A DNA stretch of 59,560 bases. Source: a bacterium. GTDB taxonomy: Bacteria > Patescibacteriota > Minisyncoccia > Phycocordibacterales > UBA6899. The stretch covers positions 1 to 59,560 of the forward strand of contig JAJZQJ010000009.1 of NCBI GenBank assembly GCA_021851895.1. The letters are read 5' to 3'. The translations under genes were made by a program, and so were the position numbers. Within the stretch, counting starts at the first letter, position 1, and every line of letters starts with the position of its first letter. This document shows positions 1 to 59,560 of the stretch, piece after piece. The notes beneath the pieces are model-generated. The model saw nothing but the letters and a program-made list of their open reading frames with translations. It had not been told where the DNA came from and ran no database searches.

Positions 1-31
1 ACGAGACGGGAGTTCGATTCACCCTACCCGA
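1..31 (+). tRNA. tRNA 3' fragment (T-arm and acceptor 3' strand; truncated by window edge, isotype unknown)
   Basis: GGGAG-TTCGATT-CACCC T-arm followed by TACCCGA and a U-tailed hairpin; anticodon lies outside the window. Confidence 0.7.
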
Positions 32-74
32 ACAAAAAGAAAAACAGAGCGAAAGCCTCTGTTTTTCTTTTTGT
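32..74. terminator. Bidirectional intrinsic terminator after tRNA
   Basis: ACAAAAAGAAAAACAGAG-cgaaagc-CTCTGTTTTTCTTTTTGT inverted repeat. Confidence 0.8.
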
Positions 75-233
75 GCGGGTAGGGAGAATCGAACGGAAAG
101 GGGTCGGGAGAGGAGTACCTCTCCCGTCGAGGAGAGCAGGTGTTTCTTGTTTCACAAGAAACACCGTCGAGAACCGTGGGTTCTCGAAGAACTTTGCCGT
201 GCGGGTCCCTTTAGGGTGCGCGAGCAAAGTTCG
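75..233 (+). repeat. tRNA-associated structured element, copy A (antisense tRNA 3' end + conserved hairpins)
   Basis: Shares GGGTCGG..GAGGA..CCTCT.CCG..AGGAGAGCAG..CGTCGAGAACCGTGGGTTCTCGAA..CCCTTTAGGGTGCGCGAGC with 3520-3690 (-) and partly with 59188-59267. Confidence 0.85.
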
Positions 234-303
234 CGAGATATCTCCCCTTCGGATCCAAGCAAGGCTTGGATCCGAAGATTATTGAGTTGATAAATATGCA
301 TTT

Positions 304-714
304 TGTCCTTTATCCCCATTATCCACAGGTTTATTCACAGACATTATGTGGAAAAAACATCTCAGAACTAGCTAAGCAGGAAAATTTCCTTTAAATAAGC
401 CACCATACAATAAGACATTGTGGACAAGCCTGTGGATAACGTGGATAACTGTTCTTTAAAGACGCGAGAATAGTGTAAAAACACGGTTTCTTCAGGGATT
501 TTTGGCATTCATACACCACAGAGTGTCTTCATGAGATCGTGAAAGCGCCTTAATGTTCCCCTCCCCGCAAAATAATATGTCCTTTATCCCCAGTGTACAC
601 AGGTTTATCCACAGACAATATGTGGAGAAATTTGCTATTGCTATGAAATATGCTGAAAAAAGTACGTATCTTAGGGGTAAAATTCATGCAGGCTGTGGAA
701 AAGCATGTGGATAG
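304..714. promoter_or_regulatory. Probable replication origin (oriC), DnaA-box cluster
   Basis: Perfect boxes TTATCCACA 319-327 and 605-613, TGTGGATAA 431-439; near-consensus boxes at 310, 331, 347, 419, 440, 584, 621, 695, 706; ~50-bp imperfect direct repeat at 304 and 578; AT-rich. Confidence 0.75.
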
Positions 715-762
715 AGTGTATAAAGGACATCCTGAAACTTCCCCAGGCTTCTCCTTGAGCCA

Positions 763-1570
763 TGTTTCATGGGAAACATATTGGTATATACTAATTTTGA
801 TGCATGCTCGACTGAGAAATATTGATATCGGAACTATCGGTGAATCACTAGCTTCTCGCTACCTCAAGGAACATGGTTTTGATATTCTCTTAAGAAATTA
901 TGCAATTTCCGGTGTTGGAGAGATCGACATACTCGCATATAAGGATGAAACGTTGTATTTTGTCGAAGTCAAAACATCGGAAGATCGTGCTATTACGAGC
1001 GAATATCATGCAGTAGCGCATTTCGATGTCCAAAAAAAGAAAAACTCGCTCAAAACCATGAGAAAGTTCTGTTCATTAAAAGATGTGTCAATGAGGCGGA
1101 CACTAAGCTTACTTACCGTTTCATTTTCACGTGAAACATTGAAGGCACAGATACTGTTCGAGCCGTTTATTGTCATAGACACTATATGATAGCATTCTGT
1201 CCTGTTTCACGCGAAACATTGTATCGTACTGAATTCATGTGCAAGTTACGTAGGAACACCATATGTTACACGTGGAACTTTGCCATTCTTATGCTGGCTA
1301 AGCCCTTTGAGCATACTGTGCTGTCGTCACAATGTATATGTTTATGGGCGTAGTGTGTTTCACGTGAAATTTGCAACTATTCTATGTTTAATATGTTTTG
1401 TTCGCGTATCCTCCGATTGGCTAAGATCCATTGTCTTGCGGTATGTAACTTCGCGCCGGCTTTTACTGAATATGATCATATTGATTTGTTAATTGAAAAC
1501 CTCACGTTATTCCTTGGGTACACGCAGTTGTGTCAATTTTGTTGGGAGGGGGCGGATTTCACGTGAAACG
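763..1570. promoter_or_regulatory. parS site cluster (ParB/Spo0J binding)
   Basis: Near-matches to TGTTTCACGTGAAACA at 763-778, 1123-1138, 1203-1218, 1264-1279, 1356-1371, 1555-1570. Confidence 0.75.
800..1189 (+). CDS. yraN: YraN family (UPF0102) endonuclease-like protein
   Basis: GTIGESLASRYLKEHGFDILLRNY...GEIDILAYKDETLYFVEVKT; ATG 800 preferred over the upstream in-frame start inside oriC. Confidence 0.85.
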   Translation: MHARLRNIDIGTIGESLASRYLKEHGFDILLRNYAISGVGEIDILAYKDETLYFVEVKTSEDRAITSEYHAVAHFDVQKKKNSLKTMRKFCSLKDVSMRRTLSLLTVSFSRETLKAQILFEPFIVIDTI

Positions 1571-1695
1571 GTGTGGGAATATAGACTTGTAACTACGTAA
1601 CATTGTTTCTTTATCTGTTATTTAAATAATATGTCTTTTATTTTACTTCCATACTGAGCGTGGTATAATGGGTATGTCCTATAGAAAAGCTATAT

Positions 1696-2025
1696 ATGTC
1701 ACATCACCCATTACTCATTGTCAAGGCACGTCATGTCGTTAGGCATTCGCATCTTTCGAATGTTGATAAGCAGCTTATGTACGAGCGCATCCCTTTTCTT
1801 GACCTTGGAATGTTGGCACTTTTCATTGATTCTGCTGAGGAAAATCCGTTTGCTCTCGATGCGATCGTTTCAAGCATGAAGAAAAAGCTTGATGCGCGCG
1901 GCAATCTCCATCGGCTCCACGAAATACTCGAGACCGAGGCAAAGGAGATCGAGGCAAGGGACAGCGAAGATACAGATGAGACAAAGGTTGAAAGTGAAGA
2001 TGAGTCTAAGCTTGTAGCACACTAA
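1696..2025 (+). CDS. Hypothetical protein
   Basis: 109-aa ORF downstream of TGGTATAAT; acidic C-terminus. Confidence 0.65.
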   Translation: MSHHPLLIVKARHVVRHSHLSNVDKQLMYERIPFLDLGMLALFIDSAEENPFALDAIVSSMKKKLDARGNLHRLHEILETEAKEIEARDSEDTDETKVESEDESKLVAH

Positions 2026-2036
2026 CTAATAGCACC

Positions 2037-3005
2037 ATGAGAGAGCAATTTCACAAACCACAAGATGAGTTTGTCGCCGCTTACGGTGGAGACGAGGGTG
2101 TAGCGTTTGAGCCGACTGCGCCGCAGGGGGAGCAGGAGGGCGGTTATGAAGGAGAGGTGGGTGGCAAAGAATCAGAGGCTCAAGCGTTTCTTGAGCGCCA
2201 TTCAAGCGAGGAGCGCAAATTGGCTGAAGATATAGTCGGTGCCATAGAGGGTATTTCGAATCAACTTGAGTCGGAACATATAGTCTCTCGTGAGATGGCG
2301 GCCGAGTCTATGATCGCAACGGCATTTGCTGCTGCGCCTACTTCGGGAGTAGAGGATGGCGAGACTTCTTTGTGGAAGTCTGTATTGCGCGGCGCATCAT
2401 TGGGTGCTCGTAATGCGGTAAAAGCCGTTGCGCTCACTTCGATGATGTCTGCTTCGCCAGCTTTTGCTCAGGATTATATGCATCCGAGCCCCCAGATTCA
2501 AAAGAAAGTCGATTATCTTTTTGGAAAGAACATATTCGAGCGATTTGCAAATAAACGCGCATCATATAAGGAAGCATATACGCAGCTTGAAATGCATAAG
2601 GAGGAGGTACAGCATCGAATCGACGAGCTGAATGATCCTCGCCCGAGAAGCACTGCGGAGGAGGCACACATCAAACGTGTTGAAGCCGATAGGGATGCGA
2701 AACTTGCCGCGCTGAGAGTGGAGCGCACTTTAGAGAAGGCAGCATTTGAAGATCTTCATACGAACGATCCGACAGAGCGCGCCGAATATGATGCGAGGAT
2801 CGCTGCAATCGCTGCGCGTGAGGCAAGGGTCGTCGAAGATTGTGAGGCGCTACTTCTTGCAGAACATCGCAAGGCTGCCCCTCAGCAAGAGCTTCAAGAT
2901 CTCTATCGTGAGATCGTGCGCATTGAGAGGGAAGAGAACGAACTTGTCCGAAGGTTTTATGCACTGAAGCGTAGTGCTTATGGTTCGTACTGGTCTCGTT
3001 GGTGA
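2037..3005 (+). CDS. Hypothetical coiled-coil protein
   Basis: 322-aa ORF, acidic N-terminus, internal hydrophobic segment, helical C-terminus; followed by terminator hairpin. Confidence 0.7.
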   Translation: MREQFHKPQDEFVAAYGGDEGVAFEPTAPQGEQEGGYEGEVGGKESEAQAFLERHSSEERKLAEDIVGAIEGISNQLESEHIVSREMAAESMIATAFAAAPTSGVEDGETSLWKSVLRGASLGARNAVKAVALTSMMSASPAFAQDYMHPSPQIQKKVDYLFGKNIFERFANKRASYKEAYTQLEMHKEEVQHRIDELNDPRPRSTAEEAHIKRVEADRDAKLAALRVERTLEKAAFEDLHTNDPTERAEYDARIAAIAAREARVVEDCEALLLAEHRKAAPQQELQDLYREIVRIEREENELVRRFYALKRSAYGSYWSRW

Positions 3006-3049
3006 TGAGTAATAAAAAATAACAGAGCAATCGTGCTCTGTTATTTTTT

Positions 3050-3385
3050 TTATTTTTCATCGTCGGTATATTCAAGAAAAAGTCTTTCTTCGAATCCTCC
3101 GCGTTTCTCTCGCTTCGATCGCTTCTTCTCCATGAGAGCATTCGTGTCAATGTGATGATGCGCAACGATCGCATCTACGATCTCAAGTAGATCAGAGATC
3201 TCGTTGATCATGTCGTCATTCGATTTTGCTTCGAGCAACTCCATTGCCTCTTCGACGATCTTTTGCTTAAGCGCGAGGGCGAATTGTTCATCACTCAGTA
3301 CAGAGATCTTTGGTGTCGCATTGTCTGCGATGATGATATCAGGTATTTTGTCTCTGATGAGTTTATTGTAGGTGATGCGTGCCAT
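3050..3385 (-). CDS. MazG-like nucleoside triphosphate pyrophosphohydrolase (phosphoribosyl-ATP pyrophosphohydrolase-like family)
   Basis: YNKLIRDKIPDII...KIVEEAMEL...EISDLLE...KREKRGGF. Confidence 0.85.
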   Translation of the reverse strand: MARITYNKLIRDKIPDIIIADNATPKISVLSDEQFALALKQKIVEEAMELLEAKSNDDMINEISDLLEIVDAIVAHHHIDTNALMEKKRSKREKRGGFEERLFLEYTDDEK

Positions 3386-3519
3386 GAGATCATTGTAACA
3401 TGGAGAGAGGGAAGGTGAGTGCATCTTAGATATAAAAATTTGATAGCGTAAAAACAATTCCGGGAAATCGAGCAAACATTTGAACGCGCACTCCTGAGGA
3501 GCTCATTCAAAAAAGAAGA

Positions 3520-3690
3520 GCCGGGAAATCGAACAACCTTCGGCTCGCGCACCCTAAAGGGTCCCGCGCGGTCGAAGGTTTCGAGAACCCACGGTTCTCG
3601 ACGCTCGAGGACTCGCTGCTCTCCTTCACGGAAGAGGACGGTGTCCTCTTCCGACCCATCTCCTGTTCGAATCCCGGCACGCCGACAAAA
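3520..3690 (-). repeat. tRNA-associated structured element, copy B
   Basis: Bounded by GCCGGGAAATCGAACA (3520-3535) and TGTTCGAATCCCGGC (3664-3678); same core as copy A. Confidence 0.85.
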
Positions 3691-3727
3691 AAAGAAAAAC
3701 CTCTTTGCAGAGGTTTTTCTTTTTTTG

Positions 3728-3800
3728 TCGGGGCGCCGGGATTCGAACCCGGAGTCATCCGCTCCCAAAGCGGACATGTTAGCCGTTACACCACGCCCCG
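3728..3800 (-). tRNA. tRNA-Pro(TGG)
   Basis: Reverse complement CGGGGCGTGGTGTAACGGCTAACATGTCCGCTTTGGGAGCGGATGACTCCGGGTTCGAATCCCGGCGCCCCGA folds as a cloverleaf; CCA not encoded. Confidence 0.95.
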
Positions 3801-3953
3801 AATTTTCGAGACCACTTCTGGTCGCGTTTTTGCATAGTAGCATAGTTTCCAAAAAATGCCAGCCCTCCCAAGTTTGCTTGTGCCCATTTTGAAATGCAGT
3901 ACTATTGAGTCATACTCCATGAACTCAAGTGAGCGACATGGAACACAAATATC

Positions 3954-4583
3954 ATGAACGATGTACAGAGAAAAAAGCATGCCGCAGATGTCCTGCGAAA
4001 GCTCAAGAAACTATTTCCGCATGCAAGGATGTTTTTGAATTACACGACCCCTTTTGAACTTCTTGTCGCAGTGATGCTCTCTGCGCAGTGTACTGATAAG
4101 AAGGTGAATGAGGTGACGCCGGAGCTCTTTCGCCGATTTAAGACCATAGATGATTATGCGCAAGCACCAATACGAGAACTTGAGCGACTCGTCTATCAAA
4201 CCGGTTTTTATCGAGCGAAGGCGAAGCATATAAAAGAGGCAGCTATCGTGATAAGGGACGAATATGGAGGAGTGCTCCCAAGGACAATGCGCGAGATGGT
4301 TTCCATTCCTGGTGTTGGAAGGAAGACCGCGAACGTCGTACTCGGAAATGCATACGGAGTAAGTGAGGGCATAGCGGTCGATACGCATGTGCGACGGCTT
4401 GCAGGTGTTCTCGGACTCTCAAAGGAAAAGGCCATCCCTGCGATCGAGCGTGACCTTATGAAACTTTTCCCAAAGAAAGAGTGGTTCAGGCTGACGTATT
4501 ATCTTATCGAGTACGGTAGAAATTATTGCCCTGCAAAAAAGCATGATCATTCGAAGTGCCCACTAGGGCATAGTGCCAGCTAA
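3954..4583 (+). CDS. nth: Endonuclease III
   Basis: PFELLVAVMLSAQCTD, HhH motif IPGVGRKTANVVL, VDTHV. Confidence 0.95.
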   Translation: MNDVQRKKHAADVLRKLKKLFPHARMFLNYTTPFELLVAVMLSAQCTDKKVNEVTPELFRRFKTIDDYAQAPIRELERLVYQTGFYRAKAKHIKEAAIVIRDEYGGVLPRTMREMVSIPGVGRKTANVVLGNAYGVSEGIAVDTHVRRLAGVLGLSKEKAIPAIERDLMKLFPKKEWFRLTYYLIEYGRNYCPAKKHDHSKCPLGHSAS

Positions 4584-4856
4584 TGCAATTAAATTGCATA
4601 TGTGAGCAATTATCGTTTTACTGTTTCAGGTAAATGCGGTTTGTGAAACAAGTTTTACAGAGAAAAAACACGATATTTTGAAAATAAAATCACTTAACAC
4701 TCAAATTTAGAAGAAATTTTCAGCAGAAATGTGTTGTGAAACATATCTGGGGCGCTGTGGCGGGGTGTACAATGTTTCACGAGAGACTAGTCACTTATAA
4801 AAAATAGGAGAAATAGAAAAACGCGAGCATGCTCGCGTTTTCAATATGATGATTCG

Positions 4857-5237
4857 CTACTGCTGGCGACTTAAGATCTGGTCGCCTTTGCGGTCGAGAA
4901 TACCCTTGAAAATGTTCTCTTTCTGGAGCCCCATGAATATAATAATGGGAATGATGACTTGCCTCGACTGCGGATGGGTATAGATGTAATTCAACCCGCT
5001 GCAAAGAGGGCACTTTATCGAGCACGTCGGTAGCTCTGACGGATGCCAGCAGTCAACGAGGTTGCCCGTCTTCGAGCTGTGCCCATAGTGGTCTTGGATG
5101 AATTCCGAGTTGCCGAGCGAGAAGTCACTGAGACAGTGTGTACACATGATCATGGTCTCGCGCGCCCGCTTGAGTTTCTCTTCTGGAGTAATCGTGTCGC
5201 GCGCATTTTCGCGCGAGTTATCGAGCTGAGTATCCAT
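4857..5237 (-). CDS. Hypothetical protein, possible Zn-ribbon
   Basis: Two CxxC pairs (CTHC, CPLC); start uncertain. Confidence 0.5.
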   Translation of the reverse strand: MDTQLDNSRENARDTITPEEKLKRARETMIMCTHCLSDFSLGNSEFIQDHYGHSSKTGNLVDCWHPSELPTCSIKCPLCSGLNYIYTHPQSRQVIIPIIIFMGLQKENIFKGILDRKGDQILSRQQ

Positions 5238-5369
5238 TTCAATCCTTATTGAGCAATATATCTGAAACGAAACTAACATACTGAACGGGAGCGTCAATAA
5301 AATCATCCATTGCAAAATTCGTGATTTTTGTTAGTATGGCTTTACTCTCATCATCGATCGAGCATTCAT

Positions 5370-5440
5370 GCGGGTGTAGTTTAGTGGTAAAACTCCTGCC
5401 TTCCAAGCAGGTGTCGGGGGTTCGATTCCCCCTGCCCGCA
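5370..5440 (+). tRNA. tRNA-Gly(TCC)
   Basis: GCGGGTGTAGTTTAGTGGTAAAACTCCTGCCTTCCAAGCAGGTGTCGGGGGTTCGATTCCCCCTGCCCGCA cloverleaf. Confidence 0.95.
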
Positions 5441-5480
5441 CAAAGTCAAAAAATCTGCGTAAGCAGATTTTTTGTTACTT

Positions 5481-5790
5481 GTACGAGGCAGGGGGAATCG
5501 AACCGGCCACAGACGGGCACCCTCGCTCGCGCGTCTCCGCGCAGCGCAGGGTCGTCGAAGCGGGCTCGCGAGCACTTTGTTTTCTGTCGCGCGAAGCGCG
5601 TCAGAAAACTTAGTGACTCGTGAGTTCGATTCCTGTTTCTTGTTCTGTGCGCGAAGCGCTCAAATTGATCAGAGCTCAGTTCATGACAATTCTTGCCGTG
5701 AGCACTTAGTCGCAGCAAGATGAAGCTGACGCGAAACTTAGAAACTCGTGACCGATTCCTCAAATCCGATTTAGCGTGCGAAGCACTCAA
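5481..5790 (+). repeat. tRNA-Gly-associated element (antisense tRNA 3' end, GCGAAGC mini-hairpins, internal degenerate tandem unit)
   Basis: GGCAGGGGGAATCGAACC 5487-5504 is antisense to the tRNA; GTTCGATTCC 5624-5633; unit GAGCACTT..AAACTTAG..ACTCGTGA..CGATTCCT at 5570-5634 and 5700-5760. Confidence 0.7.
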
Positions 5791-5879
5791 TGAAATAAAA
5801 ATACAAAGTATTTTTATTTCCCCTTTCTTCAGACTAATTTTATATTTTCCTTTCGCTCATTTCATGACATACTTTATCC

Positions 5880-6203
5880 ATGTCTACCCAGCACTCCACT
5901 GCCTCCTATCTTCTTCAGCTTTTTGGTACCGATCGCTTCTCCACTCGTGCCATGTTCGGTGAGTACGCATTGTATTGTGATAGTAAAGTTGTCGCACTAA
6001 TTTGTGATGATCTTCTCTTTGTGAAAATACTTCCTCAGAGCAGTGGGCTTGAATCCATCTGTGAAAAAGGTGAACCCTATCCTGGCGCACTGCCGCACTA
6101 CCTCGTTGAAGAACCGCAGTGGAAATCCATCGATGGTCTTCGCGAAATGCTGATCGATATTGCAGAAGTGCTTCCACAGAAAAAACCTAAGAAGAAAAAA
6201 TAA
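5880..6203 (+). CDS. TfoX/Sxy N-terminal domain protein
   Basis: RAMFGEYALYCDSKVVALICDDLLFVK...PYPGA. Confidence 0.85.
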   Translation: MSTQHSTASYLLQLFGTDRFSTRAMFGEYALYCDSKVVALICDDLLFVKILPQSSGLESICEKGEPYPGALPHYLVEEPQWKSIDGLREMLIDIAEVLPQKKPKKKK

Positions 6204-6229
6204 AAAAACGGCATTGCTGCCGTTTTTGT

Positions 6230-7096
6230 TCATCGTGTTGCGCGAAGCATGGCGCGACCCATGTAGTAAATTCCATCCTTGTCTTCCATGAAGAACTGGA
6301 TATTGAGTGCGTCGCCATTTTGCTTTGCCTTGAAATATCCGTACGCTCCTACCATTCCACCTGGGCACCATGTGCCCGCATAACCTTCAACGACACCTTT
6401 TTTCGTGATGATGAGGTCTGTAGTATTGAAGATCATGAGCATGCTGTATTTTGTGTAAAGCTGAAACTCAGCGTATGTGTGCATATCTGATCCGACGGTG
6501 CCGACGTAGTAGATGGTGTGCCTACCAATCCCGTTGAACGTCTCACTGAACTGCATCGTTCCAAAATAATTTGCGCCACTCTCGATCGCAGCTTTGCGTA
6601 TCGCGAGCAGTCTTTCGTCAAATGCGTAATCTTTGTTTTCTTCGACGAAGGAGTATCCTTTGCGCAATCCCATTTTCCTAGAGGCTGCGAGTCGAGCAAG
6701 AAAATCATCGTGGGCGTATTTTCTATTCGATTGGTTCTCGATGCTCGAGGGGTGCAAAGTTTTTCCCGCGCCCTCGTCCTGCTTATGAAACAACCATGCG
6801 ACGAATATGACGATAATGACTGCCGAGATGGCCAACGTTAGTAACCAAAGCAGCAATTCTCTCATTCCCGGCGTCATCTTGCCCAAGAACTTTGAAGCAA
6901 GGTTGCGAACCGAACGGTATTTCGCGTGTTCTCGAACCCAAGAGGCATCTTCGTTGTTCATGGAGTTCGTGAAAACGAGATGGTTGAAGATGCGCAGCGC
7001 CTTCTGCTCGTCATCTCCATGAGCGAGGGTATAGCGGTCGGAGTCGTTTATCATGGTATCCGCCAAAGCGTTCTGAGAAAAAATTAACACACACAT
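6230..7096 (-). CDS. Hypothetical single-pass membrane protein
   Basis: 288-aa ORF with one TM helix (LLLWLLTLAISAVIIVIFVAWLF); start uncertain. Confidence 0.65.
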   Translation of the reverse strand: MCVLIFSQNALADTMINDSDRYTLAHGDDEQKALRIFNHLVFTNSMNNEDASWVREHAKYRSVRNLASKFLGKMTPGMRELLLWLLTLAISAVIIVIFVAWLFHKQDEGAGKTLHPSSIENQSNRKYAHDDFLARLAASRKMGLRKGYSFVEENKDYAFDERLLAIRKAAIESGANYFGTMQFSETFNGIGRHTIYYVGTVGSDMHTYAEFQLYTKYSMLMIFNTTDLIITKKGVVEGYAGTWCPGGMVGAYGYFKAKQNGDALNIQFFMEDKDGIYYMGRAMLRATR

Positions 7097-7175
7097 AGAG
7101 GATAGTCAATTAATTGACACCAACTATAATATGTTTTATATTATTGTTAGATGAACCTTCAAAAAGGAACTTCCC

Positions 7176-9434
7176 ATGTCCAGCGAAGACGGAAATAAGT
7201 CATTTTTGAATGTAGGCATACCCTCAGCCGGTATTTGGGGTCCGATGGGTGAAGGGCGAGTGGGTTACTATGCCCTCCGCACTATCGACAATGATTATCG
7301 AATCGGAATGCTCGCAAGCCGTCTCGGCACTGAAAAGCTCCTCGCTAAGACCTTGTTGTCTCAAGTCGAAATGGGCAATGTCCAATTACAGTATCTTGAC
7401 CGTCAGGCGAAGGAGCAAGGCATCATGAATGTGGAGCTCCGAGCACTACGCGGAGCATCTACGGCGACACATGAGGCGTTGTCCGACTTTGCAAGGCGTT
7501 ATGAGGTGCGCGCTGATGCGTATGTCGAGGAAACTGTAGGTGCGATTCGTGAAGGAGCAGATCTTATCTCTAGCGCCATCGAAGATGGGTTCGATCGCAC
7601 GATCGATGCCATCTACGAAAACGGCAGAATGGTTGCCGACGCAATTGGCGCTTCAACGGAAGTCCTCAAGTCCGCTCTGGACGACATCGGCGAGCAGTTA
7701 CGTTCATCGAACGACACACTGAAGCAGATCGCGAAGTATCTCGAGACACCCGGTGATACTCGAGTCAAGGAGCTGCTTGCTCGTTCGACGCAGCTCGTTG
7801 ATGAAGGCATGAAAACCCACGGTAGGTGGCGCTACGATAATTGGCGAGACGCCCTCGTTGTATTGAGAGAGGCTGCGAGCTGCGCGATTGGAAGTACCAA
7901 TCCCATGGTCTGGCTACAGATCGGATTCCTCACTTGGAAATGCAATGAGCGATCGAAGATGGAAGAGCAGCGCCGGATGAAGTTATCCGAAGCGAAAGAT
8001 GCCTTCGGCGCCGCAGCTCGTCTCTTCACGGAGAGACAGGCCTCAAATTTTACGAGGTCGATTCGACACAAAGCCCATATGCATTATTTGCTCGGTGATC
8101 ATCGTGGTGCTCTTGCCACGGTGAGCACATTGCTCAAGAGGAACGCCTCTTCAGAAGTTATGATCGAGGCAGCTCGTTATAATGAGCTCGTCGGTAATAG
8201 GCAGGAAGCGCTCTCTTTGATCGAACGCTGCATTGTCTCTCAGCCATCATATGCGATCTCTATTTTCGGTGAACCCGATTTTGGCGATATGACTGGTGAG
8301 CTGATCGTACTCATTGCGGGCGTTCGCGAAAGGATCAAGAGCTCCCTGTCTCAAAAAATTTCGGCGATTGCGGAGCGTTCGCTCGCTTTCGATCCTCTCG
8401 TGAGTGTCGATCGCGGTAAGAAATCTGGCACCTTCGCGCTTCATTTGCGCTTAAAAGAGGTGGCTACACCCTTCCTGCAGTCGAAAAATTATATCCACAC
8501 CCATCGTCTGTCGGCAGAGCTTGATTCGATTCTTGCGCAAATGGAAACATCGGATCCGTCCCCACTTGATCATGCCCGAATCCTCGTTCTCTATGGTGCT
8601 AATGGTAAAGCAGTTGAACTGCTTCAAAAGCTCGTCGAGACCGATAGGGATATTGTGAACACGATCGCGTCAGATGGTGCGTTCGCGTCGATCATCGATG
8701 CGATCACGCCGTGCATCCATCGATCCACGATCGATGCGAAGGCGGAGGCGGTGCGTGAGTGGAAGAGGATGGAGCTCATTGTTGATATTATCCGAGGTCG
8801 CCGTGCGCATGCGCAAATCAAATCATCGTTGAGTCCGGAATTCATCGCGCTCTTCCAGGAGGGTGAGAAGATCGACAAAATGGGATATGCGCAGGCTGTC
8901 GATTTCATGAGGCGTGCAAGGCAGATGCGTTTCGACGCGTTCCGCGAGCTGCCCTGTAGAAATCCCTCTTACACGGCAAATCGATTTTCGCTGAAGTTCC
9001 CGTTTGTTGCTCTGCATGAGTTTGGAACTGGACCGCTATCTCGCTCGCTTGCCCAGTATTACTTCGATTGCCTAATGACCATGGTCGAAGAATTTCCTGG
9101 GTCTGTAGTAGAGGATGTGGCGCAGGCGAAGGCACTCCTTGATGCACTCGAACGCTATAACCAGGATCGTGTGCTTGGTCGCAATAAGCTCGAGAAGAAC
9201 GACCGTAATGGCCTCGGCTCGAATTGGATTTTCCATGTCGCGATCAAGGATCAGAAAGGAAGATTCGTCAATTATCCTTTCTTCGTTCCGCATGGAAAAC
9301 CAAAACATTTTTTCGGTCGCAAGATCGAATTCAAGGTAGGCGATCGCATTGAGCTCGAAGCCCTGCTCGTGCAGTGGGTAGAGAAGGTGCGTGACCCTGC
9401 GTTTGCCCGAATTTTGAGGGGCATGATTTCTTGA
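7176..9434 (+). CDS. Large hypothetical protein with TPR-like helical repeats
   Basis: 752-aa ORF, SD-like AAAGGA; TPR-like segments such as EAARYNELVGNRQEALSLIERCI. Confidence 0.7.
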   Translation: MSSEDGNKSFLNVGIPSAGIWGPMGEGRVGYYALRTIDNDYRIGMLASRLGTEKLLAKTLLSQVEMGNVQLQYLDRQAKEQGIMNVELRALRGASTATHEALSDFARRYEVRADAYVEETVGAIREGADLISSAIEDGFDRTIDAIYENGRMVADAIGASTEVLKSALDDIGEQLRSSNDTLKQIAKYLETPGDTRVKELLARSTQLVDEGMKTHGRWRYDNWRDALVVLREAASCAIGSTNPMVWLQIGFLTWKCNERSKMEEQRRMKLSEAKDAFGAAARLFTERQASNFTRSIRHKAHMHYLLGDHRGALATVSTLLKRNASSEVMIEAARYNELVGNRQEALSLIERCIVSQPSYAISIFGEPDFGDMTGELIVLIAGVRERIKSSLSQKISAIAERSLAFDPLVSVDRGKKSGTFALHLRLKEVATPFLQSKNYIHTHRLSAELDSILAQMETSDPSPLDHARILVLYGANGKAVELLQKLVETDRDIVNTIASDGAFASIIDAITPCIHRSTIDAKAEAVREWKRMELIVDIIRGRRAHAQIKSSLSPEFIALFQEGEKIDKMGYAQAVDFMRRARQMRFDAFRELPCRNPSYTANRFSLKFPFVALHEFGTGPLSRSLAQYYFDCLMTMVEEFPGSVVEDVAQAKALLDALERYNQDRVLGRNKLEKNDRNGLGSNWIFHVAIKDQKGRFVNYPFFVPHGKPKHFFGRKIEFKVGDRIELEALLVQWVEKVRDPAFARILRGMIS

Positions 9435-9482
9435 TATTTTGCCGCAACCTCGTGTTGCGGCATTTTTATTTGTGATGAGGTA

Positions 9483-9703
9483 AAACAAAAAACACCCGAG
9501 GGCGTTTTCTGTTGTATGTTTGAAAGCTAGCAGTTAATTACTTAACCGCGTCCTTGAGTGCCTTCGCTGCGCGGAACTGAGCTTCTTCGCGCTTAAGCAT
9601 GTCGCACAAACAAAAAACACCCGAGGGCGTTTTCTGTTGTATGTTTGAAAGCTAGCAGTTAATTACTTAACCGCGTCCTTGAGTGCCTTCGCTGCGCGGA
9701 ACT
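9483..9703. repeat. 96-bp direct tandem duplication of hup 3' end plus terminator
   Basis: 9483-9578 is identical to 9608-9703; 29-bp spacer. Confidence 0.95.
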
Positions 9704-9935
9704 TCGGAACCTTCATCGCTGCGACCTTGATGGTCTCACCGGTACGTGGATTACGTGCGGTGCGTGCTGCGCGAGTGTTCACTGAAAAGATGCCGAGGCC
9801 TGCGATCGAAACTTCACCCTCCTTCTTGAGGCCATTGGTGATCGTCTCGATGACGGTCTCAACAGCCTGCTCAGCAGAAACCTTGGTGCCACCAAGTTTC
9901 TCGTGGACTGCTTCGACGATTGACTGCTTGTTCAT
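9663..9935 (-). CDS. hup: DNA-binding protein HU
   Basis: MNKQSIVE...GLGIFSV..RAARTARNPRTGETIKV..PKFRAAKALKDAV. Confidence 0.95.
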   Translation of the reverse strand: MNKQSIVEAVHEKLGGTKVSAEQAVETVIETITNGLKKEGEVSIAGLGIFSVNTRAARTARNPRTGETIKVAAMKVPKFRAAKALKDAVK

Positions 9936-10198
9936 ATTTTTGGGAGCAGTATTGCTACTAATTGGTGCAATGGCGCACCGTGCACAACAGCATTCTATTT
10001 GAGTATTGCTGTGCACGGTACACCACCACTCCAGCGGAGGCGACCCTCCTAACTTCATTGTACCAACTAGAATTATCCGCGCAACAGAGCCATAAAATTC
10101 GAAAACAAAAAATGTGGAAAACAATGGCTTAACCACAAGGGACACATAAAAATACGGCCTTGTTGGGCCGTATTTTTATGTCCAATAGGAAACCTTGA

Positions 10199-11731
10199 CT
10201 AGTGTGCAAATTCAACGCATCGTGTTTCGCGTATAATACACACCTTGATTTCTCCTGGGTATTTAAGTTCTTGTTCGATATCGTGGGCAATTTCACGTGC
10301 GAGCTGCAGTGCATGGTAGTCGTCGACGCTCTCGGGGCGAACAAACACGCGAATCTCGCGACCCGCAGAGAGAGCATATGCTTTTTCCACGCCCTCTTTG
10401 TTTCCTGCAATGCGCTCAAGATCTTCGAGTTTCTTGATATACTGCTCAACAGATTCGCGGCGCGCTCCAGGTCTACCTCCAGAGATCGTGTCGGCCGTTT
10501 GGACGATGATCGCCTCAAGCGTTTCATAAGGGTATTCCTCATGGTGCGCTTGCATGGCAAGGATGATGCGCTCGTCGACGTTGAATTTTTTAAGTATACG
10601 TCGACCGATCTCCACGTGCGTACCTTGTACCTCGTGGTCGACTGCCTTTCCGATGTCATGAAGCAGCGCACCAGCTTTTGCGATGGAGACGTCTGCTCCA
10701 AGCTCTGCTGCGAGATATCCGGCGATGTGCGCCATTTCGACAGAGTGCTGAAGCACGTTCTGTCCATAGCTTGTGCGGAAATAAAGTCTTCCGATGATCG
10801 ATATGAGTCGTGGGTCGATATTGAGGAGACCACACTCTGCAGCAGCTTGCTCACCCTTCACCTTGATGATGTGATTGATGTCCGCCTTTGCTTTTTCAAC
10901 AAGCTCCTCGATCTTTGCAGGTTGGATGCGCCCATCAAGTATGAGGTTCTCAAGTGCGATGCGAGCGATTTGTCTTCGCACTGGGTCAAATGCAGAGATC
11001 GTAATGATGCCCGGAGCTTCATCGACGAGCAGTTCTACGCCCGCAATACGTTCAAACGTACGGATGTTGCGCCCTTCCTTACCGATGATCTTTCCTTTGA
11101 GGTCTTCGCTTGGAATGGTGACATGTGTGGTCATTACCTCACCAGCGTTTGAAGAGGCAATGCGCTGGATCGCGGTCGCGAGAATATCCTTCGCACGTCG
11201 CTCGAGTCGTTCGAACGAATCCCTTTCGAGCTTGATGGTTCGGGCCTGAAGGTCGTCATTTGCTTGTTTTTCCACCTTTCCGATAAGTTGCTCTCGGGCG
11301 TCCTCGGTCGATAGGCCGCTTACACGCTCAAGTTCTTTTGTTATCTCTTCTTTTTGCGAAATGAGATTTTCCTTTATTGTGCGTACCTCAGCGACCTGAT
11401 TCTCTAATTTCTTGCGGTCCTCTTCGAGCTTTTGTTCGCGGTTGGCGAATGCAGTTTCTTTTTGATAAAGGTGTTCCTCGCTTTTTTGCAGCTTTTGCGT
11501 GTGCTCACGCTCGGTCTCGCGAAGGCTTGCAATATGCTTTTCCGCTTGCGCTGTTGCGTCCGCAATGATCTTTCGTGAATCTTTTTGTGCATCGAGACGT
11601 ATCTTTTCCGCATCGAGGCTTGCGGTGCTGTTCCTGCGAATGGTGAGCACAAAGTGGAGAAGGTATCCCGCGATGAGGCCCAAAAATCCACTTGCTGCGG
11701 TGGTTGCGATGATGTTTCTGAGTTGGTCCAT
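10199..11731 (-). CDS. rny: Ribonuclease Y
   Basis: N-terminal TM, coiled coil, KH (KGKIIGKEGRNIR), HD (LLHDIGKA). Confidence 0.97.
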   Translation of the reverse strand: MDQLRNIIATTAASGFLGLIAGYLLHFVLTIRRNSTASLDAEKIRLDAQKDSRKIIADATAQAEKHIASLRETEREHTQKLQKSEEHLYQKETAFANREQKLEEDRKKLENQVAEVRTIKENLISQKEEITKELERVSGLSTEDAREQLIGKVEKQANDDLQARTIKLERDSFERLERRAKDILATAIQRIASSNAGEVMTTHVTIPSEDLKGKIIGKEGRNIRTFERIAGVELLVDEAPGIITISAFDPVRRQIARIALENLILDGRIQPAKIEELVEKAKADINHIIKVKGEQAAAECGLLNIDPRLISIIGRLYFRTSYGQNVLQHSVEMAHIAGYLAAELGADVSIAKAGALLHDIGKAVDHEVQGTHVEIGRRILKKFNVDERIILAMQAHHEEYPYETLEAIIVQTADTISGGRPGARRESVEQYIKKLEDLERIAGNKEGVEKAYALSAGREIRVFVRPESVDDYHALQLAREIAHDIEQELKYPGEIKVCIIRETRCVEFAH

Positions 11732-12007
11732 GGTCTAAGGCGACCTGTGGTTGAGGCTGAGCTCGATAATAATGGTTTCAGCCCTTACGCTGTCGACAAA
11801 ATAGCGCTGCAAAAGTGTTTTGCAAAGAAAAGTTCATGAATACGTTTTTTGAGTTTGCATTCGTCTTCTGCCACATAGGTCGGTCACTGCTGTACAGTGG
11901 TATAGTAATTCTAGCACGAGCCCAAAAAATGGCAAAAAGGGAGTACTTTAGACTACTTTTTGCATATTGGTGTCTATTAAGCACAAAAAAGACCGCCAGG
12001 GTGGTCC

Positions 12008-12598
12008 CTAGCGGCTTTTTGGTTTGATGACCTCGTCGACAAGACCATACTTCTTTGCCTCATCAGCAAGCATCCAATAGTCTCTGTCTGAGTCTTTCTC
12101 TACTTGTTCAACGGTCTTGCCTGTGTTTTTTGCGAGAATCTTGTTGAGATTCTCCTTGGTGCGCAAGATGTGTCGTGCAGTAATTGCGATGTCCGAAGCC
12201 TGACCTTCCGCGCCACCCATCACTTGATGGATCATGACTTCGGCATTCGGTAGGCAGTAGCGCTTACCCTTTGCTCCTGCAGAGAGGATAACGGACGCCA
12301 TGCTTGCGGCGATACCGATACAGATCGTCGCGACATCGGGCTTGATATGCTGCATCGTATCAAAGATGGCCATGCCTGCCGTAACTGATCCGCCTGGGGA
12401 ATTGATGTAAAGTTTGATCTCTTTCTTCGGATCTTCCGCTTCAAGGAAAAGGAGTTGTGCGACGATGAGGTTCGCCATCATATCGTCGATTGGACCCTGG
12501 AGAAAGATGATGCGCTCCTTAAGGAGTCTTGAATAGATATCAAAGGCTCTTTCGCCCATGTTTGTCTTTTCTATGACTGTTGGTACTAGGTATGACAT
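12008..12598 (-). CDS. clpP: ATP-dependent Clp protease proteolytic subunit
   Basis: [36 protein letters not shown]. Confidence 0.97.
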
Positions 12599-12724
12599 AT
12601 ATACGCAATTATTACTTTTCGAACGGTAATGTCAAGCGCTCAGATCGTTCGCCATAATATTTGTTTTGACTCGATGTTTCATACATGGTAGTACTTAGAC
12701 GAGGTTCTTTACAGGAGGCCATCA

Positions 12725-13315
12725 ATGGCTAAGCCCACGAAGAAGGATGGAATTATTGCGCATTTTGGCGCACCGCGAAGGCTTGAAGACCGGGGGGACA
12801 GTCAGTTTTCCGAGAAGCGTTTCATGGAGATCAGGCACCTTCGTAAGACGGTGCAGGTTCCCTTGGATTATGACCAGGAAGCGCAGCTCGGTCGACATAT
12901 GCCCACGACGCGCTTGGGGTCAAAAAATTACATCGACCCGCTCGCTGTGCGCGCGGCACAAACGTGTCCTACGGATGTGATCATTCCTGGGGCGCGCTAT
13001 GACGTCCGGTTCTTCGCGCTCGGGGGTAAGACGACTTCGATCGAATGCGTTAAATTCCTTCGCAGTGAAGGTTCACTACAAGTCGGAATCCAAGGACTTT
13101 CGCTTTTCTATGGACTGATGCAGGGTGGTTTCCCGCCCGACCGTTGGGTGGTTGCGATTGACGATCGAGGACATCTGTTCGCAGACGACGAGGGAAGCTT
13201 CAGGGTTCCCATGCTTCTGCAGCCGCTTGTGGGAAGTTCCTCTCTCTCACTTGGCCATTTCAATTGCCCCTGGCACAACAAGCACGTGCTTCTTCTTTCG
13301 AAGCGTATCGGCTAA
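12725..13315 (+). CDS. Hypothetical protein
   Basis: 196-aa ORF with AGGAGG SD, upstream TTGACT..TAGTACT promoter-like sequence and downstream terminator. Confidence 0.7.
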   Translation: MAKPTKKDGIIAHFGAPRRLEDRGDSQFSEKRFMEIRHLRKTVQVPLDYDQEAQLGRHMPTTRLGSKNYIDPLAVRAAQTCPTDVIIPGARYDVRFFALGGKTTSIECVKFLRSEGSLQVGIQGLSLFYGLMQGGFPPDRWVVAIDDRGHLFADDEGSFRVPMLLQPLVGSSSLSLGHFNCPWHNKHVLLLSKRIG

Positions 13316-13373
13316 GCAACAACCACCTCCGGGTGGTTTTTATAAAAAACACCCGCAATGCGGGTATTTTTTT

Positions 13374-14414
13374 TTATTTTTGCTCTTCGAGGAAAGAGAA
13401 CACCTTTTCGTTTTCGAGTATCATACGGACGAAACCCTCGATACGCTGCTTGTCGGTATTTGGATAGCGTGCGGCAAGTGCAGTAACTTCGCGATCCATG
13501 TCTTCCTTGCTTGGCTCGAGCTTTTCTTCTTCTGCGATCTTTGCGGCGATGATCTGTGTCTTTGCACGTGCAATCGCATCATTGCGCCACTCTTTGTGCA
13601 TATCCTCCCGTGTCTTTCCAACCTGAGTCAGATATTTTGGGAGATCCATGCCCATACGCGCGATATCGGCACCGAATTCCTCCTCCATACGCATAAGCTC
13701 TTGCTCGATGAGTATTTCTGGGAGTTCCATCGTTGTCTCTTTGACGAGCTCTTGCATGATTTCGACGCGCACCTTGTCGCGTGCTTGACGTGTCTTCTCT
13801 GCAAGAATGTTTTCCTTGAGCTTCTCCTTGAATTCTGCGACATTCTCAAATGCGCCAAGTGCTTGTACCCATGTGTCATCAATCTCTGGAAGTGGAAGTG
13901 ATTCATCATACTCCTTTCCTTCCTTCTGTGCGTCACTCTTCGCGCGGAGGCGCTTAAGCTCCTCGATCGTCTTCTCAACCTCGTCTTCGCTAGCGGTCAC
14001 CGCTTCCTTCTTTGCAACGATCTTCTTTGCGATCTCCTTATATTCAGGAAGTACGAACTTCGGGAAGATAGCGGTGGTGATCGTGAACGAGAGTGGTGAT
14101 CCGATCGCGAGTTTCGTTACCTTCACGTCGGGGCGCCCAATGACATCGAGTTTATTGCTGATCACTATCGTTGGGTACGCGCGACCGATTGCAACCTCAG
14201 CCATCTCTTCGAGGATCGCTGACTCACCAATGCGTGCGAGAAGGATGGACTCGGGAACCATGCCCTTTCGAAAACCTGGAAGGTCGGCGTGCTCTTGGAG
14301 ATGTTTTATCGCCTGTGGGCGAGCCGCAGCGAATTCGTCTGCTGAGATCTCTGCGGTGATTTCGATGCGAGATCCCTCGAGATCCTTCATCGTAATATTG
14401 TAGTTCTTTTCCAT
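13374..14414 (-). CDS. tig: Trigger factor (short form, apparently lacking the FKBP domain)
   Basis: LPGFRKGMVP ribosome-binding signature; 346 aa. Confidence 0.9.
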   Translation of the reverse strand: MEKNYNITMKDLEGSRIEITAEISADEFAAARPQAIKHLQEHADLPGFRKGMVPESILLARIGESAILEEMAEVAIGRAYPTIVISNKLDVIGRPDVKVTKLAIGSPLSFTITTAIFPKFVLPEYKEIAKKIVAKKEAVTASEDEVEKTIEELKRLRAKSDAQKEGKEYDESLPLPEIDDTWVQALGAFENVAEFKEKLKENILAEKTRQARDKVRVEIMQELVKETTMELPEILIEQELMRMEEEFGADIARMGMDLPKYLTQVGKTREDMHKEWRNDAIARAKTQIIAAKIAEEEKLEPSKEDMDREVTALAARYPNTDKQRIEGFVRMILENEKVFSFLEEQK

Positions 14415-14531
14415 AAGTACGCCGATGCTAACATAAAAACGGTGTTTAGGAAATGGGTAGAGAAGCTATGTACAAACAAAAAGACCGACGCGTGTTGTCG
14501 GCCTTTTGCTGTATGTTTTCTTCTGAAACGA

Positions 14532-14867
14532 TTAGATGTCCTTGAGATCATCTATAGTGCGAAGATTCGCTTCCATCTCTGAAAGACTTAATTCTATCGT
14601 TGGAAGCTCTGCGCTATTTGCAAGGGGAACCGCGACTGTTGCTTTGGTGGCGTCCGTTGCTTTTGTCTCTCCGTTTTGCGTTGTATTTTGCTGTGGAAGT
14701 GGTGGGACAGCTGTGCTGATGCTTGTGTCGCTGATGTACCAGATGACACCTGCAGTTACGATGACGAGAGCGAGGATGCCAAAAAGCATCGGCTTATTCT
14801 TGAGCATATCTTGCCCTTTTGGCTCATGAGCAGGAAATGGATTTTCTCCGTGTGGTGTTTGTTCCAT
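14532..14867 (-). CDS. Hypothetical membrane-anchored protein
   Basis: One TM segment, Thr-rich linker. Confidence 0.6.
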   Translation of the reverse strand: MEQTPHGENPFPAHEPKGQDMLKNKPMLFGILALVIVTAGVIWYISDTSISTAVPPLPQQNTTQNGETKATDATKATVAVPLANSAELPTIELSLSEMEANLRTIDDLKDI

Positions 14868-14892
14868 GATAGGGAATTTAGTTCGTGAATAA

Positions 14893-15408
14893 TTATGGTT
14901 TCGCTGTCGGGGTCGTCTCCATAGGACGATTGACGGTTACCGCCTTAAGCTTTTGGATGCTTTCAATGAGCAGGTCTCTTGTCGCTCTTATCGCTGTGAT
15001 CGTCTTTGCGACACCATCACGGATGGCTGCGGTCTTTGTTTTGTCTTTAAGGTCGACGGTGTTCAGCATGTTCTCGAGGCTTGCGATGTCGCTCTTTACT
15101 TCTGCGAGTTTCGTTCGTGCGCTTCCGAGCGTTGCCTCTGCGCCAGAAACATCGCCTCCCTCCTGCTTGAATTTCGCAGATTGATCGGCAATTTTTGTAA
15201 GTGCGGTATCAAGAAGCATTTCATGATTCTTGAGCGCGAATATCACGTTTCCGATACGCTCTTTGAGTGGGTTTCCGACCGTAGTGCCTTGCGTTGTTTG
15301 CACCGTAGGTCGAGTTGGTTTTGCGGCAGCAGGACCAGTTTGTGCGAATCCTAGTGCCGGTACACTTAATGCAATGAGTGCCATTGCTGTGGTGATGTGC
15401 TTGTTCAT
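14893..15408 (-). CDS. Hypothetical secreted coiled-coil protein
   Basis: Signal peptide (MNKHITTAMALIALSVPALGFA), heptad-rich body. Confidence 0.7.
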   Translation of the reverse strand: MNKHITTAMALIALSVPALGFAQTGPAAAKPTRPTVQTTQGTTVGNPLKERIGNVIFALKNHEMLLDTALTKIADQSAKFKQEGGDVSGAEATLGSARTKLAEVKSDIASLENMLNTVDLKDKTKTAAIRDGVAKTITAIRATRDLLIESIQKLKAVTVNRPMETTPTAKP

Positions 15409-15634
15409 AATCAATATGTTCACGGTTATGTCAATATTATAGCACTATATAGAGGAGGAGGCTTGTGTTATTTGTGTATAAGTGAGGCCAAGGTGGGGTG
15501 ACTTGCTTTTTGGGACCTACTTGCTATAGTGATACGGTAAGCGAGCTACTGTAAGGTATCTCGCCGCTTCTTTTCTTAGGCGCTTGAGCGTCCTACTGAA
15601 GCGATTAACATACAATTGAATAACAATTAAATAT

Positions 15635-16996
15635 ATGTTGGATATAAAGACAATGAAGCTTGCCATCGAGCAGCTCGAAGAAGAGAAGGGTCTTCCAAAA
15701 GGGAAGCTCATCGAAGCGATCGAGGCATCACTTGCGGCCGCATACAAAAAAGACTTCGGCAAGAAGGGTCAGATCGTTCGCGCCGTACTCGACGAAGACT
15801 CTGGTGCAGTGGAATACTCACAGGTAAAGATCGTCGTCGATGATACTATGGTGCGGCAAGTTGAAGATGGTGAGGAGTTGGGCGACGAGATTTCGCTCCC
15901 TGTCATTCCAACCCAACAAGCATCGATCGTCGTTCCTCAGGGCGAAGAAGATATGAATGGCGAGCCGATCGATCTTCGCGTGCGTTTCAACCCAGAGCAT
16001 CACATCATGATCGAGGATGCACGTCTCTTTAAGCGAGGTGCAGCCCTTGGCGAGGAGATCATCTTCCCACTCGAAATGAAAGATGATTTCGGACGCATTG
16101 CAGCACAGACTGCAAAGCAGGTCATCATCCAGAAGATTCGTGAAGCAGAGCGCGGTGCGATCCTCGAGGAATTCGCTCAGCGCGGAGACGAGGTGATCAC
16201 CGGAACCATTCAGCGTATTGAACGTGGAAATATATTTGTGGATCTTGGCCGTGCAACAGCGATCCTTGCTCATGACGACCAGATTCCCGGTGAGCGTATT
16301 CGCATTGGTGATCGCATTCGTGCATACCTGTATTCAGTAGAGGAGACACCAAGGGGAGTTTCGTTGCGTCTCTCTCGCGCACATCCATCCTTTGTTAAGG
16401 CACTTTTCGCGCTCGAAGCTCCGGAGATCGCAAATGGAGTTGTAGAGATCAAGAGCATCGCTCGCGAACCAGGTTCTCGCACAAAGATAGCGGTCACTAC
16501 CTCTGATGAGCACATCGATCCTATCGGTACGTGTGTCGGCCAGCGTGGTACTCGAGTTTCAACGATCATCAACGAGCTTGGTGGCGAGAAGATCGATATC
16601 ATTCAGTGGTCACCGAATGCGGAAGACTTCATTGCTGAAGCGCTTTCTCCTGCGCGAGTTGGAGAAGTTGTCATTGATGAAGATGCAAAGCATGCTCGCG
16701 TGCAGGTTGCCGGAGATCAACTCTCTCTCGCGATCGGTAAGAGCGGACAGAACGTACGTCTTGCAGCGCGCCTTACGGGGTACCGCATCGACATCAATTC
16801 ACATGAGTCTGAGGCGGTACTTGCAGAAGAAGACGCTCCTATGCACGCAGAGACTGCGACGACCCCAGAGGAAGAAGTTGCTGAATTCATCGCTTCCGAT
16901 GATAATGCTGAGGCTGTCGATAGTGAAGTTAGTGCAGTAGAAGAGCGCATCGACGACCGATCTGTGGTTGAAGAGAATACGAACGACGAGGCATAG
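15635..16996 (+). CDS. nusA: Transcription termination/antitermination factor NusA
   Basis: FGRIAAQTAKQVIIQKIREAER, S1 and KH domains (AREPGSRTKIAV, AIGKSGQNVRLA). Confidence 0.97.
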   Translation: MLDIKTMKLAIEQLEEEKGLPKGKLIEAIEASLAAAYKKDFGKKGQIVRAVLDEDSGAVEYSQVKIVVDDTMVRQVEDGEELGDEISLPVIPTQQASIVVPQGEEDMNGEPIDLRVRFNPEHHIMIEDARLFKRGAALGEEIIFPLEMKDDFGRIAAQTAKQVIIQKIREAERGAILEEFAQRGDEVITGTIQRIERGNIFVDLGRATAILAHDDQIPGERIRIGDRIRAYLYSVEETPRGVSLRLSRAHPSFVKALFALEAPEIANGVVEIKSIAREPGSRTKIAVTTSDEHIDPIGTCVGQRGTRVSTIINELGGEKIDIIQWSPNAEDFIAEALSPARVGEVVIDEDAKHARVQVAGDQLSLAIGKSGQNVRLAARLTGYRIDINSHESEAVLAEEDAPMHAETATTPEEEVAEFIASDDNAEAVDSEVSAVEERIDDRSVVEENTNDEA

Positions 16997-17043
16997 AATG
17001 CTCGTTGGTCGATGAATTATTACGATAAACAATTGAGAACATT

Positions 17044-17577
17044 ATGCCGTTAAATCTTTGGCACGATATACCCCGTGGAACAGCGGAAAATCTGAACGTC
17101 ATCATCGAGATCCCGATGGGCTCTCGTGTGAAGTATGAACTCGACAAGAGTACTGGCCTCATCAAGTATGACCGCGTACTCTACTCGCCAATGCATTATC
17201 CCGCAAACTATGGTTTTGCTCCGCAGACATTGTGGGATGATGGTGATCCTCTTGATGTGCTCGTATTGGGCGCAGATGAGCTCATCCCTGGATGTCTCAT
17301 TGAGGTGCGTCCAATTGGTGTCCTCGATATGATCGATGGCGGAGATGGTGATGCAAAAGTCCTTGCTGTCCCAAGTCATGACCCTCGCTGGAATAATACG
17401 AAGAACATCGATGACGTCGAGTCACACATCCTCGAGGAGATCAAGCATTTCTTCAAGGTCTACAAGGATCTTCAGAATAAGCAGGTCTTCGTCGGTGAGT
17501 GGCGCGATCGACAAGAAGCAACGAAGGATATCGAGAAGTCATTCGAGCTCTACGAAGGGAAATATAAGAAGCAGTAG
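17044..17577 (+). CDS. ppa: Inorganic pyrophosphatase (family I)
   Basis: KYELDK, YPANYGF, DGDPLDV. Confidence 0.97.
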   Translation: MPLNLWHDIPRGTAENLNVIIEIPMGSRVKYELDKSTGLIKYDRVLYSPMHYPANYGFAPQTLWDDGDPLDVLVLGADELIPGCLIEVRPIGVLDMIDGGDGDAKVLAVPSHDPRWNNTKNIDDVESHILEEIKHFFKVYKDLQNKQVFVGEWRDRQEATKDIEKSFELYEGKYKKQ

Positions 17578-17642
17578 ATAAACGACCTCATCATGAGGTC
17601 GTTTTCATTTGCGAAATCATGCTGTGCTATAATATGTACGAT

Positions 17643-19397
17643 ATGCTCGCCGAGGAAGTAAAATTAAAGAAGTTCATCATCGATTCTGGCGTCGTTACTC
17701 GAGCCGATGTGCTTGCTGCGGAAAAGGAGGCGGAAAATAGCAACTCCACGCTTGCCGACGTGCTCGTCCGTCAGGGGAAGGCCACCGCAGATGATATGCG
17801 TCGTATGCAGGCTTATGTCCTCGGCATACCTTATGTCGATCTACGCGGGCAGAAGATCGATGCGGAGGTGCTTGCGCTCGTTCCTGAGCCGATCGCTCGC
17901 CGACATAATATCGTTGCTTTTAGACGAAGCGAACAAGGTGTGGAGGTTGCGATGCTCGACATCAATGATTTGGAGGCCATTGATTTTGTTCGTAAGAAAG
18001 TTGGAGTTCGCGTACTCACGCGACTCACTGATCGCGAATCGATGAAGTCAGTGCTTTTGCAGTATCAGAAATCACTCAAAGCAGAGTTTGGTGACATCAT
18101 TCAGCAGGAGGCGAAGGCAATGAAGGTCATCCGTGGCGAATCAGGAGATGAGCCAGCATCTGAGATGGATCTCAAGAAGCTTGCTGAGGATCTTCCTGTT
18201 GTGCGTATCGTTGATACTCTGCTGAATCATGCCATTCTTCAAGGAGCATCAGACATTCACATTGAGCCGATGGAGAATCAGTTGTTGGTGCGCTATCGCA
18301 TTGATGGTATCTTGCATGACGCCATGGTGCTTCCAAAAGATACCGCTCCAGGTATCACCGCTCGCGTGAAGGTGCTCTCGAATCTCAAGCTCGATGAGAA
18401 GCGTTTGCCGCAAGATGGACGATTCAAGATACAACTTGATGCGGAAAAGGTCTCATTCCGTGTGTCAACACTGCCAACACACTTTGGAGAGAAAACCGTT
18501 ATGCGCCTTCTGCGTGAATCTTCTGGAGGGTATACGTTGGAATCACTTGGTTTCCACGGCTATTCGCTCGAGACATTACATCAGGCGACTAAACAACACA
18601 TCGGTCTCATCCTCGTCACGGGTCCGACGGGCTCTGGTAAGACGACGACGCTTTATACGATGGTGGATATCCTCAATACTCCGGATGTGAACATCTCGAC
18701 CGTCGAGGACCCTATCGAGTATCAAATGCCACGCATCAACCAGACGCAGATCAGGCAGGATATCGGACTCACCTTTGCGGCAGGATTACGTTCGCTCTTG
18801 CGTCAGGATCCCGACATCATCATGGTCGGAGAGATCCGTGACGGTGAGACCGCCTCACTTGCGATCAACGCAGCGCTCACTGGACATCTTGTGCTTTCAA
18901 CTCTGCACACGAACTCTGCATCTGGAGCAATACCGCGCTTCATCGATATGGGTGCAGAGCCGTTTCTCATCGTGTCCACGGTGAACGTCGTGGTTGCGCA
19001 AAGACTCGTGCGCCGCCTAACGGGTGCAAAGGAGCGCTATACGATGACCCCAGAAGAGTTACGTAATCTCGCACGCGGCGTGAACATGGATCGCCTGCTC
19101 GAGTCACTGATCGAAGAGAAGGTCGTTCCCGAGGGGACGCGCTGGGAAGAAGTGCCATTCTATAAACCGAAACCTGGAGCGGACAGTGAAGATGGCTATA
19201 AAGGACGTGTCGGTATTCATGAGGTACTTAAAATGTCGACAATGCTCCGCGAGCTCGCACTCAAAAATGCTCCCGCTGAGCAGATAGAGTCGCAGGCGCG
19301 AAAAGAGGGGATGTTCACGATGCTTGAGGACGGTATATTCAAGGCTGCAATGGGACTGACCACCATCGAGGAGGTGTATAGAGTCGTTAATGAATAA
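17643..19397 (+). CDS. pilB: Type IV pilus assembly / GspE-family ATPase
   Basis: ASDIHIEP, Walker A GPTGSGKTTT, LRQDPDIIMVGEIRD, TGHLVLSTLHTN. Confidence 0.9.
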   Translation: MLAEEVKLKKFIIDSGVVTRADVLAAEKEAENSNSTLADVLVRQGKATADDMRRMQAYVLGIPYVDLRGQKIDAEVLALVPEPIARRHNIVAFRRSEQGVEVAMLDINDLEAIDFVRKKVGVRVLTRLTDRESMKSVLLQYQKSLKAEFGDIIQQEAKAMKVIRGESGDEPASEMDLKKLAEDLPVVRIVDTLLNHAILQGASDIHIEPMENQLLVRYRIDGILHDAMVLPKDTAPGITARVKVLSNLKLDEKRLPQDGRFKIQLDAEKVSFRVSTLPTHFGEKTVMRLLRESSGGYTLESLGFHGYSLETLHQATKQHIGLILVTGPTGSGKTTTLYTMVDILNTPDVNISTVEDPIEYQMPRINQTQIRQDIGLTFAAGLRSLLRQDPDIIMVGEIRDGETASLAINAALTGHLVLSTLHTNSASGAIPRFIDMGAEPFLIVSTVNVVVAQRLVRRLTGAKERYTMTPEELRNLARGVNMDRLLESLIEEKVVPEGTRWEEVPFYKPKPGADSEDGYKGRVGIHEVLKMSTMLRELALKNAPAEQIESQARKEGMFTMLEDGIFKAAMGLTTIEEVYRVVNE

Positions 19398-19422
19398 AAA
19401 AATGTAGCTCTGCTACATTTTT

Positions 19423-20226
19423 TTATTCATTCGCTGTATCAATAAATGCTGTTTCAGTTTTTGCGTGTGCATCATTCCACAGTGCATCAAAAAGTGTTTT
19501 TTGCATGCTCGCAATATGCGGGTCGACGATGAGGACGCCGACCATGGGGTCGCTCAGTGTGATATAGGAGACTTTATTGTCATAGATCTGCATGAGTGTG
19601 TGCGTGGGCGCCTCGTGCATCGGGAATAAGCGGACTTCTGTGATGTCAGAATGTCCGTATTGGAGAACAAGTGTGCGGTTCTCTGTGGTATCCGCGACAA
19701 GATTTTTTCTACGTAATTTGTAGCGCGCGCGCAGCTTCGTGAATTCTGCTGAAATATCAGGAATACTTGACGCGACCTGTTTGAGATCGATGTATGCGCG
19801 AACTTCCTCTTTTGCATCAAGCGCATCAAAAAGACAATTCTTCACTCCTTCCTTTCCTTCGAAAAATTGCACGCCAGGCTTTCCGCTGCGAATATTGAAA
19901 TCCGAGATGAGTTTCGTGACAACGCCATCGATAGCAGTTTTCGCATCCTTTGCCTGCTCTATGCGCTTCTCGCCGAGCTCTTTAAGTGTCAGTGGATGTG
20001 CTGCTTCAAAAGTAATCACCTTCCCCTTCTTTTCAATGCGTAGTACGAGGCCCAGATCGATGAGTTCGCCAAGGAAGTGATATGCGATCGTGCGCGAGAT
20101 GCCCGCAATGCGTGCCGCAGAGCTCGCGGGGAGGGCGCCGTGCTTCACGAGAATCTCATAGAGCTTCGCCGCTTGCTCGGAAATGCCTGCTTGGGTAAGG
20201 GTTTGCGTATAGATGATGTCTGCCAT
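19423..20226 (-). CDS. TrmB-family HTH transcriptional regulator
   Basis: N-terminal wHTH (ARIAGISRTIAYHFLGELIDLGLV), PGVQFFEGKEG, IYDNKV. Confidence 0.85.
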   Translation of the reverse strand: MADIIYTQTLTQAGISEQAAKLYEILVKHGALPASSAARIAGISRTIAYHFLGELIDLGLVLRIEKKGKVITFEAAHPLTLKELGEKRIEQAKDAKTAIDGVVTKLISDFNIRSGKPGVQFFEGKEGVKNCLFDALDAKEEVRAYIDLKQVASSIPDISAEFTKLRARYKLRRKNLVADTTENRTLVLQYGHSDITEVRLFPMHEAPTHTLMQIYDNKVSYITLSDPMVGVLIVDPHIASMQKTLFDALWNDAHAKTETAFIDTANE

Positions 20227-20355
20227 ATGGTCTTATTTTAGTACGTTCTTGAAATATGTCAATTATAAATTGACAATAATATGGCCTTAATCAAAATATA
20301 TTGCAAAATATAAGCATTTGCTCATACACAGAAGCAAATAAACGTAGAAAATGTA

Positions 20356-20384
20356 TTGACATAACGCTATGCACGTGGTATACT
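20356..20384 (+). promoter_or_regulatory. Sigma70-type promoter
   Basis: TTGACA-17 nt-TATACT with an extended -10 TG. Confidence 0.8.
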
Positions 20385-20391
20385 GGTCTCA

Positions 20392-20960
20392 GAAAGATAA
20401 AGAGAAAGTTCATTGAAGGCACAAGCAAACAACGTCGCTGAAGGTGTGGCGAAACAGACGCCAAGGTTACTGCAGCCTCTCCCGTAGGGAGCAAAGAGCA
20501 GCAAGAAAACCTGAGACGAAGTGGACCTTGTGTTTGCGCAAACCCCAGCTTGCATGCTTCTCCTCCGCGCAAAAGAGTTGAAGCACAAGATGAAGCCGAG
20601 TGTCCATCTTCTCCAGATGTTCCGGTAGGCAAGGGGACCCGGTCTTGAAATGAGATCCGCTTGCACTCATCACCTAGTGAATGATGGGTGCAGGAAATCT
20701 CCTTTGAAGAGAGACAAGATATTTGGGCACATATGGCATCGCTTCGGAGTGCGACTCACTCAATGGGCACGAGCCCATCTCCCTCGAGTTTCCACTCCTC
20801 CAGCGGATGCCATCTGCATCCCAAAGCTCTTATCTCGATAATGGAGAAGTTCATTGAAAATGATACAAGTCGTTCCTGACCATATACACATCATTCCACT
20901 GTGGGGCTCATGGTGTGTAGGTGGTCAGGAATGACCGCAATATCATGTTGATATTGCGCG
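20392..20960 (+). ncRNA. Putative large structured non-coding RNA or leader
   Basis: No credible ORF; nested stems 20698-20847, 20869-20935, 20936-20958 and others, directly after a strong promoter. Confidence 0.55.
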
Positions 20961-20975
20961 CGCCTTGGAGGGCGT

Positions 20976-21605
20976 ATGAATACACTGAATAGTTTTAAAG
21001 AACTCATGGCTGCCACGCTCGAATGTCCGCTTTCGCAAGCGGTGAGCATTGTGCGAATCGCCTTTGGAAAGGCGGAGGTTGCGCTGGAAAATCTCCGGAG
21101 ATTCGAGCCGTGTTCCTCGAAGGCGAGCTGGTACGTAGCCGACCGCCAACGGGCATACGAGGTATATGAGTGGGCGCTAGGAGAGGCGTCAAAGATTAGC
21201 GAGGCATTAAAAGAAAGGCAAAGAAAGTTTGAAAATAACAGGCTCGAGAACCTCGCCTCGAAGCTAGGCTGGGAGCCCGTCTATCAATATGATAGATGTA
21301 AGGCACTGCGAAATGGTGAGGGAATTCAGTTTAAAGTTGAGTTTCATGATGATCCAATTGTCGTTGTTGAATTATGCTATGGCAAGTGGATTGGGTCCGG
21401 CGCGGGGACAGAAGTCCTCGCGGGAACACTAAGGATTCCCGAGGGCATGCGTGCTCTTGAGGTGGTTGTGGGGCAAGGATCACATGGTGAGAGACTCCAG
21501 TTCATGGCAAACGATGCGCACGAGCTTTCCTGTTTCGTCACCAAGTCCGCTTGGGCTTGTGGTTGGGACACCTACACCTCATGGGTGCTTCACATTTTTA
21601 ATTAG
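20976..21605 (+). CDS. Hypothetical protein
   Basis: 209-aa ORF, GGAGG SD inside a small hairpin. Confidence 0.65.
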   Translation: MNTLNSFKELMAATLECPLSQAVSIVRIAFGKAEVALENLRRFEPCSSKASWYVADRQRAYEVYEWALGEASKISEALKERQRKFENNRLENLASKLGWEPVYQYDRCKALRNGEGIQFKVEFHDDPIVVVELCYGKWIGSGAGTEVLAGTLRIPEGMRALEVVVGQGSHGERLQFMANDAHELSCFVTKSAWACGWDTYTSWVLHIFN

Positions 21606-21976
21606 GGGAATCTCGGAAATCCAGTGCAGCTCGTACCGGCGAGCAACAACACTACCGTGCGCTCCGGTAAGCGCACATTCACTTTTCACTAAAAGGAGGT
21701 GTTTGGGAAACTACGGTTTCCCTTCATCATTCTGTAATTCATCTTGTATGGATTCCAGATCATGAATACCCATCTTCCATAAAACAGTAAGGCGAAATAT
21801 CTTGTATATCATTCAACATATATACATTTATGACATTTGCGCATGTCGTCACTTTCTCTTCGTGAACGGTCGGTGCACAAATGGCAATTCATTGCTATTT
21901 CTGCGGCGACGTTCACGTTCGCCTTACTGTTTTGGGGAGGATTCGCAGAACGGGTATTCTGTATTATGATGAATGT

Positions 21977-24073
21977 ATGTCTGAAAGTTACTTGGGAACC
22001 CCGTCAGCAGAAGAGCATGATGAGCAGGCTTGTGAAATTCAAGAACAAGGAGAACGTCTCAGTCGCGAGAGTGCGCGCAAATTGCTTGATTCCTGCATGC
22101 AAAGCCCGCATGGGTATTTTTGCTTTCTGAATGTATTGCCACGAAATGAAAATATTACTGCCGATGCTGAAAGTTCATGGGCTGTAGGGTTGAGAGCTGC
22201 AATCGATGGACTATGCGCATTGCCTGAACTAGATCAGCATAATGGCAATTGGTCTGACCCCGCGATGGAGCATTACCAAGAATATGGGGAATTGATTGGC
22301 GCAATCATCCAGAATCCTCAGATGCTACATCCAAAGCATTATTTGGAGATCATCTGTGATACGCTTGCTAATCCTATTGCGCGAGACCGTGTAAGTTATC
22401 GCTTATTTGAGGGAATGAACTATGCGCTGAGAATGTTCAGTCATGACCCTCGCTATCCCGAAGCAATTAGGGAGCAGTTAAATTTTGTTGACCCTCAGTC
22501 ATTTTCGCATACTGCCTATATGCTTGAGTTTTTGTCTTCCCTATATGCGATGGGTGGAGATGCTGATAATTATGGTGATGGCGAATATATTTTTTCTGTA
22601 GTACGCGAGCAGTTGCAGGATGCAGTTGATTCGAACAAAGGGAGCTATCTCCTTCATGAAAGAGCCGCGCTTCTCCTCGATAGCATTAACGGGGTGAGGT
22701 CTGAATTGCAGGGCGACCTGTCTCTTCGACATATTGCTCGAGGGGCTATTGGAATTGTTGATAGGAAGGGGGTACGTATTTTCCCGGAGACAAGTCAGGC
22801 TGAGGTTAAGAAAATATACGAAGAGCTGGAGGGTATTAAATCCCAATTTTCTCAAGGAGGCTTGTCAGAGCGAATGCGAATAAATGCAAGGAGAAATGAG
22901 CTTACACAAGCGCTTCAGGAGATTCCGTCGCGTATGTTAAATAGTGAAGATGTAAGTGTTCCAGGGAGATTGGCAGATGAACGCGCATTTCGAGATTGGG
23001 AATACCTGACAACCCATGCAATGAGGACTACGATCAAGGAAGATTTTGGCGTTGAGTGTGACGAGCTAACACTGCGTGAGCAGTTTGCGTTCCTAGATTA
23101 CCTAAAGGCTGTTCCTGTAGAAGACGCAAGTCAATTGAAAGCATTTACTTTTAGGTATGGCACATCAGCCTTACGTATATTTTTGAGCGTAGGAGATGAC
23201 CAAGCACTTCGTCAGCGTGTCCAATCTTTTGCGGAGAGTTCTGATGAGGCACTCGTTAAAGAAGTATTTTCGGGATACGGGAAACTCGTCGAACACATTG
23301 ACGATGCTGGCGACTACTTGAAACAAAACTTCGGTGAAGGAAGTGCTTCCCATGCCAATGCGGTCGTCGAGCAACTCCTTACCCGCGCGCGTAAACTCCT
23401 TGAAGAAGCCGTTGAGGTGAATGATGAATCAAAGGAGGCATTTCTTGAGAAGGTGCGCATGGTTGACGAAGATGTCGCACTCTTCACGAGTGCATGTCGT
23501 ACATTGAAGAAGAGTGGTGCACTGAAGCTCGAAGATGTCGAAGGGGTCAGTATTTCTGAGAAGCCGGCGGGTGCGTTGAGTGCGGAGGAAAAAGCAAAAC
23601 TCCTCTCTCTCCAAGATCAAGCCTATCGCTCGCTCTATACTCCAGAATTCCTCGCCTCACTCCGCGAGGTGCTCAAGACCACTCTTGAAAACCCTCATAC
23701 TCATTTCTATTTCTTGAGAAAGTCTGAAGGTGAAGAAGATGCTATCGTCAGCACCCTTCGTTTTGATGAGAAGGATCCTGTGGCTAATACCAAACATCTC
23801 GCCTCTTTCTTCACGGACCCTTCCTATAATGGTGGCGCGATCGGAGAGGCACTGCTCGATGAAGCGCTCATGCGTGAGCAGGCAGATGGCTCCGCGATCG
23901 TACTCGAATGCTCGCCGCATCTTCTTGAGTTCTATATGAAGCATGGATTCAACGAAACGGGACGTTTCGAATTCAAAGGGGAATCAGGTATCTCGATGCG
24001 CAAAGATCCCGTCATGCAGCCGTATACAAAACCCTCCGATGAGGAAACGTTTGCCGAACAAAAAACCGCTTAA
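21977..24073 (+). CDS. Large helical protein with C-terminal GNAT acetyltransferase domain
   Basis: HLASFFTDPSYNGGAIGEALLDEAL..LEFYMKHGF GNAT motifs at the C-terminus. Confidence 0.7.
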   Translation: MSESYLGTPSAEEHDEQACEIQEQGERLSRESARKLLDSCMQSPHGYFCFLNVLPRNENITADAESSWAVGLRAAIDGLCALPELDQHNGNWSDPAMEHYQEYGELIGAIIQNPQMLHPKHYLEIICDTLANPIARDRVSYRLFEGMNYALRMFSHDPRYPEAIREQLNFVDPQSFSHTAYMLEFLSSLYAMGGDADNYGDGEYIFSVVREQLQDAVDSNKGSYLLHERAALLLDSINGVRSELQGDLSLRHIARGAIGIVDRKGVRIFPETSQAEVKKIYEELEGIKSQFSQGGLSERMRINARRNELTQALQEIPSRMLNSEDVSVPGRLADERAFRDWEYLTTHAMRTTIKEDFGVECDELTLREQFAFLDYLKAVPVEDASQLKAFTFRYGTSALRIFLSVGDDQALRQRVQSFAESSDEALVKEVFSGYGKLVEHIDDAGDYLKQNFGEGSASHANAVVEQLLTRARKLLEEAVEVNDESKEAFLEKVRMVDEDVALFTSACRTLKKSGALKLEDVEGVSISEKPAGALSAEEKAKLLSLQDQAYRSLYTPEFLASLREVLKTTLENPHTHFYFLRKSEGEEDAIVSTLRFDEKDPVANTKHLASFFTDPSYNGGAIGEALLDEALMREQADGSAIVLECSPHLLEFYMKHGFNETGRFEFKGESGISMRKDPVMQPYTKPSDEETFAEQKTA

Positions 24074-24127
24074 GGCGGTTTTTTGATATTTACCAAGCTC
24101 GTGTCGAGCTGTGGTATTATTAAGTCA

Positions 24128-25348
24128 ATGACGAAGTTCCAGTACAAGGCACAGTTGATCGCGACGGCAGGGGAAGTTGGCGGTGTGGCTGAGGCGAAAG
24201 ACAAATTCGAGCTCGCACACAAACTCAAAGATGAGGGCAAGTTGCTGATCTCCGCGACCCCTGTCACTGGGTTTCATTTCAATATGGACGCGATCAATGC
24301 GCATCTCACGCGCGTTGATCTGCGCGACAAGATCCTGCTTGCGAACAATCTCGCCACGATGATCCAAGCGGGACTTCCGCTTTCTCGCGCACTTGGCATC
24401 ATATTGAAGCAGACGACGAATCCAAAGATGCGCCAGGTCATCGGTAGTCTTGTCGAAGGAATCAATAAGGGTATGACGCTCTCCGATGCGCTCGCAAAGT
24501 TTCCAGACATATTCCCCCCAGTATTCATTTCGATGGTGCGCGCAGGTGAAGAGTCGGGAGGACTCGTCGAGGCACTGCAGGTCGTGGGTAGTCAGATGGA
24601 GAAGACCTATATGCTCACAAAGAAGGTGAAGGGGGCGATGATGTATCCGCTCGTGGTGACTTCCGTGATGATCGCGGTTGGTGTCCTCATGATGATCTAT
24701 GTCGTCCCGGGCCTCGCACAAACATTCAGCGAGGCAAATGTCGAGCTCCCAACCCTTACGAAGATCTTCATCGGGACTGCGAATTTCTTGAAGAATGACA
24801 GCGTACTCGCTGCACTCTCGGCTGTTGGAATCGTCGTGGCATTCGTGCTCTTCAAGCGAACGAAGGTCGGCAAGCGGAGTCTCGCATTCCTGGCGTTGCG
24901 CGTTCCGATATTCGGTGTGCTCGTCAAGCAATATAATTCAGCAATCGTGACGCGTACGCTCTCCTCCCTCATTTCTTCTGGTGTAGACATCGTTCGTGCA
25001 ATCGATATCACTCATGACGTCGCAGGTAATCTCTATTATCGTGAGACGCTTGAAGCGGCAAGGGAAGATGTTCAGAAGGGTATTCCACTTTCACAAACTT
25101 TCGTGAAGAATGCGCATATCTATCCAGTCATGGTCGGCGATATGATGGAAGTCGGTGAGGAGACGGGACAACTCTCAGAAATGCTCAAGAAGATCGCGGG
25201 CTATTATGAACAAGAAGTCGATCAGGCGACGAGCGATATGAGTAAGCTTGTCGAGCCATTCCTCATGGTCATGATCGGAGCATTCGTTGGACTATTTGCA
25301 ATGGCAATGATCAGCCCAATGTATTCGATCATGTCGAGTATCGGATAA
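24128..25348 (+). CDS. pilC: Type IV pilus inner-membrane platform protein (GspF/PilC)
   Basis: LATMIQAGLPL, AGEESGGL, AMMYP, VGEETGQL, LVEP. Confidence 0.92.
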   Translation: MTKFQYKAQLIATAGEVGGVAEAKDKFELAHKLKDEGKLLISATPVTGFHFNMDAINAHLTRVDLRDKILLANNLATMIQAGLPLSRALGIILKQTTNPKMRQVIGSLVEGINKGMTLSDALAKFPDIFPPVFISMVRAGEESGGLVEALQVVGSQMEKTYMLTKKVKGAMMYPLVVTSVMIAVGVLMMIYVVPGLAQTFSEANVELPTLTKIFIGTANFLKNDSVLAALSAVGIVVAFVLFKRTKVGKRSLAFLALRVPIFGVLVKQYNSAIVTRTLSSLISSGVDIVRAIDITHDVAGNLYYRETLEAAREDVQKGIPLSQTFVKNAHIYPVMVGDMMEVGEETGQLSEMLKKIAGYYEQEVDQATSDMSKLVEPFLMVMIGAFVGLFAMAMISPMYSIMSSIG

Positions 25349-25373
25349 TAAAACACCCACATACGTGGATGTT

Positions 25374-25547
25374 TTATTTTGCTACGGTGTGCACGATGAA
25401 TTGCGGAGAGGTCTCCAGCCCGTTTTGTAGCTTCGCCTTCTCAGTGCGAAAATAGAAGGTGTATGCGACTAGTGGAATCGCCGAAATGACGATAAGTAGG
25501 GTGCCCAATCCCGTGCCGATCTTTGTTGCGCGTAATGTGTGCATATA
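25374..25547 (-). CDS. Possible small membrane protein
   Basis: 57-aa ORF with one TM segment, ending at a terminator. Confidence 0.35.
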   Translation of the reverse strand, partial: YMHTLRATKIGTGLGTLLIVISAIPLVAYTFYFRTEKAKLQNGLETSPQFIVHTVAK

Positions 25548-25697
25548 TAAAGAATACCATGGCACCATGTGCTGCATACTTGTCGAAATGGCTTAAATAT
25601 TGGTCTTTTTTTATACAGACAAAGTTGTAATTGCAATTGTGATTATATATATGTATATGGAGGCCACGCGTGTGCATGGGTGGTATAATGTTTTGAT

Positions 25698-26459
25698 ATG
25701 AAATATATCGTGGGAAACTGGAAGATGTATCCGCGGAGTTTCGCGGAAGCGAAGGAAATCGTCACAGAGATACGTCCGTTGGCGAGAAAGGCAGTACAAA
25801 AAGGAGTGCAACCGGTTATCTGTCCTCCCGCGATATTTCTCTCGGGGCTCATCGGGAGCGGCACGGCATTGCAATTCGGAGGCCAGAATGCCTCAGCATA
25901 TGGCGAAGGTGCGTTTACGGGTGAGATTTCTCCCGTTCAGTTGGCCTCACTTGGTGCGAAATATGTCATTCTCGGTCATTCTGAGCGTAGGGCACTCGGT
26001 GAGACGGATGCGATGGTTGCCGCTAAGGCGATTGCTGCTGCAAAGGCTGGGCTGATGATCATCCTCTGTGTGGGGGAACGAGAGCGTGATAGTGATGGAA
26101 GATACTTTGCTGAGGTCGCGAATCAGCTGCGTGCTTCACTCGAAGATTTTCCTGAATCAAAGTCTGTGCATCTCATGATCGCCTATGAACCCGTATGGGC
26201 AATTGGCACTGAGGCAACAGGGGCCGCAACGCCGCGTGACCATGAAGAGATGAGCATGCTCCTAAGGCGCACGCTGTCCGAACTGTTCGGAAAGCAGAAA
26301 GGATTTCACATACCACTACTCTATGGTGGTTCGGTGGATACGAAGAATGCGCAGAGCTTTCTTGATGCCGGTGCGGATGGTTTGCTCATTGGGCGCGCAA
26401 GCTTGCGTGCAAAAGATCTCGCTTTGATTATTCACAACGCCGTACAAAACAATGCATAA
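25698..26459 (+). CDS. tpiA: Triosephosphate isomerase
   Basis: VGNWKM, GHSERR, AYEPVWAIGT, LYGGSV. Confidence 0.97.
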   Translation: MKYIVGNWKMYPRSFAEAKEIVTEIRPLARKAVQKGVQPVICPPAIFLSGLIGSGTALQFGGQNASAYGEGAFTGEISPVQLASLGAKYVILGHSERRALGETDAMVAAKAIAAAKAGLMIILCVGERERDSDGRYFAEVANQLRASLEDFPESKSVHLMIAYEPVWAIGTEATGAATPRDHEEMSMLLRRTLSELFGKQKGFHIPLLYGGSVDTKNAQSFLDAGADGLLIGRASLRAKDLALIIHNAVQNNA

Positions 26460-27600
26460 AGGATTTCCACTCATGACTGCGCACGCTGATCTCTTCAAAG
26501 GGAAACGTGTGCTGTTGCGCCTCGACCTAAACGTCCCATTGGCGCTTGATACAATTCGCAGCGATTATCGCATACGCGCATCACTTCCCACGATCAACTT
26601 CTTGCGCACACATGGTGCACATGTGATCATCTTGAGTCATATCGGTAAGGGCGCGCCCAAGGATACACTTCGTCCGATCGCAGATCATCTTTCGCATATG
26701 ATGCCACTCTTGTTCCTCGATCGATTTGATGCTGAAGAGAATAAAAAAGTCATCGATGCGATGAATGATGGTGATGTCGTCATGCTTGAGAACCTGCGTC
26801 TGCATGAAGGCGAAGCGAATAATTCACCTGCTTTTGCACAAGAGCTCGCTTCACTCGGTGACTACTACGTGAATGATGCTTTTGCCGTGTCGCATCGCGC
26901 CCACGCCTCGATCGTCGGTGTGCCTGCGCTCTTGCCATCCTTTGCAGGAATGCGCTTTGCAGAGGAAGCAGCAGAACTTTCTCGTGTCTTTGACCCACAG
27001 CATCCGTTTCTCTTCATCATGGGTGGCACGAAGGTTTCCACAAAACTCCCATTGCTTAATAAGCTGAGCGTGCTCGCAGATCATATTTTTGTTGGTGGTG
27101 TCGTTGCAAATGATTTTCTCCGTGCTAAAGGCTATAATGTCGGATGCTCAGTTTGTGATTCGGACCTCGGCGATGGGCTCATGAAATTGAGTGAGGATCC
27201 TCGTATGATCATTCCGATGGATGTCGTTGTGAAGGGTGGTGGAGGTAATCGTACGGCACTTGCTGATGACATTCTCGACGGAGAGATGATCGTCGATATT
27301 GGTCGCGAGACGGTTACCGCGCTCGAGCGTATACTCGGTGAGGCGAAGCTCGTGGTATGGAATGGCCCCCTGGGATTCTATGAAGAGGGTTATACTGATG
27401 GAAGTCGTGAGTTGCTTGAGCGTATTCTTGGAAGCAATGCGTATGCCATCTTGGGTGGTGGCGACACGGTCGCGCTCGTAGAGTCTATGGGCAATATCGA
27501 TCGCTTCGGCTTCGTGTCGACCGGCGGTGGTGCGATGCTCGAGTATCTCGCCAATGAGACACTTCCGGGACTTGAGGCCCTCCGCGGCATTAGTGAATAA
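26452..27600 (+). CDS. pgk: Phosphoglycerate kinase
   Basis: RLDLNVP, LENLR, NDAF..HR.HAS, WNGPLG, GGGDT, STGGGA. Confidence 0.97.
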   Translation: MHKGFPLMTAHADLFKGKRVLLRLDLNVPLALDTIRSDYRIRASLPTINFLRTHGAHVIILSHIGKGAPKDTLRPIADHLSHMMPLLFLDRFDAEENKKVIDAMNDGDVVMLENLRLHEGEANNSPAFAQELASLGDYYVNDAFAVSHRAHASIVGVPALLPSFAGMRFAEEAAELSRVFDPQHPFLFIMGGTKVSTKLPLLNKLSVLADHIFVGGVVANDFLRAKGYNVGCSVCDSDLGDGLMKLSEDPRMIIPMDVVVKGGGGNRTALADDILDGEMIVDIGRETVTALERILGEAKLVVWNGPLGFYEEGYTDGSRELLERILGSNAYAILGGGDTVALVESMGNIDRFGFVSTGGGAMLEYLANETLPGLEALRGISE

Positions 27601-27641
27601 CAAAAGACGCCAAACGGCGTTTTTTGTTATACAATACCCAT

Positions 27642-29300
27642 ATGACAAGTGAACAGTTAGCACGTGAATTACAGACTTTGATCAAGGGTGATGTCGTCTA
27701 TGACGACAAGACGCTTGATCGTATGAGTCACGACATGAGTATCTTCGAAATGAGGCCACTTATCGTTGTTTATCCTAAAGATGCCGTTGATGTATCGATC
27801 ATCGTGAGATTTGTGAAGATGAAGAAGGCGGCCGGTGAGGATATCTCTATCACCCCTCGGGCTGCTGGAAGCGATATGTCTGGTGGTGTACTTACGACGA
27901 GCGTATCTATCGTATACACGAAGTATATGAATCAGCTCAAGGAGGTTGGTGATGACTATGCGGTCGTCGAGCCCGGCATGTTCTATCGAGATTTCGATGT
28001 CGAGACAAAGAAGCATGATGGGCTTATCCTTCCAAGTTTTCCTGCTTCGCGTGAGATCTGTGCGCTTGGCGGCATGATCAGCAATAATTCTGGAGGTGAG
28101 CTTAATCTCATGTATGGAAAGACGGAGCGTTATGTGCAAGGTCTCTCCGTGACACTCTCCGATGGTTCCACGGCGGAATTCAAGAAGCTCTCGTTGCGTG
28201 AGCTTGAGGACAAAAAGAATGGAAGCACGCTCGAGGCACAGATCTATCGCGACATGCATCGTCTTATCGTCGATCATCGTGATGAGATAAGAGACGCTGC
28301 TCCTTCGGTGACGAAGAATTCAGCGGGCTATGCATTGTGGGATGTTCTTGATGAACAGGCAGGTACATTCGATCTTTCTCGATTGCTCGTCGGCGCGCAG
28401 GGGACACTCGCACTCATCAATGAGGCAAGAGTTGGTCTCGTCAGACCAAAGAAACATCGTGCGATGATGGTCGCATTTCTCAATGATCTCAAGGATGTGC
28501 CCGAGGTGATGCATCGGATACTTCCACTTGGCCCAGAATCATGCGAGTCGTATGATGAGAATACGCTTAAGTTGGCATTACGCTTCTTCCCGCAGCTCTT
28601 CTCTCAGCTCGGAGTGATGAATATGATAAGGCTTGGCGTGTCGTTCGTTCCTGAGCTTATGATGTTCATACGTGGAGGAGCTCCTGATCTCATCATCATG
28701 GTGGAGTTCGCAGAGGATTCCGATGAAGAGGCACTCAAGAAGGCACGTGCTGCAGTGTGGGAGTTGCGTGATATGCATGCGACAACTGAGGTGGTGCATA
28801 CCGCTCTCGGAGCGAAGAAGTTCTGGACGATACGTCGCGAGAGCTTCAGCTTACTACGCAAGAATCCTAAGGGTCTTAAGGCGGCACCATTCATCGATGA
28901 CTTCGTTGTGCACGTCGACGATCTACCCGAATTCCTTCCCGAGCTCAGCGCATTGCTTGCACCTTATCATCTCACGTTCACTATTGCAGGGCACGTTGGT
29001 GATGGAAACTTCCATATCATTCCGTTGATGGATCTTACTGATCCTAAGGCACACGATATCATCCTCGAGCTCTCGATGAAGGTGTATGCGCTCGTGAATA
29101 AATACCATGGCTCAATAACCGGCGAGCATAATGATGGTATCATTCGCACACCTTACCTCCCGATGATGTTCAATAAGACCATGCTCGAGTTGTTCGCACA
29201 GACGAAGAAGATCTTCGATCCGCAAAACATCTTGAACCCTGGAAAGAAGGTTGGAGGATCTGTTGATGACATCAAGCGCTACATGATCGTTCATAAATAA
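27642..29300 (+). CDS. FAD-binding oxidoreductase (GlcD/D-lactate dehydrogenase-like)
   Basis: PRAAGS..GG, GGMISNNSGG, GAQGTL, GHVGDGNFH, GEHNDG, LNPGK. Confidence 0.9.
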   Translation: MTSEQLARELQTLIKGDVVYDDKTLDRMSHDMSIFEMRPLIVVYPKDAVDVSIIVRFVKMKKAAGEDISITPRAAGSDMSGGVLTTSVSIVYTKYMNQLKEVGDDYAVVEPGMFYRDFDVETKKHDGLILPSFPASREICALGGMISNNSGGELNLMYGKTERYVQGLSVTLSDGSTAEFKKLSLRELEDKKNGSTLEAQIYRDMHRLIVDHRDEIRDAAPSVTKNSAGYALWDVLDEQAGTFDLSRLLVGAQGTLALINEARVGLVRPKKHRAMMVAFLNDLKDVPEVMHRILPLGPESCESYDENTLKLALRFFPQLFSQLGVMNMIRLGVSFVPELMMFIRGGAPDLIIMVEFAEDSDEEALKKARAAVWELRDMHATTEVVHTALGAKKFWTIRRESFSLLRKNPKGLKAAPFIDDFVVHVDDLPEFLPELSALLAPYHLTFTIAGHVGDGNFHIIPLMDLTDPKAHDIILELSMKVYALVNKYHGSITGEHNDGIIRTPYLPMMFNKTMLELFAQTKKIFDPQNILNPGKKVGGSVDDIKRYMIVHK

Positions 29301-29375
29301 AAACAAAAACCGCTTCAGCGGTTTTTGTTTTATTTTGTTTGGGATATAAGCTTTAGATTTGGGATGCGATTATTC

Positions 29376-29501
29376 CTAACTTCAGAATTTAAATGAAATT
29401 TGCCCCGCTGGAGACATGTGAACTCTAGCGAGCCGTATGGGTTATACGGTGAGCGAGTCACATGTTGAAGCGAGGCAAAGTTCGTTAAATTCGGAAGTTA
29501 G
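29376..29501. repeat. Long imperfect palindrome (REP-like) overlapping the nrdJ stop codon
   Basis: CTAACTTCAGAATTTAA...TTAAATTCGGAAGTTAG arms with inner ACATGTGA/TCACATGT and CCGTAT/ATACGG stems. Confidence 0.75.
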
Positions 29502-31783
29502 ATCTCACAGACACCTGAGGAGCATGCCAATTCCTTTGCCCCCTGTGTCTCATCGACACGCTCATAGGATACGATCTTTGAGAAGTCGATATGCTCCCAT
29601 TTCTTTAGAAGTTCCTCATACTGCGCCTTCGAGATCTCCTCATATGGAGCGAGCTGGTAGACGTGATTTTCACGAGGAAGGAATGCAAGTCCTCCGATGA
29701 TCTCCCAGTTTTCGTAAACCCATGTTGCTACCTTGAGCCATTCGTCTTCACCGATAGAAACGGTGACTGATGGATTGTGCTCGGTGTAGTGCTGCTTTAC
29801 GATCTTCCAGTGGTCAAGCTGGTCGATTGCGCTAATGTCGTTCTTGAATGTAGAGCCGCCAGGAGCCTTTACTGGGAAGTCGATGACGTAGGTCGCTGCA
29901 TTCTCCGCGTTCTGTCCGACTTCAGGTGAGTAAGGAACTCCTTGGTCGCGAAGCATGCGGAAGAGGCTGTCTGTTGCAGAGATGCGAATGCGGCGAATGT
30001 AGTAAGGTGCATGGCGTGGGTGCATTCCAGATGATGCATCGACGAGCTGTGACACCGTACCTGATGGCTTCACACAAGTGACTGCGGTCGATGCGTTGAT
30101 GCCAAGGCGCTTTGCATAGATCTTGTTGGTCTCGATCGCTGCATCACGGAGCTCGGAGAGAAGCTCAGCGTCATGCATTGGATCTGGATTATCCCATTGG
30201 CCCGTCAGCGAAACGCCGAGCAGGCGCTCTTCCTCACAGTTCTTCTTCCACTCCTTTGAGAGGTAGCGGAAGTTCGTGAGTGAAGACTGGTAGGTTCCCA
30301 GCATTGCTGCGAGGCGCACCTTGCGGAGCAATGATTCCTTGGTGTCTTCAGCACGTACGACGACTTCTGAGAGGTTGCAGAATTGCTTTGAGCGGAGAAT
30401 GATCTCACCACAAGGATTTGTACCCGCGGTATCGATGTAGCCACTGAAGTTCTTCGCGCGACGTGCGGGGAGTTGCTTCATGAGTGAGCCGCGATTGAAG
30501 ATACCGCGCTCACCCGATCCTGACTTCATGAGCGCTGTCCACTCGTCAACGAACTCTGTGATCGTCGGCTTCTGTGTATATGTCGCAGAGTTGTTTGCGA
30601 TCATGCGCTGCGGTTCGTTCAGGTAGAACTGTCCACTCTTTGCGTTACGCATATCATGGTCTTCAAGCTCCGAGAGGGAGATGAGTGCGCTTCTGCGGAC
30701 TCCACCAGAGACGACGACTTCACCGATCTTGCAGATGATGTCGTGAACATCGATGTTCGTGAGTCGCTTACCTTGGCGGCGGAAGATCTTTTCGCGAGCG
30801 AAATTGATGAGTGAACGCAATGGCTCTGGGCCAGAGGACTTGCCACCCATGGTCATGAGGCGAGCACCAGCGGGACGAAGTTGCGAGTAGTCGAAATCGA
30901 TATCTTCACCTTCGTACCAAGTCTTGAGACCTATCGCGAGTGCATCTGCCCATCCCTCCTTCGAATCGCCGACGACATGTGTTTTTGCTTTCTTGCCTGT
31001 TTGTTTCTTGATCTGTGGGAGTTGTTGTACCGTGTTGCTCTCAACAGAGAATCCGACTCCGGTGCCACACATCGAGAGGTACATGATCTCTGCGAAATCT
31101 TGAAGTTTTGTTGGAGCGATGAAGGAGCAGTTATATCCCGTGACATTCGTCTTGCGTGCTGCAGGTCCTGCGCTCCACATGAGTCGCATCGATGGCATGA
31201 TCTCGTGCGCAAGGATCGCTTCACGAAGCTCTGCATATTCCTTGTCCTTGAACTTGCCATCGATATTCTCTTTCATGAAAGCAATATAGCGATCGACGGT
31301 TTCGATCCACGTTTCGCGGCGGCCTTCCTCCTCTATCCAGCGTGAGTATGAACGATAGTAGACGAACTCTGCGAGTGCATTGCGGAAGTATTTCTTGCTT
31401 TCGACTGCGAGCTCTCGGACGCGTGATGGGACGATACCTGTCGTCTCGCGGATCTTCTTGTGCTCCTCACGGTAGAGGATGTATGCCTTCGCTGTGCGTG
31501 CGTAACCACAGAGTATGAGCTCTGTCTCCACCGCATCCTGAATATCTTCGACATCGATAACGTATCCCTTCTTGCGTGTCTTCTGGATTTTCGTGAGTGA
31601 AGTGACGATGCGGTTTGCAACTTTTTGTGCGTCGGCCACGGTGCCTTCGCCTACTGCGGTCATTGCGCGCTCGATCGCGCTGATGATACGAGTCTTATCG
31701 AACGGGACGGTGGCATTATCGCGCTTGCGAATCATGTCGAGCCCGGCCTTCTTCGATGAAGTTTTTGCTGGTGTGTTCTTCAT
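29498..31783 (-). CDS. nrdJ: Class II (adenosylcobalamin-dependent) ribonucleotide reductase with N-terminal ATP cone
   Basis: ATP cone (IRKRD..VPFD..RI..AI..A), PSMR, YNC, TNPCGEI, CVKPSGT, C-terminal CSSGVCEI; start may be 31810. Confidence 0.9.
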   Translation of the reverse strand: MKNTPAKTSSKKAGLDMIRKRDNATVPFDKTRIISAIERAMTAVGEGTVADAQKVANRIVTSLTKIQKTRKKGYVIDVEDIQDAVETELILCGYARTAKAYILYREEHKKIRETTGIVPSRVRELAVESKKYFRNALAEFVYYRSYSRWIEEEGRRETWIETVDRYIAFMKENIDGKFKDKEYAELREAILAHEIMPSMRLMWSAGPAARKTNVTGYNCSFIAPTKLQDFAEIMYLSMCGTGVGFSVESNTVQQLPQIKKQTGKKAKTHVVGDSKEGWADALAIGLKTWYEGEDIDFDYSQLRPAGARLMTMGGKSSGPEPLRSLINFAREKIFRRQGKRLTNIDVHDIICKIGEVVVSGGVRRSALISLSELEDHDMRNAKSGQFYLNEPQRMIANNSATYTQKPTITEFVDEWTALMKSGSGERGIFNRGSLMKQLPARRAKNFSGYIDTAGTNPCGEIILRSKQFCNLSEVVVRAEDTKESLLRKVRLAAMLGTYQSSLTNFRYLSKEWKKNCEEERLLGVSLTGQWDNPDPMHDAELLSELRDAAIETNKIYAKRLGINASTAVTCVKPSGTVSQLVDASSGMHPRHAPYYIRRIRISATDSLFRMLRDQGVPYSPEVGQNAENAATYVIDFPVKAPGGSTFKNDISAIDQLDHWKIVKQHYTEHNPSVTVSIGEDEWLKVATWVYENWEIIGGLAFLPRENHVYQLAPYEEISKAQYEELLKKWEHIDFSKIVSYERVDETQGAKELACSSGVCEI

Positions 31784-32041
31784 GGTGTGTAAAAGGCTTG
31801 CCTTGGTCATCGGCAGGCCTGCTATTAAAAATGCAGGAATGTCTCTCCTTGCGGCGCAAGTTTTGCCGTAAGGAGAAACATCAGTGCCTCCCCATTGTAC
31901 ACCAGGGACCCTATTCGATATGTGGACAGTAATATGGCCTTATATATAGATAAAATCGATAAATTAGGTCATAGAATATTACGGTTCGCAAGGGGCTCTC
32001 AAATAGTGAAAAACCACCTCATTCGATCGAGGTGGTTGTTT

Positions 32042-32752
32042 TCATTTTTGCACGCTCCTGAGTGTCGAAGCGAGTGTCATCGCTGCAATTGCAGCGGTCT
32101 CTGCACGAAGTACGAATGTAGGAAGCTGAATAAGTTTTCCTCGTGATTGCAGGGCATCGATCTCGTGCTCGGCCCATCCTCCTTCCGGTCCGATGAAGAG
32201 GGCGAGCTCATCCCGGGTAAATATCTGAGGATCGAAATTCGTTCCGGTTGGATCGAAGCCGATGATCGCAGTATTGCTTGGAAGTTCGTCGAGCGCATGT
32301 TCGAAGTCTGTTGGTATATGTACTTTCGGTATATCTGTACGACCGCATTGCTCTGAAGCTTCGATGAGGATACGCTCGGCGCGTTCTTTGTTCAAGCCTT
32401 TTTTCTCACTGCGCTCACTGATGATAGGGATGATCTCTGTTGCACCGAGCTCCGTCGCTTTTTGCAGTATGAGATCGAAGTTGTCTTTTTTTACGAGTGC
32501 AGCACAGAGGATGAGTGGTCGCTGAGCGCGCGCTCCATGAGCGGTGCTGCGTACACGAAGTGTTGCTGATTTTCGATCGATCGTTTCAAGTGCACAGATA
32601 TATTCTTCGTTTGATGTATTGAAGAGTATAACTTCATCTCCTTCGTGCATTCGAAAGACGTTCTTCCACTGATGGATGAGGTCGATGCTGTTGATCGTGA
32701 TGTTTGCTCCCGATGGGTGTACATCTCCGATATAGAAACGGTGAAGTCGCAT
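32042..32752 (-). CDS. rsmE: 16S rRNA m3U1498 methyltransferase
   Basis: QKATELG, EASEQCGR, IGPEGG, VLRAETAA. Confidence 0.95.
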   Translation of the reverse strand: MRLHRFYIGDVHPSGANITINSIDLIHQWKNVFRMHEGDEVILFNTSNEEYICALETIDRKSATLRVRSTAHGARAQRPLILCAALVKKDNFDLILQKATELGATEIIPIISERSEKKGLNKERAERILIEASEQCGRTDIPKVHIPTDFEHALDELPSNTAIIGFDPTGTNFDPQIFTRDELALFIGPEGGWAEHEIDALQSRGKLIQLPTFVLRAETAAIAAMTLASTLRSVQK

Positions 32753-32760
32753 AGTTAGTG

Positions 32761-32795
32761 AGAAGTAAGAAGTAAGAAGTAAGAAGTGAGGAGTA
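32761..32795. repeat. Heptamer tandem repeat (AGAAGTA)n
   Basis: Three perfect and two degenerate units just upstream of rsmE. Confidence 0.8.
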
Positions 32796-32867
32796 AAAAG
32801 GAAGGGGGAGCAGGCAAGATGTATTCGGATCTGACCTCCTTGCTCCTCGCTAGCCCCCCGCACTCTA

Positions 32868-33281
32868 CTAGAGCTCTTTGCGAATAGCGATCGCTGTAGA
32901 TGCGATCTCCTCGGCGGTGAGTTTCTTTCCTTGCCAATGTTCATGTCCATCTCCGTCGAAACGAGGCATGACGTGTACGTGTGCATGGAATATGACTTGG
33001 CCTGCAGCAGATCCATTATTAATACCGATGTTTATACCGTCTGCGCTGACTGCGCGTTGGATGACCGGTGCAAGCATGCGCACGGTTTCCATGACCGCGG
33101 CAAGATCATCCTTGCGGATGGTCATGATATTTTCCGCGTGATGTTTCGGAATGACCAAAGTGTGACCTTTGTTTATTGGGTTGATGTCGAGGAATGCAAA
33201 AGTATGGTCGTCCTCGTAGACTTTTTCTGAGGGAATGGTGCCTGATGCGATCTTACAAAAAAGACAATCTTCTGGTGACAT
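32868..33281 (-). CDS. HIT family hydrolase
   Basis: CLFCKI, GHTLVIPK, HAHVHVMPR. Confidence 0.95.
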   Translation of the reverse strand: MSPEDCLFCKIASGTIPSEKVYEDDHTFAFLDINPINKGHTLVIPKHHAENIMTIRKDDLAAVMETVRMLAPVIQRAVSADGINIGINNGSAAGQVIFHAHVHVMPRFDGDGHEHWQGKKLTAEEIASTAIAIRKEL

Positions 33282-33320
33282 AATTGGAGTTTTTATGGTT
33301 ATGTTACAATTATAGTCCAT

Positions 33321-33986
33321 ATGATCTTGAAAACAAATCTCCATCTTCATACAAATGACGACCCCGAAGACGGTCTCCAATATTCCTTCATACAAGCACT
33401 TGATGAGGCGAAACGTCTCGGTTTTGGCTGCCTCGCGCTTACCTGTCATAATAAATTCATCGATGATCCGACGTATGCAGCAGCCGCGAAAGAGCGAGGC
33501 ATACTTTTCATTCCGGGGATAGAATTATCCATCAACCGACAGCATGTCGTCATATTGAATGCAGACAAGAGTGTTGAGAAGGTGGGGAGCTTGCAGCAAC
33601 TCGCGCGCTATAAGGCGGAGCACCCTGAGATCTTCATTCTCGCACCGCATCCATACTTCAAGACCGCCTTTTGTCTCGGTGAGGAGCTCGAGAAGCACCA
33701 AGAGCTCTTTGATGCGATAGAGCGCTCATGGTTCTATACAAAAAGAATCGACATGAACGTGAAGGCTGAGGCATTCGCGAAGTCTACGAATAAACCATAT
33801 GTCGCGACATCGGATCTCCATGACCTACGTTTCATGGATGTGAGTTATGCGAATATCGAAGTAGAAGAGCAGAGCATCCACGCTGTGTTCGCAGCCCTTC
33901 GCGCACAGAAATTCAGCAATGTCTCATCTCCGAGGAAGTTATTTCGTGAGCTTATTCCGTATTTCTTTTACCGCATACTTCTCTAA
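33321..33986 (+). CDS. PHP domain protein
   Basis: NLHLHT, LTCHN, PGIE, APHP, SDLH. Confidence 0.85.
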   Translation: MILKTNLHLHTNDDPEDGLQYSFIQALDEAKRLGFGCLALTCHNKFIDDPTYAAAAKERGILFIPGIELSINRQHVVILNADKSVEKVGSLQQLARYKAEHPEIFILAPHPYFKTAFCLGEELEKHQELFDAIERSWFYTKRIDMNVKAEAFAKSTNKPYVATSDLHDLRFMDVSYANIEVEEQSIHAVFAALRAQKFSNVSSPRKLFRELIPYFFYRILL

Positions 33987-34045
33987 AGAGTCGAAGTGTG
34001 TTCTGGCCTCCTTTGGGAGGTTTTGTTTATGCTAAGATATGCGAC

Positions 34046-35701
34046 ATGCATCCCCTGACTGACCAACTCCTCCGCAATCGAGGAATCATCGACCCTGAAG
34101 AACAACAGCGTTTTCTCGTGCCTGATTATGGTCGTGATGTGCGTGATCCTTTCGGCATACTTGGCATGGACAAGGCAGTAAGTCGTATTCTTGATGCCAT
34201 GCGCGGGGGTGAGGAGATCGTCATATTTGGGGATTACGATTGTGATGGAATTCCTGGATCAGTTATCTTGCACGATCTGTTTACGAAGATAGGCTATGCG
34301 AATTTTCGTAATTATATTCCTCATCGCCATAATGAGGGATACGGACTTTCCGTGGCTGCGATCGAGCGCTTCATTGAAGAGGGTGTTGGTTTGGTGATTA
34401 CGGTTGACTGCGGTATCACCGATGTTGCCGCAATTACGAAGGCCAAAGAGGCTGGCCTCGATGTCATCATTACCGATCACCATCTCCCTGGCCCTGTACT
34501 GCCACCTGCATTCGCTGTCCTCAACTCAAAGCAAGAAGGGGATACCTATCATGACAATATGCTCTGTGGCGCGGGTGTCGCATTCAAGCTCGCTCAAGGC
34601 ATCCTTGCGCGCGGTGGGTTTGATGATATACCGACGGGGTGGGAAAAGTGGTTGCTCGATATGGCTGGCGTTGCGACGATCGCAGACATGGTGCCGCTCA
34701 CAAAAGAAAATCGTGCATTGGCATATTTCGGTCTCAAGGTATTGCGTCGCTCAGGGAGACCAGGCTTGCGTGCTTTACTCTCGACAGCAAAAGTCGATCA
34801 GCGATTTATTACCGAAGAGGACGTCGGCTTTACGATCGCTCCAAGGATCAATGCGGCATCGCGCATGGCAGAGCCTATTGCAGCATTTCATATGCTCGCA
34901 ACCGAAGATGAAGCAAAGGCCATAGATCACGCACGCGCACTTGAGAAATTGAATGATTCTCGAAAGCTCGCGACGAAAGCAATGGCAAAAGAGGCGCATG
35001 CGCAGATAGGAGAGCGGAAGAAACTCCCCGAAGTACTTGTTGTTGGTAAACAGGGATGGGCCGTCGGTGTCGCAGGCATTGTGGCTGCGCAGCTCGTAGA
35101 GCATTATCAGCGCCCCGTCTTTGTCTGGTGTGGAGATGGTGACTCTATAAAAGGATCTTGTCGGTCGGATGGTACGATAAGTGTCGTTGAGTTGATGCAT
35201 GCAGTTACTGATGAGGTCTTTGTTGCACGTGGCGGACATGCAAATGCTGGTGGTTTCTCGGTAAACCCCGCACATATCGACGAGCTCGAAGATGCACTGA
35301 ACCGAGCGTATAAGACGATCGAAAAGCATATACTCCCAGAGAATCTTTATGAGCTTGATGGGCAGCTGCAACTTTCCGAAGTGTCTCGTGATACATTTGC
35401 CGCAATTGCTGCACTCGCGCCATTTGGAGAAGGAAACCCTCGCCCCATCTTTGCTTTTCGTGGAGTGCGCGTCGCTGATGTGCAGATGTTTGGAAAGACG
35501 AAGGAGCACTTGAAGGTTACACTTATCGACGAATCGGGAAGTATGAGTGAGGCGATCGCTTGGTATAAACATCAGAAGAGTTACCCACATGTCTCAATAG
35601 AGAAGGGTATGAACATTACGATGATCGCACATATCGAAGAGTCCCGCTTCCTCGGGAAAGTACAATTACGATTGCGTATCGTCGATGTGTTACCAGCATA
35701 A
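34046..35701 (+). CDS. recJ: Single-stranded DNA exonuclease RecJ
   Basis: GDYDCDG, TVDCG, TDHH, APRINAASR, GGH..AGG, PFGEGNP. Confidence 0.97.
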   Translation: MHPLTDQLLRNRGIIDPEEQQRFLVPDYGRDVRDPFGILGMDKAVSRILDAMRGGEEIVIFGDYDCDGIPGSVILHDLFTKIGYANFRNYIPHRHNEGYGLSVAAIERFIEEGVGLVITVDCGITDVAAITKAKEAGLDVIITDHHLPGPVLPPAFAVLNSKQEGDTYHDNMLCGAGVAFKLAQGILARGGFDDIPTGWEKWLLDMAGVATIADMVPLTKENRALAYFGLKVLRRSGRPGLRALLSTAKVDQRFITEEDVGFTIAPRINAASRMAEPIAAFHMLATEDEAKAIDHARALEKLNDSRKLATKAMAKEAHAQIGERKKLPEVLVVGKQGWAVGVAGIVAAQLVEHYQRPVFVWCGDGDSIKGSCRSDGTISVVELMHAVTDEVFVARGGHANAGGFSVNPAHIDELEDALNRAYKTIEKHILPENLYELDGQLQLSEVSRDTFAAIAALAPFGEGNPRPIFAFRGVRVADVQMFGKTKEHLKVTLIDESGSMSEAIAWYKHQKSYPHVSIEKGMNITMIAHIEESRFLGKVQLRLRIVDVLPA

Positions 35702-35730
35702 AAAAGAGGCGCTTGCGCCTCTTTTTGCAT

Positions 35731-36462
35731 TTATAGTTTCACGCCCCAGCTTTTGAGTATTGCTTCCTCCTCAGCTTCAGTAAGCGCTTTTTTATATTTC
35801 ACTCCTGGTTTGCCTTTGACTCTCGCCTCGCACTCTGCCCATGTTTTGTGGCGCTTCACTTTTCCATCGACGAGTGACAGATAAGAATATGCTGGCCCCG
35901 AACGTTTCTTGATCGAGTCTTTCTTTTCCATTGCGGTTGGATCGATACCGACATTAAGGATGTCTATCGCATAGTCAGAGAGTTTCCCGTTGTAGAGTTC
36001 GGGGTCGTCTTTGCGTGCGAACGAGGTCGCGATCGTATCACAGCGTTCATTTCCAGACACTCCGACATGACCGGGGACATATTGGAAATGCACCGCCCCG
36101 TGTTTCTTGTGTGCATCAATGCGCGCATCGATCTCTTCAAAGAGCTCGCGATGTAAGACGGGTTGCTTCGTTGTCGTCTTCCATCCATTCTTTTTCCATC
36201 CGTGGAGCCATTTCGTCACTGCGTTGATGACATATTGAGAGTCTGTGCAGCAGAGTACATCGCCTCGTTCACCTTCAATACGGCGTAGTCCCATGAGGAG
36301 CGCCATGATCTCCATGCGGTTATTTGTTGTGTGTTCCTCGTAACCACCGAGCTCAGTGATCAGCTTCTTTGATAGGATGACGACGGTGCCCCATCCTCCG
36401 GGGCCTGGATTTCCGAGTGCAGCACCGTCAGAGAAAATGATGTGCGTATACTTTTCAAGCAT
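35731..36462 (-). CDS. rnhA: Ribonuclease HI with C-terminal Cauli_VI (hybrid-binding-like) domain
   Basis: DGAALGNPGPGGWG, TTNNRME, TDSQY, GHVG..GNERCD; C-terminal HKTWAECEARVKG. Confidence 0.92.
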   Translation of the reverse strand: MLEKYTHIIFSDGAALGNPGPGGWGTVVILSKKLITELGGYEEHTTNNRMEIMALLMGLRRIEGERGDVLCCTDSQYVINAVTKWLHGWKKNGWKTTTKQPVLHRELFEEIDARIDAHKKHGAVHFQYVPGHVGVSGNERCDTIATSFARKDDPELYNGKLSDYAIDILNVGIDPTAMEKKDSIKKRSGPAYSYLSLVDGKVKRHKTWAECEARVKGKPGVKYKKALTEAEEEAILKSWGVKL

Positions 36463-36550
36463 TTCTAGAGTATACCATTGTGGACAAGCAGTGGGTAGTT
36501 TGGGGATACTATGTATCTTGCATGTTGGTAACTTATATTATACTTGTGAG

Positions 36551-38194
36551 ATGCTCCGCTTGCGCGAATACATCCTACCTGTGCTCTATGCATTCGCTCT
36601 TGGTGGTGTTGTTGGCGTCTATGCGTCATATCCGATCACTCTCGGCGTTGTGCTGAGTATGCTTGGTCTCATATTGCTCGTGCGTGCATTGCGCGGACAG
36701 TATCCGCTCACGATGATAATAATTACCGCAATCATCGGTTGCGGTGTCGGTATCTTTCGTGGGGCCGCATATGCTGAAACGTATCGTTGCGGTATGCTCT
36801 GCGCGAAGGTTGGTATTTATACTGAGTTCACGGGTCAGGTCGTCGATGAGCCGAGTACTCTCGGCGGTGGTCAGCGGTTTTATTTTAAGCCGAATGCATA
36901 TGAAGGGGAGGGTACGCTGCTTGTTTCGTCGGGGCGTTATCCAGAGGTTGCCTATGGAGATATCATTCATATCGGTGGAGTGGCAAAGTTGCCTGAAGTC
37001 ATTGAGAGTGAGCGTGGTGCGGATTTTCGCTATGACGATTTTTTGCGTGCGCGGGGGAGTATCTTGCTCTTTCGTGCGAAAAGTCTGCGCGTTGTAGAGC
37101 CGCGCAAAGGCAATGCTATCGTTACGAAGCTCCTTGACCTCAAAGGAAAGATCGCAAATGTTGTAAAGCGCCTGCCCTCTCCTGAGAGCGGTTTACTGAT
37201 GGGCATGATCTTTGGTGGAAAAAATGGATTGCCAAATGATGTACAAGATGATTTCCGCGTCGCTGGCCTGATTCACCTCGTCGTGCTTTCAGGGCAAAAT
37301 CTTGCGATCATTGCAGCGCTCGTGACCCTTTTTATTCGGCGTCTACTGGGATTCATATCGGGGACGTTCGTCTCATTGGGCGTCGTGCTCGCATATGCGA
37401 TCATCGGTGGTATGCAACCCGCGACCATGCGAGCGCTTTGTTTCATTGCACTCGTACTGCTATCGATCCTTTTGAAGAGAGAAGCACATCCTCCGCGCTT
37501 GTTTTTTGTGACACTTTCAATACTCCTCGTGCTCGATCCGTATATGCTCCTCGACGATCCCAGTTTTCAACTTTCTGCTCTAGCGGTTGCGGGGCTCTTC
37601 TTCATCGGACCGATCGTCGAGCGGATCTTACTTGCGCGGCACTATCCAGTGCTCGTCGTTACTTATCTCGCGCCACTTTTCGGTGCGCAACTTGCGGTGC
37701 TCCCTTATCTCGTTTGGTCGACGGGCCAATTGGCGCTGTATGCGTTTCCTGCGAATCTCGTCGTGCTTCTATTTGTCGGAGCACTTTCTATTGGAGGACT
37801 TTTCGTTGTTGGGGTTGGTTTGTTCTTTGGGGCAGTGTTCTCCCTTGTCGCGCTTCCTGTAACGGCAATGCTCTCCGCAGTACTTTTCGTTGCGCACTTT
37901 TTCGCACATCTTCCTTTTGCAAGCATACCTTTTGCACTGTCGGCAACAGCAATGCTTGCTGTTTATGCATTCATTGCGGTGTACCTCTTCTTCCGTTGGC
38001 GGCACTTGGATATGACTCCGCTTGCGCGTTATGCCTTGCGTGAGGAGGTGAAGGCGCTGCGAAATAAAAAAATCCCATGGACTCCTCCGCTTCCGGAGGA
38101 ACATGGGATCACACTTATGGGGAGTACGTGCTCGTTCGTATTCGAGAAGACCAACTCTCATACACGGGAAGACGTCATCGATTGGAGTGAGTGA
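36551..38194 (+). CDS. comEC: ComEC/Rec2 competence channel (membrane and OB part only)
   Basis: AGLIHLVVLSGQNL, SFQLS, multiple TM segments; no metallo-beta-lactamase domain. Confidence 0.88.
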   Translation: MLRLREYILPVLYAFALGGVVGVYASYPITLGVVLSMLGLILLVRALRGQYPLTMIIITAIIGCGVGIFRGAAYAETYRCGMLCAKVGIYTEFTGQVVDEPSTLGGGQRFYFKPNAYEGEGTLLVSSGRYPEVAYGDIIHIGGVAKLPEVIESERGADFRYDDFLRARGSILLFRAKSLRVVEPRKGNAIVTKLLDLKGKIANVVKRLPSPESGLLMGMIFGGKNGLPNDVQDDFRVAGLIHLVVLSGQNLAIIAALVTLFIRRLLGFISGTFVSLGVVLAYAIIGGMQPATMRALCFIALVLLSILLKREAHPPRLFFVTLSILLVLDPYMLLDDPSFQLSALAVAGLFFIGPIVERILLARHYPVLVVTYLAPLFGAQLAVLPYLVWSTGQLALYAFPANLVVLLFVGALSIGGLFVVGVGLFFGAVFSLVALPVTAMLSAVLFVAHFFAHLPFASIPFALSATAMLAVYAFIAVYLFFRWRHLDMTPLARYALREEVKALRNKKIPWTPPLPEEHGITLMGSTCSFVFEKTNSHTREDVIDWSE

Positions 38195-38761
38195 TCACGC
38201 GATCTCTGTTCTTTTGTAACTTCTCCACAGAAAGAAGACCACGACGATCGATATGAGTGCAAGCGCTCCGGTGTAGGGCTTCCAGATCTCGGTGTTTTTG
38301 CCGAAGAACATTCCGATCTCTACGAAGATGAATGCCCAGATGAGTGAAGCGAGAAACATCAATGATGCGTAAGCAATGCGTGGCGCCTTTCCAATGCCTC
38401 CGAAAATAGGTACGAAGACTTTAAGTGTTGGCAATAGTTTTGCAATGAAAAGGAAGCCAAGCCCCTTCTTCTCGAAGAAGCGCTCGGTCTTCGCAACATG
38501 ATGCGGCTTCATGGGGAGAAACTTGAGGGCTGCATTCATGCCATGCTCACGTGCGATCTCATAGAGGGCGATGTTTCCTATCGTGTTTCCTATGGCACCG
38601 ACGACGATCGCAGTAGGAAGCGAGAGCATTCCTGTGCCGACGAAATAGCCGACGACGATATAAAGTACCTGGCTCGATGGGAAAGAAAAGATCCCGTTCG
38701 AGAACATGAGTATGAATACTCCAAGGTAGGAGAGTGCGGAGATGATCTGCTCGATTTCCAT
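38195..38761 (-). CDS. DedA family membrane protein
   Basis: FPS, G..IGN..LY, FFEKKG..FLF.AKLLP. Confidence 0.85.
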   Translation of the reverse strand: MEIEQIISALSYLGVFILMFSNGIFSFPSSQVLYIVVGYFVGTGMLSLPTAIVVGAIGNTIGNIALYEIAREHGMNAALKFLPMKPHHVAKTERFFEKKGLGFLFIAKLLPTLKVFVPIFGGIGKAPRIAYASLMFLASLIWAFIFVEIGMFFGKNTEIWKPYTGALALISIVVVFFLWRSYKRTEIA

Positions 38762-38888
38762 CGAATTATTGTAGCACGAGAACGGGGAGTCGGCTTTTTG
38801 CTTTCCTTACGGTGTGTGGGTCGCGCTCGACATGGCAATGGGTCGGTGTCAACGGTTCCTGTGAGTGGGAATGCACTATAATATGTGC

Positions 38889-41800
38889 ATGTCAGTATCG
38901 CAGCAATTTGATGAGGAATACAAGAAGTTGACCCCACTCCAAAGAGAGGTTGTCGACACTATAGATGGCCCGCTCATGGTGGTCGCCGGCCCTGGAACAG
39001 GCAAGACCCAGGTGCTTGGTCTCCGTGTCGCGAACATCCTGAAGCAGCGTGATGTTGCACCGAACAACATTCTCTGTTTGACATTTACCGATGCGGGTGC
39101 AGTAAATATGCGCGAGCGCCTTTCGCGTTTCATCGGTTCCGATGCATATCGCGTCGGCATCTATACGTTTCACGCATTTTGTAATGCAACGATAGGTCGG
39201 TATCCTGAATATTTTTACAATGCAGCGACATTCAGTGCGGCTGATGATATCGCGCGCGCAGAGATCATGGAGGCATTGTTTCGTAAGCTTCCACACGGTC
39301 ATCCCTTGGCGAGCTATCATCCCGATGAGGGCTTCGTGTATCGAAGAGATGTGATCGATCGTATCAAGCACATAAAATCCGCGGGATTCACTCCAAGTGA
39401 ATATGCGCATGAAGTCGAGTCTGCGATCAAGGAGATGCCGAAGGCAAGCAAGGTGATCGCATCATGGCCGGAGCGTCTCTCTATAAAAGCGCTTGCCCCT
39501 ATCGAATCGATCCTTGCGGAACTCCTCGCACAGAACACGAGCTATGCGCTTTTCCTGGCGAAGACCCTCTCGGTTGCTTACGAAGAAGCGCGCGACCTTG
39601 GTAAGACTGGTCCTTTGGGTGACTGGAGGAATAAATTCACTGAGAAGGGTGACGACGATGTGCGTGTGCTCAAGGACATCGGTCGCATCGAGAAGATGCG
39701 TGCAGTTGCACAGGTCTATGAGGAATATGAAAAGGCGCTGCATGAACGAGCGCTGTATGACTATGACGATATGATCATCGACGTGCGTTGTGCGCTCGAA
39801 GAGAATAGTACGTTGCGCAACATGCTCGAGGAGCAGTATCAGTATATCCTTGTCGACGAGTTTCAGGATACGAATGAGGCGCAGATGAAACTGGTTTCCG
39901 CACTCTCTTCGAATCCTGTTCATGAAGGGAAGCCAAATGTTATGGTCGTTGGTGACGATGATCAAGCGATCTTCAAATTTCAAGGTGCCGAGTTGTCGAA
40001 CATTCTCAATTTTGAAAGGATGTACAGAGACGTGGCGACCATCGTGCTCGACAAGAATTTTCGTTCGCATGAGAACATACTCACTGCTGCACGAAAGGTC
40101 GTATTGCAGGGCTCGTATCGTCTCGAGAATGTGAAGAATATCTCAAAGGAATTATCTCAAGGAAATAAGGGACTCAAGGAGGGAATCGTCGATTACAAAC
40201 AATATGGTTCTGATGTAGAGGAGTTTGCTGCTGTTGCGGCGCGCATACGTACGATGATCGATGCGGGCGAGGATCCATTGGAGATAGCGGTGATTGCACA
40301 CAAGCATGCGCAGCTTCAAGAGTTCTTGCCATATCTTGAGCGTGAGGGCGTCCCTTATGCATATATACGCAGAGCAAGTGTCTTTGATGAACCACATGTT
40401 CACGAATTGATCACCGTATGCGAGTATGTTGCTTCATTATCTGGCGAGGGTGGGCGGAAGGATGATCTGCTTCCACGCTTGCTTTCGAGTCCGACGTTTG
40501 GCCTCTCGCGCATACAGCTTTTCAAGATCGCAGTCCGTGCAAAAGATGAGGACATGAGTTGGGCAGAAGTCATCGGAACGATGGATGACCCGGCGATCGT
40601 TAGCGCGTTTGAATTGCTCGCACGTTTAGGTGGGAATGCGGAGAGTATGCCACTCGAGCATCTTCTCGATGAATACATGCGGGAATCAGGATTTCGCCTG
40701 CATTACTTTGGCAAGGATGCGCTCAAGGAAAGACCAGCGCAGTATGTTGCATTTCTTGCATCGCTGAAGACATTCATCGAGGCGCTGAGAGGCTGGCGAG
40801 AGGGCGAACCACTCTTTGCACGCGATGTCGCTCCTTTTGTCGCGTTACATAAAGAGCAGGGCATAGGATTGATAAGTACGTCACCTTTCGTGAAAGGAGG
40901 TCGTGCAGTGCAGGTCATGTCTGCACACAAGAGCAAGGGGCTCGAGTTCGGTAGTGTGTTCATCATCGGTGCTCATGAGTCCGTCTGGGCACGATCGGGT
41001 AGAGCAAACAAAGCCCCGGTTCCCGCATCGCTCTTGCCGCGCATCTCTCCTGCGGGAGAAGACGAAGATGATTTCATCCGCATACTCTATGTTGCATTGA
41101 CTCGCGCGAAGCATACATTGTCCGTCACTGGACATGACAAGCTCGTGAAATATCTCGGTGCTGTCAGTGATACTCCCGAGGAGGGGGAGAAGATCGATCT
41201 TGCGTCTGATGCTGGCGAGCGTGCGATACTCGCGCATGAGCAGGTTCTTTCTCTCGTTGCCCCACCATATGTCGAGGATGAGTTTGCGGTGCTGAAGGAG
41301 GCACTCGTCGACTACCGACTTTCGGTGACGCATCTCAATAATTTTCTCGATGTAACGCAAAACGGTCCAGCATATTTTCTCGAGCAGAATCTTCTGCACT
41401 TCCCTCAGCCGATGAGTGTCGCGGGAACATTCGGTTCCGCGATCGATGCCGCGCTTACGGAGCTCATTCGTTATCCGAAATATAATGCGGGTGAGTCTGC
41501 ACCGCTCGAACGTCTCGTTGCGGTGTTTACACACGAGCTTGCAAAAGGCCGCTTGCCGAAGGATGAAGCGAAAAAACAGATCCGTCGTGGTGAAGAGGTG
41601 CTCGCTGCATATATGCAAGAGAAAAAGGGCTACTATCGTATCGAAGATGAAGCCCAGGTTGATTTTCGAAATGAAGGCATCGTTGTTGAGGGTGCACCAT
41701 TGTCGGGAAAGATCGATCTCCTCCGGGAAGAAAAGGGCGCATTCGATGTCATCGACTTCAAGACAGGAAAGACGAGTCCCGCGTGGGAAGCTTCGGGTAT

Positions 41801-42116
41801 GGATGTGCATGAGAAGATAAAATTGCACAAGTATAAGCAGCAACTCTTGTTTTATAAATTGCTCCTCGAGAAGAGTACTCGACATGCGATTCCCGTACGT
41901 TCGCTCTCACTTGAATTCGTGGAGAGTGCGATCGATGGCGATGTGGTGCGACTGTCTTATACGCCGACGGAGGATGAACTCATCAGACTGACAAAGCTCA
42001 TTGGTATCGTGTATAAGAAGATCATGGCACTCGATCTGCCTGACGTAACACAATACGACAAGAGCGTGAAAGGCATCATCGCATTTGAGGAGGATCTATT
42101 AAGCGGAAAGATCTAA
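38889..42116 (+). CDS. UvrD/PcrA-family helicase fused to a C-terminal PD-(D/E)XK nuclease
   Basis: VAGPGTGKT, LTFT, VDEFQD, VGDDDQAI, HKSKGLEF, LYVALTRAK; GKIDLL..VIDFKTG. Confidence 0.93.
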   Translation: MSVSQQFDEEYKKLTPLQREVVDTIDGPLMVVAGPGTGKTQVLGLRVANILKQRDVAPNNILCLTFTDAGAVNMRERLSRFIGSDAYRVGIYTFHAFCNATIGRYPEYFYNAATFSAADDIARAEIMEALFRKLPHGHPLASYHPDEGFVYRRDVIDRIKHIKSAGFTPSEYAHEVESAIKEMPKASKVIASWPERLSIKALAPIESILAELLAQNTSYALFLAKTLSVAYEEARDLGKTGPLGDWRNKFTEKGDDDVRVLKDIGRIEKMRAVAQVYEEYEKALHERALYDYDDMIIDVRCALEENSTLRNMLEEQYQYILVDEFQDTNEAQMKLVSALSSNPVHEGKPNVMVVGDDDQAIFKFQGAELSNILNFERMYRDVATIVLDKNFRSHENILTAARKVVLQGSYRLENVKNISKELSQGNKGLKEGIVDYKQYGSDVEEFAAVAARIRTMIDAGEDPLEIAVIAHKHAQLQEFLPYLEREGVPYAYIRRASVFDEPHVHELITVCEYVASLSGEGGRKDDLLPRLLSSPTFGLSRIQLFKIAVRAKDEDMSWAEVIGTMDDPAIVSAFELLARLGGNAESMPLEHLLDEYMRESGFRLHYFGKDALKERPAQYVAFLASLKTFIEALRGWREGEPLFARDVAPFVALHKEQGIGLISTSPFVKGGRAVQVMSAHKSKGLEFGSVFIIGAHESVWARSGRANKAPVPASLLPRISPAGEDEDDFIRILYVALTRAKHTLSVTGHDKLVKYLGAVSDTPEEGEKIDLASDAGERAILAHEQVLSLVAPPYVEDEFAVLKEALVDYRLSVTHLNNFLDVTQNGPAYFLEQNLLHFPQPMSVAGTFGSAIDAALTELIRYPKYNAGESAPLERLVAVFTHELAKGRLPKDEAKKQIRRGEEVLAAYMQEKKGYYRIEDEAQVDFRNEGIVVEGAPLSGKIDLLREEKGAFDVIDFKTGKTSPAWEASGMDVHEKIKLHKYKQQLLFYKLLLEKSTRHAIPVRSLSLEFVESAIDGDVVRLSYTPTEDELIRLTKLIGIVYKKIMALDLPDVTQYDKSVKGIIAFEEDLLSGKI

Positions 42117-42188
42117 AACACTGGGCAGTAGCCCGGTGTTTTGTTTGTCCCCTTAGGAAGCCGGCGCTCGTGGTGTACAATAGTATCA

Positions 42189-43994
42189 ATGAACATTGAC
42201 TGCAGCGTAAAGGAGGATCGAGGTTTCACCTTGATAGAGACGGTTGTTTCCGTCGCGATTTTCGCTTTCGTTGCAATAGGACTCTATATGTCATATGCGC
42301 AGGTGATGAAGGTTGTCCATCGTGCGCAGTTGCGCGTGGCGACTACGGCACTCGCGACCGAGCAGTTCGAGATGATAAGAAATCTGCCATATAGTTCCGT
42401 TGGTTTGAAGAATGGAATTCCAAGCGGAGTACTCTCTCCACTGCAATCACTCGTGCGCAGCGGCATGACGTTCAATGTGGCAACGATGGTGCGCAATATC
42501 GACCTTCCCTTTGATGGGCTTGCTCCTAGTGATACGAATCCAGCAGACAATAAATTGGTCGAGCTTGATATCATGTGTACTTCGTGTAGCGATCAGATCC
42601 CGATGTCCTTCACGACACAAGTTGGGCCGAAAGATCTCGAGGCGTCATCGACGCTCGGCTCACTCTTCGTGCGTACCATAAATGCCACAGGAAGCGCACT
42701 GCCTGGCGCAACGGTGCACATTGTGCTCGCTTCATCTACTGCACCTGTTGACTATACGGACATCACTGGAGCAAACGGCATGTTGCAGCTCGTTGGTGTG
42801 CTTCCAGCGGTGAATGCATACCAAGTTTCAGCGACAGAACCTGGTTACTCCATTGATCAGACGTACTCTCCTTATGGTCCGACGACAACGCACCCCGTCC
42901 TTCCTTATGCAACGGTTGCTCCGGGGACAGTGACGCAGCTCACGCTCGCGATCGATAAACTTGCTGATCTCAATGTGACGAGTGTTACTCCCGCATGTAC
43001 GAGGATCCCTGGGGTGCCATTCACATTGACGGGTGCGAAGTTAATCGGCACCGAACCCGTCTATAAATACCAAGCGACGAGTACAACCGATGGTGGTGGC
43101 GGGCTTGAGTTGCCAAATATGGAATGGGATAACTACACTGTCGAGGCATCGAAAGCAGGGTATGATCTCGTTGGTATCAGTCCACTCTCGCCGTTTACAC
43201 TTGCGCCTGGTTCGACGCAAAATCTCCAGCTCGTACTTATCCCGCAGACGGGGAATCCTAATGACAATACGCTCCTCGTCACTGTTACAGACGGTGTGAC
43301 TGGGCTCCCGCTTTCGGGTGCGGATATCGTCGTTGAAAAGGGAGGTGAGGTTACGCAATATCTTACAACTGGACGTGGTTTCTTGAACCAGACTGATTGG
43401 TCAGGGGGTTCTGGGCAAGATATGTTCGTCGATCCAACCGCTTATTACAGTGATGATGGCAATGTCGATGTGAGTGGTACTGCGGGCTCGGTGAAGCTCA
43501 AGAAATTCGGTGGTGGTTACGCTTCATCAGGAACACTCGAGTCATCGGTCTTCAGTGTTGATACAGCAAGTAATTTCTATCAATTGCGCTTCTCACAGAC
43601 GACGCAGCCAGCAGGCACTGAAGCAAAATTCCAGCTCGCTACAGCGAATGCGACCTCGGGCCCATGGATATTCATTGGGCCGAATGGTACGACGACATCG
43701 TATTACACCGCGACGACGACTGATATAAGTCCGGTATCCTCTGGATATAAATATTTCAAATATAAACTCTATCTCTCGTCGACCGATTCGAATAAGACTC
43801 CTGTTGTTGATGATGTTTCATTTACGTTCTCTTCTGCATGTGTCTCATCCGGTCAGGCGTATGCTCAGGGGTTGCATAATGGTACATGGACCGTTACGGT
43901 CTCAAAATCCGGCTATGCGACAGAAGTTCAGAATGTCGTCATGAGTACGACCAAACCGTGGGGAACGGTATCGTTCCAATTGAATCCAGCCTGA
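42189..43994 (+). CDS. Prepilin-type protein (PilV-like) with large beta-sandwich / carboxypeptidase-regulatory-like domains
   Basis: RG|FTLIE cleavage motif and hydrophobic helix; VTDGVTGLPLSGA, SKSGY repeats. Confidence 0.85.
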   Translation: MNIDCSVKEDRGFTLIETVVSVAIFAFVAIGLYMSYAQVMKVVHRAQLRVATTALATEQFEMIRNLPYSSVGLKNGIPSGVLSPLQSLVRSGMTFNVATMVRNIDLPFDGLAPSDTNPADNKLVELDIMCTSCSDQIPMSFTTQVGPKDLEASSTLGSLFVRTINATGSALPGATVHIVLASSTAPVDYTDITGANGMLQLVGVLPAVNAYQVSATEPGYSIDQTYSPYGPTTTHPVLPYATVAPGTVTQLTLAIDKLADLNVTSVTPACTRIPGVPFTLTGAKLIGTEPVYKYQATSTTDGGGGLELPNMEWDNYTVEASKAGYDLVGISPLSPFTLAPGSTQNLQLVLIPQTGNPNDNTLLVTVTDGVTGLPLSGADIVVEKGGEVTQYLTTGRGFLNQTDWSGGSGQDMFVDPTAYYSDDGNVDVSGTAGSVKLKKFGGGYASSGTLESSVFSVDTASNFYQLRFSQTTQPAGTEAKFQLATANATSGPWIFIGPNGTTTSYYTATTTDISPVSSGYKYFKYKLYLSSTDSNKTPVVDDVSFTFSSACVSSGQAYAQGLHNGTWTVTVSKSGYATEVQNVVMSTTKPWGTVSFQLNPA

Positions 43995-44057
43995 TAAACA
44001 CGATCGTCTTTGCGATCGTGTTTATTTTCGTCTTTGTGTCGTGTACAATGATGAGGT

Positions 44058-44693
44058 ATGTTCGCTCCGCAAAAGAAGAATTCGCTTTCCGATACTCGTG
44101 GTGTGACGATCATCGAGCTTATCGTAGTGCTCTTCATCCTCTCGCTTATCGCTGGGGCGGTCTATGCGTTTCAGAAAAACGTGTTTAGTACATCACGACT
44201 CTTGCAGACAAGTTTACGGAGTGAATCCGACGTGCGGAACGTCTTTAAGAATTTCACTGCAGAGGTGCGTCGCGCGTCACCAGGCTGGAATGGTGCATAT
44301 ACGATCGAAACTGCTGGTACTTCTACCTTTGTGTTCTATACGACCATGGACGGTGATACGTATACCGAGAGGATGCGTTATCAGCTTTTCGGAACGACGC
44401 TTTTGCGTGGAGTCACGAAATTCAACAGCACTACAGGCGCATATGATCTCCCTGAATCAACGAGCACGGTGATGTCAGGAATCAATGCGGATCCTTTCGG
44501 TAAGATATTCACTTACTACGACAAATCGTATGATGGTACCGCTACCTACCCAGCACTTACTGATCCCGTTGATATCGCGCGCGTACGACTCGTGCGCTTC
44601 GATCTTCCCGTGGCTCCGCTCGGAACATCGGCTTCCTCGACGAAGGTGAATTCTGTCGAAGTGAATTTACGGAATCTGAAAGATAATTATTGA
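44058..44693 (+). CDS. Minor pilin (PilW-like)
   Basis: RG|VTIIELIVV prepilin motif; C-terminal LRN. Confidence 0.8.
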   Translation: MFAPQKKNSLSDTRGVTIIELIVVLFILSLIAGAVYAFQKNVFSTSRLLQTSLRSESDVRNVFKNFTAEVRRASPGWNGAYTIETAGTSTFVFYTTMDGDTYTERMRYQLFGTTLLRGVTKFNSTTGAYDLPESTSTVMSGINADPFGKIFTYYDKSYDGTATYPALTDPVDIARVRLVRFDLPVAPLGTSASSTKVNSVEVNLRNLKDNY

Positions 44694-44695
44694 GT

Positions 44696-46141
44696 ATGCA
44701 ATCTATTCAATTACAAAAAGGTGCGCTACTCATACAGGTCGTCGTTTTCCTTGCGATCGGTCTTATGATGCTTTCGGGTATCATGGGTTGGGGTGTGAGT
44801 GCTGTGCGGCTCGCGCATCATACAGAGAATCGCGAGCAGGCCCTGCAGGTCGCTGAAGCGGGTATTGATTATTATCGTTGGCATCTCGCTCATGACGCTA
44901 CTGATTTTTACGATGGAAACGGGGCAACGAGTACAGGTCCATATGTGCATGACTTCTTCGATAAAGACGGGAAGCAGATCGGGCAATATGCATTGACGAT
45001 CACTCCACCTCCTCCGGGATCTTCGCTGGTCACTATCGCGTCCACGGGTACGGTACTCGTGGATCCTACTGCGGTTCGCGCAGTCGTTGAACGTGTTGCG
45101 AAACCTTCATATGCGAAATATGCATTCGTCTCGAATGCTGCAGGAACGTATTATGGCTCGGGCGATGATGTTTATGGAGAGATCTATTCGAATGGCGTGC
45201 TGCGTTTCGATTCTCCTGCGAAGGCACACGGTCTCGTCTCGAGTATGCTCTCTTCAACGACCGATCCCTATTATGGAAAGATCTGGGGAGTGTCATGTAC
45301 GGGAGATCCGACACCACCGACGATGTATACGAGTGCGTCTTGTCCGAACATCTTGCTCGCGGGTCGTAATATCAACGCACCGCAGATAAGTTTCAGTAAT
45401 CTCGCGCTCGATCTGTCGTCACTGCGCACCAAAGCGATCGCAAATAATAATTACTATGCCGATTCCGGTGCAAAGGGATACCTCATCCGATTGAAGACCG
45501 ATGATACATACGACCTCTATCGCGTGAATACGGTGAAGTCGACACCAGGAGGATGTTCGAATGCCTATAGTGAGACAGGGTGGGGAATTTGGAGTGTGAA
45601 TACAACGAGTTACATCGGAAACTATCCATTCCCCTCAGATGGCATCATCTTCGTTGCGGACGATCTTTGGGTCGAAGGACAGATCAATGGTGCTCATGTC
45701 ACTATCGCGGCAGGAAGGAATGCCGGTGGTGGCTCGCTGAAGCCGAATGCGAACATCATCGTGAATAACAATCTGCTCTATACGAATAAAGATGGGAGCG
45801 ATGGTATTGGGCTGATCGCAGAAAATAGTTTCGTCGTCGGTCTCTACTCTGCGGACAATCTCGAGGTCGATGCAGCGATCATCGCCGAGAATGGGTCGAC
45901 AAGGCGTAATTACTACAGCTCGAACTGCAGCGCAACCTATTACAAGCGTAGTGCACTCAAGATATTCGGCATGATGGTCTCGAATGGCCAGGGGTATTTC
46001 GTTTGGACTTCGAGCGGATTCGTCACTTCGGGATATGCGACGCAGCCAGTACAGTATGACGGAAACTTGCTTTACGCACCGCCACCGTCATTTCCACTCA
46101 CTACAGATCAATATCAAATCGTCAGTTGGAATGAGATATAA
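44696..46141 (+). CDS. Minor pilin (PilX-like) with large C-terminal domain
   Basis: KG|ALLI (no Glu5), QALQVAEAGI. Confidence 0.8.
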   Translation: MQSIQLQKGALLIQVVVFLAIGLMMLSGIMGWGVSAVRLAHHTENREQALQVAEAGIDYYRWHLAHDATDFYDGNGATSTGPYVHDFFDKDGKQIGQYALTITPPPPGSSLVTIASTGTVLVDPTAVRAVVERVAKPSYAKYAFVSNAAGTYYGSGDDVYGEIYSNGVLRFDSPAKAHGLVSSMLSSTTDPYYGKIWGVSCTGDPTPPTMYTSASCPNILLAGRNINAPQISFSNLALDLSSLRTKAIANNNYYADSGAKGYLIRLKTDDTYDLYRVNTVKSTPGGCSNAYSETGWGIWSVNTTSYIGNYPFPSDGIIFVADDLWVEGQINGAHVTIAAGRNAGGGSLKPNANIIVNNNLLYTNKDGSDGIGLIAENSFVVGLYSADNLEVDAAIIAENGSTRRNYYSSNCSATYYKRSALKIFGMMVSNGQGYFVWTSSGFVTSGYATQPVQYDGNLLYAPPPSFPLTTDQYQIVSWNEI

Positions 46142-46233
46142 AAACCAGCCCTGAGGCTGGTTTTTGACAAATTATGATCGCGTGTTATGGTCTTGGTTAG
46201 AACATTTTCGAAAGCCCCTATTGGAGCGTAGTC

Positions 46234-46995
46234 ATGTCACATGATCCCAAGTTTGTGGATGCGATTAAGCGAGTGTACAGTCAGATCGAACGGAAAGACT
46301 ATCCCGCCGCATTGCGAACTTTTGCACAAACAAATTATTTGCCTGAGCGGGCAGTCATGGAATTTGTGAGAAATGCTCCACCTTCGCTTGTAGTGCAGTT
46401 CGAGCATGCATTTTCTATGTACTGCCTGGATGGTCTTGCGAAAGAAAATATTTTTGATCGCTCGATTAATATTACCGTCTTGCTCACCGTTGCTCGAGTA
46501 AGGGGGTTACTGAATTACCTCAAGATGCGCGATCGGTTTTGCTCTCTAGTTGCAGATTTTCCGAGACCATTGCCGCTTATCATTACGGCTAAAATGAGCG
46601 CCTTTGATGATTCGATCATGATGAACTCTAGGCATTCAGTGCTCACTGCTCGCGGCTTCGTCCGTGTACAGTTTAATGCGAAATTTTCTCAATATTCACA
46701 CCCCGAACTTTCCTCTCTACTTACGGTGTGCACTTCGCGCGATCAAGCGAAAAAGCTTGAGAGGGAACGAAAGGAAGCTGAAGTTGTGAAGAGCAAATTT
46801 GTGAGGCCAAAGACGCATGAAGGATGGCTTGAGCTTGGTTTCAAAGTAAAAACGCTAGGGCATAATTACGTTGTATACACAGGCTGTAATGAAAGTGGTA
46901 GGGAGGTTTACTATACGGCCTGGTATTCAATAGAGAAGATGGATGCGCTCCATCTTGAAAGTGTATGTACTGGACTTGCACAGGTTGACTTATAG
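46234..46995 (+). CDS. Hypothetical protein
   Basis: 253-aa ORF, GGAG SD, upstream TTGACA. Confidence 0.6.
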   Translation: MSHDPKFVDAIKRVYSQIERKDYPAALRTFAQTNYLPERAVMEFVRNAPPSLVVQFEHAFSMYCLDGLAKENIFDRSINITVLLTVARVRGLLNYLKMRDRFCSLVADFPRPLPLIITAKMSAFDDSIMMNSRHSVLTARGFVRVQFNAKFSQYSHPELSSLLTVCTSRDQAKKLERERKEAEVVKSKFVRPKTHEGWLELGFKVKTLGHNYVVYTGCNESGREVYYTAWYSIEKMDALHLESVCTGLAQVDL

Positions 46996-47119
46996 GTAGA
47001 AGGTAAATAACAAGTGGCCCAGAAGGGCCATTTTAAATAATATGTTATATTGACAAAAGTAGTAATATATGATATATTATTACCGTTCTTTCCCAACCAC
47101 CTTTGCGAAAGGAGGCCCC

Positions 47120-47629
47120 ATGGCCACCGAGATCCCCGTCACCATCACTTCCCCCCGCATCAAGGAGGAGAAGCCGGCTCCGACCTTCATCCCGCTCCCC
47201 TCGGGGAACGTGCGCGTCGCGATGACCCTCTCCAGCCTGCCGACGTGGGCCGCCGCCCTCGACTACACGCCGAGCTCCTCGGAGCCGGTCACCCATGCCT
47301 CCGGCAAGGTCGAGCGGTCCGGCCTGAAGGACCTTTGCCTCGGCGCCGCGATCTTCGAGACCCACGCGCTCGTCTCCGTGCGCAAGAAGAATGTCCCTTA
47401 CGGCGGCAAGCAGCGGGAGAAGTTCGTCTTCTTCCTCGTCCCGCGTACCCGCCTCGTCGGTGATCAGACGGAGCTCATGCTCCACATCGAGGCCTCGCTG
47501 CGCAACGATCTCGCGTACCTCGCCTTCAACGACGGCAAGGTGTTCGACAACGGTGATCACCACTGCGTGGACCTCCGTGGCCCTGCCGGCCGGCGCAACG
47601 CGAACAACTCGTTCGTCATCGGCAAGTAG
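47120..47629 (+). CDS. Hypothetical protein, anomalously GC-rich
   Basis: AAAGGAGG SD, TTGACA promoter at 47050, nearly all third codon positions G/C, own terminator. Confidence 0.7.
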   Translation: MATEIPVTITSPRIKEEKPAPTFIPLPSGNVRVAMTLSSLPTWAAALDYTPSSSEPVTHASGKVERSGLKDLCLGAAIFETHALVSVRKKNVPYGGKQREKFVFFLVPRTRLVGDQTELMLHIEASLRNDLAYLAFNDGKVFDNGDHHCVDLRGPAGRRNANNSFVIGK

Positions 47630-47743
47630 CACCTTAGAGCATTTCGGGCCCCCGACATCGGGGGCCTTTTTCGTACCCTTGCCGAGATGATAATTTCGTT
47701 CTCTAGTATTTACAAAATTTTAATTTATGGTATAATGTTACAT

Positions 47744-48130
47744 ATGACAAATAATTCAATGGAAGAGGGGAAGCTCCCCGAGGGCGTAACGCCAAGCACA
47801 GAAGGTGCTATTGAATTGAACGCTGAGGATTATCCGAATGATCTCCATGAAGTGAATAAGCAGGTGAATGAGGAGATCGCTGCGCGTGAGCAGGCGGCGG
47901 CCGAAGCGCACGAAGCGCTTGTAAACAGTCTCCCAGGATCACTCCCTGAGGGCATTGAGCAGCGTATCAAGGATCTCGAGGTCGCGATACAGAAAGAGAT
48001 CGAAGCACGAGGTGTCGATACGACTGGTTTCAATAATGCGACAGGAAAGATGGAGAACCTCTCACCTGAAGATCATGCGAAGGTGAATGAGGCAGCGAAA
48101 GCTGCCGATGATATGCAGAAATCCGCATAA
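47744..48130 (+). CDS. Hypothetical acidic protein
   Basis: TATAAT 7 nt upstream of ATG; helical, acidic. Confidence 0.65.
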   Translation: MTNNSMEEGKLPEGVTPSTEGAIELNAEDYPNDLHEVNKQVNEEIAAREQAAAEAHEALVNSLPGSLPEGIEQRIKDLEVAIQKEIEARGVDTTGFNNATGKMENLSPEDHAKVNEAAKAADDMQKSA

Positions 48131-48193
48131 ACGAAAACACACGAGCGATGCTCGTGTGTTTTCGTTTTGCGCGTACGCTATAATGATGGAGAT

Positions 48194-49057
48194 ATGCGTT
48201 CTCTGCTCCTCAATCATCGACGAAGGCTGTTCGTGATTTCTGTGTTCATACTCCTCCTTATCATCACCGGCCTCTTCTTGAGAAGCACGCAACACGAGCT
48301 CCTCATCACTTTCCTTGATGTTGGACAGGGTGATGCAGTGCTCCTCACTGCTCCAAATGGGAATCGTTTGCTCTATGATGCTGGTCCGCCCACAGGAGCA
48401 GTCGTGAGCGCGCTCGGAAAGGAACTCGGATATTTCGATCATGACATCGCGATCATGGTGGCCTCGCATCCAGATGCTGATCACATTGGAGGCTTTGCAG
48501 ATCTTTTCGCTCGCTATACACCAAAGCTCTATCTTGATGCGCACACGTATTCCTCGAGCGAAGATTTCGAGGTGCTCGAGAAAGACCTCAAGCAACGTGG
48601 TGTCGAACGACGAACGTTACCGGTTGGCTCAAAGATCGATCTCGGCTCGGGTGTATTCATTGATGTGCTCGCGCCCGAACGCTCGAATGTCGATGCATCG
48701 ATAAACGGGAGATCACTCGTCCTTCATGTACATTATGGTGCGATGTCATTGCTACTTACGGGAGATCTCGAGCAGGATGGTGAGTCATCACTCATTGAGC
48801 GTTTGGGGAATCGATTACACGCGACCATACTGAAAGCGGGGCACCACGGGTCGAAGACATCGACGAGTGAGCGATTCTTGGATGCGGTTGATCCGCAACT
48901 CGTCATCATCTCTGCGGGTGCACATAATATTTATGGTCATCCACATCAAAGTACGCTTGCGCGTTTGCAGTCGCGCAATATCGAAATCTTGCAGACTGCG
49001 ATGATGGGGAACATCCATTTTTCCTGTTCGCCGATACGTTGCGCGCTTCTCAAATAA
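48194..49057 (+). CDS. ComEC-type metallo-beta-lactamase-fold protein (stand-alone)
   Basis: FLDVGQGDA, SHPDADHIGG, LLTGD, KAGHHGS, YGHP. Confidence 0.9.
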   Translation: MRSLLLNHRRRLFVISVFILLLIITGLFLRSTQHELLITFLDVGQGDAVLLTAPNGNRLLYDAGPPTGAVVSALGKELGYFDHDIAIMVASHPDADHIGGFADLFARYTPKLYLDAHTYSSSEDFEVLEKDLKQRGVERRTLPVGSKIDLGSGVFIDVLAPERSNVDASINGRSLVLHVHYGAMSLLLTGDLEQDGESSLIERLGNRLHATILKAGHHGSKTSTSERFLDAVDPQLVIISAGAHNIYGHPHQSTLARLQSRNIEILQTAMMGNIHFSCSPIRCALLK

Positions 49058-49083
49058 AAAAGGGCCATTGGCCCTTTTGCGTT

Positions 49084-50481
49084 TCAATCTTCTAAGAGGT
49101 AATGCATGACTTCGCTGACTCCATAGGAGTCATGCTCGTCTTTGAGCAACTTGCGTACGAATGAGACATCATCGCCGAGCGTGATGATCGACGGCGCGTT
49201 CCGATCAGCCTTTGTCGTCGTCGAGAGGAGGCCATTGCACAGACATTCGGCACCTTCGGCATCCGATGCTTTTCCACCTTTCTTGAGGAAGATGTCGAGC
49301 GGCTCCGCTGGGCAGCGAAATCCGATACTACCATCTTCTCTCTCATAGGGTTTGAGCAGTAGACCCTGATCGCAGAGCGGCTGACGCTCTTTGAGGCGTT
49401 CCCTATCTGCGATCGTTCCCGGAAGGTCGACGACCTTGAACGGGAAACCCGTCGGTGAGAGTTCGAGATCCGTGCGCGTGCGGACTTCGCCGTTGTAGAT
49501 GCGTCGAAGGAGTTCTTTGCGCAAATCGTCGCGCAGTCCAGAGTCGCGCGAGAGCGCCATGATCGAGCCGACTTGAATGCCCGATGCTCCATTTTCGAGC
49601 GCCCACTTGAGGCCGTCAGGAGATGCGAGTCCTCCGCCGATCCAAAAGGGGATGCCGAATTCGCGCATCTTCGCGAGATCGGCGAAATCCTTCTCTCCAT
49701 AGATGGGTTCGCCTTCATGGTCGAGGATGATCTTTCCGCGTGGCGGGGCATTGTGTCCACCCGCAGACGGACGTTCGATCACAAACGCTTCGATGGAGCC
49801 ATTGCTCTTCTTCATGAGGTACGAAGCAGCGAAGTCCGTCGTAATGATCGGAATGAAATCTGGACGCTTGAGCCCCGCGAGCGATGTGCCGAAGAATTTC
49901 TTCACGTCGAATTCGGAAGGAATCGATGCTCCTCCGTCAGTCGAGATGTTGTACGTGGGATTTCCGCCCGCCGCGATGACGTCGAGCATGCCGGGCACTT
50001 TGTTCGGGAGTCCGGCGCCCATCGTGACCGCATCGACCCCCGCAAGCATCGCCCCAACCATATTGTATGTATGTTGGAGCTGTACCTTTTCGAGATAGTT
50101 GATCGCGATCGGACGATCGTGACCTTCTTTGGCGAGCCAGACGATTGCGAAGTTCGCACACAGTGTAAGCGCGATCAGTTTTTCGCTCGGATCGAGGAAG
50201 AACTGAGGGACGACCTTGAAACGTTGTCCCTCCTTAAGGCCGCCATCGACGAAATAGGTTTCGAGGATGCGGTCGACAAAGTGAGGAAAAGGGAAGTGCG
50301 CGAGTGCACGGCGAAAATGTCCGCCAGGATCTCCGAGCTGGAGCGTGCGTGCCATGATGCGGTCCGCCATGACTCCAGAAACCGTTCCCAGTCCACCATT
50401 CTTTGCGACGGTGTTCGCGAGGTGCCATGTCGAGATGTCTACTCCCATTCCGCCCTGGCGGATCATCTGCTGCTTGTTCAT
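49084..50481 (-). CDS. Nitronate monooxygenase family (FMN TIM-barrel) protein
   Basis: QGGMGV, GTVSG, MGAGLP, AGGHNAPPRG, IQVGS. Confidence 0.88.
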   Translation of the reverse strand: MNKQQMIRQGGMGVDISTWHLANTVAKNGGLGTVSGVMADRIMARTLQLGDPGGHFRRALAHFPFPHFVDRILETYFVDGGLKEGQRFKVVPQFFLDPSEKLIALTLCANFAIVWLAKEGHDRPIAINYLEKVQLQHTYNMVGAMLAGVDAVTMGAGLPNKVPGMLDVIAAGGNPTYNISTDGGASIPSEFDVKKFFGTSLAGLKRPDFIPIITTDFAASYLMKKSNGSIEAFVIERPSAGGHNAPPRGKIILDHEGEPIYGEKDFADLAKMREFGIPFWIGGGLASPDGLKWALENGASGIQVGSIMALSRDSGLRDDLRKELLRRIYNGEVRTRTDLELSPTGFPFKVVDLPGTIADRERLKERQPLCDQGLLLKPYEREDGSIGFRCPAEPLDIFLKKGGKASDAEGAECLCNGLLSTTTKADRNAPSIITLGDDVSFVRKLLKDEHDSYGVSEVMHYLLED

Positions 50482-50588
50482 GATTGCCTCCTTGGCAAAG
50501 AACGACACGAAATCGAGTGTGTAGTGCCAGTAGAAGCATACAGTAAAAAGTCCATAAATCAAATGAAATAAAAAACCGGCAAGCCGGT

Positions 50589-51200
50589 TTAAAATCCTCC
50601 AAGGATGAAATTATGTAATACATCGATGACCGGAGCGATATAGCTCGAGAGGAAGAAGACGAAGATGAGCAAGATGATGATCCCCTGATGCTCCATGAAG
50701 TAGATGAACTTCGCGTAGCGTGTCGAGAGAAATGAGGTGAACACCTTGAAGCCGTCGAGCGGAGGTATCGGTACGAGGTTGAAGACCATGAGCGCGAGAT
50801 TGATGTCGACGATAGCGACAAGCATGCTTCGCATCGCATCACCAACGTAAGGAGCACTGAGTCGTGTGATGATGCCGAAGATGACTGCAATGAGGAAGTT
50901 CGTCGCGGGGCCTGCAGCTGCGACGAGTGCCTCCCCCCAGCGCTGATTGCGGAGGTTATAGGGATTGTAAGGGACAGGCCTTGCCCATCCAAAAGGAACC
51001 TTGAAAAGAAGGATCGAAAAAAGTGGTACGACGAAAGAGCCGATCGGGTCGAAGTGTTTCGCTGGATTGAGCGTGAGTCTTCCTGAAAGTCGTGCGGTCG
51101 GGTCGCCAAGCGAGAGTGCCATGTAGCCGTGTGCCACTTCATGAGCAATGACCGATAAAATAAGGATTCCTAGGGCTGCGATTGCGAGTTCTGGTGTCAT
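50589..51200 (-). CDS. Site-2 protease (M50) family protein
   Basis: HEVAHG, AAGP..N, FNLVPIPPLDG. Confidence 0.93.
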   Translation of the reverse strand: MTPELAIAALGILILSVIAHEVAHGYMALSLGDPTARLSGRLTLNPAKHFDPIGSFVVPLFSILLFKVPFGWARPVPYNPYNLRNQRWGEALVAAAGPATNFLIAVIFGIITRLSAPYVGDAMRSMLVAIVDINLALMVFNLVPIPPLDGFKVFTSFLSTRYAKFIYFMEHQGIIILLIFVFFLSSYIAPVIDVLHNFILGGF

Positions 51201-51233
51201 ATTGATGTATGCATTGTAGCAGAAGAATATGCG

Positions 51234-51375
51234 AGGGTATAGGGAATAGGGAATAGGGAATAGGGTTGATACAAAACTCCAATAAATATGACTTAATGTG
51301 TCTATGATATATGTATTCCGTACCCGCATTTACCCTGTTTCCTATTTCCTATTCCCTTTTCCCTTATTTTCCCTT
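51234..51375. repeat. Heptamer repeats (AGGGAAT)n and an inverted degenerate (ATTCCCT-like)n tract
   Basis: 51234-51265 and 51332-51375, between divergent genes. Confidence 0.7.
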
Positions 51376-51434
51376 GCCTTTTTCTCTTATCTATGCTAAT
51401 CTGCCAAGTACTTAACGCAATTAATCTTATACGT

Positions 51435-51653
51435 ATGGCATCAACGAATATCTGCGTACTTTGTGCGAAGGGTACCCGCGTTGCAGGGGGTTACTCAAAT
51501 CGCGTTCGCGCCACAAAGTTCAATCCAACGGGGAACGTCCGCAAGTACCCAAATCTTCAGTGGGCAACCCTTCCCGAGAATATCGGTGGTGGCCGCATAA
51601 AGATCTGCACACGCTGCCTCAAGGGCAACAAGCACCTTGAGCTCGCAAAGTAA
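51435..51653 (+). CDS. rpmB: 50S ribosomal protein L28
   Basis: CVLCAKG..R..PNLQ..KICTRCLK. Confidence 0.85.
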   Translation: MASTNICVLCAKGTRVAGGYSNRVRATKFNPTGNVRKYPNLQWATLPENIGGGRIKICTRCLKGNKHLELAK

Positions 51654-51805
51654 AAACACCGAAAGGTGTTTTTCTTTTTTTGTTTGTTTTGTGGCCTCAA
51701 ACTTACAATTTAATGACTTTCATCATTGACAGTAGCCCCCCCGTTAGTGTATGCTACGCGACTGGTCACTCGACTTTATCGAGTTGTACTTTACAATAGA
51801 ATCAT

Positions 51806-52267
51806 ATGTCAAAACGCGATCGCATCATCACACTCGTTGGTGCAATAGTTATTGCTTTCGGAATTTATGGTATCAAGTATTACCTCGATCATCGCACAGT
51901 TATCAACGGTATCCATGTACCGATCATGCCGAACAGAAAGGAGAATAATAGTACCCTGCATGGTGTAGATACTGATCACAATGGTGTGCGCGATGATATC
52001 GATCGTATGATAGCGGAGGCATATGGAAATGATCCTGTAAGATACCGCCTAGTGTTTTCATATTTCAAAGCACTTACACTTGCGGTAGAAAATCCTACGA
52101 AGGAAAATGTAAGAAATGTGGGATATCGAGTCGCATGCATTCTGGGGCCAACTTATAAAGATGTGACAATTATTGAACATCAATACTTGGAGACTCCAGA
52201 GGTAGGAAAGGCCTATTCTCACGCGATGGCAGGTGCTATTGCAGACCTAACATGCATTCCTGAATAA
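51806..52267 (+). CDS. Hypothetical membrane-anchored protein with a DxDxNG (Ca-binding-like) motif
   Basis: N-terminal TM; GVDTDHNGVRDDID. Confidence 0.7.
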   Translation: MSKRDRIITLVGAIVIAFGIYGIKYYLDHRTVINGIHVPIMPNRKENNSTLHGVDTDHNGVRDDIDRMIAEAYGNDPVRYRLVFSYFKALTLAVENPTKENVRNVGYRVACILGPTYKDVTIIEHQYLETPEVGKAYSHAMAGAIADLTCIPE

Positions 52268-52287
52268 CAAATACAGAGGAGATACTT

Positions 52288-54525
52288 ATGCGTTTATCGC
52301 ATATTTTTGCCAGCTTCATTTTTGCTTTATTCATTTCAACAGCGCTTATGGCGCAAACACCAGTTCGAGTTATTTTTATTAATGGTATACAAAATACTCG
52401 AAAAGAAATTGCTGATTCTGCGAATGTGATTAGAAATGTTCTAGCAGCGCCGACACGGCACCAGCAAGGTAAGTATGCATTTAATGTTGAGTATATCGAA
52501 AACCCAATTGGGTGGAACGGTATCGACGCACCAAACTCACTATGGCAAGACAGCATTGAGCTTTTCCTCATGAAATTAGCTGAGGAGCAATATGCTGGAG
52601 ACCTGCTCAATCTGAAGTCTCCCGTGACTGGTCCGCCGCTCCCTACGAACCTGCAAGCAGCAACAAACGTTGCGCAGTTTGCCGGGAAGCTCAGGGTGAT
52701 GAATGCGGGCCCGACGCGTGATTTCAGCGCAGTACCATATGGGACACTCTTGGGTGACAATGATATCGATAGTGGTGGAGTTATTTCGGATACCGATCTT
52801 CAGGCAACCCAGGAATGCATTACACAACTTGCAGCAACACTGACCAGTGCAACCGCGCCCATCATCATCATTGCGCATTCGCAAGGTAATCTCATCGCTA
52901 ATCTCGCATATGCGAAAGCGGCGCGTGATATGTACCCAAGAAACATCAGTTCGTTTGTGAAGATCGTGAACATCGCGAATACTTCACAGATATCGCTCCA
53001 TAATCTCAACCTCACCCATGCGGACGATAAAGCACTTTTCTCTCCCATTGCCAGCCTATCAGGTCTCCCCTCATGGTACGGATGGAACAGAGCGGTCCCT
53101 TCGCTCGACACGAATACGGGGATAACCACCTATAGTCTTTCGACTCAGAACTTCACGCTCGATACTCCAACAGCATCGGGCTTAGTGAGTTTTACGTGGA
53201 CAGATCTCACGGAGCACGGACTCGTCGATGTGTATCTCTCGAATGATCCCGTCACCATGTCTGATACTCGCGGAATTACATTCTCTCCGGGATCATTCTG
53301 TATGCGTGACTACTTCGAAGATCTCGTCTGGACCGCTGCCGCGAGTCTCGATACAACCGCAGCGATGCCGACAGTGCAGATGCTCAACCCCTGTATCATC
53401 GCAGGTGAAGGCCAAAGTGTGACCCTGAGTGCTCAGGCAATGAGCCAGGTGGGTTCATTAGTTGAGGTTCACTGGGAACGGCTCGACCACCCCGAGGTGA
53501 ATTTCTCACTTCCCGCGTACGCCAATACCACCATGAGTGGCAACACCGCAACAAGCTCAGTGACATTCACTACGCCGTTTGTTGCGGCAACAACCACATT
53601 CAAGGTCGGCTTCTTTGCAAAAGATGACCGCGGTATGGTGAGTAGTGGTACTGCAGAAGTGCAGGTCCAGCATGGAAATCTTGCTCCAACCATCACTGCG
53701 GATCCGAGTTATGCAACCATATCAGGAACTGGGGTGACGCTCCATGTTTCTGCAGCAGATGCTGACGGCTACCTTGTTTCTGCGGTCGTTGAGCAAATAA
53801 GTAATACCAGCTGGCTCACAATTGATTCGCCGCAGACACTCACGACGAACAACAGCAATACTGCGAGCTGGGATATCCCAGTGACCATACCGGGGAATAC
53901 TCCCGGCGGTACTTATACATATCGCTTCACGGTTACGGACAACGATGGTGCTATGACTACGCGCTCTATTGACCTGGTGGTCACCCCAGACTATTTTGTC
54001 GATGATTTCTCTACGGTCACGTCAGTAATCCCAACACATTGGGCTGTTAATTCATTTGGTTCCAGTGCATTCGTCTCGGGTGGTGTGCTCAATCTCCAGC
54101 ATCTTGTTGCGCAGTCAATGAGTCTCGGCACACGAGCATTTCACGAGGGTACGAACTTTCGCACATACGCGAAACTCTCCGATGGTGGCTCCGTGCGCCT
54201 TACCGCAGGCATGGATGGTATCGCCATTGTGCAAAATGATGCCAGTTTTTCGCAGCGGTATCAGGTGCAGGTTTGGACAACAGATCCAAACACCTATGTA
54301 ACACAAACACAATACTTCGACTTTGCTATTGCGCCTGATGTGTATCATCTTTTTGAGTATATCTATGGAGTAGACGGTATGGTGACCCTTCGCGTCGATC
54401 AGGTATCGCTCGTGCAGACAATGAAGACGGCTCCGTTCTTTTATGGCGCCCGAATGCAGTTCAGCTATGGGCAGACGCTTCACGGCACGGGCACAATCGT
54501 GCAGTGGGCGGGCGTGACCCCATGA
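52288..54525 (+). CDS. Secreted alpha/beta-hydrolase-like protein with Ig/PKD-like domains
   Basis: Signal peptide, VIFINGI, AHSQG nucleophile elbow, NLAPTI..DADG, TVTDNDGA. Confidence 0.75.
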   Translation: MRLSHIFASFIFALFISTALMAQTPVRVIFINGIQNTRKEIADSANVIRNVLAAPTRHQQGKYAFNVEYIENPIGWNGIDAPNSLWQDSIELFLMKLAEEQYAGDLLNLKSPVTGPPLPTNLQAATNVAQFAGKLRVMNAGPTRDFSAVPYGTLLGDNDIDSGGVISDTDLQATQECITQLAATLTSATAPIIIIAHSQGNLIANLAYAKAARDMYPRNISSFVKIVNIANTSQISLHNLNLTHADDKALFSPIASLSGLPSWYGWNRAVPSLDTNTGITTYSLSTQNFTLDTPTASGLVSFTWTDLTEHGLVDVYLSNDPVTMSDTRGITFSPGSFCMRDYFEDLVWTAAASLDTTAAMPTVQMLNPCIIAGEGQSVTLSAQAMSQVGSLVEVHWERLDHPEVNFSLPAYANTTMSGNTATSSVTFTTPFVAATTTFKVGFFAKDDRGMVSSGTAEVQVQHGNLAPTITADPSYATISGTGVTLHVSAADADGYLVSAVVEQISNTSWLTIDSPQTLTTNNSNTASWDIPVTIPGNTPGGTYTYRFTVTDNDGAMTTRSIDLVVTPDYFVDDFSTVTSVIPTHWAVNSFGSSAFVSGGVLNLQHLVAQSMSLGTRAFHEGTNFRTYAKLSDGGSVRLTAGMDGIAIVQNDASFSQRYQVQVWTTDPNTYVTQTQYFDFAIAPDVYHLFEYIYGVDGMVTLRVDQVSLVQTMKTAPFFYGARMQFSYGQTLHGTGTIVQWAGVTP

Positions 54526-54624
54526 TCTAAAATATATTGCGCCTACGATGTAGGCGCTTTTTAATTAGATTTCCATGAGTATATATCTAGACTTTCAAAT
54601 TTCTTAACTTGCAATGCTGTATAT

Positions 54625-54666
54625 ATGTCAAAACGTGATCGCATCATTACTGTTGTCGGTTTTTAG
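54625..54666 (+). pseudogene. Remnant of a paralog of the 51806 gene (first 12 codons)
   Basis: MSKRDRIITVVG* versus MSKRDRIITLVG. Confidence 0.7.
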
Positions 54667-54701
54667 TGCAACCCATTCGTGCATACTATATAATATGAAG
54701 T

Positions 54702-57605
54702 ATGCGTTTGAATCTCATCATTAGTGTGGTCGCTTTAGCATCGATGTTTGCCATGGTGACGTATGCGTCTGTAAACTACCCTTCATCAGTATCATCGGGA
54801 GTTGCGACGACATCCATTGCAGCTAGTGATGATCCTGCTCCAGCTCGACCATTTTTCACGTGGTCGAGTTCTCCTCGTGAGAATATTTTTGATGCGGTGC
54901 TTCCTTGGGGAGAGAACGCGACATATGCGTTCCTCGAAGAGAATGGTGTCATCGTCGCGTCGACGACGCTTCGCGCGCATACGCCGTTTTCAGAGAGATT
55001 TACCTTTACCGCACCGATCCCTGCCGATGGCTATTATGAATATGACATAAAGTTGTGTGGTATGTCATTGGACGAGCAGGCATGCACACGCTCCGCTCCA
55101 CTTGCACTTGTTGTCCAAAAAGGTGTCACTACTTTAGAGAGTGATCTCGATGCAAGTGACCAGACGACAGTGAGAATCGATGAATTGCATGAGCGCTCGA
55201 TCGAAAACGCCGCGGCGTTTTTCAGGTCAGCAGAGGTGCGCTTGCACGGACTTTCAGGAGACTTGAGTTTGGATAAAGTCAGAACGCAGGGTGAGGAAAG
55301 CAACCTTGATCGCATACGCCGTATCATCTCGAGCGAAAGTAGGCGTGCCTTATTCGCTCCGACAAATAACATCTCACGCTCAGATCTATATGCCGCAATT
55401 GCTCGTTTTCCTGCATTTTGTAATGAATCATCTGCTGATGAGACGCTTGATGTCGCCTGCACGAGAGAGCTCGCCGCAGTCATCGCCTATATCAGTTATT
55501 TCACGAGTCACGGCGAGCCGAGTCTTGTTTCGGGTATGCGCGATCCGGGAGGAATCGAAAGACTTCTCGGAAATGATGTCGCTCGCTTTGATGCGCTGTT
55601 TCCTGCGGAAGATGATGTGCGTGGGGCATCTTTTAAAGAACGTATTCGCGAGCATCCCAGCGATGCATTGCTTGCTATCTTGTGGTGGTACATGACCCCA
55701 CAGAGTCCAGAGCCCGATCCGCATAGCGCCTTGTTGGGTATTTGGATTCCAAGTCGCGAAGATAGCGCACGTGGCATTGCTCCTGGATTCGGTGCGACGG
55801 TAAATATCATGAGTCATGGAAAGAGTTGTGCTCGATCGTCAGCGAGTGGGGAGCGCGACACGTTGTCTGCTTTGTATCACGGATTTTTGCTTGCGCTTCA
55901 TGCGACGGATACTCGTAAGGACTCATGCCTTGGGCAAGAGGCATTTGATCTTTCAAGCTCATCATTTGCCCCGCAATATTGGTCATGGGATGCCGATACG
56001 TCATCCTGCGTGCTTGGTGTCACTGAGAATGCATTCTTCGTGCAAGACGAGCAGGGTTACACACAATGCATGCGTGCCCATGGTGCGATGTCCCCACTCC
56101 CGCCACCAGCAGAGGAACGCTATGACCGAGCTTCAAGGATGATCGATGCGCTCCGTACGCGCATCGGGACAAGTACTGTAGAAGAGGGCACCATCACTCC
56201 GCCCGATCCACGAACAGCACTCGGCACAACGATCATCGGTACATATAGAAATCAGCGCGTCGATATACATGAGACGCAGCCCGCAACAATTCCTTACGCA
56301 AAGTTGAACACATTGTTTTACGAAGGCGCATATGTGAATGCTTCAGGGACGCTTGCACTCAGCAATCCCTATGCATTTAATGACATGCCGTTTTCAGATG
56401 ATTGTTATCGCGAGGATTGTCCTCGCGGGCTTGCACACCGTTTTCTGCTTGCGCATGGTCAATATCCTCATTTGCAACTTGTACTCAGTATTGGTGGTTG
56501 GGACGGTTCGAACAACTTCTCTTTACTTTCGAATACGGCATTGCGTGAATCCTTTATTTCATCGGTCCGAGGATTTCTTCTCGCACAACCAGATTTCACC
56601 GGTATTGATATCTCATGGATGTATCCTCAATATGCGGAGTATGGCGTGGGCGGCAAGACAGTGAATGACAGAGAGACGATGCGTGAGATCGTGCGAGGTC
56701 TTCGAAATATGCTCGATGGACTGTATCAGCAGGATGGTATGTTGCGACGGTTGTACGTCGGAGTCGGAGCACTTCAGGATGAGGTTGATGCGATCGGACT
56801 TTCCGATATTGTGAACTTAGTCGATGGCGTGCATCTGATCACCTACGATCTCCATGGTCCATGGGAGCAGAAGACGGGGCATGATGCGCAGTTGTTTGCG
56901 ACAAACATCGGCGATGACGTTTTGAGTGTCGCGAATGCGGTGACATTTGCGCGTAAGGCAGGAGTCCCTTCGAAAAAACTCATCATCGGCATTCCTTATT
57001 ATGGGAGGATATGGAGAAACGTCCCCGTGGGAACGAATCTATTGCTTCCGGGTTTTCAAGTTGAAGTACCCGCACGAGAGACAGCATCTTTGCTTGATTA
57101 CCGTACTATTGCCGCATCGATACTTGGGAAGGGGCAGTATCAATATTATGTCGACGCATTACGTGGAGCAGCATATCTTTATGATGGAACGAATTTTGTC
57201 TCCTATGATGCGCCCGACATCATTGCGCGCAAGATGGAATATGTCTGGCGGGAAGGTTTCGGTGGCGTGCTCCTTTCTGATGTGATGGGCGATGACGGGA
57301 CACTACAAGATAGGGTACTGCGTGTCATTGCGGAGCGATCGCAAAAGAAGTCATGCACGCTCACTCGTATGCCTACGCGGAACCTTGCAGTAAATAGTCG
57401 TGGGGCAGATGTCTTCGCTTTGCAGACATTCCTCGCTTGCCTTGGTGATATGCCGGAATATATCGATATAAACGGGAACTACGGCCAGGCGACCCAACAA
57501 GCGGTGATGCTTTTCGAAAAGGCAGAAGGACTCCCAATAACAGGCGTCGTCGGGAAGGATGTCCGCGATCGCTTGCAAGCATATATGAGTTCAAAAACAC
57601 CTTGA
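54702..57605 (+). CDS. Secreted multidomain protein: Ig-like, degenerate GH19, degenerate GH18, peptidoglycan-binding domain
   Basis: GH19-like RELAA, WWYMTPQSPEP, PGFGATVNI; GH18-like LSIGGW, TYDLHGPW, KLIIGIPYYGR, SYD; PG-binding SRGADVFALQTFL..GNYGQATQQAV..F..GLPITGVVG. Confidence 0.85.
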   Translation: MRLNLIISVVALASMFAMVTYASVNYPSSVSSGVATTSIAASDDPAPARPFFTWSSSPRENIFDAVLPWGENATYAFLEENGVIVASTTLRAHTPFSERFTFTAPIPADGYYEYDIKLCGMSLDEQACTRSAPLALVVQKGVTTLESDLDASDQTTVRIDELHERSIENAAAFFRSAEVRLHGLSGDLSLDKVRTQGEESNLDRIRRIISSESRRALFAPTNNISRSDLYAAIARFPAFCNESSADETLDVACTRELAAVIAYISYFTSHGEPSLVSGMRDPGGIERLLGNDVARFDALFPAEDDVRGASFKERIREHPSDALLAILWWYMTPQSPEPDPHSALLGIWIPSREDSARGIAPGFGATVNIMSHGKSCARSSASGERDTLSALYHGFLLALHATDTRKDSCLGQEAFDLSSSSFAPQYWSWDADTSSCVLGVTENAFFVQDEQGYTQCMRAHGAMSPLPPPAEERYDRASRMIDALRTRIGTSTVEEGTITPPDPRTALGTTIIGTYRNQRVDIHETQPATIPYAKLNTLFYEGAYVNASGTLALSNPYAFNDMPFSDDCYREDCPRGLAHRFLLAHGQYPHLQLVLSIGGWDGSNNFSLLSNTALRESFISSVRGFLLAQPDFTGIDISWMYPQYAEYGVGGKTVNDRETMREIVRGLRNMLDGLYQQDGMLRRLYVGVGALQDEVDAIGLSDIVNLVDGVHLITYDLHGPWEQKTGHDAQLFATNIGDDVLSVANAVTFARKAGVPSKKLIIGIPYYGRIWRNVPVGTNLLLPGFQVEVPARETASLLDYRTIAASILGKGQYQYYVDALRGAAYLYDGTNFVSYDAPDIIARKMEYVWREGFGGVLLSDVMGDDGTLQDRVLRVIAERSQKKSCTLTRMPTRNLAVNSRGADVFALQTFLACLGDMPEYIDINGNYGQATQQAVMLFEKAEGLPITGVVGKDVRDRLQAYMSSKTP

Positions 57606-57737
57606 TGCTTCGAGAGATACAGCCCTTTGCTGTCTTGCATTATTCGTAAAATAAGGTATAGTACCAGGACCTGATGGATTTACTGCTCCTCGATACATCG
57701 TGGAAGCACAGGTGAATAAAGAAGGTGTAAGCACTTC

Positions 57738-57849
57738 ATATTTTTGACACATTGAGGCTCACGCTTCGGCAAAGTCGCTCGTCACCGTACAATCCGTACG
57801 ACTCCGACGGTCCTTCGCCTCCAGCGAGCCCCACTGTATTCAAAAATAT
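57738..57849 (+). promoter_or_regulatory. Long hairpin in the rpsL 5' leader (REP-like core)
   Basis: ATATTTTTGA..GGCTC / GAGCC..TCAAAAATAT arms with a CGTAC-aatcc-GTACG core. Confidence 0.55.
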
Positions 57850-57933
57850 TTTGCGCTGAATAAGACCGTAAGGTCATATTTCGTCTCTTTGAGAGGAAAT
57901 ATTTTACTTCAAGTTAATTCAATAATCTGGCTC

Positions 57934-58350
57934 ATGCCAACACTCAATCAATTGAAGCGTAAGGCCCGCAAGGCGCCTGTTCGCAAGTCAAAGACGGTGG
58001 CTCTCGGTCGTGGTTTCAACGCGATCAAGAATCGTCCGAATGACTATGCATCACCATTCAAGCGTGGTGTATGTACGAAGGTTTCTACAAAGACTCCACG
58101 TAAGCCTAACTCAGCTATCCGTAAGATCGCACGTGTGCGCCTTACGAATGGTATGGAGATCACAGCCTACATCCCAGGTATGGGACATAAGCTCCAGGAG
58201 CACTCAGTCGTCGTCGTTCGCGGTGGTCGCGTGAAGGACCTCGGTCTTCGTTATACGATCGTTCGCGGTCGCCTTGATGCCTCAGGTGTCGAGAAGCGTA
58301 TGCAGGGTCGTTCATTATATGGTGCTAAGCGCCCAAAGGCAGCTAAATAG
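57934..58350 (+). CDS. rpsL: 30S ribosomal protein S12
   Basis: [32 protein letters not shown]. Confidence 0.98.
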
Positions 58351-58516
58351 TACTCATCTTTGGCGTATTTGACTGATGTTCAGTCGTACGGCTCCCGCAA
58401 AGGACTTCTATGTCCATTTTGGTCGCCGTCCTCCTTCCACATCAGCCAACTACATCCAAATCTGAGCACTATTTCAGTGTCCAGTTTGGAGCCAAAAACT
58501 CTAACTCAAAAATATT

Positions 58517-58987
58517 ATGCGTCGACCAGTAAAGAATCGTAATATCCGCCAGCCGGATTTCAAGTACAACTCTCTCGATATCGCACAGCTCGTGAATTAC
58601 GTGATGTGGGATGGAAAGAAGACCATCGCAGAAGCAGTCGTCTATGACTGTATGGATGAGATCGCGAAGAAGGCTAAGGTTGAGAATCCTGCAGAGGTCT
58701 TGAAGACCGCAATCCAGAACGCAGGTCCATTGATCGAAATCCGCTCACGCCGCGTTGGTGGTGCAAACTACCAGGTTCCCCGTGAGGTTCGTGATGAGCG
58801 CCGTCGTTTCCTCGCTCTCCGTTGGATCATCGGTGCAGCGCGTGCGAAGAAGGGCGTCAAGATGGCGTCAAAGCTCGCAGACGAGATCATTGCAGCATCG
58901 AAGAATGAAGGTGAGGCTATTAAGAAGCGCGACAATGTGCACAAAATGGCTGAAGCAAATAAGGCGTTCGCGCACTTTGCTTGGTAA
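58517..58987 (+). CDS. rpsG: 30S ribosomal protein S7
   Basis: SRRVGGANYQVP, HKMAEANKAFAHF. Confidence 0.98.
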   Translation: MRRPVKNRNIRQPDFKYNSLDIAQLVNYVMWDGKKTIAEAVVYDCMDEIAKKAKVENPAEVLKTAIQNAGPLIEIRSRRVGGANYQVPREVRDERRRFLALRWIIGAARAKKGVKMASKLADEIIAASKNEGEAIKKRDNVHKMAEANKAFAHFAW

Positions 58988-59020
58988 TAAAAATGAACCC
59001 TTAATCAGGGTTCATTTTTA
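58988..59020. terminator. Intrinsic terminator after rpsG
   Basis: TAAAAATGAACCC-ttaatca-GGGTTCATTTTTA. Confidence 0.8.
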
Positions 59021-59187
59021 TTACCAAGAGCGCGAACGCGTTGTTTGCTTCATCCATTTTTGTTCCACAGTATGTTTGCGGCACTGGCCTTTTTCTCGTG
59101 ATCGTCTGCTTTTCGCTTTCGCGGTACCATTGTACCGCTTCAAGCTCCAAAGCTAGACGCTGACATTATATCGTCATCGATAAAATA

Positions 59188-59267
59188 GAAAGGGGTCGGG
59201 AAAACAACTGTTTTCCCGCGAAGGAAGGCAGCGAGTCTTCGAGCGTCGGAAAACCGTGGGTTTTCGA
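59188..59267 (+). repeat. Structured element, copy C (partial, no adjacent tRNA)
   Basis: GAAAGGGGTCGGGAAAACAACTGTTTTCCCG..GCAGCGAGTCTTCGAGCGTCGGAAAACCGTGGGTTTTCGA matches copies A and B with compensatory changes. Confidence 0.8.
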
Positions 59268-59406
59268 GGAGTAAATATTTCTCAGTGTTTCATTGTGTGG
59301 GGTATGTGAAATGCAAATTGATTCCTTCGCTGTTTCATGGTGTTCATTACCTGACTGCGAAAAATCCAAAACGAAAGTATGGGATCGGCTATGCTATACT
59401 TTTGTC

Positions 59407-59560
59407 ATGAAGTTTTTTTCTCGTCGAGGTTTCACATTGATCGAGCTGCTCGTCGTTATTGCGATCATTGCGTTGCTCTCGAGTGTCATATTGTCAGTGA
59501 TGACCTCTGCGCGCGTGAAGTCTCGCGATGCCGCGCGTCTTGCGAACGCGCATCAGTTGA
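59407..59560 (+). CDS. Type IV pilin (5' part, truncated by window edge)
   Basis: MKFFSRRG|FTLIELLVVIAIIALLSSVIL..AR.KSRDAAR. Confidence 0.9.
   Translation, partial: MKFFSRRGFTLIELLVVIAIIALLSSVILSVMTSARVKSRDAARLANAHQL

Follow-up and report, generated by a model that had tools for sequence, protein, structure and literature searches.

At the three tRNA genes near the start of the window (the whole 59,560-nt stretch of DNA analysed), the 3' ends are followed by units that, with about an even chance of our being right, belong to a family of small non-coding mobile elements in which a variable arm pairs with the integration site and the interrupted gene end is regenerated. This suggests an undescribed kind of mobile DNA whose target is found by base pairing; no description of the element was found in the literature or in Rfam. 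The layout is common to 34 of the 46 tRNA genes and the tmRNA gene of this 1.1-Mb genome. Behind the gene end come, in this order, a terminator-like palindrome, an antisense copy of the gene's own T-loop-to-3' end, a scaffold of 130-230 nt and a sense repeat of the tRNA end, with the protein-less insert amounting to about 150-250 bases. At the 34 tRNAs the antisense copies lie at +22 to +97, and some tRNAs carry tandem units. The features of the window are listed in Table 1.

Table 1. Positions of the element features in the window (X, target; X', its sense repeat beyond the scaffold).
Locus	Feature	Position	Strand	Basis or remark
1	Target X, 3' part of tRNA-Gly(GCC)	1..33	+	cut by contig start
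1	Palindrome, A-run/GC hairpin/T-run	34..72	.	sequence; fold of 12-94
1	Antisense copy ('guide') of tRNA-Gly(GCC) positions 53-74	73..94	+	reverse complement of 12-33
1	B-type scaffold	95..238	+	alignment A1, covariation, model R1 match, fold
1	Partial sense repeat X', T-loop-like segment and T-stem 3' strand	239..248	+	alignment, fold
2	tRNA-Pro(TGG)	3727..3800	-	ARAGORN; Rfam tRNA 64.4 bits
2	A-run/hairpin/T-run palindrome between tRNA-Pro and antisense copy	3687..3726	.	sequence, fold
2	Antisense copy of tRNA-Pro 3' end	3665..3686	- (tRNA's own strand)	2 mismatches
2	B-type scaffold, short H2	3536..3664	-	row of alignment A1
2	X', sense T-loop-like copy and tRNA-Pro T-stem 3' strand	3519..3535	-	GTTCGATT at 3534; alignment A1
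2	Second-unit remnant: partial H4-like hairpin, further T-loop-like/T-stem copy	3440..3518	-	read from sequence
3	tRNA-Gly(TCC)	5370..5441	+	ARAGORN; Rfam tRNA 71.6 bits
3	Palindromic intrinsic-terminator-like hairpin	5442..5480	.	terminator scan flags 5447-5474 (+); fold
3	Antisense copy of tRNA-Gly(TCC) 3' end	5481..5504	+	1 mismatch and 1-nt insertion near acceptor end
3	C/z-type scaffold	5505..5620	+	BLAST family map
3	Partial X', sense T-loop copy and start of T-stem 3' strand	5621..5635	+	GTTCGATT at 5624
3	Further partial unit (z-like domain ~5700-5760) and 'tail' module	5636..5822	+	read from sequence
	B-type core away from any tRNA	59188..59273	+	model R1, 77.1 bits

The first-pass annotation of the window had described antisense copies behind all three tRNAs, and these were confirmed. 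At locus 1, positions 12-49 and 57-94 are reverse complements over 38 bp with 2 mismatches. The tRNA segment there covers the variable region, T-arm, acceptor 3' strand and discriminator of tRNA-Gly(GCC) and was not called by ARAGORN because the gene is truncated. Compared with the intact tRNA-Gly(GCC) found where contig C1 ends, it has 2 mismatches. Both mismatches of the fold-back fall in this truncated copy, while the antisense arm, which runs from the base after the discriminator through the discriminator, acceptor 3' strand, T-stem 3' strand and T-loop to G53, matches the intact gene perfectly. The antisense copy after tRNA-Pro comprises, on the plus strand, 22 nt of the tRNA from G53 through the base past the discriminator. 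That after tRNA-Gly(TCC) has a bulge pattern that recurs in other A/C/D-type copies. In both of these tRNAs the target X reaches from the T-loop to the 3' end, and the reported second sense T-loop copies (GTTCGATT) were found 120 nt (5624, plus strand) and 131 nt (3534, minus strand) past the antisense copies. A terminator had been claimed after each tRNA; a simple scan flagged the tRNA-Gly(TCC) hairpin but not the other two, which are A-run/hairpin/T-run palindromes. The one at locus 1 is terminator-like in both directions and forms the apex of the long fold-back. Folding of the tRNA 3' part together with palindrome and antisense copy (12-94; 3663-3749 on the minus strand; 5418-5504) gave -57 (z -13.1), -69.1 (z -12.9) and -59.6 kcal/mol (z -11.0), and 0 of 200 shuffles folded as well at each locus.

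Each antisense tract had been proposed to be specific for its own tRNA, and the genome-wide counts bear this out. Antisense 12-mers of tRNA positions 61-72 were searched within 130 nt downstream. The tRNA's own 12-mer was found exactly in 7 of 44 cases, with at most one mismatch in 18 and with at most two in 27, compared with 1, 9 and 38 of 1979 for the 12-mers of other tRNAs and 0/44 for reversed-only controls.

That a structured element follows the antisense tract was likewise upheld. In the scaffold at locus 1, hairpins H1, H2 (variable), H3 (with an invariant GAACC-GTG-GGTTC top) and H4 were recognized, and the region 73-250 folds at -85.8 kcal/mol (z -6.1), with the partial sense repeat pairing with 81-89 to give helix P1, which closes the scaffold. 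The conserved core is about 88 nt long, and model R1 matched the core regions of locus 1 (96-193, 75.6 bits) and locus 2 (3575-3662, 66.6 bits). Among 23 B-type copies, 96.6% of the cells were paired versus 84.2% in shuffles, and both sides had changed in 23 of 39 base pairs, a value reached by none of 500 shuffles. G-U cells outnumbered A-C cells both in the B-type scaffold (60 vs 13) and in the 23-pair consensus fold of the z domain (25 vs 3), the latter built from related copies in an alignment that excludes the copy at 5505..5620. Therefore, the folding strand is the tRNA-sense strand. The locus 3 scaffold consists of a 5' domain and a 3' domain with an ACTTWG / CTTWGTGA internal loop, and the tail module beyond it, which ends with an A-run/hairpin/T-run, closes arrays at other tRNAs too.

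The layout is also present in relatives, and the check proposed in the first-pass annotation, a look at further tRNA loci of this genome and of related ones, thereby gave a positive result. It was found at 33 of 41 tRNAs in the sister species, at tRNA-Gly/Arg in three others (one congener and two members of a second genus of the family), and at tRNA-Gly in one species from another family of the order. Comparison of orthologous sites gave one clean filled/empty pair, between species: around tRNA-Thr(GGT) the flanks are conserved, and the site is filled here but empty in the sister species. This pair shows insertion of about 190 nt between direct repeats (22 nt exact, 27 nt with 1 mismatch) that run from the T-loop to 5 nt beyond the tRNA. 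Against the mobile-element reading, we saw neither an excised form nor a circle junction, nor any filled/empty polymorphism among strains. The first-pass annotation had set the loci apart from integrase insertions, whose att duplications are direct repeats; in fact, a direct repeat of the tRNA end is present at the far side of the scaffold and, together with the filled/empty pair, gives an attL/attR-like signature. Its proposal of a miniature element targeting tRNA ends holds. Furthermore, the scaffolds turn over at fixed tRNAs: at Ala(TGC), Asp and Gly(TCC), among others, the two species carry different scaffold types behind the same tRNA, terminator and antisense copy.

The core is patchily distributed across Patescibacteria, as is typical of mobile DNA. 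It was present in 12 of 151 genomes of a phylum sample, with 18 copies in this genome and 1-7 in the other core-bearing ones. For 55 cores from other Patescibacteria, the 28 nt bordering the core on its left were looked for in reverse complement, with matches upstream in 29, downstream in 20 and on both sides in 17; three controls gave 1/1/0, 1/0/0 and 0.55/2.25/0.05 in the same order, and 26 of the 55 had no upstream complement at the threshold used. Contrary to the earlier assumption, the targets were not restricted to tRNAs: core and own-target complement also occur at other gene ends and at translational GTPase codons, namely those for AHID(A/H)GK (P-loop) in EF-G/LepA-type genes, where the first ~20 codons are duplicated. 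At protein genes the core occurs in either orientation relative to its target. This favours DNA over RNA as the pairing partner and leaves the earlier suggestion of a read-through anti-tRNA hairpin affecting 3' processing unsupported. Differences between the duplicated ends are mostly synonymous (synonymous/non-synonymous 11/4, 11/2 and 9/3 at L124, L060 and L084), which a fresh, neutrally decaying duplication would not predict and which fits transfer from relatives or some selection on the second copy; this counts against the mobile-element reading.

Some of these observations could also be explained by host small-RNA genes, i.e., a structured RNA released from the tRNA's own transcript and acting in tRNA maturation, quality control or regulation. 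Since the closing helix, formed by the antisense and distal sense copies, imitates the acceptor/T-arm minihelix of the neighbouring tRNA, the RNA could be a substrate for RNase P, RNase Z and the CCA-adding enzyme. The folding of the tRNA-sense strand, the terminator-bearing tail module that ends arrays on the same strand and the conservation of the core, with covariation, over phylum-level distances agree with this. So does the antisense copy, which at 4 of the 7 positions where the tRNA differs between species changes along with it, a point that also fits the mobile element. We nevertheless consider it unlikely in view of the patchy distribution, the different scaffolds and the filled/empty site in sister species, and the cores on either strand of protein-gene ends. 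In addition, the minihelix is frequently incomplete, with a distal sense copy of often just 6-10 nt, and a terminator-like hairpin separates tRNA and element, leaving no room for a promoter. Finally, the arm is complementary to the 3' strand: at the G3:U70 pair of tRNA-Ala it has A, whereas G would be expected if it had been copied from the 5' strand.

The palindromes themselves could be by-products of fold-back (snap-back) DNA synthesis that grow out from terminator hairpins, the scaffolds being unrelated repeats that landed there. In line with this, many tRNAs have an unbroken palindrome that spans trailer, terminator and antisense copy; tRNA-Pro(GGG) on contig C13 and a second unit at tRNA-Glu(CTC) have a palindrome without scaffold; and the outer palindrome arms vary between loci and species yet stay complementary. 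However, copying by fold-back, as put forward in the first-pass annotation, cannot be the general route because at protein-gene targets, and likewise at tRNA-Thr(GGT) inside its operon, the spacer is non-palindromic and the complement abuts the core all the same. The end of the complement is fixed at G53/T54 and joined to the same core end phylum-wide, and the A/C/D-type copies, with their family-specific bulged A and discriminator mismatch, are not plain copies. This explanation therefore appears improbable.

Equally doubtful is a REPIN/RAYT-type or IS200/IS605-type system, in which the single Y1 (HUH) transposase of the genome would move hairpin elements as single strands. IS200/IS605 elements, as known from IS608, recognize their target by base pairing of an internal guide beside a hairpin and move as single-stranded circles, and one RAYT-like Y1 gene is indeed present (C4:41003-41689; 73.2 bits with the NCBIfam model for REP-associated tyrosine transposases, cut-off 80), flanked by two palindromes that are absent elsewhere in the genome. 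These palindromes are not the tRNA-linked elements, however, and the sister genome, 98% complete and rich in elements, yielded no Y1 gene. Y1 genes are not enriched in core-bearing genomes (6/11 vs 64/139 others), and the B-core motif was absent from all six other Y1 loci examined, one of which (L043) had a single match to a short A/C/D-type 5' motif. In addition, IS200/IS605 elements are not known to make a target duplication. None of the enzymes suggested earlier as partners (reverse transcriptase, HUH/RAYT, integrase) could be tied to the element; the genome has only one Xer-like tyrosine recombinase, and no TnpB-type domain was found in it.

It is very improbable that the tract is the primer-binding site of a retroelement primed by the tRNA 3' end, as in LTR elements: its ~18-22 nt correspond to the same tRNA part as in retroviruses, but this genome (99.7% complete) has no RVT_1 domain, the tract matches the genomic trailer (TTG), and the TGG expected from a mature CCA end only where the genome encodes CCA, and protein-gene targets share the same grammar. 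Assembly or amplification chimeras, to which inverted junctions typical of displacement amplification and the frequent contig breaks at element loci might point, are for practical purposes refuted by independent genomes, from several species and families, that carry the elements, a separate assembly (Logan) that spans both window loci with 0 differences, compensatory scaffold changes, and imperfect copies at a constant position.

For a mobile element that recognizes its target by pairing, the unit, read on the strand of the tRNA, would consist of a replacement copy of the target end (T-loop to 3' end plus trailer/terminator), a variable arm (~13-38 nt) carrying the target site X in reverse complement, the conserved structured scaffold and, past it, the displaced original target end X'. 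Entry would take place at the first T-loop base of tRNA and tmRNA genes and leave the gene intact, so that the element would be tolerated at essential single-copy genes. We infer that the complementary arm functions in targeting, and catalysis would fall to an enzyme of the host or one acting in trans. As one half of a hairpin folded from a single strand, the arm could help to mimic a duplex target, similar to CTX-phage attP and integron attC. Alternatively, it could pair with an exposed target strand and serve as a guide or splint, for which the elements of the IS200/IS605 family, with their own 4-nt guides, provide a likeness.

Each of the three tRNA genes in the window was found to be followed by an antisense copy of its own 3' end, in agreement with the first-pass annotation. 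For tRNA-Gly(GCC), the claimed pairing of 12-49 with 57-94 was confirmed (38 bp, 2 mismatches); both mismatches sit on the tRNA side, and the antisense arm complements the tRNA-Gly(GCC) gene of contig C1 of the same genome perfectly. The last 22 nt of tRNA-Pro recur on the plus strand at 3665-3686 with 2 mismatches, and 5481-5504 complements the end of tRNA-Gly(TCC) with one mismatch and a one-base insertion. The sense T-loop copies said to close the Pro and Gly elements were located at 3534 (minus strand) and 5624 (plus strand), respectively. Single-strand folding of the three fold-backs gave -57, -69.1, and -59.6 kcal/mol (z = -13.1, -12.9, and -11.0). The hairpin after each tRNA had been read as a terminator as well; a simple scan flagged the one after tRNA-Gly(TCC) and left the other two unflagged.

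tRNA genes in the window
Gene	Position	Strand	Basis or remark
tRNA-Pro(TGG)	3727-3800	-	ARAGORN
tRNA-Gly(TCC)	5370-5441	+	ARAGORN
tRNA-Gly(GCC), 3' part, cut by contig start	first 33 bases of window		2-base difference from intact gene at end of contig C1

DnaA-box-like 9-mers (TTATCCACA and close variants, on both strands) are clustered at window positions 280-730, directly after the tRNA-Gly(GCC) element, and such boxes also lie behind tRNA-Gly in three other genomes of the order (loci L005, L008, and L011); the window cluster is probably the replication origin. A palindromic motif, GTTTCACGTGAAAC with its variants, recurs between genes (window 1124-1570 and 4620-4790; contig C1 at about 640-680) and may represent either a binding site or a further small repeat.

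The genome under study consists of 1,101,061 bases in 16 contigs, one of which is the window (C16), and is estimated to be 99.7% complete; ARAGORN predicted 46 tRNAs and one tmRNA. When the check was extended to the whole genome by local alignment, the antisense copies held up: the last ~20 nt of 34 of the 46 tRNAs recur in antisense orientation, starting 22-97 nt downstream. The own-target test used the antisense 12-mer of tRNA positions 61-72 within 130 nt, with the shared T-loop excluded. Among 44 tRNAs, the own 12-mer was found exactly in 7, with at most 1 mismatch in 18, and with at most 2 mismatches in 27, while the 12-mers of other tRNAs, used as a control, gave 1, 9, and 38 matches out of 1979 at the same thresholds, and the reversed 12-mers 0 out of 44. 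The layout at the tmRNA gene was identical to that at the tRNAs.

Read on the tRNA strand, a unit starts on the gene side with the tRNA up to the T-loop, the T-stem 3' strand, the acceptor 3' strand, the discriminator, and the trailer; these are followed by a palindrome (A-run, hairpin, T-run), the antisense copy, a scaffold of about 130-230 nt, and a sense repeat. The antisense copy has a constant end, the complement of G53/T54, and the distal sense repeat comprises the T-loop and the T-stem 3' strand or, in some units, the whole 3' end. Behind some sense repeats there is a second terminator, or even a second antisense copy. Units also occur in tandem, e.g., at Arg(GCG), Lys(CTT), Val(TAC), and Trp, and a common tail module with a terminator closes the arrays. 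BLAST separated the B-type scaffolds from a mosaic A/C/D group; altogether, the genome holds 48 merged scaffold regions, nearly all beside tRNAs. Element loci contain or adjoin at least eight contig ends, and many of the contig breaks seen at tRNA genes of these metagenome-assembled genomes are explained by the elements.

Several loci deserve separate mention. Two tRNA-like genes missed by ARAGORN (C4:21990-22085 and C13:61100-61180), one with a long insert before the T-arm and the other with a TCCGATT T-loop, each precede a complete element with its own antisense and sense copies; the ARAGORN list of the genome is otherwise without a tRNA-Asn. The arrangement at tRNA-Ile(GAT) (C9:3738-4200) differs from that at other tRNAs, as two direct repeats of its own 3' half (22/22 and 14 matches) lie downstream inside tRNA-like stretches, with no antisense copy. 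Beyond the tail module that closes the Asp(GTC) and Leu(GAG) arrays, we observed tandem ~44-nt repeats, each a small A-run, hairpin, and T-run unit (AAACCGGAACGGTTTTTGG...), at about 1400-1650 of contig C10 and about 54750-54900 of contig C15.

In the sister species (G002), the layout was present at 33 of 41 tRNAs, and at no more than 2 mismatches the own 12-mers matched in 26 of 41 cases versus 38 of 1638 for those of other tRNAs. It was further seen at tRNA-Gly/Arg in three more species, one of the same genus and two from another genus of the family, and at tRNA-Gly in one species from another family of the order. A separate Logan assembly of the sole DNA run with the window stretch spanned both complete window loci without any differences; as this run may be the source sample, the agreement tests the assembler and not the biology. 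Two RNA runs of the same study contributed nothing on the window stretch and have no bearing on expression.

Filled and empty versions of orthologous sites, a comparison that the first-pass annotation had proposed, were found at tRNA-Thr(GGT), which carries an element in the genome under study and is followed by a plain spacer to the next tRNA in G002. This was the one clean pair between the two genomes. Within the conserved Thr-Thr-Met cluster, the filled site has about 190 extra nt. A direct repeat flanks this addition and spans from the T-loop to 5 nt beyond the tRNA; its length is 22 nt at full identity, or 27 nt if one mismatch is allowed. Gln(TTG) and Met are, like Thr(GGT), filled in one of the two species alone, and because their flanks have been rearranged between the genomes, these pairs give no element boundaries. 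Many orthologous tRNAs, among them Ala(TGC), Asp, Met, Lys(TTT), and Gly(TCC), have kept their terminator and antisense copy and differ in scaffold type between the two species. An ancestral convergent tRNA pair with one disrupted member was rejected as an explanation, since no reverse complement of the tRNA 5' half was found beyond the scaffold. Thus described, the elements are small gene-less inserts with a conserved fold, a complement of their own site beside that fold, and a duplicate of the interrupted gene end, and we consider it very probable that they are inserted mobile units. As a separate observation, the gene after the Asp(GTC) array (contig C10) lies behind the Met array in the sister species (contig C2 of G002, locus L019), which suggests rearrangement through recombination between element arrays at different tRNAs.

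To the alignment of 23 B-type copies RNAalifold assigned 42 pairs, 24 of which show compensatory changes. In a 39-pair structure, 96.6% of the cells were paired, compared to 84.2% in shuffles, and 23 pairs were altered on both sides, which was matched by 0 of 500 shuffles; slid controls brought the paired share down to 33-57%. G-U cells numbered 60 versus 13 A-C cells in the B-type alignment, and 43 versus 3 in the internal helices only, where two conserved G-U positions dominate. For the A/C/D group, whose scaffolds were analyzed less fully than the B type, the z-type 3' domain showed 25 G-U versus 3 A-C (12 sequences). Judged from these alignments, the scaffold has a conserved fold on the tRNA-sense strand. 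An Rfam 15 scan of window 1-6200 with E-values up to 1 returned nothing but tRNA above the gathering score, with no scaffold model and no HEARO/omega-RNA or group II match; the sub-threshold matches were weak microRNA-like or sRNA models, merely reflecting long hairpins. The main rival to our reading is that the scaffold performs a host small-RNA function. Such a function is compatible with mobility, and we regard it as unlikely.

A bulged A and a discriminator mismatch are common to the antisense arms of the A/C/D-type elements, while B-type arms are mostly perfect. The arm's base at the tRNA-Ala G3:U70 pair is A, as expected of a complement of the 3' strand; had the 5' strand been copied, it would be G. 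The tract as a 5'-strand copy of the tRNA, i.e., a minihelix gene, was rejected because this A complements U70.

In species-representative genomes, an exact 23-nt motif from hairpin H3 of the B type was present in more than 116 stretches. Among the 80 matches listed, 75 titles name Patescibacteria lineages (Saccharibacteria, Paceibacterota, Kaiser-, Nomura-, Staskawicz-, Yonath-, and Magasanikbacteria, and others), four name no phylum, and one, an uncultured gammaproteobacterial MAG, names another phylum. Viral contigs gave 0 exact matches to this 23-nt core motif. An exact 18-nt z-domain motif was found in the genome under study only, among 301 sampled genomes, which points to a pattern that is too strict and not to absence of the family. 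A covariance model of the B-type core (R1; 88 positions, 47 sequences) detected the core in 12 of 151 genomes in an even sample of the phylum that included the genome under study, with 18 copies in the latter and 1-7 in the other positive genomes. These phylum-wide counts rest on the listed part of the exact-motif stretches (more than 116) and on one covariance model with strict filters. The family is patchy over the phylum and has expanded onto nearly all tRNA genes in this genus. R1 also identified a B-type core at window 59188-59273 (77.1 bits) with no tRNA adjoining.

In 80 fetched loci containing 81 matches, 33 matches have a tRNA or tmRNA on their own strand no more than 350 nt upstream, 2 lie near an opposite-strand tRNA, and 46 lie elsewhere. 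The distant tRNA sites show the full layout again, with the junction at the start of the T-loop. For the 55 copies with a placeable 5' edge, the 28 nt left of the core had their reverse complement upstream in 29, just downstream in 20, and on both sides in 17. The corresponding counts were 1/1/0 for reversed and 1/0/0 for complemented controls, and 0.55/2.25/0.05 when arms were swapped among loci (mean of 20 permutations). Outside tRNA genes, the targets included, in several lineages, the AHID(A/H)GK codons of EF-G- and LepA-type genes; in addition, a membrane-protein gene was targeted at its 3' end and a glycyl-tRNA synthetase gene at its 5' end. At such protein-gene targets a duplicate of the gene end lies on the far side of the core. 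Since the core occurs on either strand relative to these genes, the pairing partner of the arm must be DNA. We infer, with slightly better than even confidence, that the arm acts in targeting.

Duplicated gene ends contained 8 identical, 11 synonymous, and 4 non-synonymous codons in locus L124, 6, 11, and 2 in L060, and 8, 9, and 3 in L084 (8, 10, and 3 with a fixed frame); the frame was the best of six, which somewhat favors synonymy, and the non-synonymous changes are mostly at the junction. In the direct-repeat scan, alignments with about 45-50% differences were mostly noise, and only those abutting an element were used. The mostly synonymous divergence would fit elements arriving with a relative's copy of the gene end, and selection on the second copy would be compatible with it as well. 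In L060, L077, and L124, public Patescibacteria contigs of three distant lineages, the EF-G N-terminus has a truncated second copy with the same altered junction (..IIAPIV, not ..IIAHID), so the first ~12 nt after the core may be element and not duplicated target. Annotation pipelines will misread the pseudo-N-termini and pseudo-tRNA ends to which the elements give rise.

No protein gene was found in or near the elements, and candidate enzymes were sought in the genome under study. It has no RVT_1 domain and no match to PF07282 (TnpB Zn-ribbon/TNB), the domain to which the search for TnpB-type proteins was limited. Its one Xer-like tyrosine recombinase scored best as Xer (XerD, 246.6 bits) and reached 136.6 bits with the integron integrase model (cut-off 265); an integron integrase was not found in this genome. 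One large serine recombinase (556-aa frame, C13:44980-46600) lies beside and convergent with tRNA-Ser(CGA), one of the few element-free tRNAs, and may mark the edge of a conventional integrated element. The single RAYT-like gene of the Y1 (HUH tyrosine transposase) family, at C4:41003-41689 (L040:1456-2142), has the palindrome AAAATGGGGTCNGACCCCATTTT on either side, a sequence found nowhere else in the genome. Y1 genes were present in 23 of 31 genomes of the order and in 71 of 151 of the phylum sample. A mobilizing role for Y1/RAYT is unsupported: no Y1 gene was found in the element-rich sister genome G002 (33 of 41 tRNAs), Y1 was not enriched in the other core-positive genomes (6 of 11) versus core-negative ones (64 of 139), and none of 6 other Y1 loci had the B-core motif, L043 having one match to a short A/C/D-type 5' motif. 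From the genes examined, no partner enzyme can be named.

By analogy, two routes could lead to such elements. The first would be a recombination site formed by a folded hairpin, as in CTX phage and integron cassettes, which would leave the order target arm, loop, inverted arm, cargo, and second target arm. In the second, the arm would be an internal guide, as in IS200/IS605. By either route, the duplication would be an element-borne or repair-made replacement of the gene end. Our whole reading, mobile non-coding inserts with an arm used in targeting, stands in our judgment at an even balance. A more tentative idea, which we find rather doubtful, is that a programmable homing element without a protein gene of its own has the ~88-nt core as its active part. 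The 13-38-nt arm would pair with a single-stranded target, the core would join the element to the target by nucleic-acid catalysis or through a recruited universal host enzyme, repair synthesis would regenerate the gene end, and a changed arm would give a new target. A programmable core would explain how one scaffold family sits on nearly every tRNA gene, the tmRNA gene, and conserved GTPase codons.

If the reading is true, a class of minimal mobile DNA has so far gone unnoticed in the Patescibacteria, bacteria with tiny genomes that were supposed to hold few mobile elements. The targets are the most conserved sequences of the cell, i.e., tRNA T-loops, the tmRNA gene, and P-loop codons of translation GTPases, and the targeted genes are unharmed because the element restores the gene end. 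A complement of the own target beside a conserved fold is the hallmark of base-pair-programmed targeting, yet the elements encode no protein partner. Once the partner or the chemistry is identified, a new way of guiding DNA insertion could thus come to light.

Among known systems, an LTR-type primer-binding site or retroelement was rejected, as RVT_1 is absent and the tract complements the genomic trailer, where such a system would need a complement to the mature tRNA 3' end with its CCA. REP/REPIN sequences are short extragenic hairpin repeats with a RAYT, of fixed sequence and without complementarity to their neighbors. The elements resemble them as short hairpin repeats often downstream of genes, and the genome has a single-copy Y1 gene with flanking palindromes; however, the palindrome flanking the RAYT gene occurs only twice and is not shared with the elements.

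Integrase-driven tRNA/tmRNA islands and prophages, as well as CIMEs, which derive from them and lack an integrase, insert in the segment from the T-loop to the 3' end, and an element-borne copy restores the gene. Similarly, the elements have the tRNA 3' segment directly repeated at both ends, an intact tRNA after insertion, and tandem accretion. In contrast to islands, the units are gene-less and 150-250 bp long, each has an internal complement of its own att segment, a single scaffold family covers dozens of different tRNAs, and the core is also found at protein-gene sites. Moreover, islands have a cognate tyrosine or serine integrase, in cis or on a related element, that is dedicated to the one att site, whereas here one Xer-like and one large serine recombinase face about 35 target tRNAs.

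In CTX-phage attP(+) (XerCD) and integron attC, an element-borne inverted repeat folds so that a hairpin stands in for the duplex site, and after integration one arm lies in the target junction with its inverted partner just inside the element. The arm order, the tandem arrays of small cassettes, and the unpaired stem bases (here in A/C/D-type copies) agree with this. The targets differ, comprising about 35 tRNAs, tmRNA, and GTPase codons, and because these are many different sequences, a sequence-specific recombinase cannot explain target choice. Unlike in attC, the cargo is a conserved structured scaffold and not a gene, and the hairpin arms are tRNA sequence and not R/L boxes (GTTRRRY core). 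Xer-exploiting IMEX of the CTX type integrate at the chromosome dimer resolution site dif, whereas the elements target tRNA/tmRNA T-loops and protein-gene codons.

Elements of the IS200/IS605 family (IS608/ISDra2) have strand-specific hairpin-based ends and pair the target, over 4-5 nt, with a short internal sequence by the hairpin foot; they show high site specificity, insert on the 3' side of a 4-5-nt target, produce no target duplication, and have protein-less derivatives. The elements likewise fold on one strand (G-U >> A-C), and their target complement abuts hairpin H1. However, their pairing covers 13-38 nt, they have a target direct repeat (22-27 bp up to at least 55 bp flanking the inserts) and a regenerated gene end, neither of which IS200/IS605 make, and they show no co-occurrence with a Y1 transposase and no PF07282 (TnpB) match in the genome. 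No common short motif was found among the targets.

Guide-bearing elements include group II introns (EBS/IBS), IscB/TnpB omega-RNAs, and IS110 bridge RNAs, and type V-K CRISPR transposons home to tRNA genes. As in these, the insertion site is matched by a variable segment that adjoins a conserved structured RNA, and the order of a variable arm at the 5' end and then a scaffold (about 90-200 nt) recalls the IscB-type omega-RNA. In contrast, the elements have no protein gene in or near them and no Rfam match, and each adjoins an intact copy of its own target, with a gene-end duplication coming along. Every known family considered fails at least one testable defining feature, and the titles and abstract openings covered by a literature search contained no description of this tRNA-end architecture. 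We file the elements as a new form within the site-specific non-autonomous insertion elements.

Follow-up and report, generated by a model that had tools for sequence, protein, structure and literature searches.

Earlier literature on the tRNA-linked repeats (TLRs) of E. coli reportedly includes the work of Egan and Landy (1978) and of Rudd (1999). In a published account, TLRs have been known since 1978, number 22, spread over ten loci downstream of tRNA or rRNA genes, and each end in 18-19 bp of the 3' end of the upstream gene; most are described there as having no known function (PMC8144298). According to the same account, rrA, rrB and rrF lie behind 5S rRNA, between two terminators, and are processed products of transcriptional read-through; the authors propose that the tail copy of a TLR directs cleavage by RNase E (PMC8144298). 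The rttR repeat is also treated in a preprint (10.1101/2024.07.17.603846). By analogy of layout, TLRs (RtT/rttR of the tyrT-tyrV operon and rrA/B/F) appear to be the closest known kind to the modules described below, which are not members of the RtT family. No Rfam 15 family, RF00391 (RtT) included, matched window positions 1-4000 (E<=10) or six other loci (E<=0.01), and a control search with RF00391 on the E. coli tyrT locus gave 4 matches of 133-138 bits. Literature searches, together with Rfam 15, returned no description of these tRNA-trailing modules of Patescibacteria.

The window is the whole 59.6-kb contig C16 of a 1.10-Mb genome (G000; 16 contigs, 99.7% complete). An initial annotation had described in it a dispersed repeat in three copies, here A, B and C. 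All three exist at the places given for them, and the hairpins listed for them read as described; copy B (3520-3663) lies on the minus strand relative to copies A and C. The repeat is thus real and structured, and its description as unannotated agrees with the Rfam result, but the annotation had missed the linkage to tRNA genes, the copies of tRNA tails and the existence of other core types. The three copies belong to what we call type 1. Full type-1 copies stand in the tRNA-sense orientation and follow a fixed order: the tRNA gene, a short spacer holding a symmetric A-tract/GC-hairpin/T-tract, an antisense arm (X'), a core, and a sense arm (X). X' is the reverse complement of the last ~20 nt of the tRNA, that is, of the T loop, the 3' strand of the T stem and the 3' strand of the acceptor stem. 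X is a sense repeat of the tRNA tail, usually shorter than X' and often partial. The type-1 core is conserved, measures ~150 nt and consists of four helices. At least four core types, this one included, occur behind the tRNA genes of G000 (types 1, 2, 2b and 3, plus a type without X'), all defined by our own motif typing.

The E. coli TLRs and the G000 modules share several properties. Both immediately follow a tRNA or rRNA gene and share its orientation, with copy C as an exception, and both can be chained. TLRs end in a copy of the 3' end of the upstream gene, and the G000 modules likewise, though here the copy is often partial. In the K-12 tyrT locus each 178-bp rttR unit ends in the tail and, like the G000 modules, holds an inverted piece of it, which in rttR is short (10 nt). 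The layout of rrB is matched by the 5S rRNA locus of G000 (C6:40648-41010), where, behind the gene, two hairpins enclose ~170 nt of hairpin-rich sequence and then a 24-nt copy of tail and trailer; no inverted tail copy is present at this locus. The G000 modules differ from the TLRs in that their best-kept arm is the antisense copy (~20 nt) and not the sense copy, in that a hairpin separates the tRNA from the module, and in that their cores are larger, fall into several types and form strongly covarying four-helix folds. Occupancy is also near-universal in this 1.1-Mb genome. ARAGORN predicts 46 tRNAs, of which 44 have enough downstream sequence to be testable, and an antisense arm lies at +20 to +98 behind 33 of these 44. 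In two further tRNAs the best inverted tail copy lies at about +250 to +266. At the tmRNA locus (C6:71552-71800), the gene is trailed in turn by a hairpin, 21 nt antisense to the tail of the tmRNA itself, a core of type 3 and a tail copy in sense. Hairpins between tail and X' recur in near-identical form at different tRNAs.

The features of the window are given here one per line, with the scores of a covariance model of the type-1 core (R1) for the three copies.

1 to 33, plus strand: 3' end of the upstream tRNA-Gly(GCC), comprising T loop, T stem and acceptor strand, cut by the contig start
34 to 72, plus strand: symmetric A-tract / GC hairpin / T-tract, terminator-like, from the tRNA tail to the antisense arm (read directly)
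73 to 94, plus strand: X' of copy A, antisense to the tRNA-Gly(GCC) tail, 22/22 nt complementary
89 to 240, plus strand: copy A, type-1 core (R1 153.2 bits, E 1.5e-43)
235 to 247, plus strand: X of copy A, partial sense tail with 9 nt matched, all from the T stem, which pairs with part of X'
247 to 277, plus strand: hairpin after copy A with no clear T run (read directly)
3461 to 3519, minus strand: second module of copy B, made of last stem and tail copy, degenerate here but intact in the ortholog of genome G002
3520 to 3534, minus strand: X of copy B, partial sense tail, 13/14 aligned
3527 to 3670, minus strand: copy B, type-1 core with a short hp2 (R1 115.5 bits, E 2.2e-32)
3666 to 3688, minus strand: X' of copy B, antisense to the tRNA-Pro tail, 20/22
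3689 to 3726, minus strand: symmetric A/T-tract hairpin between tRNA-Pro and X'; the palindrome gives spurious miRNA-type matches
3727 to 3800, minus strand: tRNA-Pro(UGG), the gene trailed by copy B
59181 to 59294, plus strand: copy C, truncated type-1 core with hp1, a short hp2 and hp3 (R1 50.9 bits, E 3.2e-13)

The tRNA gene behind which copy A stands is completed by another contig. Contig C1, read in reverse, carries the whole tRNA-Gly(GCC) and overlaps the start of the window: C1:14-48 is identical to window 60-94, and window 1-33 differs from the C1 copy at 2 nt. Genomes G002, from another species of the same genus (98% completeness), and G001 both carry a tRNA-Gly(gcc) at the syntenic place. 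G002 is syntenic with window 1-5600, and copies A and B are present in it at orthologous places. The core of copy A is composed of hp1, hp2, hp3, whose apex holds the conserved ACCGUGGGU, and a long last stem in two parts. The hairpin at 247-277 could be the module's own 3' hairpin. A consensus scan listed neither the hairpin at 3689-3726 nor the one at 34-72; in the latter the stem extension probably absorbs the T run. Copy B differs from its G002 ortholog by 8 two-sided compensatory pair changes. A sigma-70 promoter scan found 6 sites against 5.9 expected, none positioned to drive copy A or B. An extended -10 motif precedes tRNA-Pro in three genomes; as this motif occurs in just 6 of 45 regions upstream of tRNAs and in 1 of 42 regions downstream of them, the promoter test is too weak to use.

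Copy C comprises the 5' two-thirds of the type-1 core, without end arms and without the last stem, and sits 194 nt behind rpsG instead of behind a tRNA. A counterpart is present at 0 of 11 rpsG loci of relatives. The closest stretch in G000 is the tRNA-Pro(cgg) copy on contig C5. After copy C, at window 59293-59560 (plus strand), a gene begins with a type IV prepilin-like N-terminus, in the place where fusA is expected after rpsL-rpsG.

BLAST of the window copies against G000 found related stretches on 11 further contigs, many of them at contig ends. A covariance model was built on 11 full genome copies, taken from the left to the right junction; RNAalifold on their MAFFT alignment supplied a structure of four helices, and the resulting R1 spans 152 positions with 37 pairs. 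Searching G000 with R1 gave 26 matches, 12 of them above 112 bits. Type-1 copies are mutually ~70-88% alike.

Selection on secondary structure, which the initial annotation had read from the three copies, is confirmed by strong covariation both in an alignment of 65 sequences and in the independent seed alignment of 11 copies. The larger alignment consists of the distinct R1 matches from G000 and its relatives, fitted to the model's own structure. Its 1725 cells are 96.9% paired, compared with 79.3% in shuffles, a figure that the fit to the model inflates somewhat and whose trend recurs in the independent 11-copy seed run. Two-sided changes affect 33 of the 37 pairs and amount to 355 cells, compared with 104 after shuffling. 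On no covariation measure did any of 500 shuffles attain the observed value, and slid partners were 35-53% paired. In the 11 seed copies aligned with MAFFT and folded with RNAalifold, two-sided changes occur in 20/37 pairs. Comparison of species gives the same kind of evidence. Seven orthologous type-1 pairs of G000 and G002 provide 239 comparable base pairs (20 more are gapped), of which 194 are unchanged, 30 have changed on both sides with pairing kept, 5 have changed on one side and 10 are broken. The pairing is also strand-biased. GU and UG together account for 104 cells and AC and CA for 26 (about four to one), and one G·U is kept in 11/11 seed copies. This excess of G·U over A·C indicates that the folded strand is the tRNA-sense strand. 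The bias fits RNA, but a strand-specific hairpin of single-stranded DNA is expected to give the same bias.

Linkage of type 1 to tRNA genes is seen throughout G000. Of its 26 type-1 matches, 14 follow a tRNA on the same strand at a distance of 38-296 nt, 2 more do so at 583 and 955 nt, 7 (copy A among them) fall within 400 nt of a contig start, and 3, including copy C, have no tRNA in reach. X' is tied to the 3' strand of the tRNA. Of 22 informative positions in X', 18 agree with the complement of that strand and 1 with the 5' strand of the tRNA itself; the rows listed for this count include two loci without a module, and when both are excluded 17/20 follow the 3'-strand complement. A derivation of X' from the tRNA's own 5' strand, as a remnant of the top half of a tRNA, was rejected, since 1 of the 22 informative positions fits it. 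The two arms are unequally preserved. Over 22 full type-1 units from G000 and G002, the median tail match is 20.5/22 for X' and 12.5/22 for X, and the better tail copy is X' in 15 units and X in 3. X matches at least 18 of 22 tail bases in 9 of these units (9 and 13 bases in window copies A and B); it is often too short to rebuild an acceptor stem, so a full tRNA-like end is not general.

Further modules in G000 and its relatives show how varied the trailing elements are. Within the window, tRNA-Gly(UCC) (5370-5441) is followed at 5442-5640 (plus strand) by a hairpin, an antisense arm and a 'type 2b'-like core; the same tRNA-Gly(UCC) in G002 is followed by a type-3 core. At tRNA-Pro(GGG) (G000:C13:51781-51835) the palindrome is 'naked': tail, hairpin and a 27-nt inverted tail copy that extends into the 5' strand of the T stem, with no core and no sense copy. 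tRNA-Arg(cct) is followed by a AAGAACGCC...GGCGTTCTT hairpin similar to that of the 5S locus, tRNA-Ile(gat) by a direct tail copy with no inverted one, and the RNase P RNA gene of G000 has nothing comparable behind it. Some type-1 copies carry an extra module of ~115 nt in the hp3 apex, just after ACCGUGGGU. In G000 it is found at C12:79510-79644, C13:1-130, C14:17110-17246, C8:71780-71950 and C2:290-400, and it is conserved in G002 (C3 near 46500). Three G000 contigs break inside it, and the end of C12 and the start of C13 form one element with this insert. In positions 1-620 of C2, a sub-module of hp3, last stem and tail copy is repeated four to five times in tandem; the array probably trails the tRNA-Arg(tct) at the end of C15. 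Upstream of tRNA-Pro(UGG), G001 (C4:2100-2290) and G002 (C3) carry partial duplicates of the tRNA 5' half; the G001 duplicate is a ~100-nt unit repeated twice. These may be 5'-side counterparts of the tail modules.

Type 1 occurs in 24 of 61 genomes among order-level relatives and in 10 of 151 genomes of an even phylum sample (G000 is counted in both), and G002 has 23 matches. The core that occupies a given site changes between species. By our own typing, the first module at tRNA loci shared by G000 and G002 is of the same type at 19 of 41 and of a different type at 22 of 41. Between the two genomes, tail, hairpin and X' share 97-98% identity at tRNA-Ala(tgc) and tRNA-Asp(gtc). The resemblance breaks off directly behind TTGAA, a sequence derived from the T loop, and returns in a 3' domain common to both. 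Whole units also differ in presence. The interval from tRNA-Thr(ggt) to tRNA-Thr(cgt) contains a type-1 unit in G000 but not in G002; this unit is flanked by a 27-nt direct repeat made of the tail plus 5 nt. At tRNA-Arg(gcg) G000 has an extra type-3 unit ahead of the type-1 unit. The tRNA-Pro(tgg) of G001 is followed by the hairpin alone, without X' or module, at a place where downstream synteny is lost, and the tRNA-Gln(ttg) site is filled in G002 and empty in G000, with downstream synteny absent. In these filled and empty differences, gain is not distinguishable from loss by recombination between direct tail copies.

We lean, with moderate confidence, to the view that the window copies are type-1 members of a family of tRNA-linked modules whose read-through RNA is processed in the manner of a tRNA and whose cores have spread as cassettes without a transposase. 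By analogy with the E. coli TLRs, transcription would read through the hairpin behind the tRNA into the module. X' and X would then close the module into a helix that repeats the T-stem and acceptor sequence of the tRNA, and the tail copy could let tRNA end-processing enzymes trim and release a stable small RNA. At the DNA level, cores would act as exchangeable cassettes. They would spread by recombination, or by template switching during replication, at the T-loop sequence, which is nearly palindromic and forms the boundary of each core. X' would arise from folding back at the hairpin, and X from the return at the T loop. Given that G000 has no reverse transcriptase match and one tyrosine recombinase, and that Y1 transposase genes show no clear link to type 1 across 61 genomes, we infer exchange by template switching or recombination and not by a dedicated transposase. 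Template switching predicts a copy of the trailer of that tRNA behind X. Such a trailer copy (at least 12 of 20 nt) is clear in 3 of 16 copies, compared with 4.5% in controls, which agrees weakly with the prediction. A retroelement origin, with X' as a tRNA-primed PBS-like sequence, was rejected; PF00078 has 0 matches in G000.

The same arms allow another account, which we consider unlikely, namely that the element is an anti-tail riboregulator and that the selected pairing is that of X' with the real tRNA tail and not with X. In a read-through RNA, X' is predicted to zip over the spacer and the 3' strands of the acceptor and T stems into a duplex of ~45 bp. That duplex would mark or cut read-through precursors, for example through a double-strand RNase, or would tune tRNA 3' maturation, and X would serve as a competitor able to release the tRNA. 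A nearly perfect X' beside a decayed X fits this account, as do the exact tracking of the tRNA 3' strand by X', the extension of the palindrome over the spacer, and, for types 2 and 3, a palindrome that is regularly broken exactly where the discriminator end lies. RNAfold points in the same direction: in five tRNA-to-X transcripts, 21-22 of the 22 tail bases pair with X' in a long hairpin, and this fold lies 15-27 kcal/mol below a cloverleaf with a separately folded module, as an equilibrium prediction that ignores co-transcriptional folding and base modifications. The predicted preference fits control through the tail at least as well as it fits a processed module. However, the tRNA folds co-transcriptionally before X' is made, the need for an elaborate and conserved core of 150 nt is left unexplained, and a perfect palindrome can persist through a DNA-level bias (template switching in quasi-palindromes) with no function in RNA.

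The initial annotation had offered either an ncRNA or a REP/MITE-like element mobilised as single-stranded DNA. The ncRNA alternative is supported in its structure, by covariation, and a function as a processed RNA is suggested by analogy; the REP/MITE alternative is not supported in the form given, and the ends of the element vary with the neighbouring tRNA. We regard it as improbable that the copies are selfish repeats moved as single-stranded DNA by a Y1 (IS200/RAYT-type) transposase. The hairpins would then form in DNA, on the non-template strand, downstream of genes with high transcription. Like REP/REPIN-RAYT elements and MITEs, the modules are short, gene-less, hairpin-forming intergenic repeats, often behind genes, in a genome with a Y1_Tnp gene (C4:41048-41380, 253-aa frame). 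Many copies lie at contig ends, the partial copy C stands behind rpsG and not behind a tRNA, modules turn over between species, and the strand-biased G·T pairs would suit single-stranded DNA as well. Unlike in those systems, there are no conserved terminal repeats, the ends differing from copy to copy with the tail of the adjacent tRNA, and there is no fixed target duplication. Y1 genes are present in 47 of 61 relatives, but in 21 of 24 type-1-positive and 26 of 37 type-1-negative genomes, which gives no clear link, and G002 has no Y1 match for all its type-1 copies. The copies, moreover, are old and diverged, and they have been kept at orthologous sites with compensatory changes; the Y1 gene of G000 is not flanked by a type-1 repeat. 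In that region (G000:C4:40930-41760), the Y1 gene has short GGGGTCxGACCCC hairpins, each with a T run, on its two sides. Far less credible still is that the units are scars of miniature integrative elements, inserted at tRNA 3' ends by a tyrosine integrase with the tail repeats as attL and attR. As with tRNA-targeting integrative elements, a direct repeat of the segment from T loop to 3' end lies on both sides of the insert, in the region that integrases favour, and tRNA-Thr(ggt) has its 27-nt direct repeat. Yet the inserts measure 150-200 nt and carry no integrase gene, the sole tyrosine recombinase of G000 is at C1:5626-6147, and integration of a circle at more than 30 different tRNAs would require a tail fitted to each of them. 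Dozens of tRNA targets and an added inverted tail copy set the modules apart from such elements, and X' would have no place in the scheme.

For tRNA-linked elements, compensatory evolution and retention at orthologous sites argue for functional RNA over debris. Modules of this kind stand behind most tRNA genes, the tmRNA and the 5S rRNA of a streamlined 1.1-Mb genome, and the analysis yields covariance-grade alignments for new RNA families absent from Rfam. The antisense arm, matched to its target, is a testable handle on what tRNA-linked repeats do, and the turnover of cores at the T-loop junction is a candidate route of spreading without a transposase. It is a bold and rather doubtful proposition that nearly every stable-RNA gene carries a programmable, per-tRNA anti-tail control RNA whose cores spread without a transposase at the T loop. 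If it is true, an arm of ~20 nt, matched to the 3' end of its tRNA, would invade the acceptor arm and the T arm in read-through precursors and would decide what becomes of them, and the organism would possess a per-tRNA control of quality or dosage, carried out by a conserved four-helix core.

Follow-up and report, generated by a model that had tools for sequence, protein, structure and literature searches.

What can a chitinase-like protein do if both of its chitinase folds have lost their catalytic residues? The question is raised by an ORF in the window (the whole 59,560-nucleotide stretch of bacterial DNA that was analysed), for which a preliminary description had proposed a GH19 and a GH18 domain, each lacking its catalytic acids, fused to a peptidoglycan-binding domain. 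The ORF is recovered as described, 967 aa long and uninterrupted across all 967 codons in the ORF listing. The encoded protein (hereafter the pseudo-chitinase) consists, from N- to C-terminus, of a putative signal peptide, a probably ChiA-N-like Ig domain, a long helix, a GH19 fold, a GH18 fold, and a PG_binding_1 domain, and a scan against NCBIfam returned no family at its cut-off. Its parts are as follows:

54702..57605, plus strand: pseudo-chitinase ORF, with an ATG start and 967 codons plus the stop codon
54702..54770, plus strand: signal-peptide-like N-terminus (residues 1-23), M-R, a hydrophobic stretch and T-Y-A before S, as read from the sequence only
54834..55118, plus strand: beta-sandwich of Ig/FnIII type (residues 45-139), similar to the N-terminal domain of Serratia ChiA, from a structure model
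55167..55250, plus strand: long single helix (residues 156-183; positions 133-160 of the model) leading from the Ig domain to the GH19-like domain
55296..55949, plus strand: GH19-fold core (residues 199-416), in which the canonical acid Glu is absent, as are the base-Glu segment and the GRGxxQL(S/T) block
55950..56141, plus strand: Cys-containing extension at the C-terminal end of the GH19 domain (residues 417-480)
56289..57275, plus strand: GH18 TIM-barrel with an alpha+beta insertion (residues 530-858 by Pfam, approximately 506-873 as suggested by the alignment)
57399..57575, plus strand: PG_binding_1 domain (residues 900-958), from Pfam

This architecture recurs in eight relatives, of which five are 50-54% and three 27-30% identical, and the family is defined here as nine proteins, i.e., six close members (including the 967-aa protein) and three distant ones, all encoded by intact ORFs of 867-971 aa. 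A profile search with the nine rows re-found the six close members and P0164 (see below) and missed P0012, P0014, and P0015; the family size is therefore a lower bound. No relative was found in the genome contigs scanned, the metagenome contigs yielded no orthologs but 20 short contigs of marine origin whose GH19 domains are distant, at 22-31% identity, and none of the approximately 1,100 genomes sampled (300 from the order, 400 from the class, and 400 from the phylum) held a match that extends over the GH19-like part. JGI names one ortholog "chitinase", and NCBI names another "glycosyl hydrolase family 18 protein".

The N-terminus has a signal-peptide-like layout (a basic residue, a hydrophobic stretch, and an A-x-A-like site), a pattern that recurs in the eight relatives and is predicted to direct export. 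The Ig-like domain that follows, which is an addition to the preliminary description, was modelled with a pLDDT of 74-92 and carries a conserved Cys119-Cys128 pair. In VIA comparisons it superposes on ChiA residues 24-131 with Z 10.8 (rmsd 2.1-2.2, 84 residues, 25% identity); generic FnIII/Ig chains tie with it on Z (9.4-10.5), but at 6-15% identity. Pfam did not report ChitinaseA_N (PF08329) at E<=10 for any of the six close members, Foldseek returned 0 hits at E<=0.001 with the Ig model, the N-terminal region had a single chance-level match to PDB by sequence, and hhalign of the family alignment against P0016 aligned the GH18 parts alone and nothing over the ChiN-like domain. Judged by its model, the domain is probably ChiA-N-like. 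At the other end of the protein, the peptidoglycan-binding domain that had been noted earlier is present as a C-terminal PG_binding_1 (PF01471; E 1.5e-11, 44.7 bits vs. a cut-off of 23, profile positions 1-57 of 57), which is found in all six close members and also in P0012, P0014, and P0015.

The GH18 domain is readily recognized by sequence, as Pfam Glyco_hydro_18 (PF00704) covers residues 530-858 (E 1.5e-52, 179.7 bits vs. a cut-off of 29.6) and 162 PDB sequences match at E<=0.01. Its catalytic motif, however, is degenerate:

56595..56627, plus strand: FTGIDISWMYP, with Thr633, Asp636, Ser638, and Met640 at the D, D, D, and E positions (Asp636 is kept)

Translation of 56595-56627 returns exactly the motif that had been reported, and where active GH18 chitinases have DxxDxDxE the protein reads T633-x-x-D636-x-S638-x-M640. 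In all three printed phmmer alignments to solved chitinases, "gidiswmyp" faces "gidldweyp" or "gvdldweyp", and an alignment with three canonical GH18 domains pairs the motifs in the same way. These concordant alignments place Met640 at the catalytic Glu, Ser638 at the third Asp, and Thr633 at the first Asp, upholding the earlier claim that the catalytic Glu is replaced by Met and the assisting Asp by Ser. Met640 is present in all six close members, which also share invariant Ser596, Gly598-Gly599-Trp600, Tyr715-Asp716, Trp721, Tyr767, Arg769, and Trp771. The beta-8 Trp (opposite Ser859 in the alignments) is replaced by Ser, Ala, or Gly in 9/9 members, and the three distant members have further lost the GGW Trp (Trp600), the pre-acid Trp (Trp639), and the YDxxGxW Trp (Trp721), so that, if one function is common to the family, it does not require the canonical -1/+1/+2 aromatic platform. 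Across the nine members, the strongest GH18 conservation lies in beta7-insertion-beta8 (YGRxW, YxYD, SYD, D860, and D864) and not in the old active site.

The GH19-like domain is matched by Pfam Glyco_hydro_19 (PF00182) over residues 325-382 alone, with profile positions 149-206 of 232 covered (E 2.2e-11, 44.4 bits vs. a cut-off of 25.5). The structure model (pLDDT 88.6) aligns to GH19 chitinases in VIA with Z 20-21 (rmsd 2.2-2.7, 190-205 residues), and all 29 of its Foldseek hits at E<=0.001 are GH19-fold chains. The acid position is marked by one codon:

55500..55502, plus strand: Phe267 codon, aligned with the catalytic acid Glu of GH19 enzymes

Translating 55464-55505, the place given earlier for the GH19 motif, yields RELAAVIAYISYFT. 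In 5/5 printed phmmer alignments to solved GH19 chitinases "isyfts" faces "vshets" or "tshett", these N-terminal GH19 stretches being individually weak (i-E 4.9 to 480); a 23-row MAFFT alignment places the acid column identically, as does an hmmalign alignment of 145 GH19 domains, in which 115 of the 141 non-family domains have Glu in that column. As the three methods agree, Phe267 occupies the acid position, and the reading of the catalytic Glu as Phe holds. The other eight members have Tyr (7/8) or Phe (1/8), making the position aromatic in 9/9, and the Glu of the (S/Q)-(H/Q)-E-T motif of active GH19 enzymes is missing.

The GRGxxQL segment, earlier called unrecognisable, indeed has no counterpart in the alignment. 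The span from the acid column to the M-T-P-Q motif is 43-63 residues long in the nine members, whereas 141 other GH19 domains have a median of 107 and never fewer than 78, which leaves the base-Glu/GRGxxQL stretch 44-64 residues below the median of these related domains. Opposite the base Glu and the water-holding Ser/Thr of GRGxxQL(S/T), the alignment has a gap or a replacement, and no acid conserved family-wide was found between the acid column and the MTPQ block in the nine members. The predicted loss in the GH19 domain is thus that of the base-Glu segment as well as of the acid Glu, a point added to the preliminary description. What is left of the cleft has been re-lined. The Lys of "SPKPS" has become Glu or Asp (position 337, an acid in 9/9 members vs. 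Lys in 112 of the 145 aligned GH19 domains), and "INGGxEC" has become "(S/T)HGxxC".

Could non-canonical residues still make one or both remodelled clefts active, with peptidoglycan or a deacetylated glycan as a conceivable substrate? Several polar residues are invariant in 9/9 members, namely Glu242, His341, Asp354, Asn368, and His372, which are predicted to lie in or near the former GH19 cleft, and Asp716, Arg769, Asp860, and Asp864 in the GH18 domain; together with the acid at position 337 and the long-term conservation of both domains, they would fit such a cryptic activity. However, the residues at both acid positions are non-acidic, hydrophobic or otherwise, in 9/9 members, the GH19 segment expected to provide the base Glu and the Ser/Thr that holds the water is lost, with no family-conserved acid between the acid column and the MTPQ block, and a Vibrio ChiA with Met at the same GH18 position is titled "inactive mutant E315M" in PDB 3b9e. 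We consider cryptic catalysis improbable.

Neutral decay of a chitinase gene, or an artefact of assembly, would also account for catalytic residues missing from both domains, but is already contradicted by the family. The 967-codon frame is open, the eight further relatives are intact, and the structure models are confident. The substitutions themselves are kept (Met640 in 6/6 close members, an aromatic residue at 267 in 9/9), Glu is found at either acid position in 0/9 members, and the mean pairwise identity among the six close members is 0.59 in the GH19 core, 0.62 in GH18, and 0.75 in PG_binding_1 vs. 0.32-0.37 in the linkers. We give decay or artefact practically no credence. Since the relatives are intact, lack the acid Glu throughout, and are more conserved in their domains than in their linkers, this predicted doubly inactive chitinase-like protein is a maintained pseudo-enzyme family; residue conservation among the relatives thus bears out the earlier view that the substitutions are not a sign of decay. 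Nor is the motif loss a lineage-wide quirk, as two further ORFs for secreted GH18 proteins in this genome, located on contig C7, keep DG(I/V)DIDYE and are predicted to have intact DxDxE motifs.

The likely ancestry lies among multi-domain chitinases. In the tree, the nine GH19-like domains group together as a single clade (SH-aLRT 100), and the predicted pseudo-GH19 domain has a single origin inside a clade of such chitinases; a sequence search with the GH19-like domain alone found one canonical GH19 chitinase. The extension at residues 417-480 also occurs in the GH19 chitinase subgroup with (K/R)FPAFC; no solved GH19 structure matches it. P0016 (ChitinaseA_N, fn3, GH18, GH19) and P0164 (GH18, CBM5/12, GH19) have similar building blocks, with both the (K/R)FPAFC motif and the C-terminal extension present in their GH19 domains. 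Unlike the pseudo-chitinase, however, they keep DG(V/I)DIDWE, QETG, the second Glu, and GRGxxQLS, have GH18 before GH19, and carry CBM5/12 or fn3 instead of PG_binding_1. GH18-GH19 fusions have also been reported in the diatom proteins TwChi10 and TwChi22 (PMC12028343), and in one protein in a CAZy/M5nr survey (PMC6626019). Serratia marcescens ChiA similarly has an N-terminal Ig-like domain before a deep-cleft GH18 with an insertion domain, and matches the pseudo-chitinase GH18 at E ~1e-30, but it is catalytic, whereas in the pseudo-chitinase a GH19-like domain lies between the Ig and GH18 domains.

Chi-lectins are known to bind chito-oligosaccharides, and the pseudo-chitinase resembles them as a chi-lectin-like pseudo-glycosidase; dead GH18 and dead GH19 proteins are known separately. 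Like CHI3L1/YKL-40, it has a GH18 barrel with an insertion domain and a hydrophobic residue in place of the catalytic Glu; solved CHI3L1 chains match residues 586-858 at E ~1e-22, and the SxGGW, YD, and YGR motifs are retained in the close clade. In contrast to chi-lectins, it is bacterial and fused to a dead GH19 fold, a ChiA-N-like domain, and PG_binding_1, and has lost the beta-8 Trp in 9/9 members and more cleft Trp in the distant clade; its sugar binding is putative.

Some known pseudo-GH18 proteins have proteins, not sugars, as their targets, among them the cereal GH18-fold xylanase inhibitor, and by analogy the dead folds could serve as decoys or inhibitors blocking foreign lysozymes, chitinases, or other proteins. 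The concentration of nine-member conservation away from the old GH18 active site would suit such a role; the PG_binding_1 and ChiA-N-like modules, on the other hand, point to glycan surfaces, and we regard this explanation as very improbable.

Among GH19 proteins, the nearest parallels are plant chitinase-like proteins (CHIT 3 and CHIT 4 of the GH19 Engineering Database, and HbCLP1), whose catalytic Glu is deleted or exchanged and which are predicted or shown to be non-enzymatic, according to the available part of the database paper (PMC8547705); that part describes no bacterial GH19 chitinase-like protein. The GH19-like model matches HbCLP1 (PDB 4mst) at Z 19.2. The plant proteins, as described there, retain a full-length fold with Glu exchanged to Lys or Ala, whereas the pseudo-chitinase has Phe/Tyr at the acid position, a base-Glu/GRGxxQL region 44-64 residues shorter, and belongs to a different GH19 subgroup with a Cys-rich C-terminal extension. 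In open-access papers and bioRxiv, we found no description of one polypeptide with both a dead GH18 and a dead GH19 domain, nor of a bacterial protein of this type joined to a peptidoglycan-binding domain.

The genomic setting bears on whose wall would be bound. The gene lies, together with that of a 745-aa secreted neighbour, in a variable 6.2-kb island (51.7-57.9 kb of the window) of a 1.1-Mb genome. In the same-genus genome G110, approximately 1.9 kb with an ORF for a 443-aa membrane protein replaces the island between collinear flanks, and the pseudo-chitinase gene is absent from G110 (100% complete) and from two same-family genomes. Upstream lies one candidate transcription signal:

54539..54557, plus strand: terminator-like hairpin of 8 pairs plus a T-run, directly after the stop of the upstream gene, from a consensus scan

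The hairpin hints that the gene may be transcribed alone; the scan gave 8 terminator sites vs. 5.8 expected in shuffles, the promoter scan showed no excess (10 sites vs. 10.4 in shuffles), and Rfam and tRNA scans found no RNA genes in 50-59.5 kb. A phage receptor-binding protein or a prophage origin was considered and rejected, as no family member turned up in the viral contigs, where residues 743-792 gave one partial GH18-like match, and a scan of 13 neighbouring ORFs returned no phage-typical Pfam family.

Dead-enzyme regulators of wall hydrolases are an established kind, as degenerate LytM factors activate amidases, and by this analogy the pseudo-chitinase could bind the cell's own peptidoglycan as a scaffold, a spacer, or a wall-hydrolase regulator. 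PG_binding_1 is indeed widespread on the secreted proteins of this genome (14 matches, with a catalytic Pfam domain in 0/5 of the other such ORFs scanned), and the two intact-motif GH18 enzymes would be possible partners. These genes are on another contig (C7), however, with no partnership indicated, and the absence from G110 and the same-family genomes along with the location in a variable island is unlike core wall machinery. An own-wall role thus appears unlikely, if less so than cryptic catalysis.

The explanation that we prefer, although we put it slightly below even, is a secreted non-hydrolytic protein that would bind, without cleaving, a foreign, GlcNAc-containing wall polymer. Because both catalytic sets are lost and yet the proteins are conserved, wall-sugar binding is more likely than cutting. 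Of the preliminary description, both folds, the lost catalytic acids, PG_binding_1, and the intact conserved frame stand; GlcNAc-polymer binding and the adhesin role are what we infer from them. Binding is plausible given the invariant GH18 residues of the six close members, and given that a Glu-to-Leu ChiA mutant was crystallised with a hexasaccharide, according to the title of PDB 1nh6. The beta-8 Trp loss, the Trp losses of the distant clade, and the truncated, re-lined GH19 cleft argue against a simple chi-lectin picture.

Under this foreign-wall explanation, the protein would be exported by Sec and then held non-covalently on peptidoglycan by PG_binding_1. The target of this domain could be the cell's own wall or a foreign one; the own wall would be the simplest anchor, since the genome uses PG_binding_1 on many secreted proteins without an enzyme domain. 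The dead chitinase modules would offer grooves in which a GlcNAc polymer of another surface, either a peptidoglycan glycan strand or chitin, is bound uncut, and the protein may thus serve in attachment or recognition as an accessory factor that varies between strains. An episymbiotic lifestyle of the organism is what we infer from the 1.1-Mb genome and the label "Candidatus Paceibacterota" on one ortholog. Cultivated Patescibacteria attach via lectin-like adhesins to host peptidoglycan or wall polysaccharide, as stated in a recent report (10.64898/2026.10.06.756255). The surface proteins PilX1/PilX2 of Nanosynbacter lyticus described there, which bind host peptidoglycan or wall polysaccharide, are a functional analogy only; they have unrelated folds, are pilus-borne, and come from a different Patescibacteria class, and we claim no homology.

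A more specific and more speculative version, which we hold to be possible but doubtful, is that of a "bivalent dead-enzyme lectin" of Paceibacteria-like ultrasmall bacteria. An ancestral ChiN/GH18/GH19 chitinase would have lost both catalytic centres once, had its GH19 cleft re-lined with a conserved acid (Lys to Glu/Asp) and His, and gained a peptidoglycan anchor, and would now serve strain-specific recognition of host wall glycans without lysis, the ligand possibly being de-N-acetylated or otherwise modified peptidoglycan.

The finding bears on how genomes are annotated. Annotation pipelines and CAZyme counts label the pseudo-chitinase a chitinase, and surveys (e.g., PMC12153355) treat GH18/GH19 gene counts in these bacteria as chitin-degradation potential; as this protein scores for both families without either catalytic centre, such counts can overstate metabolism. 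For the organism, it offers a concrete candidate surface factor for wall-glycan recognition in ultrasmall bacteria, encoded in a variable island of a 1.1-Mb genome. If the bivalent dead-enzyme lectin proves true, it would be a host-range factor of an uncultivated symbiont lineage.

The preliminary description had read two degenerate chitinase motifs from the pseudo-chitinase gene, and translation of the window returns the same letters for both, FTGIDISWMYP at 56595-56627 and RELAAVIAYISYFT at 55464-55505, within a single intact frame. Pfam assigns three families to the product above curated cut-offs, including the peptidoglycan-binding domain to which the chitinase folds were said to be fused, and no NCBIfam model reaches its cut-off. 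An open frame of this length with such Pfam scores is far beyond chance.

Pseudo-chitinase ORF and its Pfam domains (residues of the 967-aa protein)
54702..57605, + strand: pseudo-chitinase ORF, uninterrupted, 967 codons, ATG start
residues 325-382 only: Glyco_hydro_19, E 2.2e-11 (profile positions 149-206 of 232)
residues 530-858: Glyco_hydro_18, E 1.5e-52
residues 900-958: PG_binding_1, E 1.5e-11

A phmmer search of PDB sequences gave 162 matches at E<=0.01, among them enzymes of the Serratia ChiA type and chitinase-like proteins of mammals; the best, 5gzu_A (deposited as "Chitinase"), matches in two separate stretches (E 2.1e-69). All three alignments printed place gidiswmyp opposite gidldweyp or gvdldweyp, and alignment with the canonical GH18 domains of the comparison proteins P0164, P0016, and P0007 sets TGIDISWMYP opposite DG(V/I)DIDWE(Y/F)P, so that DxxDxDxE reads T633, D636, S638, and M640. 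The beta-8 block GGxxxWE is aligned with GGVLLSD, its Trp replaced by Ser859. Other GH18 landmarks are retained (SIGGW, TYDLHGPW, GIPYYGRIW, and the alpha+beta insertion), and by these alignments the domain is a dead chitinase barrel. Going by their titles, PDB entries 3b9e ("inactive mutant E315M chitinase A from Vibrio harveyi") and 1nh6 ("chitinase A, E315L, complex with hexasaccharide") are precedents for a hydrophobic residue at the catalytic Glu position.

The GH19 domain was modeled from residues 195-480 using a 23-row alignment, and the model is confident (pLDDT 88.6, pTM 0.86). Foldseek returned 29 PDB matches at E<=0.001, every one a GH19-fold chain, and VIA-align superposed 190-205 residues (model residues 5-222, protein 199-416) with Z 20-21 and rmsd 2.2-2.7 Å; the plant chitinase-like protein 4mst scored Z 19.2. 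Model residues 223-286 form an extra Cys-containing extension without a PDB counterpart. The proposed replacement of the catalytic Glu by Phe holds in three kinds of alignment: phmmer sets isyfts opposite vshets or tshett in all five printed alignments (weak stretches), MAFFT places the acid position identically, and hmmalign of 145 domains gives the same column, occupied by Phe267 here and by Glu in 115 of 141 non-family domains. As had been suspected, the GRGxxQL segment is unrecognizable; the second-Glu block WRQGLYYVxE and the stretch YYGRGxxQLSxNYNYG have no counterpart in the alignment. Between the acid column and MTPQ, family members have 43-63 residues; for 141 other GH19 domains the median is 107 (minimum 78, 5th-95th percentile 92-127). 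The cleft is also re-lined (SPKPS to SPEPD; INGGxEC to M-S-H-G-K-S-C). The domain is a real GH19 fold, with losses exceeding those first described.

A word-index search in which 8000 candidates were scored returned seven proteins at E<=0.001, query included. P0002-P0006 are full-length orthologs (50-54% identity, 99-100% coverage) in which all three Pfam families recur; the remaining protein is an unrelated GH18 protein. With the GH19-like domain as query, exhaustive HMMER searching gave 478 proteins at E<=0.001, and among the best 13, scanned with Pfam, P0012, P0014, and P0015 (867-901 aa) share the GH19-GH18-PG_binding_1 composition at 27-30% overall identity. NCBI labels one ortholog cluster [quoted passage not shown]. 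None of these nine family members has Glu at either the GH18 or the GH19 acid position: at position 640 the six close members all carry Met and the distant three carry Thr, Ile, or Arg, and at position 267 there are seven Tyr and two Phe. Pseudo-enzyme status, claimed earlier for both folds, extends across the family. Averaged over pairs of the six close members, identity is 0.59 in the GH19 core, 0.62 in GH18, and 0.75 in PG_binding_1, compared with 0.32-0.37 in the linkers. Neutral decay is contradicted by this family-wide conservation and by domains exceeding linkers in identity, and we give it almost no credence; the alignments indicate a conserved family rather than decay. A cryptic enzyme relying on His, Glu, and Asp residues newly conserved in the family would fit the invariance of Glu/Asp337 and His372 (nine of nine members), but we consider it quite unlikely.

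A quick maximum-likelihood tree built from 70 GH19 domains unites the family's nine in a single long-stemmed clade (SH-aLRT 100), nested with support of 96 among domains of multi-GH19 proteins, a placement subject to a long-branch and composition warning. The simplest history would be a single loss in a shared ancestor, with purifying selection for a new role thereafter. Multi-domain chitinases that are apparently active also contain GH19 domains of the subgroup marked by (K/R)FPAFC and the C-terminal extension. P0164 combines GH18, two CBM5/12 modules, and GH19 and retains FDGVDIDWEYP, QETG, and GRGAKQLS, and P0016, also apparently active, consists of ChitinaseA_N, fn3, GH18, and GH19. Related GH19 domains on twenty short marine metagenome contigs are partly canonical and partly without Glu. 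Numerous GH19 domains of marine metagenomes, frequently several to a protein, likewise have no Glu at the acid position (P0009, P0010, P0013, P0050; loci L025, L026, L029, L032). Since 26 of 141 neighboring domains have no Glu in the acid column, pseudo-GH19 domains may be common outside plants. Reports mention GH18-GH19 fusions in two diatom proteins (PMC12028343) and in one protein of a survey (PMC6626019), and catalytically inactive GH19 proteins are described in plants (PMC8547705). In open-access papers and bioRxiv we came across no account of a GH19-GH18 protein inactive in both domains, nor of a bacterial one with PG_binding_1; inactive GH19 proteins of bacteria could be listed in the supplement to the GH19 database paper.

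By sequence, residues 1-23 resemble a Sec signal peptide, a pattern shared by the relatives. The model of residues 24-198 (pLDDT 73 overall, 74-92 in the beta-sandwich) shows a sandwich followed by a helix of ~28 residues. Foldseek gave no match at E<=0.001, with the ChiA N-terminal region ranked second. The top VIA rows are Serratia ChiA residues 24-131 (Z 10.8, rmsd 2.1-2.2, 84 residues aligned, 25% identity); generic FnIII/Ig domains tie with it in Z score (9.4-10.5), yet their identity is no more than 6-15%. Pfam ChitinaseA_N is not detected in this region. The predicted domain is ChiA-N-like by fold and is likely homologous to the ChiA N-domain.

The pseudo-chitinase gene is the only GH19 match in its own genome (1.10 Mb, 16 contigs, 99.7% complete), which also encodes a divergently oriented GH18 pair at locus L043 on contig C7.

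GH18 ORFs of contig C7
1462-2628, - strand: GH18 ORF with signal-like N-terminus
2686-3861, + strand: GH18 ORF with signal-like N-terminus

These ORFs (388 and 391 aa) keep an intact DG(I/V)DIDYE and have no NCBIfam name; one is 23% identical to the pseudo-chitinase GH18 domain, and a weak match to an EndoS TIM barrel is seen in one. As an internal control, they indicate that the lineage still uses normal GH18 chemistry, and they may be its real GH18 enzymes. PG_binding_1 has 14 matches in the genome (loci L046-L053 among them), with tandem groups of such ORFs on contigs C1 and C10. Scans of five others revealed no catalytic Pfam domain, and TIG/IPT domains in two of them, so PG_binding_1 looks like a general wall-association tag. 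A scaffold or regulator of the organism's own wall would suit such a tag, and we regard it as unlikely.

The same-genus genome G110, whose S7 protein is 90% identical, is collinear with the window over 38.9-51.7 kb and 57.9-59.0 kb (flanks 66-82% DNA identity). Compared with its locus L058 (G110:C6), the gene lies in a variable island, in place of which G110 has ~1.9 kb with a 443-aa membrane-protein ORF.

Island features
51680-57897: variable island, 6.2 kb, directly upstream of rpsL, containing a 153-aa ORF, a 745-aa secreted protein, and the pseudo-chitinase gene
52288-54525, + strand: 745-aa upstream neighbor with signal-like N-terminus

Searches of the three closest genomes (G110, G264, G196) did not recover the 745-aa neighbor. 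Its features are a PKD-like domain at residues 481-565 (Pfam E 1.1e-6), weak similarity to a portion of a myxosortase-dependent M36 protein, and an AHSQG stretch resembling a lipase/esterase nucleophile elbow. A terminator-like hairpin (54539-54557) follows it; within 54687-54704, a TATAAT hexamer lies ~10 bases before the pseudo-chitinase ATG, with no clear Shine-Dalgarno visible, and the transcript may be leaderless or short-leadered. Between an M50 peptidase gene and the island, 270 bases (51410-51679) are 79% identical to G110, compared with 66-72% in the upstream coding flanks; they contain a terminator-like hairpin (51652-51673) and no Rfam family or tRNA. Pilin-like genes with an N-terminal methylation motif lie at 42141-44690 (+) and 59293-59559 (+) in a region rich in surface-protein genes; one encodes 617 aa with a CarboxypepD_reg domain, and another, cut by the window end, begins ...RGFTLIELLVVIAIIALL.

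Among 300 other genomes sampled from the order, no match covered the GH19-like part; one was GH18-only (G021, 31%), and 40 started at residue 830 or later, thus essentially PG_binding_1. Samples of 400 other genomes each from the class and the phylum gave no match at E<=1e-15 and E<=1e-20, respectively. The distribution of the gene is accessory and island-borne.

All nine family members have lost the beta-8 GH18 Trp, the distant clade lacks three further cleft tryptophans, and family-wide GH18 conservation is strongest in the beta7-insertion-beta8 part rather than the old active site. Together with the truncated GH19 cleft and its charge reversal, this suggests that the ligand may not be plain chitin. 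A protein-binding inhibitor would fit conservation lying away from the old GH18 active site, and we judge it highly improbable.

The initial observation is thus confirmed and extended by the loss of the GH19 second-Glu segment, by the family, and by the island context; the reading is supported in part, with pseudo-enzyme status holding and the adhesin role inferred. Lectin-like adhesins for host peptidoglycan or wall polysaccharide are described as the attachment principle of cultivated Patescibacteria (10.64898/2026.10.06.756255). The pseudo-chitinase combines a secretion-type N-terminus, three folds of chitinase origin (probable for the ChiA-N-like one), the absence of both canonical catalytic centers, and a peptidoglycan-binding module. 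It would be exported and then held on peptidoglycan by its C-terminal module, and its dead folds would hold, without cutting it, a GlcNAc-containing polymer of another surface, either chitin or the glycan strand of peptidoglycan. Such binding of a foreign wall polymer without cleavage is, tentatively, its most likely role.
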